From Candidatus Epulonipiscium sp. (GTDB taxonomy: Bacteria > Bacillota > Clostridia > Lachnospirales > JAAYNZ01), in assembly GCA_012799415.1 (NCBI GenBank), contig JAAZLH010000161.1:217-64216 (forward strand): a DNA stretch of 64,000 nucleotides, written 5' to 3'. Below are positions 1 through 64,000 of the stretch, in pieces (position 1 is the stretch's first letter; every line of letters begins with the position of its first letter). The translations under genes and the position numbers were made by a program. The notes beneath the pieces are model-generated. The model saw only the letters and a list, made by a program, of their open reading frames with translations. It was not told where the DNA came from and searched no databases.

Positions 1-988
1 TAGCGACAGGCGCCATAACTTGAGCAATAGTTCCTGTTCCACAGTATAAATCAAAGATTGTCTTTCCTGTTGTATCCCCTGCAAAATCACGAACCATACA
101 ATAAAGCTTTTCTGCTCCTAAAGTATTTGTTTGGAAAAAAGAAAAGGCAGAAACTTCGAAAGTAAGGCCTAGAAGTTCTTCTTTAAAAGCCTCTTCGCCA
201 TAGATTACTCGAGTTTCATCACTTTTAACTACATCAGCTATACTATCATTGAGAGTATGCAGAAATCCTTTTAGAATTCCTTTTAGAGGAGCTTGTAAGA
301 TTTTCTGAACTAAATCATCTAATAATAATTCCTGCTGAGAACTAGTAACTAAGTTCACCATGATTTCCCCGGTTTTGATGCCTTTTCGTACGACAAGATG
401 ACGAAGTACCCCTTCATGGCTCTTTTTGTGGAAAAATGGTATTTCCTTGCCCTGAAAATAATTTAACACAAGCTGTAAAATAATCCGAAAATCTTCATCT
501 ACAATCTGACAATGGGTTGCCGTAACAACTTCATAAAAACTCTTTCTTTTTCTCATTCCTAAGGCCAATGGCCCTTCTTTTTCTTCATCCCCAAAAGAAA
601 ACTCCATTTTATTTCTATATTCCCACTCCTGTGGGCTAGCTTCAATGCCCAAAAACTGTTCGTCTTTTATATGAAAAGGAGCTAATAAATTTCGAATTTG
701 CTGTTCTTTCATTTTAAGTTGTTCTTCATAAGGAAGATTCTGATAACTACAGCCACCACAGGGTCCAAAATGCGGACACTGCGCTTCTTGTTCATAAGAT
801 GCTTTTTTTATAACTTCTTGCATTTCACCTTGAAATATTCCGTTTCGTTTTTTCGTAATGCGAACTTGGAGCTTTTGCCCTACTACTCCTCCCTTTACAA
901 TTACTTTTTCGCCATCTATTTCTAAAATAGCTTTGTTGGGAAAATGAACTTCTTGTACAATGCCTTCTACTATATCATTTTTTTTCAT
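1..988 (-). CDS. 23S rRNA (uracil-5-)-methyltransferase, RumA/RlmD family; N-terminal part only, the C-terminus lies beyond the window start
   Basis: Absent from the ORF track because there is no stop in the window. My minus-strand translation from the ATG at 988 gives MKKNDIVEGIVQEVHFPNKAILEIDGEKV (TRAM-like). It continues with AQCPHFGPCGGCSYQN (Fe-S cysteine cluster typical of RumA) and ends IFDLYCGTGTIAQVMAPVA (SAM-binding motif). An AGAGGAGAA RBS lies upstream. Confidence 0.8.
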   Translation of the reverse strand, partial: MKKNDIVEGIVQEVHFPNKAILEIDGEKVIVKGGVVGQKLQVRITKKRNGIFQGEMQEVIKKASYEQEAQCPHFGPCGGCSYQNLPYEEQLKMKEQQIRNLLAPFHIKDEQFLGIEASPQEWEYRNKMEFSFGDEEKEGPLALGMRKRKSFYEVVTATHCQIVDEDFRIILQLVLNYFQGKEIPFFHKKSHEGVLRHLVVRKGIKTGEIMVNLVTSSQQELLLDDLVQKILQAPLKGILKGFLHTLNDSIADVVKSDETRVIYGEEAFKEELLGLTFEVSAFSFFQTNTLGAEKLYCMVRDFAGDTTGKTIFDLYCGTGTIAQVMAPVA

Positions 989-1060
989 ACTGTTCTCCTC
1001 TATACTGTCTTCTTACCTTGTCTACACAAGCAAATTCCAAAAATGTGTTTTTCTATAAAT

Positions 1061-1110
1061 TTACTAGGAAAGTTTGATCCCTTGTAAGCAAGACGAACTT
1101 TCCTCATTCA
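1061..1110. repeat. 50-nt palindromic intergenic repeat, copy A
   Basis: TTACTAGGAAAGTTTGATCCCTTGTAAGCAAGACGAACTTTCCTCATTCA. It aligns position for position with the copies at 2657, 18477 and 20193. Nested inverted repeats are GAAAGTTT/AAACTTTC and CTTG/CAAG. Confidence 0.75.
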
Positions 1111-1111
1111 T

Positions 1112-1139
1112 GAAAAAGACATCCCTGCGGATGTCTTTG
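1112..1139 (-). terminator. Rho-independent terminator after the 114-aa gene
   Basis: Minus-strand hairpin AAAGACATCC-gcag-GGATGTCTTT followed by TTTTC. Confidence 0.7.
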
Positions 1140-1169
1140 ATTACAATATTATTTTACGGATAAAAACTT

Positions 1170-1514
1170 TTATTCTTCATCTACCCCATCTTCAAGTTCA
1201 TGAGTCATTGATGATTCTAAGGTTTCTTTAAGTTCATCAATATCATAAGCATCTCCATCGATAGCTATGATATTTTCATCCTCTTCAAAATCCCAGTCTT
1301 CATCGTCCCAATCCTCATCATCCCAATCATCCCACTCATCATCAAAGAACCCTAAGTACCAGACAGCAACGCCAATACCGATTAATAGAGTTAAACTTCC
1401 TAACGCAATCCAAAGCCATGTTCGGTCTTTTTTATTTTGTTTGGTCATTTTTTTCATCATACTTTTAAGTTCTTTCATATCCATATAACGTTTTTTGCAC
1501 ATTTTAGTAAACAT
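1170..1514 (-). CDS. Hypothetical membrane-anchored protein with a Trp/Asp/Glu-rich acidic tail
   Basis: 114-aa ORF with a GGAGAA RBS about 8 nt upstream. It has a basic N-terminus, one hydrophobic segment (WLWIALGSLTLLIGIGVAVWYLGFF), then DDEWDDWDDEDWDDEDWDFEEDE. Confidence 0.5.
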   Translation of the reverse strand: MFTKMCKKRYMDMKELKSMMKKMTKQNKKDRTWLWIALGSLTLLIGIGVAVWYLGFFDDEWDDWDDEDWDDEDWDFEEDENIIAIDGDAYDIDELKETLESSMTHELEDGVDEE

Positions 1515-1817
1515 ATATATTCTCCTTTCCGTAGCTAATTGTCATCATGTCCTTAGTATACCACGAAGATTTGAAAAATAACAGATAATTTTTGAAATTA
1601 CTTCTAAATATTCGATTCTTTTTATTTTGCCCATTTTATTTAATTATTATAACTATGTAAAATCTATGGGTTTAAATTTTAAAAATAAATCTATCTAAAA
1701 GCAGGCCTATATATTAAGCTCTGTCTTTTAATTTTACAACTGTAAAAAACAACTAAAAAATCATGATATATGGCCTGTGATAGATTTAAGATTTAAAATT
1801 TAAGACAAGCAAACATA

Positions 1818-2561
1818 CTATCCCTCAAAATCCTCAGGAAATTCAGCGTTATGCCAAATATTTTGCACATCATCGTCGTCTTCTAAGAGTTCTAGCATTT
1901 TACTCATTTTTTTCAGATCTTCTGGGTCTGACAATTCAACAATCGTTTGTGGCAGCATTGTTACTTCTGCTGATAACATAGATATTTTTTCCTCTTCTAT
2001 TACTTGGTATACAGCAGAAAAATCTTCTGGTGTAGTGATAATCTCATATCCTTCTTCTTCTGCAATAAAATCTTCTGCCCCTGCCTCTAAAGCTAGCATC
2101 ATTAAATCATCTTCCACAATATCATCAGATTTCTCGATAACAATTTCACCTTTTTTATCGAACATAAAGGATACGCAACCTGTTGTTCCTAAGTTACCCC
2201 CACCTTTTGTAAATCCATGTCTTACATTGGCTGCTGTTCGATTTTTATTATCTGTCAATACCTCTACAATAACAGCAACGCCACTTGGACCATATCCTTC
2301 ATACATAATGGTTTCATATTGAACTCCATCATTATCACCTGCAGCTCTTTTAATGGCTCGCTCTATCGTATCATTTGGCATATTGTTAGACTTTGCCTTA
2401 GCAACAGCATCTTTAAGCCTTCGATTCGTCTCTGGATCTGGTCCTCCCTCTTTTACTGCAACAGCAATCTCCCTACCTAATTTCGTAAATATTTTTCCTT
2501 TTTGTGCATCATTTTTTGCTTTTTTATGCTTTATATTAGCAAACTTAGAATGTCCAGCCAT
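1818..2561 (-). CDS. yebC: YebC/PmpR family DNA-binding transcriptional regulator
   Basis: The N-terminus [32 protein letters not shown] is the hallmark of the YebC family. Length is 247 aa. Confidence 0.9.
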
Positions 2562-2656
2562 TTATTAACCGTTCTCAAAACCTTTAATAGGTTTTTGTAA
2601 CGGTTTCCCTCCCTTCTATTTTTACATTTAAACAAATAACCAAGAATCTCATCCCT

Positions 2657-2706
2657 GAACTAGTGAAAGTTTAGTTTTTTGCAAATAAGGCTAAATTTCT
2701 AGTTCA
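2657..2706. repeat. 50-nt palindromic intergenic repeat, copy D (most diverged)
   Basis: GAACTAGTGAAAGTTTAGTTTTTTGCAAATAAGGCTAAATTTCTAGTTCA. The terminal inverted repeat GAACTAG/CTAGTTC is perfect. Confidence 0.65.
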
Positions 2707-2734
2707 AACTGAAAATATAGGTAATAAAAATATA

Positions 2735-3319
2735 TCAAAAACCTAACCAAGTTACTTTTTTAGATAAATCAGGATCTTCTCTTTCCGGTGCAGGTGGATT
2801 CATATCTGGGTAACCTATAGGAATAATACCTGCAATTCCCTGATTTTTAGGTAGTTGTAATATTTTTTTCGTCTCTTCTTTTGCGGCAACTTCCCCTGCT
2901 ATCCATACGGTTCCTAGGCCTTCTTCATATGCTGCTAAACATAAGTTTTGAATCGCTGCACTTGCAGCCCGTAAAGATTCCTCCGTTGTAATTGCATCTT
3001 CATCAATCTCATAGGTTACTATAATATGGACAGGGGCTCCTCCAAAGTCTTTTGCATATTCAAGCATACCTTTTTTCTTTTCTGCTGGAATATAAGGAGC
3101 ATTTGGGATGTAGCCTTGCGCCCAGTCAGAAAAAACAGCACATATTTCCTCACGTGGTTTCCCTTTCGCAACAACAAAACACCAAGGTTGATGGTTTCCA
3201 TTAGATGGAGCCCAGTTAGCAGCATGGAGTACTGTTTTAATTTTCTCTATTGGCACTTCTTGATTTTTATATTTCCGTATACTTCTTCTTTGTTGAATCG
3301 TATCTAAAATAGAGCTCAT
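2735..3319 (-). CDS. Nitroreductase family protein
   Basis: 194 aa. The N-terminal RRSIRKY motif and overall layout are typical of NAD(P)H-flavin nitroreductases. Confidence 0.8.
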   Translation of the reverse strand: MSSILDTIQQRRSIRKYKNQEVPIEKIKTVLHAANWAPSNGNHQPWCFVVAKGKPREEICAVFSDWAQGYIPNAPYIPAEKKKGMLEYAKDFGGAPVHIIVTYEIDEDAITTEESLRAASAAIQNLCLAAYEEGLGTVWIAGEVAAKEETKKILQLPKNQGIAGIIPIGYPDMNPPAPEREDPDLSKKVTWLGF

Positions 3320-3415
3320 CCTATTGTTTCCTTTCTAAGAATAAAATTGTGTATCCTTCTATTTAGTATAATCATTTTCATTAGAATATGCAAGGGTTTG
3401 CCTTACTAAAACAAT

Positions 3416-3449
3416 AAATCCTCACCTATTTTTTTAAAGGTGAGGATTT
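3416..3449 (-). terminator. Terminator downstream of cysK
   Basis: 12-bp stem AAATCCTCACCT/AGGTGAGGATTT with a T-rich flank on the minus strand. Confidence 0.75.
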
Positions 3450-3483
3450 CTCTTTGCCCTATGCTAAATATGGCTAGTAATCT

Positions 3484-4407
3484 TTAAGCTTCTTCATACA
3501 AAGGAGTACTTAGATATCTTTCTCCATAGCTTGGAGAAATAGCCAGTACTTTCTTTCCTTTTCCTAATCTTTTAGCCACTTTTAAGGCTGCTGCAATGGC
3601 TGCTCCTGATGAAATACCAACTAAAATTCCTTCTTTTCTAGCTACCCTACGGGCCGTTTCTAATGCCTCTTCATCTTCAATTGCCTCAATACTATCATAG
3701 ATCTTTGTATTTAGGACATCAGGAACAAATCCAGCTCCAATTCCTTGAATCTTATGCGGACCTTTTTCTCCTTTTGATAAAACAGGAGAGTTAGCAGGCT
3801 CCACCGCAACAATTTCAATATGCGGGATTTTTTCCTTCAGTACTTCTCCGCAACCTGTAATAGTTCCACCTGTACCAATCCCAGATACAAATGCATCTAG
3901 ATCAGTACCCATAGCTTCTATTATTTCCTGGCCAGTAGTTTGGCGATGGATCTCTGGGTTCGCAGGGTTAGCAAATTGTTGTGGCATAAAGTAGCCATTC
4001 TCTTTTGCCAATTCTTCTGCTTTTTTAATAGCACCAGGCATACCATTGGCACCAGGAGTTAAAACTAACTCTGCACCAAAAGCTTTGAGTAATTTTCTTC
4101 TTTCAACACTCATTGTATCGGGCATAGTAAGAATCACTTTATATCCTTTGGATGCTCCTACCATAGCCAAGCCAATTCCTGTATTTCCACTAGTGGGCTC
4201 CACAATAGTATCCCCTGCTTTTAACTTTCCTGCTTTTTCTGCACTATCAATCATAGCATAAGCAATACGATCTTTTACACTGCTTCCTGGGTTATACCAT
4301 TCTAATTTCACATATATTTCCGCACTATCTTCCTCTACAATATTGTTTAATTTTACAATAGGTGTGTTACCTATAAGTTCATTAATATTTTGATATACTT
4401 TTGCCAC
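3484..4407 (-). CDS. cysK: Cysteine synthase A (O-acetylserine sulfhydrylase)
   Basis: 307 aa. Contains [10 protein letters not shown], the PLP-lysine context SVKDR, and [10 protein letters not shown] plus [10 protein letters not shown] loops. Confidence 0.9.
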
Positions 4408-4485
4408 TTTGTTAGCCTCCTTTTTTATATCATACTATTCATATATGAATTGTTGATATTATTATAATCCTTTTGCTTTTATTTG

Positions 4486-4884
4486 TCAACGAATTGTTTT
4501 CAAGGCCACAAGTACGCAAGCTTGAAGTGCGTTTATATCATTACTTTGTGCATATTCTAAAATTTCATCACTTACAGTTCCTGGTTGCAACCAGATATCT
4601 TTAATTCCGAGTTGTTTACACTCTTTTACCACTTCAACTCCGATTCTGGGATTTACAACAAAATCTACAACTTGAGGTGTTTCTGGAAGATCTGATAAAG
4701 TTTTATAGGCTTGATCTCCATCTATCTTTTCGTATTTTGGACTTATTGGATAAACAGTATAACCTGCATCCTTTAAGGCTTTATATATTTTATACCCATA
4801 TTTATCTGTATCCGTCGTTGCACCTACAACAGCCCATACCTTTTTCCCTAATAATCTTTTTCCCTCTTGTATATTATTTTCCAT
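4486..4884 (-). CDS. CoA-binding domain protein (YccU/YneT-like)
   Basis: 132 aa. VWAVVGATTDTDKYGYKIYKAL is a Rossmann-like CoA-binding signature. Confidence 0.75.
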   Translation of the reverse strand: MENNIQEGKRLLGKKVWAVVGATTDTDKYGYKIYKALKDAGYTVYPISPKYEKIDGDQAYKTLSDLPETPQVVDFVVNPRIGVEVVKECKQLGIKDIWLQPGTVSDEILEYAQSNDINALQACVLVALKTIR

Positions 4885-4909
4885 TTTATTTCCTCCTTAT
4901 AAAGTTAGT

Positions 4910-5572
4910 TTATAGATTAAACTCCAATTCTTCATTATGCCAAGTCCCATAAGCCACTTCTGTGGCAATGCACTTAGCTTGACCACTAGTCCAATCAATG
5001 ATTTGTTTTTCAAATCTTTCCTTTTGAGAGTACTCTACTAAAATAATCATTGTAACTTCTTCTGTATATAAAGTATCATGAATAACATATCCATTTTGTA
5101 AAACTTCATACTGTACTTTTCCCATAAGATTGTAATCAATAAATACTTCGAAACGCTGATACAAAATTTTAGTAACTATTTGTGCCGCAAGAATGCCCTC
5201 TTTCGCACTTCGCCCATAAGCCCGTACTAATCCACCAGTCCCTAGTAAAGTACCCCCAAAATATCTTGTGACAACGACTACTACATCTTTTAGATCCTCC
5301 CCCCGAATCATATCTAGTGTAGGAAGACCCGCTGTCCCACTAGGTTCTCCATCATCACTACAACGTTGAATTTCATTTCTTTCTCCTATTTGATAGGCAA
5401 ATACATTGTGAGCAGCATCCCAGTATTTCTTTTTTAATGACTCGATAAATTGTTGTGCTTCCGCTTCTGTTTTTACTGGAGCTACTGTTGCAATGAAGCG
5501 GGATCTTCTTTCTATAATTTCTGCTTCTGCTTGTTGCAAAACTGTTTTATATTTTTCTATCATCTGTTTCAC
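4910..5572 (-). CDS. yigZ: YigZ / IMPACT family protein
   Basis: 220 aa. Contains the RSRFIA motif, DDGEPSGTAG, and a C-terminal DUF1949-like ferredoxin-fold region. Confidence 0.8.
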   Translation of the reverse strand: MKQMIEKYKTVLQQAEAEIIERRSRFIATVAPVKTEAEAQQFIESLKKKYWDAAHNVFAYQIGERNEIQRCSDDGEPSGTAGLPTLDMIRGEDLKDVVVVVTRYFGGTLLGTGGLVRAYGRSAKEGILAAQIVTKILYQRFEVFIDYNLMGKVQYEVLQNGYVIHDTLYTEEVTMIILVEYSQKERFEKQIIDWTSGQAKCIATEVAYGTWHNEELEFNL

Positions 5573-5772
5573 CTACGTTTATTTTTGTTCCTACCTTCTT
5601 CATTCTACCATATCCTTTTTTCCTTTGCTATAAAATAACTTTAAATTCAGATAAATCTTATCTAAATGCCTAACCTCTTAACCTTAAACATTCTGTAATA
5701 TATTCAAACTTTCATTCCTTAAACAAAAAATAAACAAGACGACCTCTCCTAGTTCGTAAAAAACACCTTATA

Positions 5773-6096
5773 TCATGAACTGATATAAGGTGTTTCATAT
5801 AAATAGTCATCTAAAATATAAACCAAAGTCATGGGTGTTACGGTATGAGCAATAAGATGATTAAGTATTGTTTTTACTTTATCTTTGTTTTCAGATATTC
5901 TAGGTACCATATCTGACTCAATCGCAAATTTACTATTCGGAGTTTGACACCGTTTTGTAATTTCTATACCATACAAAGTTTGTACTGTATCAGTGTTTTC
6001 AACACTCTGTGTTTCAATTAGATAGTATTCTAATTGAATGGTATTCCCCTGCTCAATAATACAATTTCTTGTGCCTTCTAAAAATTTAGACGTCAT
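5773..6096 (-). CDS. Hypothetical protein (small, clostridial type)
   Basis: 107-aa ORF with no recognisable catalytic motif. It is isolated between long intergenic regions. Confidence 0.4.
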   Translation of the reverse strand: MTSKFLEGTRNCIIEQGNTIQLEYYLIETQSVENTDTVQTLYGIEITKRCQTPNSKFAIESDMVPRISENKDKVKTILNHLIAHTVTPMTLVYILDDYLYETPYISS

Positions 6097-6305
6097 GTTC
6101 TAGTAACCCCCTTCTTTATCTTAACGGTAAAGGTCCGATTTACCTTATACTGTACAAGGGTTATTATAAACAATCTTATTTTAAAAATCTAGGAAGGATT
6201 ATCGCATTTTTCTAAGGAAAAAGAGGCTATTTTGTTTTTTTTTCGCTTTTTTGACAGAAACATTGTCGAAATAGTAATTTGTATCACTGATTTTGCGAAA
6301 ACTTT

Positions 6306-7583
6306 TTATTCTTCCACCTTATATTTCTCCATTCTTTTACATACAGACATATCTGCATAAGCTTTAATATAGGTTCCTTCGGCACAATGTTCAGTAGTAA
6401 TTACTTCACACTGTCCATAGATAAATTGGACCCATTGGCTTTCATTATATGGAATAAGAACTTCTAAAATTTCTTTGTTTTCTTGTAATATCTCTTCAAT
6501 TCCTTGTAGTAATTCTTCCAATCCCTGATTTTCTTTGGCTGATATATAAAAAGTTTTACTAGCTTTAGGATCTATTGGCAAAGGTTGAGGTGAAGGAAGA
6601 TCTGTTTTATTATATACGGTAATAATAGGACATTGAATGCTACCAATTTGCTGAAGGGTCTCATATACGATCTCCATTTGGTGACTTAGGTTTATGCTCT
6701 GCGAATTTACTACATGTAATAAAACATCCGCATACTGTACCTCTTCTAAAGTAGAACGAAAGGCTTGTATAAGATGATGAGGCAGTTTATGAATAAACCC
6801 TACAGTATCAGAAATCAAAATTTCTGTTCCACCTGGTAACTCTACCTTTCGAGTCGTAGGATCTAAAGTAGCAAATAACTTATCTTCTGCTAATACACCC
6901 GCTTCTGTTAAAGTGTTTAGAAGTGTTGACTTACCAGCATTGGTGTAACCTATAATTCCCACTAAAGGAGTTCCAGTATTTTGCCTCCTATTTCTAATTA
7001 AGCTACGATGGCTTTCTAAATCTTTTAATTCCTTCTTTAATTCTTGAATATGAGCTCGAATATGTCTACGATCTGTTTCTAATTTTTGTTCCCCTGGCCC
7101 TCTAGTTCCAATTCCACCTCCAAGCCTAGACAATGATGTCCCAAGGCCAACTAATCGTGGCAGTCGATATTGCTGTTGAGCTAATTCAACTTGTAGTTTC
7201 CCTTCTCGGCTAGTGGCTCTTTGAGCAAATATATCTAAAATTAACATAGTTCGATCCATTACTTTACTGTCAAGAAGTTGCTCCAAGTTTCTTAACTGCA
7301 CAGGAGACAGTTCGTCATCACAAATGACACCCGTAGCATTATGTTCTGCTATTAGATTTTTAACCTCTTCTATTTTTCCTTTACCAATATAATGGGCAGA
7401 GTGAATATTATCCAAAGATTGAATCACTGTAGCAACCGTATCAGCTCCTGCTGTCTTTGCTAACTCTTCTAATTCCTGTACAGAATCTTTAGCAAGAACA
7501 GGAGACTGTTTAATATCAACGCCAATTAGAATTACTTTTTCTTTTATTTCTGCTGTATTTATAAGAGATTTTGTTTCTTTCAA
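6306..7583 (-). CDS. hflX: GTPase HflX
   Basis: 425 aa with a TTG start after GGAGAT. Contains the HflX N-domain and the motif RGPGEQKLETDRR. G1 is GYTNAGKST and G3 is DTVGF. Confidence 0.9.
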   Translation of the reverse strand: MKETKSLINTAEIKEKVILIGVDIKQSPVLAKDSVQELEELAKTAGADTVATVIQSLDNIHSAHYIGKGKIEEVKNLIAEHNATGVICDDELSPVQLRNLEQLLDSKVMDRTMLILDIFAQRATSREGKLQVELAQQQYRLPRLVGLGTSLSRLGGGIGTRGPGEQKLETDRRHIRAHIQELKKELKDLESHRSLIRNRRQNTGTPLVGIIGYTNAGKSTLLNTLTEAGVLAEDKLFATLDPTTRKVELPGGTEILISDTVGFIHKLPHHLIQAFRSTLEEVQYADVLLHVVNSQSINLSHQMEIVYETLQQIGSIQCPIITVYNKTDLPSPQPLPIDPKASKTFYISAKENQGLEELLQGIEEILQENKEILEVLIPYNESQWVQFIYGQCEVITTEHCAEGTYIKAYADMSVCKRMEKYKVEE

Positions 7584-7636
7584 TCTAACATCTCCTTTTC
7601 ATCTATCTTCTTCGTTGTATACTAATAAATTCTTTG

Positions 7637-8569
7637 TTATTGTTTAATTTCCCTCACTTTTACCTTTTTAAACATAATATCGATATCTGATTTTTTCATA
7701 GGACCTTCTGACTCCTGCTCCATAAAAGCTAAACTTGTTGCAACTGCTAACTTAGCAATTTTTTCTTGTTCATATTTTCGCTCAATACCAACGGCAAAAG
7801 CACCTAAGAAAGCATGGGTTGCCAAAGGATTATGAGTAAAATCCTTTTCTGGTGGTTCGATATAGCAAATTTTATTTTTAGACAAGAGATAGGCTCCTTG
7901 TACACCTAAATCTAATGCAAGGTAATGAATTCCCTTTTGTACCCATGGGTATAAATACTCCACTATTTTTTCATGAGATGTTTCCTCAATATTTAGATCA
8001 AGCAATCCTTCCTCCGTAATCTTTATAGCATAAGGATTTGCTTCTAATCCTTTTATCAATTGTTCTCCTTCTGTCGCTAATATGGTTTTTATATTTTGTT
8101 TTTTCCCCTCTATAATTAAGTCATAATACAGATTCGATGTAATACCTTCTGGAATATTATTACCTAAAATCATCACCCTGCCATTTTGCATATCACCATG
8201 GATTCGTTTCCTAAAATATTTTTCTTCCTTAGGTCCAATCATGATACCTCGATTGGAAAGTATAGTAACTTTCTCCGTTTTCTTTTCAATAATAGTTGTA
8301 TTTACTTGATTATGGGCTACAATCCAGCCAAAATTTGATTTTATATTACTACGATCTAATTCATTTTTTATATATCTACCATTCAGTTCTCCTAAAAATC
8401 CATGCACTAGTGGTTCGCCTTGCAATATTTTAATAACTTTAGCTGCATGTACACCTGCAGATTGAATTTCTATTTCTTGATCTTTAATCCAGTTTTTTTG
8501 CCCTACCTGTAATTCTTCTACATAATAGGTTTCATGAATAATTGGATTTAGTACAACGGTAATAATCAA
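7637..8569 (-). CDS. PfkB / 1-phosphofructokinase-fold protein with degenerate active-site motifs
   Basis: 310 aa, collinear with FruK-type kinases (TVVLNP..., HGFLGELNG, LALDLGVQGAYLL). The GGKG motif reads SAGV. The DTxGAGD motif reads NPLATHA. Confidence 0.6.
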   Translation of the reverse strand: MIITVVLNPIIHETYYVEELQVGQKNWIKDQEIEIQSAGVHAAKVIKILQGEPLVHGFLGELNGRYIKNELDRSNIKSNFGWIVAHNQVNTTIIEKKTEKVTILSNRGIMIGPKEEKYFRKRIHGDMQNGRVMILGNNIPEGITSNLYYDLIIEGKKQNIKTILATEGEQLIKGLEANPYAIKITEEGLLDLNIEETSHEKIVEYLYPWVQKGIHYLALDLGVQGAYLLSKNKICYIEPPEKDFTHNPLATHAFLGAFAVGIERKYEQEKIAKLAVATSLAFMEQESEGPMKKSDIDIMFKKVKVREIKQ

Positions 8570-8704
8570 AAACTTTCACCTTTCTTCCTTTTAGCCCTTT
8601 TCTCTTTAGTATACCAAAATTCTCCTAATATTTAAATATAAGAAAAATTTAAAAACATACTTTTAAGTTAACTAGGAAAAAATGATTCTCTTTCCTTGTT
8701 TAAA

Positions 8705-8733
8705 ATAAAATCTTGCCAAAAGGCAAGATTTTA
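8705..8733 (-). terminator. Terminator downstream of glutamine synthetase
   Basis: Hairpin AAAATCTTGCC-aaaa-GGCAAGATTTT followed by a T-run on the minus strand. Confidence 0.75.
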
Positions 8734-8747
8734 ACAATCTATATTAC

Positions 8748-10868
8748 TTATACATGAAATAATAACTCGCTATAAGTTGGAAATGGCCATAAATTCCCAT
8801 CAACTACAGTCTCTAGCTGGTCTCCTATACTACGTACTTTTTCCATGGCTACAAACACATAATCTCGATAATAACAGGCTTGTTCATAATGATTTTCTAG
8901 ATCTTGACTACTTTCCTTTAAATAATTTTCTAAAATTTCTAAAGCCTCATCAAACTGATCAAGTAATTCTGTAGCCTCGGCTAATATTTTCGTTGCAGTT
9001 TTTGATGAAACACCAGAGACCTGGTTAATCTCATTTATAGAATGAGCTAAATTTGTCGTATACGCTATAGTTGCCGGTATAATCTGCCTTTTTGCCATTT
9101 GTATCATAGTAGAAGCTTCTATATGAATTTGATTGATATAGTCTTCTAAAGCAATCTCATAGCGGGCATATAATTCAGTTTTAGAATATACACCATGTTT
9201 TGTAAATACATCAATGGATTTTTCAGAAATCAAATGTGGGATGGCTGCTACTGTATTTTTAATGTAAGGAAGCCCTCTCCTTTGGGCCTCTTCTACCCAC
9301 TCTTCAGTATATCCATTGCCATTGAAGATAATCCGTCTATGATTTCGTATCACTTCTTTTAGAATTTGTTGTACTTCATTATGGAAGTTTTCTGCTTGTT
9401 CTAAACGATCTGCCATGATTGATAATGTTTCTGCAACAACAGTATTAAGCACAATGTTTGCTCCAGATATAGATGCCGATGAAGGGACCATACGAAATTC
9501 AAATCGATTACCTGTAAAGGCAAAAGGGGATGTCCGGTTTCGATCAGTAGCATCTTTAGGGAAAGTAGGCAATGTAGATACTCCAATCTTTAATTCTCCA
9601 TATTGCTTACACTCTTTGGCTTTTCCGTTTTGAAATTGTTCTAAAATATCTGTTAGCTGTTCTCCTAAGAAAATAGAGATAATAGCAGGTGGGGCTTCAT
9701 TTGCACCTAGCCGATGATCATTTCCTGGATTAGATGCAAACATCCGAAGAATTTCTGCATATTCATCAACAGCTTGTATAACAGCCACCAAAAACACTAA
9801 AAACTGAGCATTCTCATGAGGGGTAGTACCTGGATCAAGTAAATTTTGACCATCATTAGTACACATAGACCAATTGTTATGTTTTCCAGATCCATTCATC
9901 CCTGCAAAAGGCTTCTCGTGCAGTAGACAGGCCAAATTATGGCGATGAGCAACATTCTTAAGTGTTTCCATAACCAATTGATTATGATCCGCTGCCACAT
10001 TTCCTGTTGTAAAAATTGGAGCAATTTCATATTGAGCAGGAGCTGTTTCATTATGTTTCGTTTTAGCTGAAACCCCTAATTTCCACAATTCATAATCTAA
10101 CTCTGCCATAAATGCTGAAATACGATCTGGAATATTTCCAAAATAGTGGTCCTCTAACTCTTGACCTTTTGGAGGCATAGCACCAAACAAACTTCTGCCA
10201 GCAAATATCAAATCTTTTCGTTGCTGATATAAACTTCTATCTACAAGAAAGTATTCCTGTTCTGCCCCTACTGTTGTAATAACTCTTTTTGCTGTTTGAT
10301 TTCCAAATAATCGAAGAACCCTCATAGCTTGTTTAGATAGTGCTTCCATGGATCTAAGTAAAGGTGTTTTCGTGTCCAATGCTTCCCCTGTATAAGAACA
10401 AAAAGCTGTTGGAATACATAAAGTTACATTACCTGCTGTATCTGCTTTTAAAAAGGCTGGGGATGTACAATCCCATGCCGTATAGCCTCGTGCCTCAAAT
10501 GTAGCTCGAAGTCCACCTGAAGGAAAAGAAGACGCATCTGGCTCTCCTTTAATAAGAGCTTTACCCGAAAACTCCATAATAGCTCTTCCATCGTCAGTTA
10601 AAGAAATAAAAGAGTCATGTTTTCCTGCTGTCATTCCAGTCATTGGTTGGAACCAATGGGTATAATGAGTAGCTCCCCTTTCTATTGCCCAATCCTTCAT
10701 GGCATTGGCGACAACTTCTGCTATACCTAATGTTAATTTTGCTCCTTCATCTATGGTCCGTTTTAATGCTCTATAAGTATCTTTAGGCAAACGTTGTTTC
10801 ATAACGCTATCATTAAAGACATTGATACCAAAAATTTCTGTGACCGATTTCTCACAACAACGACTCAT
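8748..10868 (-). CDS. glnN: Glutamine synthetase, type III
   Basis: 706 aa, the length class of GS-III. Contains the N-terminal [23 protein letters not shown] motif and the [18 protein letters not shown] catalytic region. Confidence 0.85.
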
Positions 10869-10965
10869 CCCAATAAGCCTCCTCGCATAGTCCTTTTTTA
10901 TAGTACAAAGGCGTACCCAAGCCCCCCTTGAGAACGCCTTTGTTGCCGTTATATAAACTTGATTT

Positions 10966-10993
10966 ATTATATCATACCTTCTTTAAATGTCAA
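10966..10993 (-). promoter_or_regulatory. Sigma-A type promoter for glnN
   Basis: On the minus strand: TTGACA, a 16-nt spacer ending in TGa, then TATAAT. It sits directly after the yunB stop, about 95 nt upstream of the glnN ATG. Confidence 0.6.
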
Positions 10994-11005
10994 TTTTTCT
11001 TTCTT

Positions 11006-11716
11006 TTATTTTGTATCTAAATAAGGATACCTAAATTCCAAAGATTCCTGATTAGGAATGTGGATATAATGAGGAGGCACTGTACCACTCATCACTCGCT
11101 CTACTAAAGTAAATTGCTGAGTAACCTTAATTATATTTTGATCCAGCGGGCTCACGATTTGTAGTTGTGTATGCACATCTAGCCAGATTCGATGATTCAC
11201 TTGATTAATACCCGTGGTTTTAAATTCTGTACCATATTCTATAGTTGCAGTTCCAATCGGAATAACTTCCAGTGGAATAGCGGGCCCTAGGTTAGAAAAA
11301 ATTTGACTCTTCATAATGTTTCCAATAGGAACGGATATAACTGTTTCACCGATGGTATCCAATTCTTCAGCTAAATAGTCAATTACATCGGAACTAAGAA
11401 GGTAAATCTTCATTGTATCGATAGAATAAGCGATGACTTCTTGTTGCTGATTATACTCATAGGATACCAAATCTTTGGATTCCATCTTTTGCTTTGAAAT
11501 TCCTTTTTTAACAGCTTGACTAATGGCTCGACTTGCTATTGTACTAGCTCTATATTCAGCCATAGTTAAAACTGTTGGCATAACATATCGTTCTAAACTA
11601 CGAACAGCATAAAGAAGGATAAATACAATAATAGAGAAAATGAGAACAAATCGAATATAACGATATTTTTTTGATTTCTTTTTCCGTGGTTTTCGTCCTT
11701 TCAAGTTTCGCCTCAT
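11006..11716 (-). CDS. yunB: Sporulation protein YunB
   Basis: Basic N-terminus plus a TM segment. VPIGNIMKSQIFSNLGPAIPL matches the B. subtilis YunB IPLGQVTGNSLLGNLGPKIPV region. I place the start at ATG 11716, preceded by GGAAGGAGGGG; the track start at 11737 is a TTG inside that RBS. Confidence 0.8.
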   Translation of the reverse strand: MRRNLKGRKPRKKKSKKYRYIRFVLIFSIIVFILLYAVRSLERYVMPTVLTMAEYRASTIASRAISQAVKKGISKQKMESKDLVSYEYNQQQEVIAYSIDTMKIYLLSSDVIDYLAEELDTIGETVISVPIGNIMKSQIFSNLGPAIPLEVIPIGTATIEYGTEFKTTGINQVNHRIWLDVHTQLQIVSPLDQNIIKVTQQFTLVERVMSGTVPPHYIHIPNQESLEFRYPYLDTK

Positions 11717-12097
11717 CTTTCCCCTCCTTCCCCTCAAATCTCTAATATCATCCTGTATAAGCTAAGGTTCCGTTTAGAGGGAGTTTTAACTCCCGCTTCA
11801 ACTTGCCTTTGGTACTAGCATCCTTGCAATTATGTAAGCCCTCGGATAAATTCAAATAAATGGGTCTATACTATATGGTATAAGCCTTGAGACGTTACAA
11901 TATCATCTCTTTTATCTATATGTTGTAGAAATGTTTCCTATGAAAAAACAGAATTTCTATCTGTACCTTGGTAATTTCTTTTATTTGAAGAATAGATACC
12001 TGTTTTTTATCCAATGCTCATAATTAGAGCATATTATACCTCTTTTAACAAACTCGATTTTCTGATATAATAGGTGGGATGATAAGGAGGATTGGTT

Positions 12098-14938
12098 ATG
12101 AACTATTCAAAAGAAGCCAATACAAAGAAAAAAAAGAATTATCAATCTAAAAATAAAAAGATTAAGAAAAGAACAGGTATTATTGCTTTTAGAATATTTT
12201 TTATTGCTATTTTAATTGCAGGGTTTGCAGGAGTAGGCTCTGTCCTAGGCGTAGTACTAGGTTTTATTAGTACGGCTCCAGAAATCAATGAAATGTACGT
12301 GACACCTGAAGGATATGCATCCATTATTTATGATGCTGCCGGAAACGAAATTGCTACTCTGTACGGGGATGAAGCCAACCGTATTTATGTAGAGCTCGAT
12401 GAAATACCAGTCCATCTTCAAAAGGCTGTTATTGCTATTGAAGATGAGCGCTTCTACGAACATTTTGGTATTGACTTAAAAGGAATTGCTAGGGCTATTG
12501 TGAAAAACTTGCAAACAGGTTCTTTCTCTGAAGGAGCTAGTACTCTAACTCAGCAAATTATTAAAAATAATGTTCTTTCAAGCGTAAAAGCCTGGGAACG
12601 GAAAATTCAAGAACAATACTTAGCTGTTCAATTAGAAAAGGAAATGGGACCAGACAAAAAAACAAGCAAGGATAAAATCTTAGAAATTTACTTAAATACC
12701 ATTGCTCTTGGACATAACACACTTGGTGTGCAGGCTGCCTCCCATCGATATTTTTATAAGGATGTATCTGAGTTAAGCTTAGGAGAAAGTGCAGTACTTG
12801 CTGCAATTATTCAAAATCCTAGTTATTATACCCCTGTCACTTATCCAGAGAACAACCGCAAGCGCCAACAACGGGTTTTAGACAAGATGTTAGAGCAAGG
12901 CTACATCACAGAAGCAGAACATAAAACTGCCTTAGCGGAAGATGTATATGCAAATATACAGCAAGTAAGCCAAAAATTACAGGCCGAATCTCATAATACG
13001 TATTTTGTAGATGAAGTTGTTAATCTTGTTATGGAAGATTTGCAAATAAAAAAAGGGCTAAACTCTACCCAGGCATATAATCTACTGTTTCGCGGTGGGC
13101 TTAGTATTTATACGACTCAAAGCCCTAAAATACAAGAAATTGTTGATCGCGCCTATACCAATGAGGAACTTTTCCCTCCAAAAAGCATGGATTATGAAAT
13201 TAAGGCTATGTATGAAATCTCTGTACAACATAAAGATAAAGAAAAAGGGCTTAAACATTACTACCGTGAAAAACTACTTCCTAATCCGGAAAGTATTGAT
13301 ACTTTTATTGCTTCTATAAAAGAAGAAATTGTTGAGCCTGGCGATAAGATTGTAAATGAAAAATTACTCAAAGCACTTCAACCCCAATCTGCCTTTGTTA
13401 TTATGGATCATGAAACTGGGGAAGTTCAAGCCATCGCTGGTGGACGAGGTCCAAAAGAGGCTAGCCAAACGTTCAATAGAGCCACTCGTTCTTTAAGACA
13501 GCCAGGCTCTGTATTCAAAGTTTTGGCTTCTTATGCACCTGCTGTTGATGCTATGGGTTATACCCCTGCCACAGTGATCGATGACGTCCCTCTTTCTATA
13601 GAAATTCCTGGCCAACCTGTTTATCAACCTCGAAACTGGTATGACCATCAACAATTCAATTATTGGGGACTATCACCTGTACGCTTAGGTATTGAACAAT
13701 CTATGAATATATTAGCTGTCAAAACATTGATGTCCGTCGGCATTAATACAAGCTTTGACTACTTATTAAACTTTGGATTTACAACCCTAATTGATACTGT
13801 GGATGCAAGCGGAAGAACAGATAAAACGCCTTCTCTTGCATTGGGCGGCATCACTGGAGTAAACCTCCTAGAACTCACAGCTGCTTATGGTGCAATAGCT
13901 AACAATGGAGTTTATGTAAAACCTATTTTCTATACAAAAATCCTTGACCACGATGGTAATTTACTAATTGAAAATACACCTAGTACCAGACGAGTGCTAA
14001 AAGATACCTCTGCCTTTTTGCTAACAGATATGATGAAAGGAGTACTTACAAGAGGTACGGGCCGTCTAGCTCAATTTAGTAAGATTAAAATGCCTCTGGC
14101 AGGTAAAACAGGAACCACTAATGACGATAAAGATTTAATTTTTGTTGGATATAGTCCTTACTATGTAGCTGGAATTTGGATGGGACACGATACACCAAAG
14201 CGCCTACGGTATGATAAAAGCTACCATAATATTATTTGGAAAACCATTATGGAAGAAATTCATCAGGAGCTTCCTTATAAAGAATTCCCTACTCCTAATA
14301 ATATTGTGAGTGTACAAATTTGCGCCGATTCTGGTAAGCTAGCTGTAGATGGCCTATGTAATTTAGACCCTAGAGGCTCTCGTCTCCGAACAGAACTTTT
14401 TGTAGTGGGTACAGAACCTAAAGAACCTTGTGATGTTCATGAGAAACATGTAGTCTGCTCAGCCTCTGGCCGTCTTGTAACTGAATATTGTCCAGAAGAT
14501 GAACATGTGGAAAAAGTCTTTATTCGAAGACCTACTCCTGTTCCTCCTGAACTCTTTGCTGATGCTAAGCCCCCTCGCATCCGTGATGCAGAATACGAAG
14601 TTCCTACAAATTTAGAAGAAGCTTACTGTGATGTACATGGGCCCCATACTACTGATCCGGATTTACCAAACCTACCTTGGGATGATTTTTACAATCCTGG
14701 TGATCCTAATGATACGGAAGATCCCGAAATTAATAATCCAGGCAATGAAAACAATGGCAACGGAAACAATAGCCCTGGGAACGGAAATAACGGTAATGGT
14801 AATAACAACGGGAACGGAAATAATGGCAACGAAAATAACGAACACAATAATGTGCCCTTTGATCCTTTTGCTCCACCCCAATCTAGTATTAGTGATCCTA
14901 GTGTCAGCGTAGATAGTTTTTCTTATCCCAAATATTAA
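12098..14938 (+). CDS. Class A penicillin-binding protein (PBP1A-type transglycosylase/transpeptidase) with a low-complexity Asn/Gly tail
   Basis: GT51 motifs are EDERFYEHFGID and GASTLTQQ. The transpeptidase motif is SVFK (SxxK), with KTGTT. An N-terminal TM anchor is present. The ATG at 12098 lies 7 nt after AGGAGG. Confidence 0.9.
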   Translation: MNYSKEANTKKKKNYQSKNKKIKKRTGIIAFRIFFIAILIAGFAGVGSVLGVVLGFISTAPEINEMYVTPEGYASIIYDAAGNEIATLYGDEANRIYVELDEIPVHLQKAVIAIEDERFYEHFGIDLKGIARAIVKNLQTGSFSEGASTLTQQIIKNNVLSSVKAWERKIQEQYLAVQLEKEMGPDKKTSKDKILEIYLNTIALGHNTLGVQAASHRYFYKDVSELSLGESAVLAAIIQNPSYYTPVTYPENNRKRQQRVLDKMLEQGYITEAEHKTALAEDVYANIQQVSQKLQAESHNTYFVDEVVNLVMEDLQIKKGLNSTQAYNLLFRGGLSIYTTQSPKIQEIVDRAYTNEELFPPKSMDYEIKAMYEISVQHKDKEKGLKHYYREKLLPNPESIDTFIASIKEEIVEPGDKIVNEKLLKALQPQSAFVIMDHETGEVQAIAGGRGPKEASQTFNRATRSLRQPGSVFKVLASYAPAVDAMGYTPATVIDDVPLSIEIPGQPVYQPRNWYDHQQFNYWGLSPVRLGIEQSMNILAVKTLMSVGINTSFDYLLNFGFTTLIDTVDASGRTDKTPSLALGGITGVNLLELTAAYGAIANNGVYVKPIFYTKILDHDGNLLIENTPSTRRVLKDTSAFLLTDMMKGVLTRGTGRLAQFSKIKMPLAGKTGTTNDDKDLIFVGYSPYYVAGIWMGHDTPKRLRYDKSYHNIIWKTIMEEIHQELPYKEFPTPNNIVSVQICADSGKLAVDGLCNLDPRGSRLRTELFVVGTEPKEPCDVHEKHVVCSASGRLVTEYCPEDEHVEKVFIRRPTPVPPELFADAKPPRIRDAEYEVPTNLEEAYCDVHGPHTTDPDLPNLPWDDFYNPGDPNDTEDPEINNPGNENNGNGNNSPGNGNNGNGNNNGNGNNGNENNEHNNVPFDPFAPPQSSISDPSVSVDSFSYPKY

Positions 14939-14964
14939 AAATCAATCATCGACAAACTAAAACA

Positions 14965-15000
14965 AAAAAGTTTCTTCCAGTAATATGGAAGAAACTTTTT
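14965..15000. terminator. Bidirectional terminator between the convergent PBP gene and spoVAE
   Basis: 14-bp stem AAAAAGTTTCTTCC/GGAAGAAACTTTTT, flanked by A-runs and T-runs on both sides. Confidence 0.8.
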
Positions 15001-15004
15001 TGTT

Positions 15005-15361
15005 TTATTCTTTTGCCTTTGGATTAAAAATAACAGCCGATAAAAATCCAAATAAAATGGCAGCAGTAACACCTGCAGCAGTTGCTTTTAATCCACCTGT
15101 GAAGATACCAAAGAAGCCATCATTGGTCACATCTTCCATTACACCTTTGGCTAGGGCATATCCAAATCCTACAATGGGAACTGTCGCTCCTGCTCCACCA
15201 AACTCAACGATAGGTTGATAAAGACCAAGCCCTGTTAGCAACGTACCTGCAACAACAAAAATAACCAATATTCTACCAGACATTAGTTTTGTTCGATCCA
15301 TTAAAATCTGTCCAATAATACAGATAATTCCACCTACCAAAAATGCTTTTAGATATTCCAT
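15005..15361 (-). CDS. spoVAE: Stage V sporulation protein AE (SpoVAEB-type)
   Basis: 118 aa. FLVGGIICIIGQILMD, FGGAGATVPIVGFG and AAILFGFL closely parallel B. subtilis SpoVAEB. Confidence 0.85.
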   Translation of the reverse strand: MEYLKAFLVGGIICIIGQILMDRTKLMSGRILVIFVVAGTLLTGLGLYQPIVEFGGAGATVPIVGFGYALAKGVMEDVTNDGFFGIFTGGLKATAAGVTAAILFGFLSAVIFNPKAKE

Positions 15362-15372
15362 ATGGAAACCTC

Positions 15373-16395
15373 CTATTCCAAACTACTTTCTATAACAACA
15401 GCGTGAGCAATCCCAGGAATACTTTCTCCTTGTTGGGTGCTTAAAGGACTAAGAAGTGCTCCTGTTGGTATGAAAAGCACCTTTTTAAAGGTTTCTTTTT
15501 GCATCTCTTTTAAAATATATCCTGTAAAAGTCACACCTGCACATGCGCATCCACTACCACCGGCATGAGTATCTTGAGTATCAGCATCAAAGATTTCCAC
15601 ACCACAATCTGTATAATTTTTACTCAAGTCATATCCCTGCTCATTTGCCATTTCTATTACCAACTGCTTACCTACACTGCCTAAATCTCCTGTAACAATC
15701 AAATCATAATCTTCTGGCTTGCGATTTGTATCAATAAAATGCTGAATCATTGTATCTACTGCAGCTGGTACCATAGAAGCTCCCATATTCATGGGATCTT
15801 TTATGCCAAAATCAACAACCTTCCCTATGGTTGCATAAGTAATATAGGGGCCGGTCCCTTTTTTACTAAGAACAACAGCACCACTTCCTGTTACTGTCCA
15901 ACTAGCGGTAAGAGGACGTTGAGTTCCTAATTGTAAAGGAGAACGAAATTGTTTTTCTGCACTACTATGATGACTAGATGTTGCTCCAACAATATAATCT
16001 GCATATCCCCCATCAATCATCATTGCGCCTAAAGCCATTGACTCAGCCATAGTAGAACAAGCTCCATACAGGCCTAAGAAGGGACGTTTTAACTCCCTCA
16101 TAGCAAATGTTGTAGCGATTAACTGATCCAGTAAATCTCCTGCAAGAATATATTGAATTTGCTCCATATTGATTTTTGCATTTGAAACTGCTTGCTGTAT
16201 TGCTTCCTTTAAGAGCTTGGTTTCTGCTTTTTCCCAAGTATCTTCTCCCCATAAAATATCATCTAAAATCAGATCAAAATAAGAAGCTAGAGGACCTTTT
16301 CCTTCCTTTGGCCCTACTATAGAGGCTGCTGATAAAATAGTGGGTGGTTTCTCAAATCGTACACTTTGCTCGCCAAGATGTTTTTGCACTGTCAA
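15373..16395 (-). CDS. spoVAD: Stage V sporulation protein AD
   Basis: 340 aa with a thiolase-like fold and the motif ASIVGPKEGKGPL. It sits between spoVAC and spoVAE. The start may be the GTG at 16389. Confidence 0.9.
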   Translation of the reverse strand: MTVQKHLGEQSVRFEKPPTILSAASIVGPKEGKGPLASYFDLILDDILWGEDTWEKAETKLLKEAIQQAVSNAKINMEQIQYILAGDLLDQLIATTFAMRELKRPFLGLYGACSTMAESMALGAMMIDGGYADYIVGATSSHHSSAEKQFRSPLQLGTQRPLTASWTVTGSGAVVLSKKGTGPYITYATIGKVVDFGIKDPMNMGASMVPAAVDTMIQHFIDTNRKPEDYDLIVTGDLGSVGKQLVIEMANEQGYDLSKNYTDCGVEIFDADTQDTHAGGSGCACAGVTFTGYILKEMQKETFKKVLFIPTGALLSPLSTQQGESIPGIAHAVVIESSLE

Positions 16396-16412
16396 TCCCC
16401 TTCCTTTTATAT

Positions 16413-16859
16413 TTAATGAATAAAATAGTGATATAAACCCACTAATACAGATGCAATGACTCCATAAACAATGACAGGGCCTGCCACAGTAAACATCTTA
16501 GCCCCTAATCCAAAGATATAGCCTTCTTTTTTAAATTCTATAGCTGGAGAAGCAACTGCGTTTGCAAACCCTGTGATAGGAATAACAGAACCTGCTCCTG
16601 CATATCTTCCAATACTGTCATAAACATCAATTCCTGTTAAAAAAATACTAATAAAAATAAGACTAATGCTAGTAATCATAGAAGCATCATCTTTGTTATA
16701 TCCTAAACTTTTAATAACATTTATCATTACTTGTCCAAAAGTACAGATAAGCCCTCCTACAAAAAAAGCCCAAGCACAATTGACTATTAAATTTGATTTA
16801 GGTGAAACTTCATCTACCCGCTTTTGAAATTTCTGTTTTTTGTTTTGTCCTTGATCCAT
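16413..16859 (-). CDS. spoVAC: Stage V sporulation protein AC
   Basis: 148-aa membrane protein with the GAGSVIPITGFANA motif, in the canonical operon position. Confidence 0.9.
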   Translation of the reverse strand: MDQGQNKKQKFQKRVDEVSPKSNLIVNCAWAFFVGGLICTFGQVMINVIKSLGYNKDDASMITSISLIFISIFLTGIDVYDSIGRYAGAGSVIPITGFANAVASPAIEFKKEGYIFGLGAKMFTVAGPVIVYGVIASVLVGLYHYFIH

Positions 16860-16919
16860 GGTAAAACCTCCTGTTTTACACTCTATAGAATAAAAAATAT
16901 GCCTTGATTGTTTTTGTTT

Positions 16920-17345
16920 TTATTGATTCACTCCAAGCACTAAAAAATGCGCCAAAGAACCTATCAGCTTGCCAAGTGCTATGGATAGAAGTAAAATTGC
17001 TACTCCTTGTTTTATGCTAACCCGCTCAGTCATAACTGGAAATACATCAATTACTTCTGCTAAGGAAACAGCCAATGTCCCAACAAATATACCTATTAAT
17101 AAAGCTGAAATCACAACTGCGATAGATCCCAAAGGAATTTGAAAATGAAAAATCATAGAAAGTGTTCCAAAAACACCACCTGCTGTAATGCAATCTTCAT
17201 ATAATGGAATATAATGAGACGTCTTTGTTTTGTTAGCCATAGTTGGAATAATCCCAATTCCTGCGATAAATCCAAAAACACCACCTGCTACAATCCCTCC
17301 TGCCCCAAATCCAATCAAAATTAAAATTAACCCTTTCCACCACAT
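16920..17345 (-). CDS. spoVAB: Stage V sporulation protein AB
   Basis: 141 aa, the same length as B. subtilis SpoVAB. Shared features are GxGGGIxxG, IIP, LAxSLxEVxxVxP and IALGKLxGSLxH. Confidence 0.8.
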   Translation of the reverse strand: MWWKGLILILIGFGAGGIVAGGVFGFIAGIGIIPTMANKTKTSHYIPLYEDCITAGGVFGTLSMIFHFQIPLGSIAVVISALLIGIFVGTLAVSLAEVIDVFPVMTERVSIKQGVAILLLSIALGKLIGSLAHFLVLGVNQ

Positions 17346-17347
17346 AA

Positions 17348-17971
17348 TTAATCCCCTTCTTTTTCTTCATTTAAAAAGGCGACCATACTTTCTTCAACAT
17401 CTTTTTGATAGGTAACCATCTCCACTTCTATAGGAGTAGGGTCTTCTGAAAAACGTTTGGAAAAAAAGTGGTTAAAGAAAATTACAATTCCTAGAAATAA
17501 TCCTATAGAATAAGGTATTTCTATCAAATAAGGGTCTTCTATTCTAGTTCCCATTAAAATCTCATAAATATCTTGGAAAGTTTCTGAAATACCTACATCT
17601 GTATGAAAAGTCATAATGGTAATAGCTGATCCTGCAAAAACAGTAAGTCCAATAAAAACAATTTTAATTCCCAACCATAGCTTAGATACTTTGACCCTTT
17701 CAGGGTGATATTCAATCAACACATTCTCTGCGCCTATATTGGAAATATCTACATCTGAAAACGATTCTTTAACCTTTTTAATTATATCCATAATAGAAAT
17801 GACATAAGTTCTTTTCTTTTCTTCTGGAATGTCTAATAATTTAAGTTGTTCAATTTTATTTTTTAATTGAGGTGGGGCAATAACATCTGCTACATCCTGG
17901 ATACGTATTTGCCTTTTTCCTTCAATCAAATATTTTGTTTTTGAATTAATGTAAATAACCATGGAATTCAC
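17348..17971 (-). CDS. spoVAA: Stage V sporulation protein AA
   Basis: 207 aa. DPYLIEIPYSIGLFLGIVIFFNHF and PTPIEVEM match the B. subtilis SpoVAA C-terminal region. Confidence 0.85.
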   Translation of the reverse strand: MNSMVIYINSKTKYLIEGKRQIRIQDVADVIAPPQLKNKIEQLKLLDIPEEKKRTYVISIMDIIKKVKESFSDVDISNIGAENVLIEYHPERVKVSKLWLGIKIVFIGLTVFAGSAITIMTFHTDVGISETFQDIYEILMGTRIEDPYLIEIPYSIGLFLGIVIFFNHFFSKRFSEDPTPIEVEMVTYQKDVEESMVAFLNEEKEGD

Positions 17972-18257
17972 CTAAAAAAGCATGCTGTAACAGCTCTTCA
18001 CTTTCTATTATTTCCTCTATACTATAACTATCTTCTTTTGTTAACAACTCTTCAATAGCTTTACTTTCTAGTTCTATATCTTTTATATCCTTGTTTGCTG
18101 GCACTGTATCATCTATTATACTCATCACAAAAATTCCTTTTGATATAATAGGACGATTCTTTGCTTGATAAAAATGATATACTAGAATAGATCCTAAACA
18201 AATAATACAAATGCCCATCACAAGTAATATCCATTTTTTTCTTATACTTAACTCCAT
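17946..18257 (-). CDS. Hypothetical small membrane-anchored protein at the head of the spoVA cluster
   Basis: 103-aa ORF with a GGAGGAGAA RBS and one N-terminal TM segment (WILLVMGICIICLGSILVY). Its 3' end overlaps the spoVAA start. Confidence 0.45.
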   Translation of the reverse strand: MELSIRKKWILLVMGICIICLGSILVYHFYQAKNRPIISKGIFVMSIIDDTVPANKDIKDIELESKAIEELLTKEDSYSIEEIIESEELLQHAFLGEFHGYLH

Positions 18258-18452
18258 TTGGTTTCTCCTCCTTTATATCACATAGTCGATTAATATTATA
18301 TTAATCTTAAATTATTTTTTAGATTTTATTTAAAGTTTCTTCTATCTTTATTTTAAAACAAAATCATTTCTTTATGCTAACAACAAATTCCAATATCATA
18401 AGAAGATTTTAGTAGCCTATAAGGAAAGAACTTTTTTTGAGATAAAAAAAAA

Positions 18453-18467
18453 GTGCAAAAATGCACC
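18453..18467 (-). terminator. Weak terminator after sigF
   Basis: Short stem GGTGCA/TGCACC followed by a 9-T run on the minus strand. Confidence 0.5.
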
Positions 18468-18476
18468 TTCTCAAGC

Positions 18477-18526
18477 GAACTAGGAGAGTTTACTTCCTTG
18501 TAAGCAAGATAAACTTTTCTAGTTCA
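18477..18526. repeat. 50-nt palindromic intergenic repeat, copy B
   Basis: GAACTAGGAGAGTTTACTTCCTTGTAAGCAAGATAAACTTTTCTAGTTCA, lying immediately 3' of the sigF stop. Confidence 0.75.
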
Positions 18527-18541
18527 AAAAAAGAAATGTCA

Positions 18542-19294
18542 CTATGAGCCAAACATTTCCCTCATTTGAATTAAAATTCTTTTTTCAATTCTTGATACTT
18601 GTACTTGTGATATTCCAATCATCTTCGCAATTTCAGATTGAGTTTTATCCTTAAAATATCTCATAAAAATAATTTCTCTCTCTTTAGGTTCTAGCTTCTC
18701 AATCATTTGCCGCAAAGCAATCATATCTATCATTGTATTTTCTTCATCGATTTTTTGTTCTAATTTATCAATTAAAAATATAGGATTTCCATCTCCTTGA
18801 TGAATCGTACTATATAAAGATTCTACGTCGGCACCTGCTTCCAAAGCCATAACCAGATCCTCTACTGGAACATCCATGATATCTGCTAATTCTTGAATTG
18901 TCGGTTCTCTACCTCTATCTTTGGTCATTTTTTCTTTTTCTATTCTAGCTTTTTGTGCAATTTCTTTTAAGGAACGACTGACTTTAATCATACCGTCATC
19001 TCGTAAAAATCGCTTAATTTCTCCCATAATCATAGGCACGGCATAAGTAGAAAAACGAACGTCATAACTTAAATCAAACTTATCAATAGATTTAATCAAA
19101 CCTATACTTCCGATCTGAAAGAGATCTTCTAACTCATGCCCACGATTCTTAAATCGCTTTACAATGCTCCAGACCAAGCCTATATTTCCTTCTACTAATT
19201 GGTCACGAGCAACTTTATCACCTGCTTGGGCTTTTTTAATGAGTTCTACGGTTTTTTCCATTCTTTCCACACCTTCTTTTTGGTTTTCATACAC
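18542..19294 (-). CDS. sigF: RNA polymerase sporulation sigma factor F
   Basis: Sigma-70 regions 2-4 are present ([48 protein letters not shown]). It follows spoIIAB. An alternative start is the ATG at 19261. Confidence 0.9.
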
Positions 19295-19715
19295 TATGCA
19301 GCCGTTTGTTCATGCATATCGTGGTCCCCTGTCCTAATATGGATTGCACTACTATTTCATCCATAAAGGTTTCCATTACCGTAAATCCCATCCCTGAACG
19401 TTCTAATTCTGGTTTTGAAGTATAAAGTGGTTCCATGGCTTGCTCAATATTGTGGATCCCCTTACCCCTATCCTGAATTTCAATAGACACTAAATTTCCT
19501 TCTAAACGACAACTTACATAGATAATTCCATCTCCATTTTCATATCCGTGAATCACTGCATTGGTAACCGCTTCTGAAACTGCTGTTTTAATATCAGAAA
19601 TTTCTTCTAGAGTCGGATCCAGCTGAGAAACAAAAGCTGCTACTGCCACCCTTGCAAACGCTTCATTTTGGGATTTACTCATAAACTCCAACTTCATTTC
19701 ATTTTCATATTGCAT
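19287..19715 (-). CDS. spoIIAB: Anti-sigma F factor (serine kinase) SpoIIAB
   Basis: 142 aa with HATPase_c motifs ([20 protein letters not shown]). Confidence 0.9.
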
Positions 19716-19726
19716 TTTTTTTCCCC

Positions 19727-20065
19727 CTATTGCAGCATTTTTATTGCTTCGTCCATCTGTTCATATTTATGAATAATTTTATGTAATCCAGATAATTGAA
19801 AGACCCTTTCAATTTGAGGTTGCAAATGGACAATTGCTACTTGTCCTCCCTGCTGACTAATATTACGATATCGCCCCATGATAACACCAATACCTGAGCT
19901 ATCCATAAAGGTAATATCTGAAAAATCAAAGATAATATTCCTTGCATAAGATCGATCATAAGCTTTATCTATTTTCTCTCTTAGCATTTCTGAACTATGA
20001 TGATCAATCTCCCCTTGTATTTTTACAATCATATTTCTACCTTGTACTTTACACGCTAATTTCAA
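19727..20065 (-). CDS. spoIIAA: Anti-sigma F factor antagonist SpoIIAA (STAS domain)
   Basis: 112 aa. [14 protein letters not shown] contains the phosphorylatable serine. TTG start after GGAGGT. Confidence 0.9.
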
Positions 20066-20192
20066 GTCATTACCTCCTTCTTCCTTTTATAGATAAACTT
20101 GTCCATATTTATATTATATGCAATATTCCTTTTTTTGTAAAGCAAAACTTATATATCTAGATATGCGCACAAAAAGTGTACATTTTCCAAGT

Positions 20193-20242
20193 AAACTAGG
20201 AAAGTTTGATTCCTTGCAATCAAGGCAAACTTTCTTTGTTCA
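20193..20242. repeat. 50-nt palindromic intergenic repeat, copy C
   Basis: AAACTAGGAAAGTTTGATTCCTTGCAATCAAGGCAAACTTTCTTTGTTCA. It lies between the terminator of the TPR gene and the spoIIA promoter region. Confidence 0.75.
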
Positions 20243-20270
20243 TAAAAAAATACCAAATAAATTTGGTATT
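20243..20270 (-). terminator. Terminator after the 453-aa TPR gene
   Basis: Stem AATACCAAAT/ATTTGGTATT followed by TTTTTTT on the minus strand. Confidence 0.8.
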
Positions 20271-21632
20271 TTAAGAAGGTTTGAGCCTTTGTAAACGTGT
20301 TCTAGCATTATTCCTTTGATTCGTATTTGGGTACTGTTCTAAAAGTTTTTCATAAACCTCTATTGCCTTTTTAGTTTCTCCTATATTTTCATGAATAGCA
20401 CCTATAAAATATAAAGCATCATCGGAAAAATATTCATTTTGTGAATAACGTAAAGATTGCTCAAATAGATATTGAGCTTCTATATATTTAGCTGCGTCAT
20501 TTTTACCTTGATTATAATTACGAACACCTTGATCGTAAAAAATTTTGGCAGCTTTAGGATATACCGTCTGTACCCATTGTTCATGGGTCGCTTGTTGCTC
20601 TGAATTTAATAGTGAGGTATCTATGGCATAAATCAATGGGGCTGCCTCTTCTACTTTATTTTGTTGTACTAATAAAGAAATTTGTTGTATTTTTTGAATT
20701 TCATCTAGTCTTTTTTGTTCTTCTGCTAACGTTTTATTAGTTGTCTCTAAAGTGCTATTTTCTTGCTGAAGTTGTTGAATCTGAGCTTGATAATTAGCAA
20801 TATCAGTTTCTATCTTCTGCCGATCCTGCTGAGCCTTTTGTTGAACCTGTGTAATTTCTTGTTTCAACTCATTAACTTTGTTTGGAATAACTAAAATGTA
20901 CATTAGCGCCGCCATACACACTGCCCCTGTTACAAACAGACCAATAAAATTTAATGCTCCCCAATTGCTTCTCTGTTTTTGGTTCGCTTTTTGGTACCCC
21001 TGTCTGGAATATTGAGGAACGCTTCGTTGCACTTCTCTTTTTGGCTTTTCTGTTGTCACCGGGCGAATTTTATTTGGTTTTAGGTGTTGATAATATCGAA
21101 GGGCAAGTGGATGATAATGATCAATAGATAAAGCTTGTTCAATAGCTTCTAAAGCTCGTGCTGGTTCGCCGGATTTAATTGCACAAAGGGCAAGTAAGCA
21201 ATGGGCTTCGACAAACTTGGGGTGAAGAAGAACAATAGATTTTAGCTGAATATACGCCATATCCTCACTTTTTTGCTGTAATGCTTGTAGAGCTTGATTG
21301 TATTTTTTAATGGCTTCTGTTTGCTTTTCTAAGGTTCTTTTATCATTTTGTACTTGCTTCATATAAGTAAAAGCAAGGTTATCTTCTTTTTGAAAATTAG
21401 AACTAAGGACCCAATGTTTAAGTGCCAAGCCTATTTGTCCTATTTCATAATATACAAGCCCTAGTAAGTTATGGGCCTGTATATTGCTTTTATCAAATAA
21501 TAAACTTTTTTGTAAAGATGCAATTGCCCCTGTTAAATCACGATTGTTGGCCTGTTCTAAACCTTGATTATATAGTTTCTTAGAAATTAGTTGGATTTTT
21601 TGTGTAACTGAAGTATCTATTGGATATTTCAC
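20271..21632 (-). CDS. TPR-repeat membrane protein with a central coiled coil
   Basis: 453 aa with a GTG start. TPR-like repeats occur at both ends. It has one TM segment (FIGLFVTGAVCMAALMYILVI) and a Q-rich heptad region (QQKAQQDRQKIETDIANYQAQIQQLQQEN). Confidence 0.7.
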   Translation of the reverse strand: MKYPIDTSVTQKIQLISKKLYNQGLEQANNRDLTGAIASLQKSLLFDKSNIQAHNLLGLVYYEIGQIGLALKHWVLSSNFQKEDNLAFTYMKQVQNDKRTLEKQTEAIKKYNQALQALQQKSEDMAYIQLKSIVLLHPKFVEAHCLLALCAIKSGEPARALEAIEQALSIDHYHPLALRYYQHLKPNKIRPVTTEKPKREVQRSVPQYSRQGYQKANQKQRSNWGALNFIGLFVTGAVCMAALMYILVIPNKVNELKQEITQVQQKAQQDRQKIETDIANYQAQIQQLQQENSTLETTNKTLAEEQKRLDEIQKIQQISLLVQQNKVEEAAPLIYAIDTSLLNSEQQATHEQWVQTVYPKAAKIFYDQGVRNYNQGKNDAAKYIEAQYLFEQSLRYSQNEYFSDDALYFIGAIHENIGETKKAIEVYEKLLEQYPNTNQRNNARTRLQRLKPS

Positions 21633-21638
21633 CCGCCT

Positions 21639-21791
21639 CTACTCCTTACTATTATTTTGTTTCTGCTGCTTAGCAATGACCTGTAGAACATCGATCATAT
21701 CTTGAATCTCATTTGATTTAATAGATTTCTCAATCTCATCCACTTCTAAAAAAGGCTTATATTTTTTCAGTTCCTCTTTAAAATCATTCAT
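21639..21791 (-). CDS. Possible 50-aa small protein
   Basis: Below the ORF-track cutoff. My translation is MNDFKEELKKYKPFLEVDEIEKSIKSNEIQDMIDVLQVIAKQQKQNNSKE. Its ATG overlaps the last codons of folC and its stop lies 6 nt before the TPR gene's GTG. Confidence 0.3.
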   Translation of the reverse strand: MNDFKEELKKYKPFLEVDEIEKSIKSNEIQDMIDVLQVIAKQQKQNNSKE

Positions 21792-23085
21792 TTTTTCTCA
21801 CCCTTTGCGTTGTTTTTATTCCCCCTATTAAATATAAAGATCCGATTCCACATAAAATATCCTCCACTTGTACTACATTTTTTGCAAGTTCAAGAGCTTT
21901 TCCAATATCTTTTTCTTGGTAAATAGCAATTTCTCTCCCCTCTACCAATGCAGCAAGCTTTTCAGTTGCAACTGCATGAGGATGGTCTGGTTCTGTGAAA
22001 ATAATGCCATGAATATGTGGAATGAGTTGTCCCAACATTTGTTCATATGCCTTGTCTTTTAAAACCCCAAAAATAATGTAGATTTTTCTATCTTCTGCCT
22101 GCTCTAAAACCGTTTCTAGAAAAGCTTTGATTCCTTCTGGATTATGGGCTCCATCTAGAATGAACAGCGGTTTTTTTGATATGATTTCCATCCGCCCTGC
22201 CCATTCTGTATGAGCTAAGCCTGCTCGAATAGCTTCCTCTGAAATTAAAACTTGCTGTTGTCTAAGAACTGCAATTGTAAGTAATACAGTACATACATTT
22301 CTGATTTGATATGTACCTAATAAAGATAAAAATAGATCCTCATACTTTATATACGTATTATTTATAGAAAATCTTACTCCTTCTAGAGTTTGTTCATAAA
22401 TAGAAAGGTCCTCTGTCTTTGCAAAATAAAAGGGGATTTTACGTTCCTTAGCAATTTCTTTAACTATATTATACACTTCTTCTTGGGTACAAGACAAGAC
22501 AGTTGGACGATTTTCTTTCATAATACCCGCTTTTTCCCAAGTAACTTCCGAAAGGGTGCTTCCTAAAATGTGAGTATGATCCAATGCTATAGAAGTAATA
22601 ACAGATACCAAAGGTTCTTTAATAATATTTGTAGCATCTAACCGCCCGCCCAACCCTACTTCCAAAATTACAAAATCTACTTCTTGCTGTGCAAAGTAAG
22701 TAAATGCCATAGCAGTAATATATTCGAAAAAACTGGGATGATTTTGCCCTGATTGTACCATTTCTTCACATTGCAAACGTATTTCAGTAGCAATAGCTGC
22801 AAAGTCTTTGTTAGATATAGGTCTCCGGTTCACTTGTATGCGTTCATTGTAGCACTCCAAATGCGGTGATGTAAAAAAACCCACTTTATACCCTTGTGCT
22901 TGTAATATGGAACTTAACATAGCACAAACAGAACCTTTCCCATTGGTTCCTGCTACGTGAATAATCTTCAATCTTTCCTGAGGGTTTTCTAGCTGGTTCA
23001 TAAGATAAATCATATTATCTAAACCCTTTTTTTTACCGAAAAACTGTATTGAATCAATATATTTTATGCTTTCTTCATAAGTCAA
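21784..23085 (-). CDS. folC: Bifunctional folylpolyglutamate synthase / dihydrofolate synthase
   Basis: Mur-ligase P-loop HVAGTNGKGS and the usual position downstream of valS. I place the start at TTG 23085, 6 nt after GGAGGA, giving MTYEESIKYI. The track start at 23130 adds an implausible hydrophobic extension. Confidence 0.85.
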   Translation of the reverse strand: MTYEESIKYIDSIQFFGKKKGLDNMIYLMNQLENPQERLKIIHVAGTNGKGSVCAMLSSILQAQGYKVGFFTSPHLECYNERIQVNRRPISNKDFAAIATEIRLQCEEMVQSGQNHPSFFEYITAMAFTYFAQQEVDFVILEVGLGGRLDATNIIKEPLVSVITSIALDHTHILGSTLSEVTWEKAGIMKENRPTVLSCTQEEVYNIVKEIAKERKIPFYFAKTEDLSIYEQTLEGVRFSINNTYIKYEDLFLSLLGTYQIRNVCTVLLTIAVLRQQQVLISEEAIRAGLAHTEWAGRMEIISKKPLFILDGAHNPEGIKAFLETVLEQAEDRKIYIIFGVLKDKAYEQMLGQLIPHIHGIIFTEPDHPHAVATEKLAALVEGREIAIYQEKDIGKALELAKNVVQVEDILCGIGSLYLIGGIKTTQRVRKNE

Positions 23086-23159
23086 AAGAAATCCTCCTAT
23101 CTTGATATATAAATTAAAAAGTATGTTCATAGATTAGTCTATCCAAAATTATGCATATA

Positions 23160-23192
23160 ATAAAGGATGTGGGTATCCCCACATCCTTTATT
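23160..23192 (-). terminator. Terminator after valS
   Basis: 12-bp stem AAAGGATGTGGG/CCCACATCCTTT. Confidence 0.7.
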
Positions 23193-23227
23193 ATATCTTA
23201 TTACTAAAAGATTGAATAGATGATCTT

Positions 23228-25870
23228 TTATTTTCTTAACATATTCAGTCTTTCTTCTACTTGTTTCTTCATATCCTCATATTTTTTTTGTTTCTGACGC
23301 TCTTCTTCTACAACAGATTCTGGTGCTTTGTTTATGAAACCTGGATTGCTTAATTTTTTCACTACCCGGTCAACTTCTTTCACTAGTTTTTCCCGCTCTT
23401 TTTCAAGGCGATCAAGTTCCTTACTAATGTCGACTAATTCAGCAAATGGAATAAAGATACTAGCTCCAGGAATCACTGTAGATACTGCATCTTCCCCAAT
23501 ATTTTCTTTGTTATCTTGAATTATAACTTCACTAGCATAGGCTAAGCTTGAGAAGAATATACGCCCTTTTTCAAATGTATTTCGTATTTCTTCAGCATCA
23601 GATACAATAAATACGGTTGCTTTTTTAGAAGGAGGTACATTGAGCTCTGTACGTAGATTTCGAATACTTCTAATTCCTTCCTTCATTAGCTCAATTTCTT
23701 TTTCTTCTTGGGCAAAATTCCATTCTTCTTGATACTCCGGCCAAGCTGAAAGCATGATGGTTGGTTCTTCCTCTTGTACATAAGTGAAAATTTCTTCTGT
23801 AATAAAAGGCATATAAGGATGAAGTAATTTTAACGCATGAATTAAAACGGTTTTTAGAGTCCAAAGTGCCCCTGGTTTGGTTGGATCTTCATCATTATAT
23901 AAACGTGGCTTGACCATTTCAATATACCAATCGCAAAACTCTTCCCAGAAAAAATCATATAATTTTTGAACTGCAATACCTAGTTCATATTTATCCATAT
24001 TATCTGTAACTTCTTTAACAAGTGTATTTACTTTAGATAGAATCCACCGATCTGCCGGAGTAAGATCTGCTAAAGGTACTGCCTCTACTTTAGATTCTTG
24101 AATATGCATTAGCATAAAACGAGATGCGTTCCAAATTTTATTTGCAAAATTTCGACTGGCTTCTACTCGCTCATTATAAAAACGCATATCATTTCCTGGC
24201 GCATTTCCTGTCACTAAAGTTAGACGAAGAGCATCTGCCCCATATTGATGAATCACTTCTAAGGGATCAACACCATTGCCTAGGCTTTTACTCATTTTAC
24301 GCCCTTGTGAATCACGTACCAAACCATGAATCAATACATCTTTGAAAGGAATTTCCCCTACATGCTCTAGACCTGAAAACACCATTCGTACAACCCAGTA
24401 GAAAATAATATCATACCCCGTAACAAGTACATCTGTAGGGTAGAAATACTCTAGATCTTCCGTTTTTTGAGGCCATCCTAAAGTTGAAAAAGGCCACAGT
24501 GCAGAACTAAACCAAGTATCTAATGTGTCTTCGTCTTGAACGAGGCGGTCACTCCCACATACAGAACAAGTATCTGGCTGTTCTTTCGCTACAGTGATTT
24601 TTTTACAGCTATCACAGTAATAAGCTGGGATTCGATGTCCCCACCAAAGCTGTCTAGAAATACACCAATCTCTGATATTATCTAACCAATGAAGATAAGT
24701 TTTCCCAAATCGTTCAGGAACAAAATGAAGATCTCCATTTTTGAGTGCATCAATGGCTGGGCCTGCTAGTTCTTCCATCTTAACAAACCATTGCATTTTA
24801 ACCATAGGTTCAATAACACAATTACAGCGATCATGTAAACCAACATTATGGGTATGATCTTCTATTTTAATCAAATATCCCTCAGACTCTAAATCTGCTA
24901 CAATAGCTTTTCTAGCTTCATAACGATCCATTCCTTCATACTTACCTGCTTCTTCATTCATCACCCCGTTATCATGCATAACATTAATTTGTGGTAATTC
25001 ATGACGAAGTCCTACCTCAAAGTCATTAGGATCATGGGCAGGTGTAATTTTAACAACTCCTGTTCCAAAATCTTTTTCAACATATTCATCTGCAATAATT
25101 GGGATCTCACGATTCATAAGGGGTAGGATAACCGTCTTCCCAATGTATTTTTGATACCGCTCATCATCGGGGTGCACGGCTACTGCTGTATCTCCTAACA
25201 TGGTTTCAGGTCTTGTTGTAGCAATTTGAATATATTCCTCTGTACCTTGAATAGGATATTGAATATGCCAGAAATATCCTTGTTTTTCTTCATGTTCAAC
25301 TTCTACATCAGAAATACTGGTTTTACATTGAGGACACCAGTTAATAATCCTTGCGCCACGATAAATATATCCTTTTTCATAAAGACGGATAAAAACTTCT
25401 GTCACTGCTTCAGAAAGTCCTTCATCTAAGGTAAAACGTTCCCTATCCCAATCACAGGAACTGCCTAACTTCTGAAGTTGTTTAATAATTTGTCCACCGT
25501 ATTTTTCTTTCCACTCCCAAGCTCGCTTCAAAAATCTTTCTCTACCTAAATCAGCCTTTGTAAGACCTTCTTTAGCCATATCTTCTACAATTTTAAGTTC
25601 TGTAGCAATACTAGCGTGGTCTGTACCGGGCTGCCAGAGGGCATTGTACCCTTGCATTCGTTTCCAACGAATTAAAATATCTTGTAAAGTATTATCCAGG
25701 GCGTGTCCCATATGAAGCTGCCCTGTAATATTGGGCGGGGGAATTACAATAGTAAAAGGTTGTTTACTATGATCCACTTCTGCCTTGAAATACCCCTTGT
25801 CCATCCATAATTGATATAACCGATCCTCCACCTGAGAAGGATCATAGGTTTTTTCTAAATTTTGACTCAT
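23228..25870 (-). CDS. valS: Valine--tRNA ligase
   Basis: 880 aa. Contains [15 protein letters not shown] (HIGH), KMSKSLGN (KMSKS) and a C-terminal coiled coil. Confidence 0.95.
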
Positions 25871-25914
25871 CTTATTTCCTCCTTATCCTGATAAAACATC
25901 TTACATCTGCAAAA

Positions 25915-26160
25915 AACAATAAAAAAGCTTCTTTTCATCCTTGTATAAGGACGAAAAGAAGCTATCTTTCCGTGGTACCACCTTAGTTCCTAGATATTTC
26001 TAGGCTCTTTTACACTAGTAACGAAGTGATCATCCGTCTATACCTACTAAAGTTCAGTATAGAAACTCCAGAGCTACCTTCCACCACTTTTTATCCTAGA
26101 AAATCTTCCAGCCTTGGATTTTCCTCTCTGTAGAAAAAGATAGTGTACTCCTCTCCTTCA
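25915..26160 (-). promoter_or_regulatory. T-box riboswitch leader of valS
   Basis: The minus strand carries the conserved T-box AACTAAGGTGGTACCACGG (25970..25988). A terminator follows (stem 25926..25963 plus a T-run). Upstream are a GA/K-turn-like GATGA...AGTA and CAGAGAGG. A tentative GUA (Val) specifier lies at 26075..26077. Confidence 0.8.
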
Positions 26161-26216
26161 TCGTCATTCTTTTATTAAATCTATTTCTTCTATGTTACAA
26201 AATTACTATTTGTTTG

Positions 26217-26855
26217 TCAAGGATTCTTTGCTTTATTTAGCATATTAAGAAAATCATCCAATGATTGGGCTCCTGATATTCTGTATTTATCATTAAATAT
26301 ATAGGTAGGTACAACTTCTATCTTTAACTCTTGGGCAGTTTTTTGATCTTTTTCAACTTCTGCCGAATATTGATCTGACTGCAACATAAGAAGAGTTTTT
26401 TCTTTATCTAATCCTGCTTCTTTGGCTATCTGACTTAATACCGAGTGGTCATCAATATCTAATCCTTCAGCAAAATGGGCATGCAACAGGCGTTCTGTTA
26501 TTTCTTTGTCTTTCTGAACTTCTTTTGCATAATAATTTAATCGATGAGCATCAAAAGTATTAGCTGGTATCATATTTTTATAGTCATAAACAAGCCCTAC
26601 TGCTTCAGCAAGGGTAACTGCTTGTTCTATCATCTTTTGAGCCTGTTCTCTCCCTATTTTATAGTTATCAGCCAAATCTTGAACCACATCAAAGCCTCTA
26701 TCCCTCTTGCTACGAGAATCTAATTGAAAGCTTTTATAATTGATTTTTATACTATTTGCGTAATCAAATTTTTTTACTGCTGTCTCAAAAACCTTTTTAC
26801 CAATATAACAAAAGGGACAAACAAAATCTGACCATATATCAATCTTCATTCTCAC
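26217..26855 (-). CDS. DsbA/FrnE-family thiol-disulfide oxidoreductase
   Basis: 212 aa with a WSDFVCPFCYIGK (CPFC) active site near the N-terminus. Confidence 0.8.
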   Translation of the reverse strand: MRMKIDIWSDFVCPFCYIGKKVFETAVKKFDYANSIKINYKSFQLDSRSKRDRGFDVVQDLADNYKIGREQAQKMIEQAVTLAEAVGLVYDYKNMIPANTFDAHRLNYYAKEVQKDKEITERLLHAHFAEGLDIDDHSVLSQIAKEAGLDKEKTLLMLQSDQYSAEVEKDQKTAQELKIEVVPTYIFNDKYRISGAQSLDDFLNMLNKAKNP

Positions 26856-27053
26856 ATCTCCTTATAAATAATCTCCTAACATTTATTACTACATATTTAG
26901 TCAAGTTTTCTCTTTATTTATGGTAGCCTTGCAACCATCTTTCTTTTTAATTCTTCACACGCTTTACAAAATACAATTATTCCCTACTTCTTATATTGTT
27001 AAACACATTATGATAATACAACTGGAAACCTCTATATTAACAAAAAATAATGG

Positions 27054-27089
27054 GCCTTCATTCTATGATTTAACTGGTAGAATGAAGGC
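27054..27089 (-). terminator. Terminator after the 73-aa gene
   Basis: 12-bp stem GCCTTCATTCTA/TAGAATGAAGGC followed by a T-rich tract on the minus strand. Confidence 0.7.
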
Positions 27090-27096
27090 TCTATTA

Positions 27097-27318
27097 TTAT
27101 AAGTCCATCTTATTTAGAAGATCTCGTAATGTTTTTAGTTCTTCTTTGGTCAAAGTAACACCCTTTCCCATTTTTTGATGCTCAGGCGCCCAGTCACGAA
27201 TATCATATTTAGGAGTGTTCTCATTCCAACTGATTAGATTCAACTCTTTTTGCCAACCTCTTGAACCTTCCGCAAGCACACCAATTGTTTCTATAATCTC
27301 ATATTTGATTTCTGCCAT
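27097..27318 (-). CDS. YdbC-like / PC4-like small nucleic-acid-binding protein (tentative)
   Basis: 73 aa. Size and the pattern (ELNLISWN...PKYDIRDW) recall the YdbC/PC4-like family. The assignment is from memory only. Confidence 0.5.
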   Translation of the reverse strand: MAEIKYEIIETIGVLAEGSRGWQKELNLISWNENTPKYDIRDWAPEHQKMGKGVTLTKEELKTLRDLLNKMDL

Positions 27319-27333
27319 GTTGTCTAATCTCCT

Positions 27334-28392
27334 TTATCTTTGCTCTTCCTTCTTCAAAAATTCTTTTACAAACTCATCATCATTTAAATGTGGGTACATT
27401 GCATAAACCCTTTCAATTTCTTCTAATTGCCCTGGGGAAAGAACTTCCTCTTTATTTAGAGTAGATATATTCTTCATCAATCCTTGCTTATATAATACTT
27501 GATGAATTCCCACAATACATCCTTTAAAATTATGAGCTGTATCAAAGACAGCACTATTTACATCTGTAACCTCTGCTGCTAAGGTTAAGAGTCCTGGGGT
27601 TATTTGGTCTTTGACAACGGCTTTCTTAATTTCATGAAACATTTTTACTACGTTACCTGTCCATATAGACCAATGCCCTAATAATCCCCCTACAAAAGAA
27701 CAAGTAATGGTTTCTCCATCTTTTATAAATTGGTATTTAGTTATTAAATCATTAACAATATTATCATCATTCCCCGTATATAAACTAATTTCTTTTCTCC
27801 GTCTACTAAAAGCAACAGCACGAACAACATCTAGAGATAAATATCGATCAAAGGCAGCTACTTTAATTGCTACTACATTGTTAATATCACAAACCCTTTC
27901 CCAGTAGTTATAGGTAAAAACTCTTCCTCCAACAGCGGGTTGAAGATAAAATCCTATAACTGGTATAATTGCAGTCACTTGCTTGGTACGCTCTACTAAC
28001 TGATCTTCACTATAATCATTTAACCCTCCTGGGCTAAGTAAGACTGCATCGTAGCCCATTCTTGAAGCGATGATTGCCTCTTTAACAGCCTGATCAGTAG
28101 GTCCACATGCTCCGGCTACCAAAATAATTGTTTTTCCTGTACGGGATTCAAAAGTCTGTACTTCCTCAGCGGTAATACTCAATATTTTTTCAAATAGATT
28201 CACTTCTGGATCTCTAATTTCAAATTGGGTTGTATGGACAGCGGTTGCTATTCCCCCAACACCTGCTTCTAAATAATATCGTATCAGCCTTCTTTGCCCT
28301 TCTTCATCTAACTCTAGACTTTCATCCAAAACTAATGGAATGGCTGGTATCACTGTACCTTCTCTGAGAATCCGTAAAGCTTCCTTTCTCAT
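27334..28392 (-). CDS. Dihydrodipicolinate synthase / N-acetylneuraminate lyase superfamily protein (atypical, 352 aa)
   Basis: TIM-barrel class I aldolase layout with a candidate Schiff-base lysine in VVAIKVAAFD. It is longer than DapA and lacks the classical GTTGE motif. Confidence 0.6.
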   Translation of the reverse strand: MRKEALRILREGTVIPAIPLVLDESLELDEEGQRRLIRYYLEAGVGGIATAVHTTQFEIRDPEVNLFEKILSITAEEVQTFESRTGKTIILVAGACGPTDQAVKEAIIASRMGYDAVLLSPGGLNDYSEDQLVERTKQVTAIIPVIGFYLQPAVGGRVFTYNYWERVCDINNVVAIKVAAFDRYLSLDVVRAVAFSRRRKEISLYTGNDDNIVNDLITKYQFIKDGETITCSFVGGLLGHWSIWTGNVVKMFHEIKKAVVKDQITPGLLTLAAEVTDVNSAVFDTAHNFKGCIVGIHQVLYKQGLMKNISTLNKEEVLSPGQLEEIERVYAMYPHLNDDEFVKEFLKKEEQR

Positions 28393-29408
28393 TAGTAATT
28401 CCCCTCCCTTTCTTCAAAGTGGGTTGGTATATTCAGTTGATGTCCTCCATCTAAAATCCATTCTGCCTGCCACTGAATTAATTGATTCAAACTGACAGAT
28501 GGATAGCCGAAAATTTCAAAACACTTAGAAGCATTATTTAAATAAGCAGTATCACTTTCTATGCCCATAAATTTAGGTGCTTTTCCTAAATACTTTCCTA
28601 ATAGCCCTGCTGCATATCGTACAGATACAGTTTCGGGTCCTGTTATATTTAATCTAGTTGCTGGAGAAGATGCAAATAATAAAGAGCGAATAGCAACCTC
28701 ATTAGCGTATCCCTGCCATATACAATTAAAATTTCCTGAATGTAAATCAATGACTTCATCATTCAGAATCTTATTGGCTAAATCACTAAGTACACCATAA
28801 CGTAAATCAATAGCATAGTTTAAACGATAGATTAAAACTTTGGTATTGTACTCATTGGCTGCATATTCAAAGATACGTTCTCTACCTAAAGTACTCATAG
28901 CATAATCCCCTATGGGTGCCGTCGGTGAATCATCTATGGAACCACCACTATGAATGGGGACCATGGGATATAAATTTCCTGAAGAAAAGACAACAATCTT
29001 ACTTCCTTTAAATTTCCTAGCTACAAGGGATGGCAACATAACATTAGTTGCCCACGTTTCACTTTCATTTCCTTTGGTGCCAAATTTCTTAGCCGCCATA
29101 TAAATAATATTATCTACATAAGGTAATGAATCAATGGCACCTTCTGCCATTAGATCCATACTGATGGTTTCAATACCCCGTTGATTTAATTCTTTAGCAA
29201 TACTTGGGTTTGAAAATCTGGATACAGCACATATCTTTTTATCAATGCCTGCTGCCGTACAAGCATTTTTGGCTAATAAGGCCAAAGACGGCCCCATCTT
29301 CCCACCAGCTCCTAATATGTAGATATCACCTTGAATCTTTTTTATATCTTCAATAAGCCCCTCTGATGGTGTTGTTAGTAAACTCTCTAGCCTTTCTTCT
29401 GTCCACAT
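28392..29408 (-). CDS. NAD-dependent epimerase/dehydratase-family (extended SDR) protein
   Basis: The Rossmann motif is ILGAGGKMG. The expected YxxxK reads YAMST. The stop overlaps the start of the downstream DapA-like gene by 1 nt. Confidence 0.65.
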   Translation of the reverse strand: MWTEERLESLLTTPSEGLIEDIKKIQGDIYILGAGGKMGPSLALLAKNACTAAGIDKKICAVSRFSNPSIAKELNQRGIETISMDLMAEGAIDSLPYVDNIIYMAAKKFGTKGNESETWATNVMLPSLVARKFKGSKIVVFSSGNLYPMVPIHSGGSIDDSPTAPIGDYAMSTLGRERIFEYAANEYNTKVLIYRLNYAIDLRYGVLSDLANKILNDEVIDLHSGNFNCIWQGYANEVAIRSLLFASSPATRLNITGPETVSVRYAAGLLGKYLGKAPKFMGIESDTAYLNNASKCFEIFGYPSVSLNQLIQWQAEWILDGGHQLNIPTHFEEREGNY

Positions 29409-29571
29409 CTATATTCCTCCCTTCATTTTACCTACTATACTATTATCTAAACATTCTCTATTTTAGTATAACATTGGTTGCTAAAAAGGTAAACTAGCAA
29501 AACAATCTCCTTTAGATATTCAAAAATTTTTACTAGAAACTCTAAATAACGTAAGCCTTTTTTAGATATGT

Positions 29572-30540
29572 TTAATTCAAGCTTTCAACGAATATTTCAG
29601 TAATATTTGCTATTTTTTCATACTCAATATCATGAACATAATGTGGACAATCCAAGATAATTATCTCTCCATTTTTAATATCTTTTATGTAATTTTTCTG
29701 AAAAGATATCCATTTACTCTCATCCCAGCCGGTTCCTTGCCCATTAGATAAAAACATTAGCATTGGAATATTGGGCACTCCATTTTCTCTCACTTTTTTT
29801 GCACTTATTTTGATTTCCTGTACTTCATTTAACATTGTTTTTGTTGCTGTTCTTCGGTAAAAAATGACTTTATATAATTCTTTTTCCTCATCTGTTAATG
29901 TTCCATATTTTATAGCATCGCTTTCTGTTATACCAGGAATCCATCTTGTAATTCCTACATTAGCAGCAAAAGCTGCTAATTTTATCATAGGCGTATTGAT
30001 ATTATAGTCCTCATAAGATTCTGGAACAGCCATGTCAAGCCCTACAATTGCCATTATTTCATCTGGATACTTCTGAGCCCAATATAACGCTTCAATTCCC
30101 GCCATTGAGTGAGGGCACAAAATATATGGTCCACTTATTTGAGCCTTTGAAAGCGCCTCTCTTGTTTCAAATAAAACAATCTCAATATTTCTATCTACAT
30201 CTACAACATCGCTAAATCCATACCCTGCTTTTTCTACCACAGCAATCCTATATTTATCACTTAACAAAGAATATAGCGACCTAAAATCCAAAACTGGAGA
30301 AGATGTTCCTCCACCAGACATAAAGACTAATGTAATATCTCCTTGTCCTTCTGTATACACATGCATCTGATGCCCATTCACTTCTACCATCTGTCCATTG
30401 GGCACGAATAACTTGTCTTCTTTAGATAAATACAATCTATGATTAATATAACTAATCAGAAGGATTATAATAATTATTATAATCATCATTCCCCCAAAGG
30501 TTAGTATCTTTTTCATATCATCCTCCAAAATTAAATGCAT
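29572..30540 (-). CDS. Alpha/beta-fold hydrolase with an N-terminal membrane anchor
   Basis: 322 aa. TM segment FGGMMIIIIIIILLISYI, nucleophile-elbow-like HSMAG, and a C-terminal CPHYVH histidine. Confidence 0.7.
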   Translation of the reverse strand: MHLILEDDMKKILTFGGMMIIIIIIILLISYINHRLYLSKEDKLFVPNGQMVEVNGHQMHVYTEGQGDITLVFMSGGGTSSPVLDFRSLYSLLSDKYRIAVVEKAGYGFSDVVDVDRNIEIVLFETREALSKAQISGPYILCPHSMAGIEALYWAQKYPDEIMAIVGLDMAVPESYEDYNINTPMIKLAAFAANVGITRWIPGITESDAIKYGTLTDEEKELYKVIFYRRTATKTMLNEVQEIKISAKKVRENGVPNIPMLMFLSNGQGTGWDESKWISFQKNYIKDIKNGEIIILDCPHYVHDIEYEKIANITEIFVESLN

Positions 30541-30668
30541 CTATTTTCATTATTTAAAAAATATCTTAATCCGCACTCTTCTTCTCAAGTCTTCTATCTT
30601 TAATTATTGTATTGTAATATTTCTTAAGTTTTTTATAAACTTTTTAGTCCTTTATTTTATGCTTTTTA

Positions 30669-31373
30669 TCATATCCTAGCATAGAGTTTGTTTAGCTCAG
30701 TTTTACTTTCTTTCCAAGTAGGCAAAAACCTGTCCATGAGTGTAATAAAGCGTGGTCCATGGCCCCGTTCTAAAAAATGTACCATCTCATGAACTACGAT
30801 ATATTCTAAACAATGGAGGGGCATTTTGGCTAATTCTAAATTGATCCAAATTCTTTTAGCCCCTATATTACAGGTCCCCCATCTGGTTTTCATCTGCTTT
30901 ACACCAAATTCTAAAACTTGGACATTCATTTCTTTTTCCCATTTCTCGATCAGTGGTGGAATTAAAAGTTTTAGTTCTTTCCGGTACCATTCTTTTATTA
31001 TTTTTTCTTTTTGTTCTTTGGTACTGTTCTCTTTTACATATAAATCAATATATTTTTTATTGCGAATTTCAACTGTAGGCGGATTCTTCTTTATAGGAAC
31101 TATATTTAGGAAATATTTCATCCCTAAAAAATAATGATCCTCTCCTGATTGATACACTTTTTCAGCAACTCTTTCTTGACCTTCAAACTTTTTCTGTTGT
31201 TTGCGTATCCAAGATAATTTAGATATAGCAAACAATCTAATGGTTTCATCTTGCATTTTTTTAGGTGCAGAAATTCTCACGGCTCCATTAGGTGGATGAA
31301 CAGATAGATTAATATTTTTAACATTCTTTTTTGTGATTTCAATTTCAATGTCAGATATGATTAACTTTTTCAT
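30669..31373 (-). CDS. YgjP-like (DUF45) M48-type zinc metallopeptidase
   Basis: 234 aa. WGTCN... followed by VVHEMVHFLERGHGPRF (HExxH). Confidence 0.75.
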   Translation of the reverse strand: MKKLIISDIEIEITKKNVKNINLSVHPPNGAVRISAPKKMQDETIRLFAISKLSWIRKQQKKFEGQERVAEKVYQSGEDHYFLGMKYFLNIVPIKKNPPTVEIRNKKYIDLYVKENSTKEQKEKIIKEWYRKELKLLIPPLIEKWEKEMNVQVLEFGVKQMKTRWGTCNIGAKRIWINLELAKMPLHCLEYIVVHEMVHFLERGHGPRFITLMDRFLPTWKESKTELNKLYARI

Positions 31374-31613
31374 TCTAGAATTCCTTGTTTTTTATTTTTT
31401 TCTTCCACAATCTTTTTTATACTATATCTCTTTATTATATCAGTACTCAGCTCTGATGCAATACTCTGATATTTTATGATCTTAACCCTGGCAAATAACG
31501 CTAGTCTTTCTATTTCTTATAATATTCTTTGTATTTACAACCTTCTTGAACCCAGCGTCAAAAAACATCCTTTTTGGGAGAAGTCTTGAATCAGCATAAT
31601 ATAAACAAATATC

Positions 31614-32567
31614 CTATTTTAAAAATGTTAGCTGGCCATTCCTGTACGATTCCATCTTTCTATCTATTACTTTGTCACCAGGTTCAACTTTACCAATAAG
31701 CATAGGAGATTTGGGATCATGGTTCATAATGTTGTTGTTTACCGCTTTATCACTATCATTAGCATAGCAATACAAACATCCATGTTTGCAGGTATTGTAT
31801 GCTCCAATATCTATACTGGCTACACAACCACATACATCTCGCTGATTTTTATCCTTTTGAATAATTATATTTTCCCCTAATATATCTGCAATCAAATTAT
31901 CATCAATACACTTGGCATGCTCTATCCCCATAGATGATAAGTCTATCAACTCTGAACATGTTGCCATTTTCAATCCGTACCTTATAGCTATCTCTGATAG
32001 CCTCTTCCCTATTTCTACCATATCCTCATTATTTATAATAACCCCATTTAAATTCTTCATGTTTCTTTCAGACTTCCTATACATATCCACAAAACTAATA
32101 ATGCAACGCCCAGTATAATTCTTTAGTTTTCCAGCCAATATATCAAAGTTTTTACTATGATATTCAATATCTATTTTATCTGTCAATATAATCGGATCAT
32201 ATCTCCATATCATTCTCTTTTTCCCTATTAAAGTAGATAACTTTCTAAAAGATTCAATGACATTTTTTTTAGAAACCACATTTCGTTCAATTCTACTATC
32301 ATAAGGATTAATTGTTACTTGAAAATAGTAGTTATATTCCTTTAGTAAACCTAATTTATTCAGCATATTTGTTGGATCTTTTGTCCAAAAAACAATACAA
32401 TCTATCACGTCAGGATTCAGGGCCACTCTACTCACTTGATGATAGTTCATAGGATTACGTACTAAGACATACCCATCATTTAAGCGATTAAAAAACCATT
32501 CTGTATAAAATGCTGGGATGTCCGACCTTCGACTAGCACTTAAAATCAACCCAACCCCTCCTCCCAA
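31614..32567 (-). CDS. DUF1848-family protein (putative Fe-S protein)
   Basis: 317 aa. N-terminal SASRRSDIPAFYTEWF and the C-terminal Cys cluster CGCVASIDIGAYNTCKHGCLYCYA are characteristic of DUF1848. Confidence 0.7.
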   Translation of the reverse strand: MGGGVGLILSASRRSDIPAFYTEWFFNRLNDGYVLVRNPMNYHQVSRVALNPDVIDCIVFWTKDPTNMLNKLGLLKEYNYYFQVTINPYDSRIERNVVSKKNVIESFRKLSTLIGKKRMIWRYDPIILTDKIDIEYHSKNFDILAGKLKNYTGRCIISFVDMYRKSERNMKNLNGVIINNEDMVEIGKRLSEIAIRYGLKMATCSELIDLSSMGIEHAKCIDDNLIADILGENIIIQKDKNQRDVCGCVASIDIGAYNTCKHGCLYCYANDSDKAVNNNIMNHDPKSPMLIGKVEPGDKVIDRKMESYRNGQLTFLK

Positions 32568-32872
32568 TAATCTATTGTTACTCTAAGATTTTTTCCTATT
32601 TTTAAGTTTATTTTTCACCAATTTGTTTCACTATAGCCTTCTTTTTTCCTTCAGCAGTGTCCGTTAATTCTCTGCTCTTATACTCAGTAGGTTTCATAAA
32701 AACAATGTAAACTAGCTCAACTATACATTCTGCTCATAATCTTCGGTTCGATAATGCAATTATTTCCCCTTATCATCTGATACATCAGCAATTTTATCCT
32801 CTAACCCTTTTTCTATCATTATTGGGCATTTTCCGTATACAATAATTAGAATATAATATAAATATGATAATT

Positions 32873-33859
32873 TTAATTACTACTAGAGGAAGCTGCAGCA
32901 CTTGCAGCAATTGCTGCTGTAATAGCTACTTGTTGTGCAATAATAATGCTAGTTATACTATTTATTGAAGTTATATTCATTAAATTATCTATACAGGATT
33001 TTTTATATTCTTGTTCAACTAAAATTGCAGAATACATCATGCGTTGTGTTTTCCCTGTACCAAATGCTCCAAACCCTTTACTATTAAGTAGGGCTTCATT
33101 AACCTTTATTATATCTTCTATGGTCTGTTTCACATCATCTGTTATCAGTGCAAGTACACCAAGTACAGCTAATTCTACTCCTGTTCCAAACTTACATCTT
33201 CTTTCCTTTAATCCGTTAAAAATATCTATTACCCTATTGCATTTTTCTATCGTATTTTCTTCTCCTAAAGCTAGAGTATGGCTAAGGGATTGAACAGCAT
33301 TAGCTGAGAAGAAATTTCCCTTTAATTGTTGATAACAGCTTTCCATTTCATCAACAACTTTATCCACTGTTAAAGTACTTAATGCAAACATTACTGCAAA
33401 ACTCGAATCCTCTGCTGACGTTAGGAATGGATGCTCATTTTTCATCCTCTGATAGATCTCTTCTGATTTTCTAACTATCACTTCATATTCAAGGGGTTCT
33501 ACCATATTTGCCATTACAAAAGCAGATAAGGGTAAATATTGGGAAGAGCGAAATTCTTGCCTTAATATTTCATATGCCTTTAATATCTTTTGAAATTTAT
33601 TCTCTGGTTCTTTATCTAATGAAAGCATTGTCGCTAATGCCAAATCGATTGTACCTCTGAAGGGAGAGAATAGATTTGCATTATTCTTAATGATTACTTT
33701 ACATTTTTTAATTTTTAAAACATCAATTTCGATTCCTTGCTCTGTATAAAGGCAAGCACATAGTGGATATAATGTTGAATTATCCCATCTAAAATTACTT
33801 TTCATGATATCTCGATTTTTTATAAATAATTCTATTCTTTGTTCCATTGATTTTTCCAT
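32873..33859 (-). CDS. Hypothetical helical protein (DUF4003-like, tentative)
   Basis: 328 aa, predicted all-helical, with a C-terminal Ala/Ser-rich hydrophobic tail (AITAAIAASAAASSSSN). Confidence 0.4.
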   Translation of the reverse strand: MEKSMEQRIELFIKNRDIMKSNFRWDNSTLYPLCACLYTEQGIEIDVLKIKKCKVIIKNNANLFSPFRGTIDLALATMLSLDKEPENKFQKILKAYEILRQEFRSSQYLPLSAFVMANMVEPLEYEVIVRKSEEIYQRMKNEHPFLTSAEDSSFAVMFALSTLTVDKVVDEMESCYQQLKGNFFSANAVQSLSHTLALGEENTIEKCNRVIDIFNGLKERRCKFGTGVELAVLGVLALITDDVKQTIEDIIKVNEALLNSKGFGAFGTGKTQRMMYSAILVEQEYKKSCIDNLMNITSINSITSIIIAQQVAITAAIAASAAASSSSN

Positions 33860-33915
33860 ATAATTCTCCTTATCCTTAAATCTTATTAAGCACTGGAATG
33901 TGTGCCACCTTTTGT

Positions 33916-34452
33916 TTATATATATTCAAAAAACTCTTTGCTATAAACCACAGTTCCTGTAACTCCCCCAAGGCTTTTAACTTGGAGCTCCAATGCCATA
34001 AATGCTTTATCAGGCACTTCAAATGGTGCTTTAATTCCCCATGTACTTGCAGGTTTAAATCCAAATCGTGGATAGTATTTATCATGTCCGAGAACAATTA
34101 CTGACTTAAATCCAATTTTTTTTGCAATCTTTAAACTTTCGCTAATTAATTTACTACCTATGCCTTTATTTTGATGTTCTGGTAAAACTGAAACAGGAGC
34201 TAATGCTAATGAGTCATATTTATTTCCCTCATTTTCTATAAATAATTTTGTAAGCATTATATGCCCTACAATTTCTCCATCAAGTTCTGCAACAAGTGAA
34301 AGTTCTGGTACAAAGACATCACTTTTTCTTAATTTAGCAACTAAAAAATGTTCTCTATGGTCAGTATGCTCAGCATTTTTAAATGCTCTTTCTACTACGG
34401 TTTCTGATAATTTATAGTCGTTTTCTTTTTCTTGTCTTATTTTTATGCACAT
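33916..34452 (-). CDS. GNAT-family N-acetyltransferase
   Basis: Acetyl-CoA motif QNKGIGSKLI. I place the start at ATG 34452 (MCIKIRQEKE), 8 nt after GGAGAT. The track start at 34524 has no RBS. Confidence 0.75.
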   Translation of the reverse strand: MCIKIRQEKENDYKLSETVVERAFKNAEHTDHREHFLVAKLRKSDVFVPELSLVAELDGEIVGHIMLTKLFIENEGNKYDSLALAPVSVLPEHQNKGIGSKLISESLKIAKKIGFKSVIVLGHDKYYPRFGFKPASTWGIKAPFEVPDKAFMALELQVKSLGGVTGTVVYSKEFFEYI

Positions 34453-34559
34453 CTTTAAATATCTCCTTTGTAAGATTAAGTTAAGTGAGCAAATTGGTTT
34501 CGCATTTTTAAACTTATGCAGCATAATTAATAAATGATGCGCCTTAACGTTTTGCTGAA

Positions 34560-34868
34560 CTAATTAATAAGATTTTCATCCTTCATTTTTTTCAAGGAGT
34601 CATTTATTGATTTCTCAAGCTCTTCTTGAACTGAATAGTACACTGCTATTTGCATTAATGCAACAATCGCTTGTTTAATTTCATTTGCTAAAGCTTCTTT
34701 ACTCGGTTCACCATGTTTTAATCTTTTTATACCCGCATTTTCGAAGTGATTAACTTCACTTGCTACCTCACCACATTCCTCTAATAATCTTGTAACCATT
34801 TGAAAAGGCTCAACTCCATTGGGAAAACGCTTAAAATATCCTTGAACCATCTTATATAAATTATCCAC
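34560..34868 (-). CDS. MazG-like all-alpha nucleotide pyrophosphohydrolase domain protein
   Basis: 102 aa. LLEECGEVASEV (EExxE metal-binding helix) and a second helix ANEIKQAIVALMQIAVYY. Confidence 0.6.
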   Translation of the reverse strand: MDNLYKMVQGYFKRFPNGVEPFQMVTRLLEECGEVASEVNHFENAGIKRLKHGEPSKEALANEIKQAIVALMQIAVYYSVQEELEKSINDSLKKMKDENLIN

Positions 34869-34963
34869 TATAACTTACCCCCTATGATAGCTACATAAAA
34901 CTTCTCCATAGCAATTATTGCACCTAATTATATCACTACGACGTAAAATATAAATAATTTACC

Positions 34964-35494
34964 CTAATTAATTTTATTAGCTTTCATTAATTTAATTATC
35001 TGATATCCGTCACTAGGATAATCACCATAGCCCACCCACCACTTTGGGTATATTATTGGAATAGATGTAGATATAAATGTAACTAGTTGATAATTTCCTG
35101 CTAAAATAATCATTTCTTTTAAAAGGATTATTTCTATTAATAATTTATCCTGCATGTTCCTACTAATAAGCAATAATACGATGCCAAGGACTAGAGACAC
35201 AATTGGTCCACCAGCAAGAATCATTATCCTTTGGAACTTTGTAAGCTTAGATTCGTTCCAGTGTGCAGATCCTGTAAACGGATTGAAGCCTTTAAGTTCA
35301 ATATCTAATCTTCTTAAACTTATTCTTTTCAACTTTTCATTATTTCTGCCTAATGTTATTTTTACATTCTTTTTAGTTAAGATTAGTGCTAGTAAAGCAT
35401 GGCCAAACTCATGAATTATTGTTGAAATCTGAAAAATCATAAGAAACAGGATAATATTCAAGATAATCTCCAATATAATTTTAATAAATTCCAT
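34964..35494 (-). CDS. Small membrane zinc-metalloprotease-like protein (mini site-2-protease/M50-like)
   Basis: 176 aa, multi-TM. HEFGH lies in the first TM region and a distal PSDGYQI (DG) motif is present. Confidence 0.5.
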   Translation of the reverse strand: MEFIKIILEIILNIILFLMIFQISTIIHEFGHALLALILTKKNVKITLGRNNEKLKRISLRRLDIELKGFNPFTGSAHWNESKLTKFQRIMILAGGPIVSLVLGIVLLLISRNMQDKLLIEIILLKEMIILAGNYQLVTFISTSIPIIYPKWWVGYGDYPSDGYQIIKLMKANKIN

Positions 35495-35573
35495 AAAAAC
35501 CCCCTAATGTAGTCAATAATTATTTTTGTTACATATAAATAATGAACACAATATAATGAATGCGTAGTAACCT

Positions 35574-36122
35574 TTACCTTTTTAAATATTTTACTTTTAT
35601 ATAGAATTTAAAGTCATTATATAACAACTTTTCACTTGTTCTTCTAAGTCCTTTATAATTAAAGAGCCAACAAGATATTAGCATAATTTGAAAAAATGAA
35701 AGATAAACATCTTTTAAATCAAATATAAAAAGGCCTTTAAGATAAACATAATCCAAACTACCGCCCCAAAATATCCTGTCAATTAATGAACAAATTACAC
35801 CTGCAAATAAAAAAGCAAATATTAAACTTGTTATTTTGTCTTCTTTTTGTTTCTGTCTAATAAAATCAAATACTAAAATAGATATAAATAAGATCATGAT
35901 ATTAACAATTATATGTGGCAATAAGCCAATCCCTAAATTACTTAACGAATTTAACCACGAATAAGATGTATTTAGAGAAGGCTTAAATCCCACTATATCA
36001 CTAAAAATATCAAAGTTTTCGTTCATTAAATTATTACTAATATGGATTTTTATATATTGGTCAATTAGTGTTAACAAAAATACTGACAATGGCATTTTGA
36101 AGTTTTTCTTTAATTTAAACAT
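35574..36122 (-). CDS. Divergent signal peptidase II (LspA)-like membrane protein
   Basis: 182 aa with 4 TM segments. SLIDRIFWGGSLDYVYLKGLFIFDLKDVYLS resembles the LspA NxxDR...VvDf...FNvAD region. The N-terminal NxGAAF motif is not conserved. Confidence 0.45.
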   Translation of the reverse strand: MFKLKKNFKMPLSVFLLTLIDQYIKIHISNNLMNENFDIFSDIVGFKPSLNTSYSWLNSLSNLGIGLLPHIIVNIMILFISILVFDFIRQKQKEDKITSLIFAFLFAGVICSLIDRIFWGGSLDYVYLKGLFIFDLKDVYLSFFQIMLISCWLFNYKGLRRTSEKLLYNDFKFYIKVKYLKR

Positions 36123-36192
36123 ATATTTGATCCTGCCCTTTCTTTACTACCACTACGGTGTAAAATGTAAAGATTGCGTCTCAATGAGGGCT

Positions 36193-36432
36193 CTATAATA
36201 CATTAAACTCTTTTGTATCCAAAATTACAATTCGTGTTCTAATATCGTGCTTTGCTATGTATATAGGTTCTCCTTTATTCTCAATACAATATGGGATTCA
36301 AATAGATATCCCACGGTTTCTATATAAGCCATCATCATGACCTGTACCTATTGTAATGTTGTAGCTATTCTTTTGCCTTCATTTACCCACTTCTCTCTCC
36401 CTACAATAGCAAGAAGTTTTTCTCACTTTCAT
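36193..36432 (-). pseudogene. 80-codon reading frame interrupted only by two in-frame TGA codons (probable decayed gene)
   Basis: My translation is MKVRKTSCYCREREVGK-TGA-RQKNSYNITIGTGHDDGLYRNRGISI-TGA-IPYCIENKGEPIYIAKHDIRTRIVILDTKEFNVL-TAG. A GAGGAGG RBS is present and is best spaced for the GTG at 36426. Confidence 0.3.
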
Positions 36433-36667
36433 ACCTCCTCAGATATTTCAATTATTTTGCTTACTGGATTCTTCTATTCATCCAAGATAAAAATAGTGCT
36501 TATTAACTATAATTATTACTTATGCATTGAATATTCCGACATTTTTAATCATTATGTGAATATCATCAATACTATAATATATTAAGTATCAAAATATCAA
36601 TCCTTGGAAATAGTTGCCAACGCAAAACACCCTATTGATATACATTCGTTTCCAGCAGAGCAGATAA

Positions 36668-36943
36668 TTAAAAAATCCTTCTGATTATCCAATCAATTAA
36701 AATAGTATAATGCTCGATTCCAGTAGGATAGGTTACAACAGTTGAAAGAGTTCTTGTAAAAGATGAGGTCAAAATAAGTGTTTGAAGCATTTCAATTCCC
36801 TCGGCATCAAGTGTATACTCTTGCCGGTTTTCAAGCCCTACTCTTATTGTCACCATGCACTCTGGTGAAATTTTAAGTACTCCGTCTATTTCTTTTCCCG
36901 CAACATGAAACCAAGAATAAACTACAATCCCAAAAGCAATCAA
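36668..36943 (-). CDS. Hypothetical small protein, possibly 5'-frameshifted
   Basis: 91-aa ORF. A strong RBS (GGTGAGGTGA) plus an ATG at 36981 is one nucleotide out of frame with it across an A4 run. Restoring one A would give MKNKCKKRIIVSILIAFGIVV..., a signal-anchor. Confidence 0.35.
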   Translation of the reverse strand: MIAFGIVVYSWFHVAGKEIDGVLKISPECMVTIRVGLENRQEYTLDAEGIEMLQTLILTSSFTRTLSTVVTYPTGIEHYTILIDWIIRRIF

Positions 36944-37208
36944 AATGGATACTATTATTCGTTTCTTGCACTTATTTTCATTTTCTCACCTCACCTAATA
37001 CCTATAATAGCATTTCAAAACAAAATCATCTTCTGACTTTTTATTTATCTTCCTACACATTTATTCAAATATCTCTTACTTCGCATTTAACTACTGATGT
37101 GGAGTAAGAGATAAAGAATGTGTATTTGTTTATCCCCAGGTTATTCTTAGTTTCGAATATACTTTATTCTTGTGAAAAGCGAAGTTATGCAAGCACTCAA
37201 TCATATTG

Positions 37209-38399
37209 CTATTTATCCATGGCTTCCCTATATTTTTCCAACAATTGTTTGGGTAAATCATTGATGATTTCTTCTTGCCTTTTAAATTGTTCTAATTCTT
37301 TTTGAATATATTTTTCTTGTAACAAGCTTTCTTCCCATTCTGTTTCTAATTTTTTATATTTCATATTAAATTCAAAAACCCGATCTGCCCTTGCATCTGG
37401 ATTTAATAAGTCTTTCATTTCTTCATAGAATACTTCTTCTTCTCCAATACTGTTATGATTCATTTCATCCCAAATTGCCTTTTCTAATTGACTTTTTTGA
37501 GAAGATATCTGCTGATATTGATTTCTGTTTTTTTGATTCTGGGAATAAAGATCCCACTCATGTTGCAACATATGACTATTATGTACACCAAATTTTTGAT
37601 ATTCGTATTCTAAAAAACGTGTATAATGTACGTATCGTAATTTTGTTTTATTAAGTAATTCTACTGCTCGATTTTGCATCTTCATATTTTTTTGTAGTTC
37701 ATAGATAACTCTGCGTCTAAAAATATAAAGCCAAGTTCCGAGAAACAAACCTAAAACAGTAAGAATACTTCCTGACACCACCATAGACCATTCATAAACT
37801 GTATAGAGTAATAGAAGGATCAAGGCAACAAAAGCTAGCCCCATAACCAGCCCAATAGCCACCTTTCGGCTCATAACTTGAGCTTGTTGTAATTTTTCTT
37901 TTGAGAATTGTAAGGCTGCTTTTTCTCCTTCTAAATAATCTATATCTGTCTTGGTTTTTCTTTGTTGTTCTTCCATCTCTTTTATTTCTCTTAGAAGCCT
38001 TGGCATTTCTTCTTCATATTTTTGCAACTTTAGATTAACAAAGGCCCCGTCTGAAAATTGATGCCTTAATGTTTCTCTTTCTGATTCTGCACTTTGGAGA
38101 GCTACCCAGAGATTTTCTACCTTTTGTTTGTTTCCCTTGGGAAGGCTTTCATATTTCCTATACATTTGTTGTTTCTTCTGTAATTCTTTGATATCCTCTT
38201 GTAATTCTTTTTTATACCGCCTAATATCTATGAGTTGTTCACATAAAGAACTAATATAGGTGACATGGTTGTAAATTTCTTCTACCTCTATCCTGGAAGA
38301 TGTAAGAGTTTCTTTTTTTTCTTTTAAAGAAAATAGTTTAAGTTCATCTTTCATTTGGACTAGACGTTGCCGAAAAGTTTTTTTAGTTTCCATCTGCAT
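37209..38399 (-). CDS. Coiled-coil protein with a central two-TM hairpin (last gene of the multi-Hsp70 operon)
   Basis: 396 aa with long heptad-rich K/E/Q segments. TM segments are VAIGLVMGLAFVALILLLLYTVY and VVSGSILTVLGLFLGTWLYIF. The start lies 15 nt after the TPR gene. Confidence 0.65.
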   Translation of the reverse strand: MQMETKKTFRQRLVQMKDELKLFSLKEKKETLTSSRIEVEEIYNHVTYISSLCEQLIDIRRYKKELQEDIKELQKKQQMYRKYESLPKGNKQKVENLWVALQSAESERETLRHQFSDGAFVNLKLQKYEEEMPRLLREIKEMEEQQRKTKTDIDYLEGEKAALQFSKEKLQQAQVMSRKVAIGLVMGLAFVALILLLLYTVYEWSMVVSGSILTVLGLFLGTWLYIFRRRVIYELQKNMKMQNRAVELLNKTKLRYVHYTRFLEYEYQKFGVHNSHMLQHEWDLYSQNQKNRNQYQQISSQKSQLEKAIWDEMNHNSIGEEEVFYEEMKDLLNPDARADRVFEFNMKYKKLETEWEESLLQEKYIQKELEQFKRQEEIINDLPKQLLEKYREAMDK

Positions 38400-38414
38400 T
38401 TCTTTCCCTCATTT

Positions 38415-39590
38415 TCACAAAAGTTCTTCTGATTGTTGGCGGTATCTTTGTATCCACCCAAATAATATTTTTTTCAATTTTTGCTGATAAGATTTTGTTT
38501 TGCCTTCTTTTTTTTGTACCCGACTCCATTCCAATTGCACTTCAACATTTTCTGGATACAATTGAATTGCTTGTTCAATGATCTTTTTTGCTTGTGGTAC
38601 TTGATTATTAGTACGATAGAGCCTAGATAATGTAGTTAAGCCTTGAGGATTTGGCAAAAGACTTTGACTTGCCTTCTGTAATACAATAATGGCTTCTGCC
38701 CCTTTATTCTCTGTCTCTAGAATATTGGCTTTTTCTATATAAAAATCCCAATGATGAGTAAAAGGCATTTGCTCCAATTTTTCTAATGCCTTTTCAGGTT
38801 CTCCATTTTTTCGATGCCAACGGGCTAAGGCCAAAAACCCCTCTTGGCTGTCTTTAAATAGAATAGATCTTTGATATCCTTCATATGCCTCTTCTTTTCT
38901 CCCCATTTGCTCTTTCAGCGATCCATAATAGAACCACCCTATTCCTGTTTCTTCTATGGTTAAGGCGCTTTGAAGGTAGTTCTCTGCTTGCTCATAATCT
39001 TTTTGTTGTTGTGCCAACAAAGCACAATTGATAAGAATTTTTGGATTTTGGGGCTCTTTTTTATAGGCAGCAGTTAAATACTGGCTAGCTTTCTGATATT
39101 GACCCATTTGCATATAGGCCATACTGATGTTGTTAAGCAATTTCCCATCCTCTGTATATTCTAGGGCTTTTTGATACTGAACAATAGCTTGAGTATACTC
39201 TCCTCGATGCATATAGAGGTCACCTTTATCTTTTGCTCTTTCCCATTCATGTTTATGCTCCCAACGAAAAATTTTTTTACTAAGTGCATATAATTCTTTG
39301 TCTTGAAAGTAATCAATAAGAGATAGAAATTCCATATATTGTTTTGTTATACTAATCTGGCTTTCTTCTTGGATTCTAGCTATTTGGTTGGCAATAAAAG
39401 GTAGGCCTAAGGCGTCTCTGATCCACGCCTCTAGCCGTCCCATAATAAAGTCATCTATTGATTCTTTCCAATAATGATAACAATGGTAATATAATTCTTC
39501 TATTGAATAAATAATGATCCCCGTCATTTCAAAACGATAAGGTTGTTTTATTTGGGTAGGAGATATGCTGGGTAATACCTTCGTATACAT
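38415..39590 (-). CDS. TPR-repeat protein
   Basis: 391 aa with at least five TPR-like units (e.g. YTQAIVQYQKALEY, QYQKASQYLTAAYKKEPQN, DYEQAENYLQSALTIE). Confidence 0.7.
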   Translation of the reverse strand: MYTKVLPSISPTQIKQPYRFEMTGIIIYSIEELYYHCYHYWKESIDDFIMGRLEAWIRDALGLPFIANQIARIQEESQISITKQYMEFLSLIDYFQDKELYALSKKIFRWEHKHEWERAKDKGDLYMHRGEYTQAIVQYQKALEYTEDGKLLNNISMAYMQMGQYQKASQYLTAAYKKEPQNPKILINCALLAQQQKDYEQAENYLQSALTIEETGIGWFYYGSLKEQMGRKEEAYEGYQRSILFKDSQEGFLALARWHRKNGEPEKALEKLEQMPFTHHWDFYIEKANILETENKGAEAIIVLQKASQSLLPNPQGLTTLSRLYRTNNQVPQAKKIIEQAIQLYPENVEVQLEWSRVQKKEGKTKSYQQKLKKILFGWIQRYRQQSEELL

Positions 39591-39623
39591 CCTTATTGAC
39601 TCCTCTTTTCTTTATATCCCTTA

Positions 39624-48500: not shown

Positions 48501-51212
48501 TTATAAAAGTATTCCTTGGTTTTTTGGTTGATAAAACAATATGCCTTCCTCAATACTATCTTCTACTTCATTAAACTGAAATAAAGAATAATAAAGTAGC
48601 CCATTGTTAATAAGGTCGTAGGAGTCTTCTTCCTTTGTTAATACAAATTCCATACGGTGATAGATGTCCTGTTCAATGATCGTACCATGCTGATTTTGTA
48701 AATAATACTCTATCTCTTCTTGATAAAATACAGGTAAACTTACTGTATATAGTCCCATCCCTATATAAATCATAGGCAATGAATGATACTTATCTTCTTC
48801 CTGATTTTTATAGTAGAACCAAAGACGGTCCTTAGAAGATGCAGTACATAAAAAAGAGACATTCTTTTCTATATACGAGATATATTGCGTTTTGTCTTTT
48901 ATATTATGAAGCCAAGGAAAATGAAGTTGATTCTGTATAAGTACAGGAATCATATAATCTATAACCTCATGGCTTTTTGATGTTTCTATCAATTGATATC
49001 CATAAGCCGCTAACAAAGCATAGCCTAAAAGCAACTGTGCTTTATCTTGTAAAAATAAAGATTCTAATATTTCTATTGTAGCGTTTTGTAACATTTGTTG
49101 CTGGTGCAAAATAAGATAAATGCAAAAAGATATAAGATCTTCAAACTTTCGTGATTTTTGATTTTTTTGATATGTTTGAATAAAGATTCTTTCTATATCT
49201 TCATTCCACTGCCGCGTAAGAACACTTTGTTGTAAAATCCTCCAAGCCAGAGGTTCTGTTAAAATTCCATAGGCATCTAGTTGAGATTTTAATTGAAGAA
49301 TTTCCTCTATAGCTCCAACAACTGATTGTTGAAGATCATCTACCCAATCCCCTTCTGTCATTCCCTGTGTCAATAAATACTTTTGCAAATATACTTTATA
49401 CGGAGAATTTATTTTTGCTTGAACACTTTTTTCTACTATTGTCAATATTTCTTTTCTCTCTAGCCAACTAATTCCTATTTTAGATAACCAAAGAAAAGCT
49501 TCTTCGAATTCTTTAGTATAAATCATAGTTCGAATACCCTCTTGAAGAGTTTCTAGCTGAAGACTCTCTAATGGTAATTGATCATAATATTCTTTTGCTT
49601 TCTTATAGTTCTTTTGTTTTGCATAATACAATGCTAGCCATTCTTTGTATTCATTCTGTAATTCTTCAGAAAGCCCGTGAATAGACAAGGTTTCTTCAAT
49701 ATATTGTAGCTCTTTAGAACTTATAAATTCTTTTTGCATACTATTTCGAGTTAATGCAATATGAAGAGGTAAAGAATGATATCCTTCTTTTACATAAATT
49801 TCTAAAAGATTCATCGGAATACGAGATATTATTTTCACCATGTTGTATTGAGGTGGCAGTATATCCCCCTTTTTACCTATACATAGTAATGAAGACGGTT
49901 CTGTACTAAGGATCGCCCACCCTTGTTTGTCTTTAATTGAAATTCTTTGACTTTCTGCCATATCCCTATTCTGTATGATAATGCTTTCTATCTCTGAAGA
50001 GCATACTTGAACATTATATAAAAATAAAAGATCCCATAAATAAGGAAGATCTTCCGTAGAGATTAATTCCTCTTCAATAAGCTTCTGATAGAGTGTACCA
50101 AAATAGATCCCTTTCTTATTCTGCTTAAGACATTGTTTTGCAAATGTAATAAAAGATTTTTGATTTTCTGCATATAGCAAACCATATATATTTAAGTTTT
50201 TTAAAACAACATGATATAAAAATGCCTTTAGCTCAAGGGGAAGCTGAGATCCTATCAGTTGACTCTGAATCAGAGAAAAAGGCAGGTCTTCAATCTTATT
50301 CTTATAAGCTCCTTGTAGATAATATCGTTCCATTTGATAACTATAAACCTGTTCTTCCCATGCTTTCCTATAGATTTCCATAGCCTGCATATGAGTACGT
50401 TCCTTATAAATATATAGTTTACATAAGGCATGAAGGATAGATCCCAAATTTGTTTTTTGATACCACTTATATAAAGCCCTTTCCCATTCATTACTACGAG
50501 GATAATTTTCTTTAGGTTGCTGTACAATCCAAAAGCAAAACTTTTCAATGACTTCTTTTGATATAAAGTCATAACGTATGCCCCATTGCACCCCTTTTAA
50601 TAAAATTGGGTTCATCTCATTTAATAAAGAAGGATCTGCCATCAATAGGGAATTTAATTCAATATATAGTAAGGAATAGCGCCCTCCTTTTTCATAAGAT
50701 TGATAAAGAACGTCTAAGGCTTGCTTTCGTTTTTCAAATATCATGCGCAAAATTCGCCCATTTAATACTAATAAAAAAGGATCATTGTTTGTTAATGCTA
50801 GCTGTTCTTCAAACTGTTTCCAATATCTCTTAAGCTTAAATGATTTTGCTGTATAAAAAGCATATAAACATTTAAGATATAGAAGAATTCCTCCTGCTCT
50901 TGGTGCTTCTTGAAAAAGCCTTTTTTTATCTTTTTCTATCGATTGTAATAAAATTTCTGCTTGTTCAAAATGATTCGTATCTAAATAAAGTTGAACAAGA
51001 GTTAAGCGTAGATTGATATTAACCGGATCGAACTGTATACTTTGTTTTACTTCCTCAATAGCCGCCAACAAATAATATGGGGAATGAAGGACTTCCATAT
51101 TGGCGGCTATCCAATATCGTCCGACTCTACAATAACGTCTTTTCCATCCTATTTCTTCAAATGGCCCCTGTTTTTCGCATTGTTCAATTAGGTATTCTAT
51201 CTTTTTTATCAT
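48501..51212 (-). CDS. Large (903 aa) predicted all-helical repeat protein of unknown function
   Basis: A continuous ORF with no catalytic motif recognised. TPR-like helical pairs are present (e.g. NYKKAKEYYDQL). Its ATG overlaps the upstream stop (ATGA). Confidence 0.6.
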   Translation of the reverse strand: MIKKIEYLIEQCEKQGPFEEIGWKRRYCRVGRYWIAANMEVLHSPYYLLAAIEEVKQSIQFDPVNINLRLTLVQLYLDTNHFEQAEILLQSIEKDKKRLFQEAPRAGGILLYLKCLYAFYTAKSFKLKRYWKQFEEQLALTNNDPFLLVLNGRILRMIFEKRKQALDVLYQSYEKGGRYSLLYIELNSLLMADPSLLNEMNPILLKGVQWGIRYDFISKEVIEKFCFWIVQQPKENYPRSNEWERALYKWYQKTNLGSILHALCKLYIYKERTHMQAMEIYRKAWEEQVYSYQMERYYLQGAYKNKIEDLPFSLIQSQLIGSQLPLELKAFLYHVVLKNLNIYGLLYAENQKSFITFAKQCLKQNKKGIYFGTLYQKLIEEELISTEDLPYLWDLLFLYNVQVCSSEIESIIIQNRDMAESQRISIKDKQGWAILSTEPSSLLCIGKKGDILPPQYNMVKIISRIPMNLLEIYVKEGYHSLPLHIALTRNSMQKEFISSKELQYIEETLSIHGLSEELQNEYKEWLALYYAKQKNYKKAKEYYDQLPLESLQLETLQEGIRTMIYTKEFEEAFLWLSKIGISWLERKEILTIVEKSVQAKINSPYKVYLQKYLLTQGMTEGDWVDDLQQSVVGAIEEILQLKSQLDAYGILTEPLAWRILQQSVLTRQWNEDIERIFIQTYQKNQKSRKFEDLISFCIYLILHQQQMLQNATIEILESLFLQDKAQLLLGYALLAAYGYQLIETSKSHEVIDYMIPVLIQNQLHFPWLHNIKDKTQYISYIEKNVSFLCTASSKDRLWFYYKNQEEDKYHSLPMIYIGMGLYTVSLPVFYQEEIEYYLQNQHGTIIEQDIYHRMEFVLTKEEDSYDLINNGLLYYSLFQFNEVEDSIEEGILFYQPKNQGILL

Positions 51213-52465
51213 ACGTCACTCTCCTGATCTTCTAGCTTTATTACTGAATGAAGTGGATCAGTCTGGGTACCTACGATCAGTGGAATTATTTCTTGTACCC
51301 TTTTTTTATGTATTTGGGTTTGTACAGTAATCGTAACCTGTTGGAACAACCGGTTACTTGAAAACATCTGGCTCATCCATTTATCCCAAGATGTAAAACG
51401 AACACTAAAGGGAATGCGTGCTTGTTTTGCAATTAAATACTTTTTGGCCTCAAAACGAACCCAAGAAACACTGGGACGTATATGAATCATCAGGTCTTCT
51501 CCTGTATAATTTGTAATGATAAGCTCTCCCTTATCTTCTTTTTCAAAGCTTTTTTGTGACAAACGGTACTCTAGTTCCTTTCTCTTTACTACGTTCACTT
51601 CATAAACTAATGTCTGATACTGAGTTTCTATGATTAGTACACCTGTTTCATATTTTTTTCCAACAGTAGTAGGAATGATACGAAAAGGAATGTATGCTCG
51701 CCCTTGCTGGTCAAAATCCTTATTGGTTAGGCTTTCTTTCCATAGTTGAATCCAATCTACAGTCGTATAAACCTTGGCTTGTACAAATCCCCATTCTTCT
51801 TGTTGTACTTCTACTACATAATCCACATCTTTAGTCTGTCCTGGTATCAATCGAATATTAGTTTTTGAAGCTGCAAGGGCTAATTGACTAGGTTTTTTAA
51901 CCCCAGATCCAACAAGAAAAGCTTCTATAGCTGTTTCAGGCGAAAAGGATTTTTTAACATATTGATATAGTGAAATAAAAGATTGATGTTGGACTTGATG
52001 AAGCCAATTTAAAAACTCTTCACTATTAAATTTTGTAACAGATTCCTCCCAATCAGTTTTTGCCAATTGAGCAAACTCTTCTATACTAGTCCACCCTATG
52101 AATCTATCTTCTGCCCTTTCTTCTAATGCTTCTATAGTAATTAAAATTGGAAGAAAAACTTCTCCTCCATTTGACAAAATAGTAAAAGATGTTTTATATG
52201 TTTTTCCTATTTCCATTCCCATAGTGTCAACACGATAGATACAAACTTGTTTATTTTGTTCCCATGTTGTAGTATTGCATTGTATATAAGGATCAGGGCA
52301 GAAAATTTGCCCTCTTAACTCTCCTCCCCCTTGGTTTGTAATCGTAAGGGCACCTGTATAAATAGTATGAGGGGTAAGGGATAAATTTATTTCTAAAGTT
52401 GATAGTTTTATTATAGGTAAAGGCTCCTCATAATTAATCATTTTAATTTCATTGGAAAATTTCAT
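51209..52465 (-). CDS. 418-aa protein of unknown function, first gene of the multi-Hsp70 operon (beta-sandwich-like ends)
   Basis: Continuous ORF with a AAGGAGGGGA RBS. The N- and C-terminal segments have alternating beta-strand patterns (TGALTITNQGGGELRGQIF; GELIITNYTGEDLMIHIRPS) reminiscent of Ig/PapD-like folds. Confidence 0.6.
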   Translation of the reverse strand: MKFSNEIKMINYEEPLPIIKLSTLEINLSLTPHTIYTGALTITNQGGGELRGQIFCPDPYIQCNTTTWEQNKQVCIYRVDTMGMEIGKTYKTSFTILSNGGEVFLPILITIEALEERAEDRFIGWTSIEEFAQLAKTDWEESVTKFNSEEFLNWLHQVQHQSFISLYQYVKKSFSPETAIEAFLVGSGVKKPSQLALAASKTNIRLIPGQTKDVDYVVEVQQEEWGFVQAKVYTTVDWIQLWKESLTNKDFDQQGRAYIPFRIIPTTVGKKYETGVLIIETQYQTLVYEVNVVKRKELEYRLSQKSFEKEDKGELIITNYTGEDLMIHIRPSVSWVRFEAKKYLIAKQARIPFSVRFTSWDKWMSQMFSSNRLFQQVTITVQTQIHKKRVQEIIPLIVGTQTDPLHSVIKLEDQESDV

Positions 52466-52517
52466 TTTTATCCCCTCCTTTTATCGGTCTCTATTTTCTC
52501 CATATTAAGGTACTATT

Positions 52518-52546
52518 ATTGTACTCTACAATTTTTTTTCCTGCAA
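52518..52546 (-). promoter_or_regulatory. Candidate sigma-A promoter of the multi-Hsp70 operon
   Basis: On the minus strand: TTGCAG, a 17-nt spacer, then TACAAT, about 50 nt upstream of the ATG at 52465. Confidence 0.5.
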
Positions 52547-52599
52547 CCATGCATAAAGAGATTATCTAGTTTCTTCTTAGGACACTATGGTAATTAATA

Positions 52600-52628
52600 T
52601 TGACTTATTTCATAAAGCCTTATACTAT
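52600..52628 (+). promoter_or_regulatory. Candidate sigma-A promoter of the divergent aminotransferase gene
   Basis: TTGACT, a 17-nt spacer, then TACTAT, about 45 nt upstream of the ATG at 52673. Confidence 0.5.
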
Positions 52629-52672
52629 TAATATAGGAGTGTGTAAAACCAACTTATAGAAAAGGTGATTAT

Positions 52673-53773
52673 ATGTCTGATAAAAAACAAGTATATCATG
52701 GGAGTGATATTGAGCTCATAGAAAAAGCATATGGAGTCCCAAAAGAAAAAATAATAAATTTTAGTGACAATGTAAATCCTTTAGGCGTATCTGACACTGT
52801 AAAACAAAAGCTGGCATCTAATTTAGATTTAATTTCTACTTACCCTGACCGAAATTATACAGCTTTACGTAAAAAAATAGGGGCCTATGTTCATGGGGAC
52901 CCTGAAAATATTATGGTCGGCAACGGTGCTACAGAGCTGATTTCTATTTTAATACAAAATCTTCAGCCTGCCAAAGCAATTGTTGTAGGCCCTACCTATT
53001 CTGAGTACGAGAGAGAGATCAGGCTTCAAGGCGGACAAGTTCAATACTATGGACTCTCTGAGGAGTTGGATTTTCAAGTGGATAGTGATCATTTAATCAC
53101 TCATATTTCTTCGGCTATCGGACTATTAGTTATTTGTAATCCAAATAATCCAACCAGTTCTTCCTTTTCCCAAAAAGATTTAGTAAAGATTTTGGATCAT
53201 TGCAAAGAAACAAATACTTTTGTCTTAATTGATGAAACCTATATGGAGTTTGCCCAAAATCAGGAAGAGCTAACAGCCATTCCCCTTCTAGGTACATATG
53301 ATAATTTCATGGTATTACGAGGAGTTTCTAAATTTTTCTCTGCACCAGGTCTCAGACTTGGATATGGTCTTTGTTCTAATACTACTTTGCTTGAATCCAT
53401 TAATCAGCAGAAAAACCCTTGGACACTAAATACACTAGGCAGTTTTGCTGGTGAAATCATGTTTGAAGATGAAGCATATATCCAAAAAACCTATTCCTTA
53501 ATTCAAGAAGAACGTACAAGAATTTATGAAGAATTACTAACTTGGCCCGAAGTTCATGCATATCCACCTACTGCAAATTTTATTTTGTTAAAAATAAAAA
53601 AGAAACATATCAACACGACAAATGTTTTTGAAAAACTGATTAGAAAAGGATTCTTAATCCGAGATGCTAGCAGTTTTAACTTTTTAGATCAGCGCTTTAT
53701 ACGTTTTTGTTTTAAAATGCCAAAGGAAAACGATCAGCTGCTTCTGGCATTAAAAGAAATCTTAACTAGATAA
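52673..53773 (+). CDS. Class I/II PLP-dependent aminotransferase (CobD threonine-phosphate decarboxylase / HisC-like)
   Basis: 366 aa. Contains YHGSD...INFSDNVNPLG (CobD-like N-terminus), ICNPNNPT, and the PLP-lysine context RGVSKFFSAPGLRLGY. Confidence 0.75.
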   Translation: MSDKKQVYHGSDIELIEKAYGVPKEKIINFSDNVNPLGVSDTVKQKLASNLDLISTYPDRNYTALRKKIGAYVHGDPENIMVGNGATELISILIQNLQPAKAIVVGPTYSEYEREIRLQGGQVQYYGLSEELDFQVDSDHLITHISSAIGLLVICNPNNPTSSSFSQKDLVKILDHCKETNTFVLIDETYMEFAQNQEELTAIPLLGTYDNFMVLRGVSKFFSAPGLRLGYGLCSNTTLLESINQQKNPWTLNTLGSFAGEIMFEDEAYIQKTYSLIQEERTRIYEELLTWPEVHAYPPTANFILLKIKKKHINTTNVFEKLIRKGFLIRDASSFNFLDQRFIRFCFKMPKENDQLLLALKEILTR

Positions 53774-53805
53774 TCAAAAAGGTGATATTTTTTAAGGAGG
53801 ATTTT

Positions 53806-54216
53806 ATGTTTAAATGGAAAGAAAACTTAAGTTGTGGTATTGAAGAAATTGATAATCAACATAAACAATTGTTAAAACTAGGTTCTGAATTATACGACAT
53901 TTTCAAATTAGATGATGAACATGATAAATATGATGACATTATGGAAATCCTATCTAAATTAGCAGATTACACAGTATACCATTTTGGATATGAAGAGCAA
54001 TTGCTTGAAACCTATGAATATCCTAATTTAGAAAGCCATAAAAAACAACATCAAGTATTGGTCGTTAAAATTCAAGATCTCCTAAAACAAGATATTGATT
54101 CTAAGCAATCTAGCATTACAATGGATCTTATGATGTTCATTGCAGATTGGATTGAAAGGCATATACTAGGTTCTGATCATCAGTATGCATCTTTCTTGAT
54201 AGAAAAAGGAGTTTAG
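53806..54216 (+). CDS. Hemerythrin-like (bacteriohemerythrin) metal-binding protein
   Basis: MFKWKENLSCGIEEIDNQHKQL, then H...E and HKKQH, then WIERHILGSDHQY His ligands. The ATG at 53806 follows AGGAGG. Confidence 0.8.
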   Translation: MFKWKENLSCGIEEIDNQHKQLLKLGSELYDIFKLDDEHDKYDDIMEILSKLADYTVYHFGYEEQLLETYEYPNLESHKKQHQVLVVKIQDLLKQDIDSKQSSITMDLMMFIADWIERHILGSDHQYASFLIEKGV

Positions 54217-54304
54217 CAATTACACAATTTGTCCTTTCTTTCATATAATGATAAGGAATAATTCTGTTGAGGGTTATATTATCTAGAAAGAAAGGATGAA
54301 TATT

Positions 54305-55570
54305 ATGCCTGAAAATCGTTATCCTGCAATGAATCTTCCATCTCGCGGACAATTATCTGTATCTGTACGTTCTCTAGGAGAATTTCTTCCCTTACAAGAT
54401 GCAACTGTTACTTTGCGAGCCACAGGTGTAGAAGGTTCACCTTTAGAAGTATTAACAACTGATATCTCTGGTCAAACCCCTACCATTGACCTACCCGCTC
54501 CTTCTTTAGAATATAGCTTAGAACCAACTGATAATCAGCCTTATTCTGAATATACAATCCAAGTTGAGCGTGAAGGTTTTACTCCTTTCACCGTCAAAGG
54601 AATCCAAGTTTTTCCTAACACTTTAGCCTTACAAGATGCTGAACTTGCTGTTCAACGTACAACTACTCCGGCAGAAAATCTATTAGTGATTCCACCAAAT
54701 ACTTTGTTTGGAGAATTCCCACCCAAAATACCTGAGGCTGAAATAAAACCTGAACCCCCTCCTACTGGTTATGTTGTTTTAGATTATCCTGTTATTCCTG
54801 AATTTATTATCGTACATGATGGTGTTCCTGATGATGCTTCTGCTCCTAACTATTATGTACCTTACCGTGATTATGTTAAAAACGTAGCTTCTTGTGAAAT
54901 TTATTCAACTTGGCCTGCGGCGACTATTCGAGCCAATGTTTTAGCTATATCTTCTTTTGCGCTTAATCGTATATTTACAGAATGGTATAGAGGAAAAGGA
55001 AAAAATTTTAATATAACCACTTCTACTGCCTTTGATCAAAAATATGTTCACCAACGTAATATTTATAAAGAAGTTTCTCAAGTTGTAGACGAAGTTTTTG
55101 CTAATTATATTTCTCGCCCAGGGATCCGGCAACCCCTTTTCACCCAATATTGTGATGGTAATCGGGTTCAATGTCCAAACTGGATGACTCAATGGGGATC
55201 TAAAACCTTAGGTGATCAGGGGCTACCTGCTTTAGATATTCTGCGTCACTTTTATGGATCTGATGTCTATTTAAATACAGCAAACCAAATCTCTGGTGTA
55301 CCTTCTTCCTTCCCTGGATATAACTTGCAAGTTGGATCTAGCAGTGCTCCTGTTAGGACGATTCAAGAACAACTTAATGCTATTTCCAATAATTACCCCG
55401 CTATTCCTAAATTACGCTCTGATGGAATCTTTGGTCAGCTCACGAAAGAAGCCGTAGAAACTTTCCAAAAAGTATTTAACTTACCTGTAACAGGTATCGT
55501 AGACTATCCCACTTGGTATAAAATTTCCGATATTTATGTGGCTGTGAAGCGTTTAGCAGAACTTCAGTAG
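54305..55570 (+). CDS. sleC: Spore cortex-lytic enzyme SleC (pre-pro form) with a C-terminal peptidoglycan-binding domain
   Basis: Long collinear similarity to clostridial SleC as I recall it (PPKIPE..KP.PPPTG.VVLD.PV.PEFI.VHDG.P.D.SAPNY, IYSTWP, FTEWYR, QYCDG...QCP..MTQWGSK.LGDQG). The C-terminal PG_binding_1 region is RTIQEQLNAISNNYPAIPKL..DGIFG. Confidence 0.85.
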   Translation: MPENRYPAMNLPSRGQLSVSVRSLGEFLPLQDATVTLRATGVEGSPLEVLTTDISGQTPTIDLPAPSLEYSLEPTDNQPYSEYTIQVEREGFTPFTVKGIQVFPNTLALQDAELAVQRTTTPAENLLVIPPNTLFGEFPPKIPEAEIKPEPPPTGYVVLDYPVIPEFIIVHDGVPDDASAPNYYVPYRDYVKNVASCEIYSTWPAATIRANVLAISSFALNRIFTEWYRGKGKNFNITTSTAFDQKYVHQRNIYKEVSQVVDEVFANYISRPGIRQPLFTQYCDGNRVQCPNWMTQWGSKTLGDQGLPALDILRHFYGSDVYLNTANQISGVPSSFPGYNLQVGSSSAPVRTIQEQLNAISNNYPAIPKLRSDGIFGQLTKEAVETFQKVFNLPVTGIVDYPTWYKISDIYVAVKRLAELQ

Positions 55571-55590
55571 CTCATTCACATACAGTGATA

Positions 55591-56583
55591 TTATACTGTT
55601 TGGTATAGATTTTTTTCAAATAATCTTTTAATCTCTTTTTGATCCGAAGTGATACTCAAAATGAGCATTAACTTAATCCTTGCTTTTTGGCCAGATAGAC
55701 TATCTCCTAAGATAACCCCCATCTCCCGCAACTCTCTACCGGCTCCTTCGTATCCGTATGTGTCTAATACTCTACCCATAGGACATCTAGAAACTAAAAC
55801 CACAGGGATGTTATGATCAATGGCATAACCTACTCCTTCTAGCATCTGGGGCGGTAAATTACCACGCCCCATACCTTCGATAACAATTCCTTTACACCCC
55901 GTATCTACACAATATTTTAGCAAGGTCGAATCCATCCCTGCTACTGTTTTAACCAAGGCTACTTCATCGACAATATGATCAGTTTCTATATACTGTCTTT
56001 TTTTAATATCTCTATAATAAATGACTTGATCCTGATCTACAATACCTAGAGGGCCAAATTCCATACTTTGAAAAGTATCTAGATTCAGTGTATGGCTTTT
56101 GGCCACTTCTGTTGCTGCATTTACTTGGTTATTCATAACAACCAGGACTCCTTTATCTCTTGATTCTGGAGATAATACAGTACAAATAGAGGCAGCTAAA
56201 TTTGCCGGTCCATCAAAGCCTAATTCTGAGCTACTTCTCATAGCTCCTGTAACAACTACCGGCTTAACTGAAGATATGGTTAAATCTAAAAGATATGCTG
56301 TCTCTTCTAGAGAATCAGTTCCATGTGTGATGACAACTCCTTCTATGTCTTCTCTTGCTAACAACTGTTTTGCTTGCCTCCCAATCTCAATCATAATCTG
56401 TGGGGTTACATGGGGTCCAGGATAAGCACCAAAATGAAAAGATTCTACTTTAGCTATTTTTTCAATCCCTATAACTTTTTCCATAATCTCTGCATCAGAT
56501 AAGCCTGGAATCACAGCCTTTAGTTTTTCGTCAACTACCATTGAAATGGTTCCACCTGTAAAAATAACGCCTACTTTTTTCAA
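55591..56583 (-). CDS. ansA: Type I L-asparaginase
   Basis: VIFTGGTISM (the catalytic Thr motif) and HGTDSLEETAY. I place the start at TTG 56583, after AAGAGGG. The track start adds a spurious hydrophobic leader. Confidence 0.85.
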   Translation of the reverse strand: MKKVGVIFTGGTISMVVDEKLKAVIPGLSDAEIMEKVIGIEKIAKVESFHFGAYPGPHVTPQIMIEIGRQAKQLLAREDIEGVVITHGTDSLEETAYLLDLTISSVKPVVVTGAMRSSSELGFDGPANLAASICTVLSPESRDKGVLVVMNNQVNAATEVAKSHTLNLDTFQSMEFGPLGIVDQDQVIYYRDIKKRQYIETDHIVDEVALVKTVAGMDSTLLKYCVDTGCKGIVIEGMGRGNLPPQMLEGVGYAIDHNIPVVLVSRCPMGRVLDTYGYEGAGRELREMGVILGDSLSGQKARIKLMLILSITSDQKEIKRLFEKNLYQTV

Positions 56584-56715
56584 TCTAAAACCCTCTTTCT
56601 TTTGTAAACATATATAAGTACTTATTATGAAGTAATTTAGCTTATGAATGTATATAAACATAGATATCATTGCAACTACATAATAACATAGGATCTGTTT
56701 CTTTCCTATCCTACA

Positions 56716-59700
56716 TTATCTAAGCTCTTGAAAACTTTTAAGTAAATTAAGTTCTCCATATCCCCATTCCCGATTAGGATAAACTAAACTAGGTTTTCTT
56801 GTAGCTCCACGGATAAAATAGGTTTTGGCTTTTTGTGTATCCATTTCAGGATCATTTCCATCAACGATACCCCACTGTAATAATAGAGCAGAGGCACCCG
56901 CTGCGTAAGCTGCAGCCACACTAGTACCTGTCATTACCCCATATCTTCCACCAGGCAAAGGCCCTTCTATATCCACTCCAGGCGCTACAAAATTTGGTTT
57001 CATTTCTTGATCCCTGGTAAGACCACGACTAGAACTAATCCATAGGCTTTTATCTTTATGATTATAAGCTCCTACACTAATAGTACCTATAGTAGTAGAA
57101 GGAACCGTGATAGTAGTAAAGGGAATCGGTTCTAAAAACTGAGTATCAGGCTTAATCCACCCTGTTCGCGGGAGCCAAGCATGGTAGCGCCCATCTACAA
57201 TAAAATCTCCATAGAGTCTAATGGTCCAAATCCCTGGTGTAGGATCTTGAAATCCTATTGTAATAGATTGGTCACCGGTTTTTCGCTCTACTAACTGATA
57301 CTGCACTTCAATAATTGTTTTTTCTAAAACAAAGGGAATACGCTCATTGATAGAAAGCCGGGATGGAATACGCTCTATTCTTTCTCCTGTAGGAGATAAA
57401 ATAGAGATCGACATTTTATCAGGTGCATAGTTCCATATTTGCATAGTAAAACCCGTTTCTCCCTCTCCTACTTTACACTCAATATCTAAATAGGGTTGCT
57501 GTGGAGCAAATTGTCCACTGGTATGATGTCCCTTGTTAGCTTCATTTCCTGCTGGAGTCACCATAATAATTCCAATTTGTTCTCCTGTACTAGCCATATA
57601 TGTCTCAACTATACTAGTTCCATCATGCCCACCTTCATTGGTACTTAAACCAATATTGATGACTAAGGGTTTATTCAATTTTTTAGCAATATCTACTAAA
57701 TATTTGATTCCCATTAGTATATCTGTACTTTGATAGACAATAACATTTGGATCATCAATATTTTGTTCTTCTCTTAAATATTTTTTAGCAGGCTTTAGTT
57801 TTACAATTGCAAAATCCGCATCAGGAGCAGCACCTACGAAAGTCCCGTTCGTACGATCCATTCCACCTGCCACTCCTGCCAAAAATGTTCCATGCCCTGT
57901 TGGATCTACAGTAGGTACAAGTGTATAAGGATCTGCTTGTTTCAATGCTTCATTGATCTGGTTTTCTGTATATTCTGTTCCATAATTAAATCCTGCTGGC
58001 GGATGCCCAGATATGGTCTGGTCCCAGATACTATAAATTCGGGTACTACGATCTTCATAAAGAAAAACAGGATGAGTATAATCAATTCCAGAGTCGATAA
58101 AACCTAATAATACTCCTTGCCCACGTAAGGGCAAATAAGGGTTGGTATGAAATTCCAATATATTACTCACTTCTAAAGCTGATGTATCAGAAGGACCAAA
58201 TAAAATAGGTTGTGTATAATATAAATGTCCTTCAAACTGGGGAAGCAATGTGGCAGTCAGATCTGCCGGTATATGGAGTATACTATACCTAGCATCAATT
58301 CTCTGAAATTGAACCTGAGGATATTCTTGTAATTTTTGATTCAACCATTCTTCATTTATATTTTCTATGATAAAATCTTGATAATTCTCTGATTGTACAC
58401 TGGATTCATCTGCCTCCATAGAAAAAATCGTTGATTTAAGTAAATCTAGTCCAATGGGTAGATTCAATGATGAGGTAATTGAATTTACTGAAGTAGAAAC
58501 AGAAGAAAATGTAGGAAAACTATTTTGTAAACATAGGGTACCATAGCCCCAAGTGGGATTTGGATAAGCAAGGACAGAAGTTCTTTTTGCACCACGTAAT
58601 AAATATGCCTTTATTTTTTCGCCATATAAAAACGGATCATGTCCTTGTATAATACCCCATTCCATAAGCAAAGCCGCTGCACCAGTAACATGAGGTGTAG
58701 CCATGCTTGTGCCACTCAAAGTCTGGTATCCTCCTCCGGGAGCTGCTGCGGTAATGTTAACTCCAGGAGCCACCAAGTCTGGTTTAATATTTCCTGTCCA
58801 CTCCCTAACTCCTCTCCCTGAAAAGGGTGCTATACTATCTAATGTAGCATTGTAAGCACCTACTGTAATAACTCTTTGCACTGTACCAGGTACAGTGACT
58901 GTTCCATCAATGGTTGCCCTTGTAAACCGAGTATTTTGACCCAAAGATTCTGATATAGGTAACCATATTTGATACCCCCCATTTACAACCTCTTCTCCAT
59001 ATACAGTTAATGTCCATATACCTTCTTGCATAGCCGTTCCTGTTGGTTGCAGAACGATATAAATTGGTTTATTGGACTGATAAGGATTAGGTTCTCCAAC
59101 GTAAATCAATATTTCTGTGGTTCCAATTGTAATATTTTTACTACTTTTTATTCTTCCTGTTTTTTCTCCTGCCGGTGTCGTTAGCTCTATTTCTATATTA
59201 TCTACATAAGGTATCCATATTTCAATTGGTAAGGAACCTTCCATAGCTGATACAGTAAATTGTTGTATTTTTTCCCCTCCAGATTCTACCTGCCCACTCA
59301 GATGATGCCCTGTATCTCCTTCATTTCCTGCCCCTACTGCTATACTTGTCTTCCACCTGTAAGCCATTTCTTCTATATAAGTTTCAAATAGAGATTGGCC
59401 ATCATGGGCCCCTTCATTTGTTCCTAGACTAATGTTAATAGCTACTGGTTTTCCTAGATCCTGAGCTTTGTCTATAACATATTTAATGGCCCTCATAATC
59501 TCTGTATTTCGATAAAAGGGTTCAGCCCCTTTTTGTCCTAGTTTTACAATGATAAATTCAGCCTGAGGAGCAACTCCCATATATTTACCATTGCTAGCCC
59601 GACCATTTCCTCCTGCAATACTGGCTACATGGGTTCCATGTCCAATATAATCTTCATGAGGCACTATTTCCTGCTGTTCTGCTAGGGTAGGAGCAGCCAA

Positions 59701-60243
59701 CGCTACGTTAATCTCTGCCTGTGTAAATTCCCTTCCAATTGAATAACCAACTGGAGATGTTCCTGTTAAAGATTGATCCCAAAGAAAAACAATACGACTA
59801 GAGCCATCTTCTTTTCTAAAATCTGGATGACGATAATCAATTCCCGAGTCTATGATTCCTAGCAAAACCCCCTCTCCTTTTAGCTCATAAGGGGCTGTAT
59901 TTTGAACAGAGGAAATACAAGCCTGACGTAAACTTTCATTAAGACCAAACTCTACCCTTTTAGGCTTCTCAATAAATTCTACTTCTGAAAAACTTGCTAA
60001 CGTATTTAACATACCTTCTGGCACATTTAAAATAGCATATTGACTAGTTAGAATATCAACTGTTGCTCCGATGTTTCTTCCTACTTCTTGTATATTCCCA
60101 TGGTATTTTACAATCACTTCCCAGTGCTTATCAGATGGATTATAGCCTACATTTAATTCTGGATCTCTAACTCGTTCCTCAACTGGTATTTCTAGAACTG
60201 CTTGCAAGCTTTCATCAATTTTTTGATTTTCATTGATAGCCAT
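56716..60243 (-). CDS. cspBA: Fused double subtilisin-like germination protease (CspBA-type)
   Basis: 1175 aa with two S8 domains. Domain 1 has [25 protein letters not shown] and [17 protein letters not shown]. Domain 2 has [25 protein letters not shown] and [17 protein letters not shown]. It neighbours sleC. Confidence 0.85.
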
Positions 60244-60323
60244 GGCTTCCCCCTTTATACCCTTTATAATAAACCCATAATCTGATTTATCTTATGCCAT
60301 TACTCTAGTCTATAGACCCAAAG

Positions 60324-60357
60324 AAAAAGCATTGATAGAATTCTATCAATGCTTTTT
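60324..60357 (-). terminator. Terminator after the glycoside hydrolase-ASRT pair
   Basis: 15-bp stem AAAAAGCATTGATAG/CTATCAATGCTTTTT with flanking T-runs. Confidence 0.75.
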
Positions 60358-60375
60358 CTTAAAATATTTTTCTTT

Positions 60376-60747
60376 TTATGATAAAGGGTAAGCCATTGTT
60401 GTCATAAGAGTCATTTCTGCCTGGCTAGTATCCATCCTGCTATGTTGAACAATGATGGGTTCGTCACTATCGATTTTAATAGCATAAGGAACACCTTTAG
60501 GTATTTTTTGTCCTAATTGATCTTGTATCTGATCTAAACGAATATGGTTTGTTCGTTTTGCACCACAAATAGCAATAAAATCTTCCATAGGACCACAATC
60601 TTCAAAATAAATACTGATTTTAAGATTTGCATCTTTCTCTCCAATATTCAAAACACAGATGGCTTCATGACTTACAAAATCCCCGTTGCTCCTTTCTGGT
60701 AAAAATCCATCCGGTATAATCCACCTTTTTTGTCCTAGTTTATTCAT
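60376..60747 (-). CDS. Sensory-rhodopsin-transducer (ASRT) family beta-sandwich protein
   Basis: About 123 aa. W.IPDGF.P..., SHEAICVLN.G..DA...I.IYFED, RTNHIRLD, and PI.VQHSRMDTSQAEMTL..TMAY parallel Anabaena ASRT and Thermotoga TM1070. The ATG at 60747 forms an ATGA overlap with the upstream stop. Confidence 0.7.
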   Translation of the reverse strand: MNKLGQKRWIIPDGFLPERSNGDFVSHEAICVLNIGEKDANLKISIYFEDCGPMEDFIAICGAKRTNHIRLDQIQDQLGQKIPKGVPYAIKIDSDEPIIVQHSRMDTSQAEMTLMTTMAYPLS

Positions 60748-63254
60748 AAACATCCCCCTTCCTTAAACATTTTTACTTGAACAGGCCCCATAAGGCCTGA
60801 GTCTAGATTTGATTTGCTAAAATGATTGGCTAAACTATTTTTTATTTCTATCACTATTGTATTTTTTCCTTCTTGGATATAATCTGTAATATCAAAAAGA
60901 TAAGGTTTCCACATTTTAACTCCCAAGTTTTGATCATTGATGAATAGTTCTGCAATTTCTCCTACTTCACCTAAATCCAATTGGATTTTACTTTGCTTTT
61001 TCACATCACTAATAGAAAACTCTTTTTTATAGAACATACTTCCTGTATATTCTTTTGTATCTGCTTGCTTTGTCCAAGATATTAGCTGATCTATAGGTTC
61101 TAAATGATCCATGTTTTTTCCCATATACCATCCTGTAGAGATATCGATATGCTGATTCAATTGATCTTCTTTTGTAAATCTATCAGAATCTATATCTACA
61201 GGCACTATCTGTTTTGGTGTAGATGTGTCTAGAAGTAAGCGAATAATCCTACTTTCCCGTCTATCTAAAGTAAGATTCATAAGGGTTCCTTTTTCTCCTA
61301 CTATCTGACTATTTATTTCTTTTATACAACCATTCCATGGATCCCAGATTTCTATTGCCCCTTCTCTAGCAAGTCGAAGGGTAGATTGTATCTGTTCTTC
61401 ACCTTCATTAACTAATAAATAGAAATGCTGATTTTCCTTGGTAACATGAGATATTCGTAAGTCTTCATTTGGTTCACCCAGCTGTATCTCTCTTACAATC
61501 ATTTTATCTAATAATGGTACAATTTCATTTATAGAAGATAACTTTTCATAACCTATCAAATTAACCTTTTCATTTTGTGGATTATAAACTACTACATTGA
61601 TTCCATTATCAATCATTTGCTGCAATTTATCTGTGTTTTCTTCATCAATCATATCCATATCTTCAATAATTAAGACGTTATATCTTTGTTTCTCTATGAT
61701 TAATGAATCTGCCTCGATCTTACAAGCTGATGATTGTAAGATCTCATTTTCTAAATAATTAAATTCAATTTGATTTTGATATAAAGGCTTTACAGTTTTC
61801 CATGGTAGGTATTGGGCTTCACATAAAACAGCAATGGATGTTTGATTGATACTATCTGTCATAAGCCAGCTCATTCGCTTCATGTAATCTGAGATTTTCT
61901 TATAATTTGACCACCAAATATTATTGGGACCTACATCTGGTGGACGCTCTCCGTATCTTCGCTCCCCTCGAATGGAATAAAAGAAAGCATGAGGAAATAA
62001 AAGATTTACACCCCGTACAAAAAGCCAGTCCATATACCATTTCATATCATCCATAGAAAAACTCCAGTCGATACCATTCTTCCCTGAACAAGCAAAACAT
62101 TCATTTCCATTCCTACGTTTTCCTCGATGTCTTGCAGAGTCAGAGCTACATTTACCCATCGTACTATGTTGCCCCTCTAATGCTTTGCCTTCTTCTGGTG
62201 CCACCCATCTCCAGACCACATCTTGAGCAGGAATATGAAAGTATTTCAAGACACCAATATCATCACTACCTTCTGGGTGCCCCGTTAATGCAATTTTATG
62301 TTTCTCACACCAATCAGAAATGGGTTGATAATAAGTTTGTTCTAACCGTTTATTAATGGTTTCTTTAAACTTTTTTCTCTTTATTTTTGTTTCTTCCCCT
62401 GCTTCAAACCAAAGAATAGGTAAGTCTTTAATATCATTACCTTGCGCTTGATAAAAAGACAAAAACTCACCGGTCCAAGGTTGCAATCCTTTCATTCTTC
62501 CCCGTCCCATAATAGAAGGTTCATCGGTAAACATCCCAATTATGGTGTTTCCAAAATAATGTCCTAACACTTCAAAATATCGATCATGGGTAAACTGGAT
62601 AAAAGCTTGCATAGCTTCTGGATTCAAGAGATCACTAGAGGGAGGTGGATTTTCCTCCCCATCATCTTCTCCAAAATGAATACCTCGAATATGTCCTCCA
62701 GTAAAAGTTTCTAAAAATAAGAGAATAGACCATTGCTCTGAATCAGGTGGAGTGAATATAATTTTTCCATTTATGAAGCTAATTTCTCTTGTACTTTGTG
62801 GTTCAATCTCCATTGAAGATTGTTTTTTTACTGCAAGAGCAACCACTAAATCTTTTTTTTCTTCCTCCTTTAGCTCTATTTCTACCTTTCCTCTGCAAGG
62901 GTATTCTACCATTTTCAATCCTTTACTTGCATAATTAGGATTAGATTTAACTACCTTCCCATGAGCAGAGCCCGAGGGATACATGGCTTCATCATATAAA
63001 ACTACTTTCATTTTCAACCGATCTGCTTCCTCTACAGCACAGGCCACTAATTCCATAAATCGATCTGATAAATAAGGTATCTCTTTTGGAATACCTATAC
63101 GAGGGTGAATAACAAATCCATTCACACCTTTGCTATAAAAATCATTAATCTGTCTAATAATTTCTCCCTCTTTTAAATCATCATTCCAAAACCAAAAAGG
63201 AATCGGTGTATATTCTTCACTAGGTTGTAAAAATTCTTTTTTTAACTCCCCCAT
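60744..63254 (-). CDS. Large glycoside hydrolase-like protein with a C-terminal galactose-binding-like jelly-roll domain
   Basis: 836 aa. The N-terminus YTPIPFWFWNDDL...GVNGFVIHPR is typical of an uncharacterised glycosyl-hydrolase family. The C-terminus (LDLGEVGEIAELFINDQNLGVKMWKPYLFDITDYIQEGKNTIVIEIKN) resembles GH2-type sugar-binding domains. The exact GH family is not assignable by eye. Confidence 0.6.
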   Translation of the reverse strand: MGELKKEFLQPSEEYTPIPFWFWNDDLKEGEIIRQINDFYSKGVNGFVIHPRIGIPKEIPYLSDRFMELVACAVEEADRLKMKVVLYDEAMYPSGSAHGKVVKSNPNYASKGLKMVEYPCRGKVEIELKEEEKKDLVVALAVKKQSSMEIEPQSTREISFINGKIIFTPPDSEQWSILLFLETFTGGHIRGIHFGEDDGEENPPPSSDLLNPEAMQAFIQFTHDRYFEVLGHYFGNTIIGMFTDEPSIMGRGRMKGLQPWTGEFLSFYQAQGNDIKDLPILWFEAGEETKIKRKKFKETINKRLEQTYYQPISDWCEKHKIALTGHPEGSDDIGVLKYFHIPAQDVVWRWVAPEEGKALEGQHSTMGKCSSDSARHRGKRRNGNECFACSGKNGIDWSFSMDDMKWYMDWLFVRGVNLLFPHAFFYSIRGERRYGERPPDVGPNNIWWSNYKKISDYMKRMSWLMTDSINQTSIAVLCEAQYLPWKTVKPLYQNQIEFNYLENEILQSSACKIEADSLIIEKQRYNVLIIEDMDMIDEENTDKLQQMIDNGINVVVYNPQNEKVNLIGYEKLSSINEIVPLLDKMIVREIQLGEPNEDLRISHVTKENQHFYLLVNEGEEQIQSTLRLAREGAIEIWDPWNGCIKEINSQIVGEKGTLMNLTLDRRESRIIRLLLDTSTPKQIVPVDIDSDRFTKEDQLNQHIDISTGWYMGKNMDHLEPIDQLISWTKQADTKEYTGSMFYKKEFSISDVKKQSKIQLDLGEVGEIAELFINDQNLGVKMWKPYLFDITDYIQEGKNTIVIEIKNSLANHFSKSNLDSGLMGPVQVKMFKEGGCL

Positions 63255-63383
63255 CTATTGTAAAACCTCCTGACTCTATGTCCATATAAACAGTTATGCC
63301 GATTATTTACTATATAGATATAAACCTTCATAATCGAATTTTCCGTAAGTGCCTATAAAATTGTATAACTATATGCAAATTAC

Positions 63384-64000
63384 TTACGCATTCTTGTCTG
63401 CTAATACTAATTTTGCCAAAAAGGCCAATGTAAGTCCTTGTCCCCAACCTTGAATTCTTTTTTTAGGTACTTGCTTGTATCCTTCTTCATCATCCATAAC
63501 TGCTGTTCCTGCAGAAACATTCATAACCCTTCCGTCTTCTGCAATATTATCTACGATGCCTCTATAGGCTTTTTGAATATAGTCAGTATAAATGTTTTGT
63601 CCTAACACTTTTTCATAGGAAATGAGGCCAGCTGCAATACCAGCAGAGGCTGATATTTCTTCATAGGATTCTGGATTTGTAAGGACTGTATGCCAAAGCC
63701 CTCTATCCGATTGAAGTCTTACTAAAGCAGCTAACTGATCGCGTAAGGAACCTTCAATCATCATAAAGGAGGGATTCGTCACTGTAATAAGTTGAAGAGC
63801 CTCTCCCATGGTTAAGGCAGCCCAAGCATTAGCTCTTGCCCAATAAATAGAAGACATATTATTTTGCTTAATATGATCCCAGCCATGATAATACAAATTA
63901 CTTTGATTATCTTGTAAAAATTCTTCATGCCAATAATACTGATTTAGTCCATCTTTAATATACTCTTCATTATTTAGCTTAACACCAATGCGCAATAAGA
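63384..64000 (-). CDS. GH105/GH88-family unsaturated rhamnogalacturonyl/glucuronyl hydrolase (C-terminal part; the N-terminus lies beyond the window end)
   Basis: Contains YHGWDH, IYWARANAWAALTMGEAL and RLQSDRGLWHTVL. The frame stays open to the window edge, so the track's Met at 63995 is not the real start. Confidence 0.75.
   Translation of the reverse strand, partial: LLRIGVKLNNEEYIKDGLNQYYWHEEFLQDNQSNLYYHGWDHIKQNNMSSIYWARANAWAALTMGEALQLITVTNPSFMMIEGSLRDQLAALVRLQSDRGLWHTVLTNPESYEEISASAGIAAGLISYEKVLGQNIYTDYIQKAYRGIVDNIAEDGRVMNVSAGTAVMDDEEGYKQVPKKRIQGWGQGLTLAFLAKLVLADKNA

What the first reader, a model, noticed from the sequence alone, without database searches (positions are those of the whole stretch)
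37209..52465. Nine-gene, translationally coupled multi-Hsp70 operon with its own GrpE-like factor, a vWA fusion, TPR/helical scaffolds and a membrane coiled-coil protein: candidate uncharacterised system
Seen directly: nine consecutive minus-strand ORFs with almost no intergenic space. Junctions in transcription order are:
- a 4-nt ATGA overlap (51209-51212)
- a 15-nt gap
- a 20-nt gap
- a 13-nt gap
- a 4-nt ATGA overlap (43341-43344)
- a 1-nt gap
- a 33-nt gap
- a 15-nt gap

A single sigma-A-like promoter sits at 52518..52546.

Gene order is:
1. 418-aa orphan
2. 903-aa helical orphan
3. Hsp70 (558 aa)
4. 619-aa coiled coil with a GrpE-like C-terminus
5. degenerate Hsp70 (524 aa)
6. Hsp70 (546 aa)
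7. Hsp70-vWA fusion (693 aa)
8. TPR protein
9. coiled-coil protein with two TM helices

Established knowledge: the housekeeping chaperone operon of Firmicutes is hrcA-grpE-dnaK-dnaJ with a CIRCE operator. None of hrcA, a J-domain (no HPD motif in any ORF here) or CIRCE is present. The three intact Hsp70s are 50-60 aa shorter than DnaK, so they apparently lack the helical lid.

Inference: this is a dedicated, probably membrane-associated Hsp70-type ATPase machine with a private exchange factor and protein-interaction adaptors (vWA, TPR), not a general chaperone. Possible roles include envelope or spore-associated assembly, or a conflict/defence or sensing system. I know of no characterised function for this gene set.
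Basis: partly seen in the sequence, partly recalled or inferred. Interest (0 to 1): 0.9.

Follow-up and report, generated by a model that had tools for sequence, protein, structure and literature searches.

The report
Conserved multi-Hsp70 operon of unknown function
Nine co-oriented genes encode a conserved, unstudied set of lid-less Hsp70 ATPases with their own GrpE-like factor, wrapped around a scaffold/pseudo-Hsp70/membrane-anchor core (Pfam DUF5717/DUF5716) found in Lachnospirales-type Clostridia; what the system does in the cell is unknown.

Summary
Nine tightly packed minus-strand genes lie at 37209-52465. All domain calls are confirmed by HMMs: three ATP-competent Hsp70s without a lid, one pseudo-Hsp70, a GrpE-like C-terminus, a vWA domain with an invariant MIDAS-like motif, a TPR protein, and a coiled-coil protein with a two-helix membrane hairpin.

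Corrections:
- The two "orphans" are a split DUF5717 protein. Its modelled parts are PapD/ASH-like beta-sandwiches plus a long TPR solenoid.
- The degenerate Hsp70 is DUF5716.
- The second gene overlap is GTGA, not ATGA.
- Gene 7 encodes 692 aa.

The gene order recurs in dozens of genomes (Defluviitaleaceae, MAGs labelled Epulopiscium, Tyzzerella). The active Hsp70s stay 67-89% identical while the scaffold and the GrpE-like protein fall to 22-53%.

A reduced four-gene form (DUF5717, DUF5716, small TPR protein, membrane protein) has no active ATPase. A variant pairs the scaffold with a PAS-GGDEF cyclase.

Flanks are syntenic core genome. Promoters upstream of gene 1 are sigma-A-like. No plasmid, defence-model or literature match was found.

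Best reading: a dedicated, membrane-tethered Hsp70 remodelling machine acting on or through the DUF5717 scaffold. The biological process is unknown. It is a new variant of a known kind; interest 0.68.

The parts
52518..52546 (-). Sigma-A-like promoter, TTGCAG-N17-TACAAT
   Evidence: Read directly. The block TTGCrG-N17-TACAAT is conserved upstream of g1 in L001 and L002. It is below the threshold of the consensus scan. Function is not shown.
51209..52465 (-). g1, 418 aa: N-terminal piece of a split DUF5717. The model shows two PapD/ASH-like beta-sandwiches separated by a helical bundle.
   Evidence: Pfam DUF5717_N positions 13-309, 1.6e-49. AF2 model: strands 26-111, helices 128-186, strands 194-290; residues 293-418 are unmodelled. 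Foldseek hits to HYDIN and CEP192 PapD-like domains and to pilus chaperones.
48501..51212 (-). g2, 903 aa: the rest of DUF5717. A TPR-like alpha-solenoid with an inserted beta domain and a conserved C-terminal beta-rich domain.
   Evidence: Pfam DUF5717_N positions 303-872, 7e-57, plus the DUF5717 C-terminal family, 3.7e-20. AF2 pLDDT about 85-90 over residues 45-770. Foldseek hits to Ski3, IFT-A, Ctr9 and Naa15. 443 representative clusters in the 1.84-billion-protein library.
46809..48485 (-). g3, 558 aa: Hsp70 with intact ATPase motifs and SBD-beta; no lid
   Evidence: Pfam HSP70 3.7e-77, profile positions 2-494 of 599. Motif alignment. 68-89% identity across loci.
44929..46788 (-). g4, 619 aa: long helical protein with a GrpE-like C-terminal domain
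   Evidence: Pfam GrpE 4.8e-12, residues 536-616 against profile positions 83-162. Conservation is concentrated in the last ~120 residues. No PDB sequence hit.
43341..44915 (-). g5, 524 aa: DUF5716, a pseudo-Hsp70 that has lost its catalytic residues
   Evidence: DUF5716_C 5e-26 and HSP70 1.9e-17. Phosphate loops, K70, E171 and D201 equivalents are replaced.
41704..43344 (-). g6, 546 aa: Hsp70 of the DUF5716 lineage with intact ATPase motifs; lid-less; GTG start overlapping the g5 stop (GTGA)
   Evidence: HSP70 6.4e-60 and DUF5716_C 3.6e-11. Shares the C-terminal DLGFGxxxPxSD motif.
39624..41702 (-). g7, 692 aa: Hsp70 (NBD plus SBD-beta) with a vWA domain in place of the lid
   Evidence: HSP70 4.3e-96; VWA_4, VWA and VWA_2. 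Alignment to the DnaK structure 2v7y ends at residue 487. DTTGS...GGD...TDAPP is invariant in 15 of 15 homologues.
38415..39590 (-). g8, 391 aa: TPR protein
   Evidence: Many Pfam TPR families, for example TPR_2 5e-26. Follows g7 in relatives.
37209..38399 (-). g9, 396 aa: coiled-coil protein with a central two-helix membrane hairpin
   Evidence: Hydropathy segments at 175-227. Conserved DYLEGEK and RAVELLNKxKxRYVHYT motifs flank the hairpin. Follows g8 in L051, L059, L061, L062 and L072, and follows the reduced triad in L055.
37071..37112 (-). Possible weak terminator hairpin about 100 nt after the g9 stop
   Evidence: An 11-bp stem in the MFE fold, followed by AUUUGAAUAAAU. z-score only -1.6, and not found by the terminator scan. 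Tentative.

Best explanation
This is one conserved, vertically inherited operon. It encodes a specialised Hsp70-type remodelling machine that works at the cytoplasmic face of the membrane. It is not a stress chaperone.

The ancient core has four parts:
- DUF5717 (g1+g2), a large scaffold of PapD-like beta-sandwiches and a TPR solenoid.
- DUF5716 (g5), a catalytically dead Hsp70.
- A TPR protein (g8).
- A coiled-coil membrane-hairpin protein (g9) that tethers the assembly.

In this lineage the core has been equipped with a motor: three ATP-competent, lid-less Hsp70s (g3, g6, g7) and a private GrpE-like nucleotide-exchange factor (g4). One Hsp70 carries a vWA/MIDAS docking domain in place of the lid.

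Proposed cycle:
1. The Hsp70s bind segments of the scaffold, or of a client it presents, through their SBD-beta domains.
2. They hydrolyse ATP.
3. g4 resets them, driving assembly, disassembly or conformational switching of the membrane-tethered complex.

Shown here: domain identities, catalytic-motif status, gene linkage, conservation pattern and promoter type. Inferred: physical complex formation, the membrane location of the whole assembly, nucleotide-exchange activity of g4, the client, and the cellular process.
For: - Domain and motif evidence.
- The operon order is colinear in 34 of 43 genome loci that hold a g2 homologue, spanning Defluviitaleaceae, Tyzzerella and MAGs labelled Epulopiscium.
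- g9 is linked in five contexts: the window, L051, L061, L072 and L055.
- A reduced four-gene form exists without any active ATPase.
- g3, g6 and g7 are 87-89% identical to the nearest relatives and 67-77% identical at larger distances. g1, g2 and g4 are 49-53% and 22-33% identical over the same comparisons. This is strong purifying selection on the motors.
- Conservation in g4 is concentrated in the GrpE-like domain, and the MIDAS-like motif of g7 is invariant.
- g1 and g2 are modelled as scaffold folds.
- Membrane partners recur: g9 here, and a different membrane coiled-coil protein (g0) directly upstream of g1 in 27 loci.
- Sigma-A-type promoters lie upstream of g1 in several lineages.
- Flanks are syntenic core genome: an aminotransferase upstream, and valS-folC-spoIIA downstream in relatives.
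Against: - There is no experimental or expression data.
- No J-domain protein is encoded in the cluster, and none of the Hsp70s keeps the VLLLD interdomain linker. Canonical allosteric coupling may therefore not operate.
- The GrpE similarity covers only about 80 residues, and there is no PDB sequence match.
- The reduced form works without any ATPase, so the Hsp70s may be accessory rather than central.
- g9-like proteins also occur alone next to valS, so part of the g9 linkage could be positional.
- The AF2 models rest on 3-6 sequences. The C-terminal parts of g1 and g2 are not modelled.
Confidence: 0.5

Rival explanations
1. Signalling scaffold. DUF5717 together with a membrane coiled-coil partner acts as a sensor or adaptor, and its output module is interchangeable. 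In this locus the output is the Hsp70/GrpE/vWA set. In other loci it is a PAS-GGDEF diguanylate cyclase. The system would then control a lifestyle decision such as motility, adhesion or matrix production, rather than remodel a structure.
For: Type-2 loci L025 and L027 have g0, a g1-like gene, a g2-like gene and then a PAS-PAS-GGDEF gene that overlaps the g2 stop by 4 nt. They contain no Hsp70. L026 has a 437-aa ORF in the same overlapping position, which was not scanned. g0 precedes g1 in both locus types.
Against: Nothing in the window encodes a GGDEF, EAL, PilZ or kinase domain. The GGDEF link was seen in only a few Defluviitaleaceae MAGs. The extreme conservation of three ATPases points to a mechanical rather than a purely regulatory role.
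Confidence: 0.15
2. Sporulation or germination assembly factor. The machine would help build or remodel a spore-associated structure in endospore-forming Lachnospirales.
For: All the named hosts belong to groups I know as spore-formers (own knowledge). In the window, a CspBA-like protease and a SpoIID-like gene lie 2-7 kb from the operon. In relatives, spoIIA and spoVA operons lie within 10 kb. A Peptidase_S8 gene lies directly upstream of DUF5717 in L049.
Against: Those neighbours are on other strands or in other operons, and they vary between genomes. The conserved promoters upstream of g1 look sigma-A-type (TTGCAG-N17-TACAAT; TTGATA-N17-TATAAT). They do not resemble sigma-E/F/G/K sites.
Confidence: 0.12
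3. NTP-dependent conflict or defence system of the kind described by Kaur et al. 2020 or the CoCoNuT work. In those systems Hsp70-like and vWA proteins gate an effector. Here the membrane protein g9 would be the effector.
For: The components overlap thematically with those papers: Hsp70, GrpE, an NBD-degenerate Hsp70, TPR, vWA and coiled coils (PMC7159879; PMC11090510). g1, g2 and g4 diverge fast. In Defluviitalea a CRISPR-Cas locus lies next to a g9-like gene.
Against: - No GTPase or P-loop in any ORF.
- No McrBC, HEPN, nuclease, protease or TIR effector.
- PADLOC hits are only weak Hsp70/TPR cross-matches.
- No plasmid hit, and only one weak hit on a contig labelled as phage.
- The locus sits in syntenic core genome, not in a variable island.
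- The ATPases are 67-89% conserved.
Confidence: 0.08
4. Redundant stress-chaperone paralogues. These would be simply extra DnaK and GrpE copies that widen general folding capacity.
For: The best NCBIfam matches are the DnaK and HscA models. The ATPase motifs and SBD-beta are kept.
Against: - Scores are 204-348 bits against cut-offs of 620-822.
- No lid, no linker and no J-protein.
- No CIRCE.
- Obligatory linkage to DUF5717/DUF5716, TPR and membrane genes across families.
Confidence: 0.05

Closest known systems
Housekeeping DnaK-DnaJ-GrpE system (hrcA-grpE-dnaK-dnaJ operon with CIRCE)
   Same: The actin-fold NBD has all catalytic residues in g3, g6 and g7. SBD-beta is present. A GrpE-homologous domain is encoded alongside.
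   Different: - No helical lid.
- No VLLLD linker.
- About 25 residues deleted in subdomain IB.
- No J-domain partner, no HrcA and no CIRCE.
- Four paralogues, one of them dead.
- The GrpE homology is limited to the C-terminus of a 619-aa protein.
- Scores lie far below the DnaK equivalog cut-offs.
Pfam DUF5717 / DUF5716 (families of unknown function in Clostridia)
   Same: g1+g2 and g5 (and g6) score above the curated cut-offs. The DUF5717, DUF5716, small TPR and membrane-protein neighbourhood is shared.
   Different: In this lineage DUF5717 is split into two genes. Three active Hsp70s, a GrpE-like protein and a vWA domain have been added. The DUF entries carry no function.
GAP1-N2 GTPase-centric systems with HSP70 + GrpE (Kaur, Burroughs, Iyer, Aravind 2020, PMC7159879)
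   Same: An HSP70, a GrpE, a second reduced HSP70 and a TPR-containing partner are encoded together in Firmicutes and Actinobacteria.
   Different: The defining GAP1-N2 GTPase, the FNIII-repeat/DnaJ protein and the effector modules are all absent here.
CoCoNuT type III CnuD (Hsp70-like NBD/SBD + HEAT repeats; PMC11090510)
   Same: A weakly active or inactive Hsp70 NBD/SBD is paired with helical repeats and coiled coils.
   Different: No McrB GTPase, no McrC/DUF2357, no HEPN and no TerY-P triad. Three of the Hsp70s here are fully ATPase-competent.
Membrane-tethered Hsp70 motors and Hsc70-driven coat disassembly in eukaryotes (mtHsp70-Tim44-Mge1; Hsc70-auxilin-clathrin). Analogy from my own knowledge, not tested.
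   Same: An Hsp70 plus a GrpE-type exchange factor is held at a membrane by a dedicated tether. An alpha-solenoid/beta-sandwich scaffold is the likely client.
   Different: There is no homology of the tether or the scaffold. No J-protein is present. The topology is cytoplasmic. The comparison is functional only.

Membership tests
Hsp70 superfamily (PF00012) | Pfam HSP70 score above the gathering cut-off | tested here: met
   g3 260 bits, g6 203, g7 323 and g5 63, against a cut-off of 20.6.
Hsp70 superfamily (PF00012) | Catalytic residues present: phosphate-1 loop DxGTT, K70, E171, and D194-GGGT-x-D201 | tested here: met
   Met for g3, g6 and g7. Not met for g5 (GNQTS, no K70 or E171, GMESLR). 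Based on an alignment to E. coli DnaK, whose sequence I supplied from memory.
DnaK (NCBIfam equivalogs NF001413 / TIGR02350) | Score above the equivalog cut-off (648 / 822 bits) | tested here: not met
   Best scores against NF001413 (cut-off 648): g7 348, g3 268, g6 204 and g5 42 bits.
DnaK (canonical architecture) | Alpha-helical lid (SBD-alpha) and hydrophobic VLLLD linker | tested here: not met
   The Pfam match ends at profile positions 474-504 of 599. The alignment to 2v7y ends at residue 487. The linker is replaced by NVKVGQ, RGPIV or KLDVEF.
DnaK-DnaJ-GrpE operon | J-domain co-chaperone encoded alongside | tested here: not met
   No DnaJ family hit in any of the nine ORFs. The only HPD tripeptide is in g6 and is not in a J-domain context. 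A J-protein encoded elsewhere in the genome cannot be excluded.
DnaK-DnaJ-GrpE operon | CIRCE operator / HrcA control | tested here: not met
   No match to TTAGCACTC-N9-GAGTGCTAA with up to 3 mismatches in 64 kb.
GrpE (PF01025) | Pfam GrpE above the gathering score, with full-length dimeric helix plus beta domain | tested here: inconclusive
   46.3 bits against a cut-off of 25.8, but only profile positions 83-162 of 165 are matched, in the last 80 residues of g4. NCBIfam GrpE equivalogs reach at most 26 bits against cut-offs of 152-266. That domain is the most conserved part of g4. Exchange activity was not tested.
vWA domain with MIDAS | DxSxS...T...D metal-site motif | tested here: inconclusive
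   VWA_4, VWA and VWA_2 all score above their cut-offs. The motif reads DTTGS...GGD...TDAPP, a near-canonical DxTxS, and is invariant in 15 of 15 homologues. Metal binding was not tested.
DUF5717 (PF18984 + PF18983) | Both Pfam models above their cut-offs | tested here: met
   g1 169 bits; g2 193 and 73 bits; cut-off 25. g1 and g2 cover consecutive parts of the N-terminal model, so the protein is split.
DUF5716 (PF18980) | Pfam model above its cut-off of 34.7 | tested here: met
   g5 91.7 bits and g6 43 bits. They share the C-terminal DLGFGxxxPxSD motif with the DUF5716 proteins of the reduced clusters.
GAP1-N2 GTPase-centric HSP70/GrpE conflict systems (PMC7159879) | TRAFAC GTPase of the GAP1-N2 type in the neighbourhood | tested here: not met
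   No Walker A motif in any of the nine ORFs. No GTPase family among the Pfam hits in the cluster or its flanks.
CoCoNuT type III (PMC11090510) | McrB-like GTPase, McrC/DUF2357 and HEPN nuclease | tested here: not met
   None of these families is hit.
Known anti-phage defence systems (PADLOC-DB 2.0) | Significant match of the components to the models of one system | tested here: not met
   Only weak cross-hits: PDC-M61B at 1e-4 to 1e-8 on the Hsp70s, plus generic TPR.

The most novel reading that the evidence does not exclude
The DUF5717 protein (PapD-like beta-sandwiches plus a roughly 700-residue TPR solenoid) forms a lattice or coat on the cytoplasmic membrane, tethered by the g9 hairpin protein. 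The three lid-less Hsp70s, reset by a private giant GrpE, assemble and strip this lattice without any J-protein. This would be a bacterial counterpart of Hsc70-driven coat or cytoskeleton remodelling, with the dead Hsp70 (DUF5716) acting as a permanent adaptor subunit. If so, it would be a new J-independent mode of Hsp70 action and a new Lachnospirales-specific cell-biological structure.
Probability: 0.12. Interest if true: 0.9.

Novelty: new variant of a known kind. Interest (0 to 1): 0.68.

Why it matters
Bacterial Hsp70 biology is built on DnaK, HscA and HscC, each paired with a J-protein. I found no description of the arrangement seen here in the review or the searches I ran.

Here a whole clade keeps, under very strong purifying selection, an operon with:
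- three ATP-competent Hsp70s that lack both the lid and the canonical linker;
- a dead Hsp70;
- a private GrpE-like factor;
- no J-protein in the operon.

All of this is welded to a large scaffold and a membrane anchor of unknown function.

Two points follow. First, it gives a defined, testable system for asking whether Hsp70s can work without J-domains and lids. Second, it attaches a first functional context (Hsp70-type chemistry at the membrane) to two Pfam DUF families. One relative carrying the reduced form is labelled Lachnospiraceae, and the DUF5717 family has 443 representative clusters.

The taxa involved are anaerobic-digester, termite-gut and gut Clostridia, and genetics in them is becoming feasible. 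The biological role is unknown, so the pay-off is uncertain.

Tried and rejected
**Searches that failed or gave little**
- The search for related loci with broad DUF5717 alignments (A1, A2) failed for lack of a conserved 7-10 column stretch. A narrower alignment (A3) worked, but it is biased towards split-type DUF5717.
- The word-indexed homologue search was insensitive. It gave 4 hits for g2 and 4 for a full-length DUF5717 profile. As a result the AF2 alignments were shallow (3 and 6 sequences), and the C-terminal parts of g1 (293-418) and g2 (777-903) stayed unmodelled.
- PDB sequence searches for g1, g4 and g9 found nothing. For DUF5717 they found only generic TPR.

**Ideas rejected**
- Defence system: the PADLOC scan gave only weak cross-hits.
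- J-domain or P-loop: none found.
- CIRCE: absent.
- g0 (Defluviitaleaceae) as a homologue of g9, or as present in the window: no HMM hit in either direction.

**Other dead ends**
- I looked by eye for sigma-E/F/G/K-type promoters upstream of g1. Nothing was convincing, and I did not quantify this.
- The 1.1-kb ORF-poor stretch downstream of g9 has no similarity to the regions downstream of g9 in relatives. Its 91-aa ORF is unrelated to the 120-aa ORF after g9 in L051.
- Literature searches by DUF name, by component combination and by 'atypical/lid-less Hsp70' returned no paper on this cluster.


Full report
**1. Observation**

Nine ORFs on the minus strand fill 37209-52465. I recomputed the junctions. 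Every start codon is preceded by a GGAGG-like ribosome-binding site.

Three details need correcting:
- g6 starts with GTG, so the g5/g6 overlap is GTGA rather than ATGA.
- g7 starts at ATG 41702 and encodes 692 aa.
- An HPD tripeptide does occur in g6 (396-398), but outside any J-domain.

CIRCE is absent from the whole 64-kb window, even with three mismatches allowed. G+C content and strand skew across the cluster match the rest of the window.

**2. Domain identities**

| Gene | Length | Pfam result |
|---|---|---|
| g1 | 418 aa | DUF5717_N, model positions 13-309 |
| g2 | 903 aa | DUF5717_N, positions 303-872, plus the DUF5717 C-terminal family |
| g3 | 558 aa | HSP70, 3.7e-77 |
| g4 | 619 aa | GrpE, 4.8e-12, residues 536-616 only |
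| g5 | 524 aa | HSP70, 1.9e-17; DUF5716_C, 5e-26 |
| g6 | 546 aa | HSP70, 6.4e-60; DUF5716_C above its cut-off |
| g7 | 692 aa | HSP70, 4.3e-96; VWA_4 9e-11, VWA and VWA_2 |
| g8 | 391 aa | multiple TPR families |
| g9 | 396 aa | no family |

g1 and g2 cover consecutive parts of one Pfam family, so the two "orphans" are one known DUF split into two genes joined by the ATGA overlap. g9 has two adjacent hydrophobic segments at about 175-227, flanked by charged, coiled-coil-like sequence.

NCBIfam places the Hsp70s nearest DnaK and HscA, but at 204-348 bits against cut-offs of 620-822. They are not orthologues of either.

**3. State of the four Hsp70s**

I aligned them to E. coli DnaK, whose sequence I supplied from memory.
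- g3, g6 and g7 keep the phosphate-1 loop (GID[LF]GTTNS), K70, E171, the D194-GGGT-x-D201 loop and the GGxxxP adenosine motif.
- g5 has lost all of these (GLDIGNQTS; no K70 or E171; YGMESLR).
- None of the four keeps the hydrophobic VLLLD interdomain linker.
- All four lack about 25 residues of subdomain IB.
- All four end shortly after SBD-beta. In g7 the lid position is taken by the vWA domain; its alignment to the DnaK structure 2v7y stops at residue 487.
- g5 and g6 are each other's closest paralogues (32% identity). They share an N-terminal extension and the C-terminal DLGFGxxxPxSD motif of DUF5716.

**4. The cluster is a conserved unit**

The nearest g2 homologues are about 50% identical. 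They come from a MAG labelled Epulopiscium sp. and from a biogas metagenome, and they sit in the same gene order.

A profile search of 1.84 billion representative proteins found 443 DUF5717 clusters. They fall into two size classes: about 900 aa (split, as here) and about 1190 aa (fused).

A scan of one genome per GTDB species returned 45 loci. Most are Defluviitaleaceae MAGs from termite gut. Others are a Tyzzerella MAG, an isolate named 'Clostridia bacterium MS499-75', and MAGs labelled Eubacteriales.

I mapped the nine window proteins onto the ORFs of these loci:
- 34 of 43 loci with a g2 homologue have g3 next, in colinear order as far as the contig or flank reaches.
- 14 show all of g3-g7 within the 10-kb flank, and 9 of these also show g8.

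g9 lies beyond that flank. A separate search showed that it follows g8 directly in three further lineages (L051/L059, L061/L062, L072). It also follows the reduced gene set in a Lachnospiraceae MAG (L055).

**5. Evolutionary anatomy**

Three forms exist.

- **(a) Full form.** This is the form in the window.
- **(b) Reduced form.** It has a fused (or, in L003, split) DUF5717, a 348-416-aa DUF5716, a 219-273-aa small protein and, in L055, a g9-like membrane protein. The small protein is TPR-like where it could be scored. The DUF5716 proteins here lack NBD subdomain IIB and every catalytic residue, yet keep the SBD-beta-like C-terminus. The core complex therefore needs no ATPase of its own.
- **(c) Type-2 form.** This occurs in some Defluviitaleaceae. 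The order is a membrane/coiled-coil protein (g0), a g1-like gene, a g2-like gene, and then a PAS-PAS-GGDEF cyclase that overlaps g2 by 4 nt. There is no Hsp70.

g0 also precedes g1 in the full-form Defluviitaleaceae loci. It was found in 27 loci and is absent from the window.

The constant element is thus the DUF5717 scaffold coupled to a membrane coiled-coil protein. The Hsp70/GrpE/vWA set, or a cyclase, is an added module.

**6. Selection pattern**

| Comparison | g3, g6, g7 | g1, g2, g4 | g5 |
|---|---|---|---|
| Nearest relatives | 87-89% | 49-53% | 67-70% |
| Defluviitaleaceae, Tyzzerella and other distant loci | 67-77% | 22-33% | 32-39% |

Within g4, conservation is concentrated in the GrpE-like last ~120 residues. 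In g7 the vWA domain is about as conserved as the NBD (block identities mostly 0.56-0.87 against 0.52-0.99), and DTTGS...GGD...TDAPP is invariant in 15 of 15 homologues.

**7. Folds of the DUF5717 pieces**

Both AF2 runs used shallow alignments.

g1 (mean pLDDT 56; about 70-85 over residues 20-290):
- a beta-sandwich at 26-111;
- a five-helix bundle at 128-186;
- a second sandwich at 194-290;
- residues 293-418 unmodelled.

Foldseek matched the g1 sandwiches to PapD-like/ASH domains (HYDIN 2ys4 and 2e6j, CEP192 6fvi) and to pilus chaperones.

g2 (mean pLDDT 77; about 85-90 over residues 45-770):
- a TPR-like solenoid at 45-396;
- a small beta insert at 398-460;
- a second solenoid at 467-770;
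- a poorly modelled, beta-rich C-terminus that carries the family's most conserved motifs.

Foldseek hits for g2 are long TPR scaffolds such as Ski3, IFT-A TTC21B, Ctr9 and Naa15. These are scaffold folds, not enzymes.

**8. Genomic context and regulation**

The flanks are ordinary chromosomal genes: an aminotransferase, a hemerythrin and a SpoIID-like gene on one side, and LspA-like, M50B-like, GNAT and DUF4003 genes on the other. The divergent aminotransferase upstream recurs in L001, L002 and even in the Lachnospiraceae locus L055. In relatives, valS-folC-TPR-spoIIAA/AB/sigF lies downstream.

There is no plasmid match, and only one weak match to an unannotated contig labelled as phage. PADLOC gave only weak cross-hits.

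More distant loci (L033, L036, L038, L028, L039) carry near-consensus TTGATA or TTGCAA, N17, TATAAT boxes upstream of g1. This favours sigma-A transcription, though no transcript data exist.

A weak hairpin lies about 100 nt after g9.

**9. Mechanism**

The best-supported reading is a specialised, membrane-tethered Hsp70 remodelling machine.
- The scaffold (g1+g2), the dead Hsp70 adaptor (g5), the TPR protein (g8) and the membrane anchor (g9) form the core.
- g3, g6 and g7 supply ATP-driven binding and release through their open, lid-less SBD-beta domains.
- g4 resets them.
- The vWA/MIDAS domain of g7 and the TPRs provide docking.

The missing lid, linker and J-protein suggest faster, less tightly gated substrate exchange and a non-canonical activator, possibly DUF5717 itself. 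That last point is inference.

I put 0.5 on this general model. The cellular process is open. The rivals and their weights are:
- signalling scaffold with interchangeable outputs, 0.15;
- sporulation or germination factor, 0.12;
- conflict or defence system, 0.08;
- redundant stress chaperones, 0.05.

**10. Comparison with what is known**

The components belong to known superfamilies and to two Pfam DUFs, so the sequences themselves are not new.

The nearest described systems both fail on their defining components:
- The GAP1-N2 GTPase systems with HSP70 + GrpE (PMC7159879) require a GTPase. There is no P-loop here.
- CoCoNuT type III CnuD (PMC11090510) requires McrBC and HEPN. Neither is present.

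The review of bacterial Hsp70 machines and the DnaK-paralogue survey that I checked do not mention this cluster. No paper names DUF5716 or DUF5717 in this context.

I therefore rate it a new variant of a known kind: an uncharacterised architecture of the Hsp70/NEF machine. There is a small chance (about 0.12) that it represents a new J-independent, coat-like or cytoskeleton-like membrane system.

**11. Verdict**

The finding is real and well observed, and its interpretation is essentially right. It is sharpened here by four results: the DUF5717/DUF5716 identities, the four-gene core, the GGDEF-linked variant, and the evidence against a defence role. Interest is 0.68. A chaperone specialist would be surprised by it and it is directly testable, but no function is established yet.

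Noticed in passing
L025:7620-13968, L027:6532-14055 (similar: L024, L026, L029, L034): Type-2 loci. A membrane/coiled-coil gene (g0) is followed by a g1-like gene and a g2-like gene. In L025 and L027 a PAS-PAS-GGDEF diguanylate cyclase then overlaps the g2 stop by 4 nt, and no Hsp70 genes are present. This links the DUF5717 scaffold to c-di-GMP signalling.
   Followed up: partly
L004:7355-8704, L046:3171-4532 and 25 other loci: g0 is a conserved protein of about 330-490 aa with N-terminal hydrophobic segments and a long helical C-terminus. It lies directly upstream of g1 in Defluviitaleaceae loci of both types. It has no Pfam family and no homologue in the window.
   Followed up: partly
L053:10001-11200, L057:10001-11254, L058:10001-11200: g9-like proteins (32-39% identical) stand alone immediately upstream of valS, for example in Defluviitalea saccharophila, with no Hsp70 cluster within 10 kb. 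In Defluviitalea a CRISPR-Cas locus lies on the other side. There may be two g9 paralogue groups, or the cluster may have been inserted or lost at this position.
   Followed up: partly
window 42187-42215 (-): The best sigma-70 consensus match in the region (TTGACA-N17-TATTAT, 11 of 12) lies inside g6, about 480 nt upstream of the g7 start. It overlaps a terminator-like hairpin call at 42197-42219. It could be an internal promoter or a chance match.
   Followed up: no
window 36123-37208: A 1.1-kb stretch between g9 and the LspA-like gene has no ORF longer than 91 aa. It has no Rfam hit at gathering threshold and no similarity to the regions downstream of g9 in relatives.
   Followed up: partly
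window 25944-26170 (-) and 23228-25870 (-): A T-box leader (128 bits) lies upstream of an 880-aa ORF whose size and T-box match the valS (Val-tRNA synthetase) gene that sits right after g9 in relatives. The ORF itself was not scanned. In the window about 11 kb of other genes separate it from g9.
   Followed up: no
window 56716-60243 (-): A 1175-aa protein with a CspB prodomain and repeated subtilase matches. This looks like a CspBA-type fused germination protease and marks the host as a spore-former. A SpoIID/PG-binding gene lies at 54296-55570.
   Followed up: no
L039:8790-16749, L048:2-4570: A short variant of the cluster has g1, g2, g3, a truncated g4 (312 or 166 aa) and g5. In L039 it is followed by unrelated genes (WecG-type glycosyltransferase, YitT). 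L048 ends at the contig end within g5. g6-g8 are missing.
   Followed up: no
MT835988.1:4189-4989 (hit H1): A weak DUF5717-like match (19% identity, E 3e-5) on an unannotated 14-kb contig labelled 'Bacteriophage sp.' from human faeces. It is probably a mis-binned bacterial contig.
   Followed up: no
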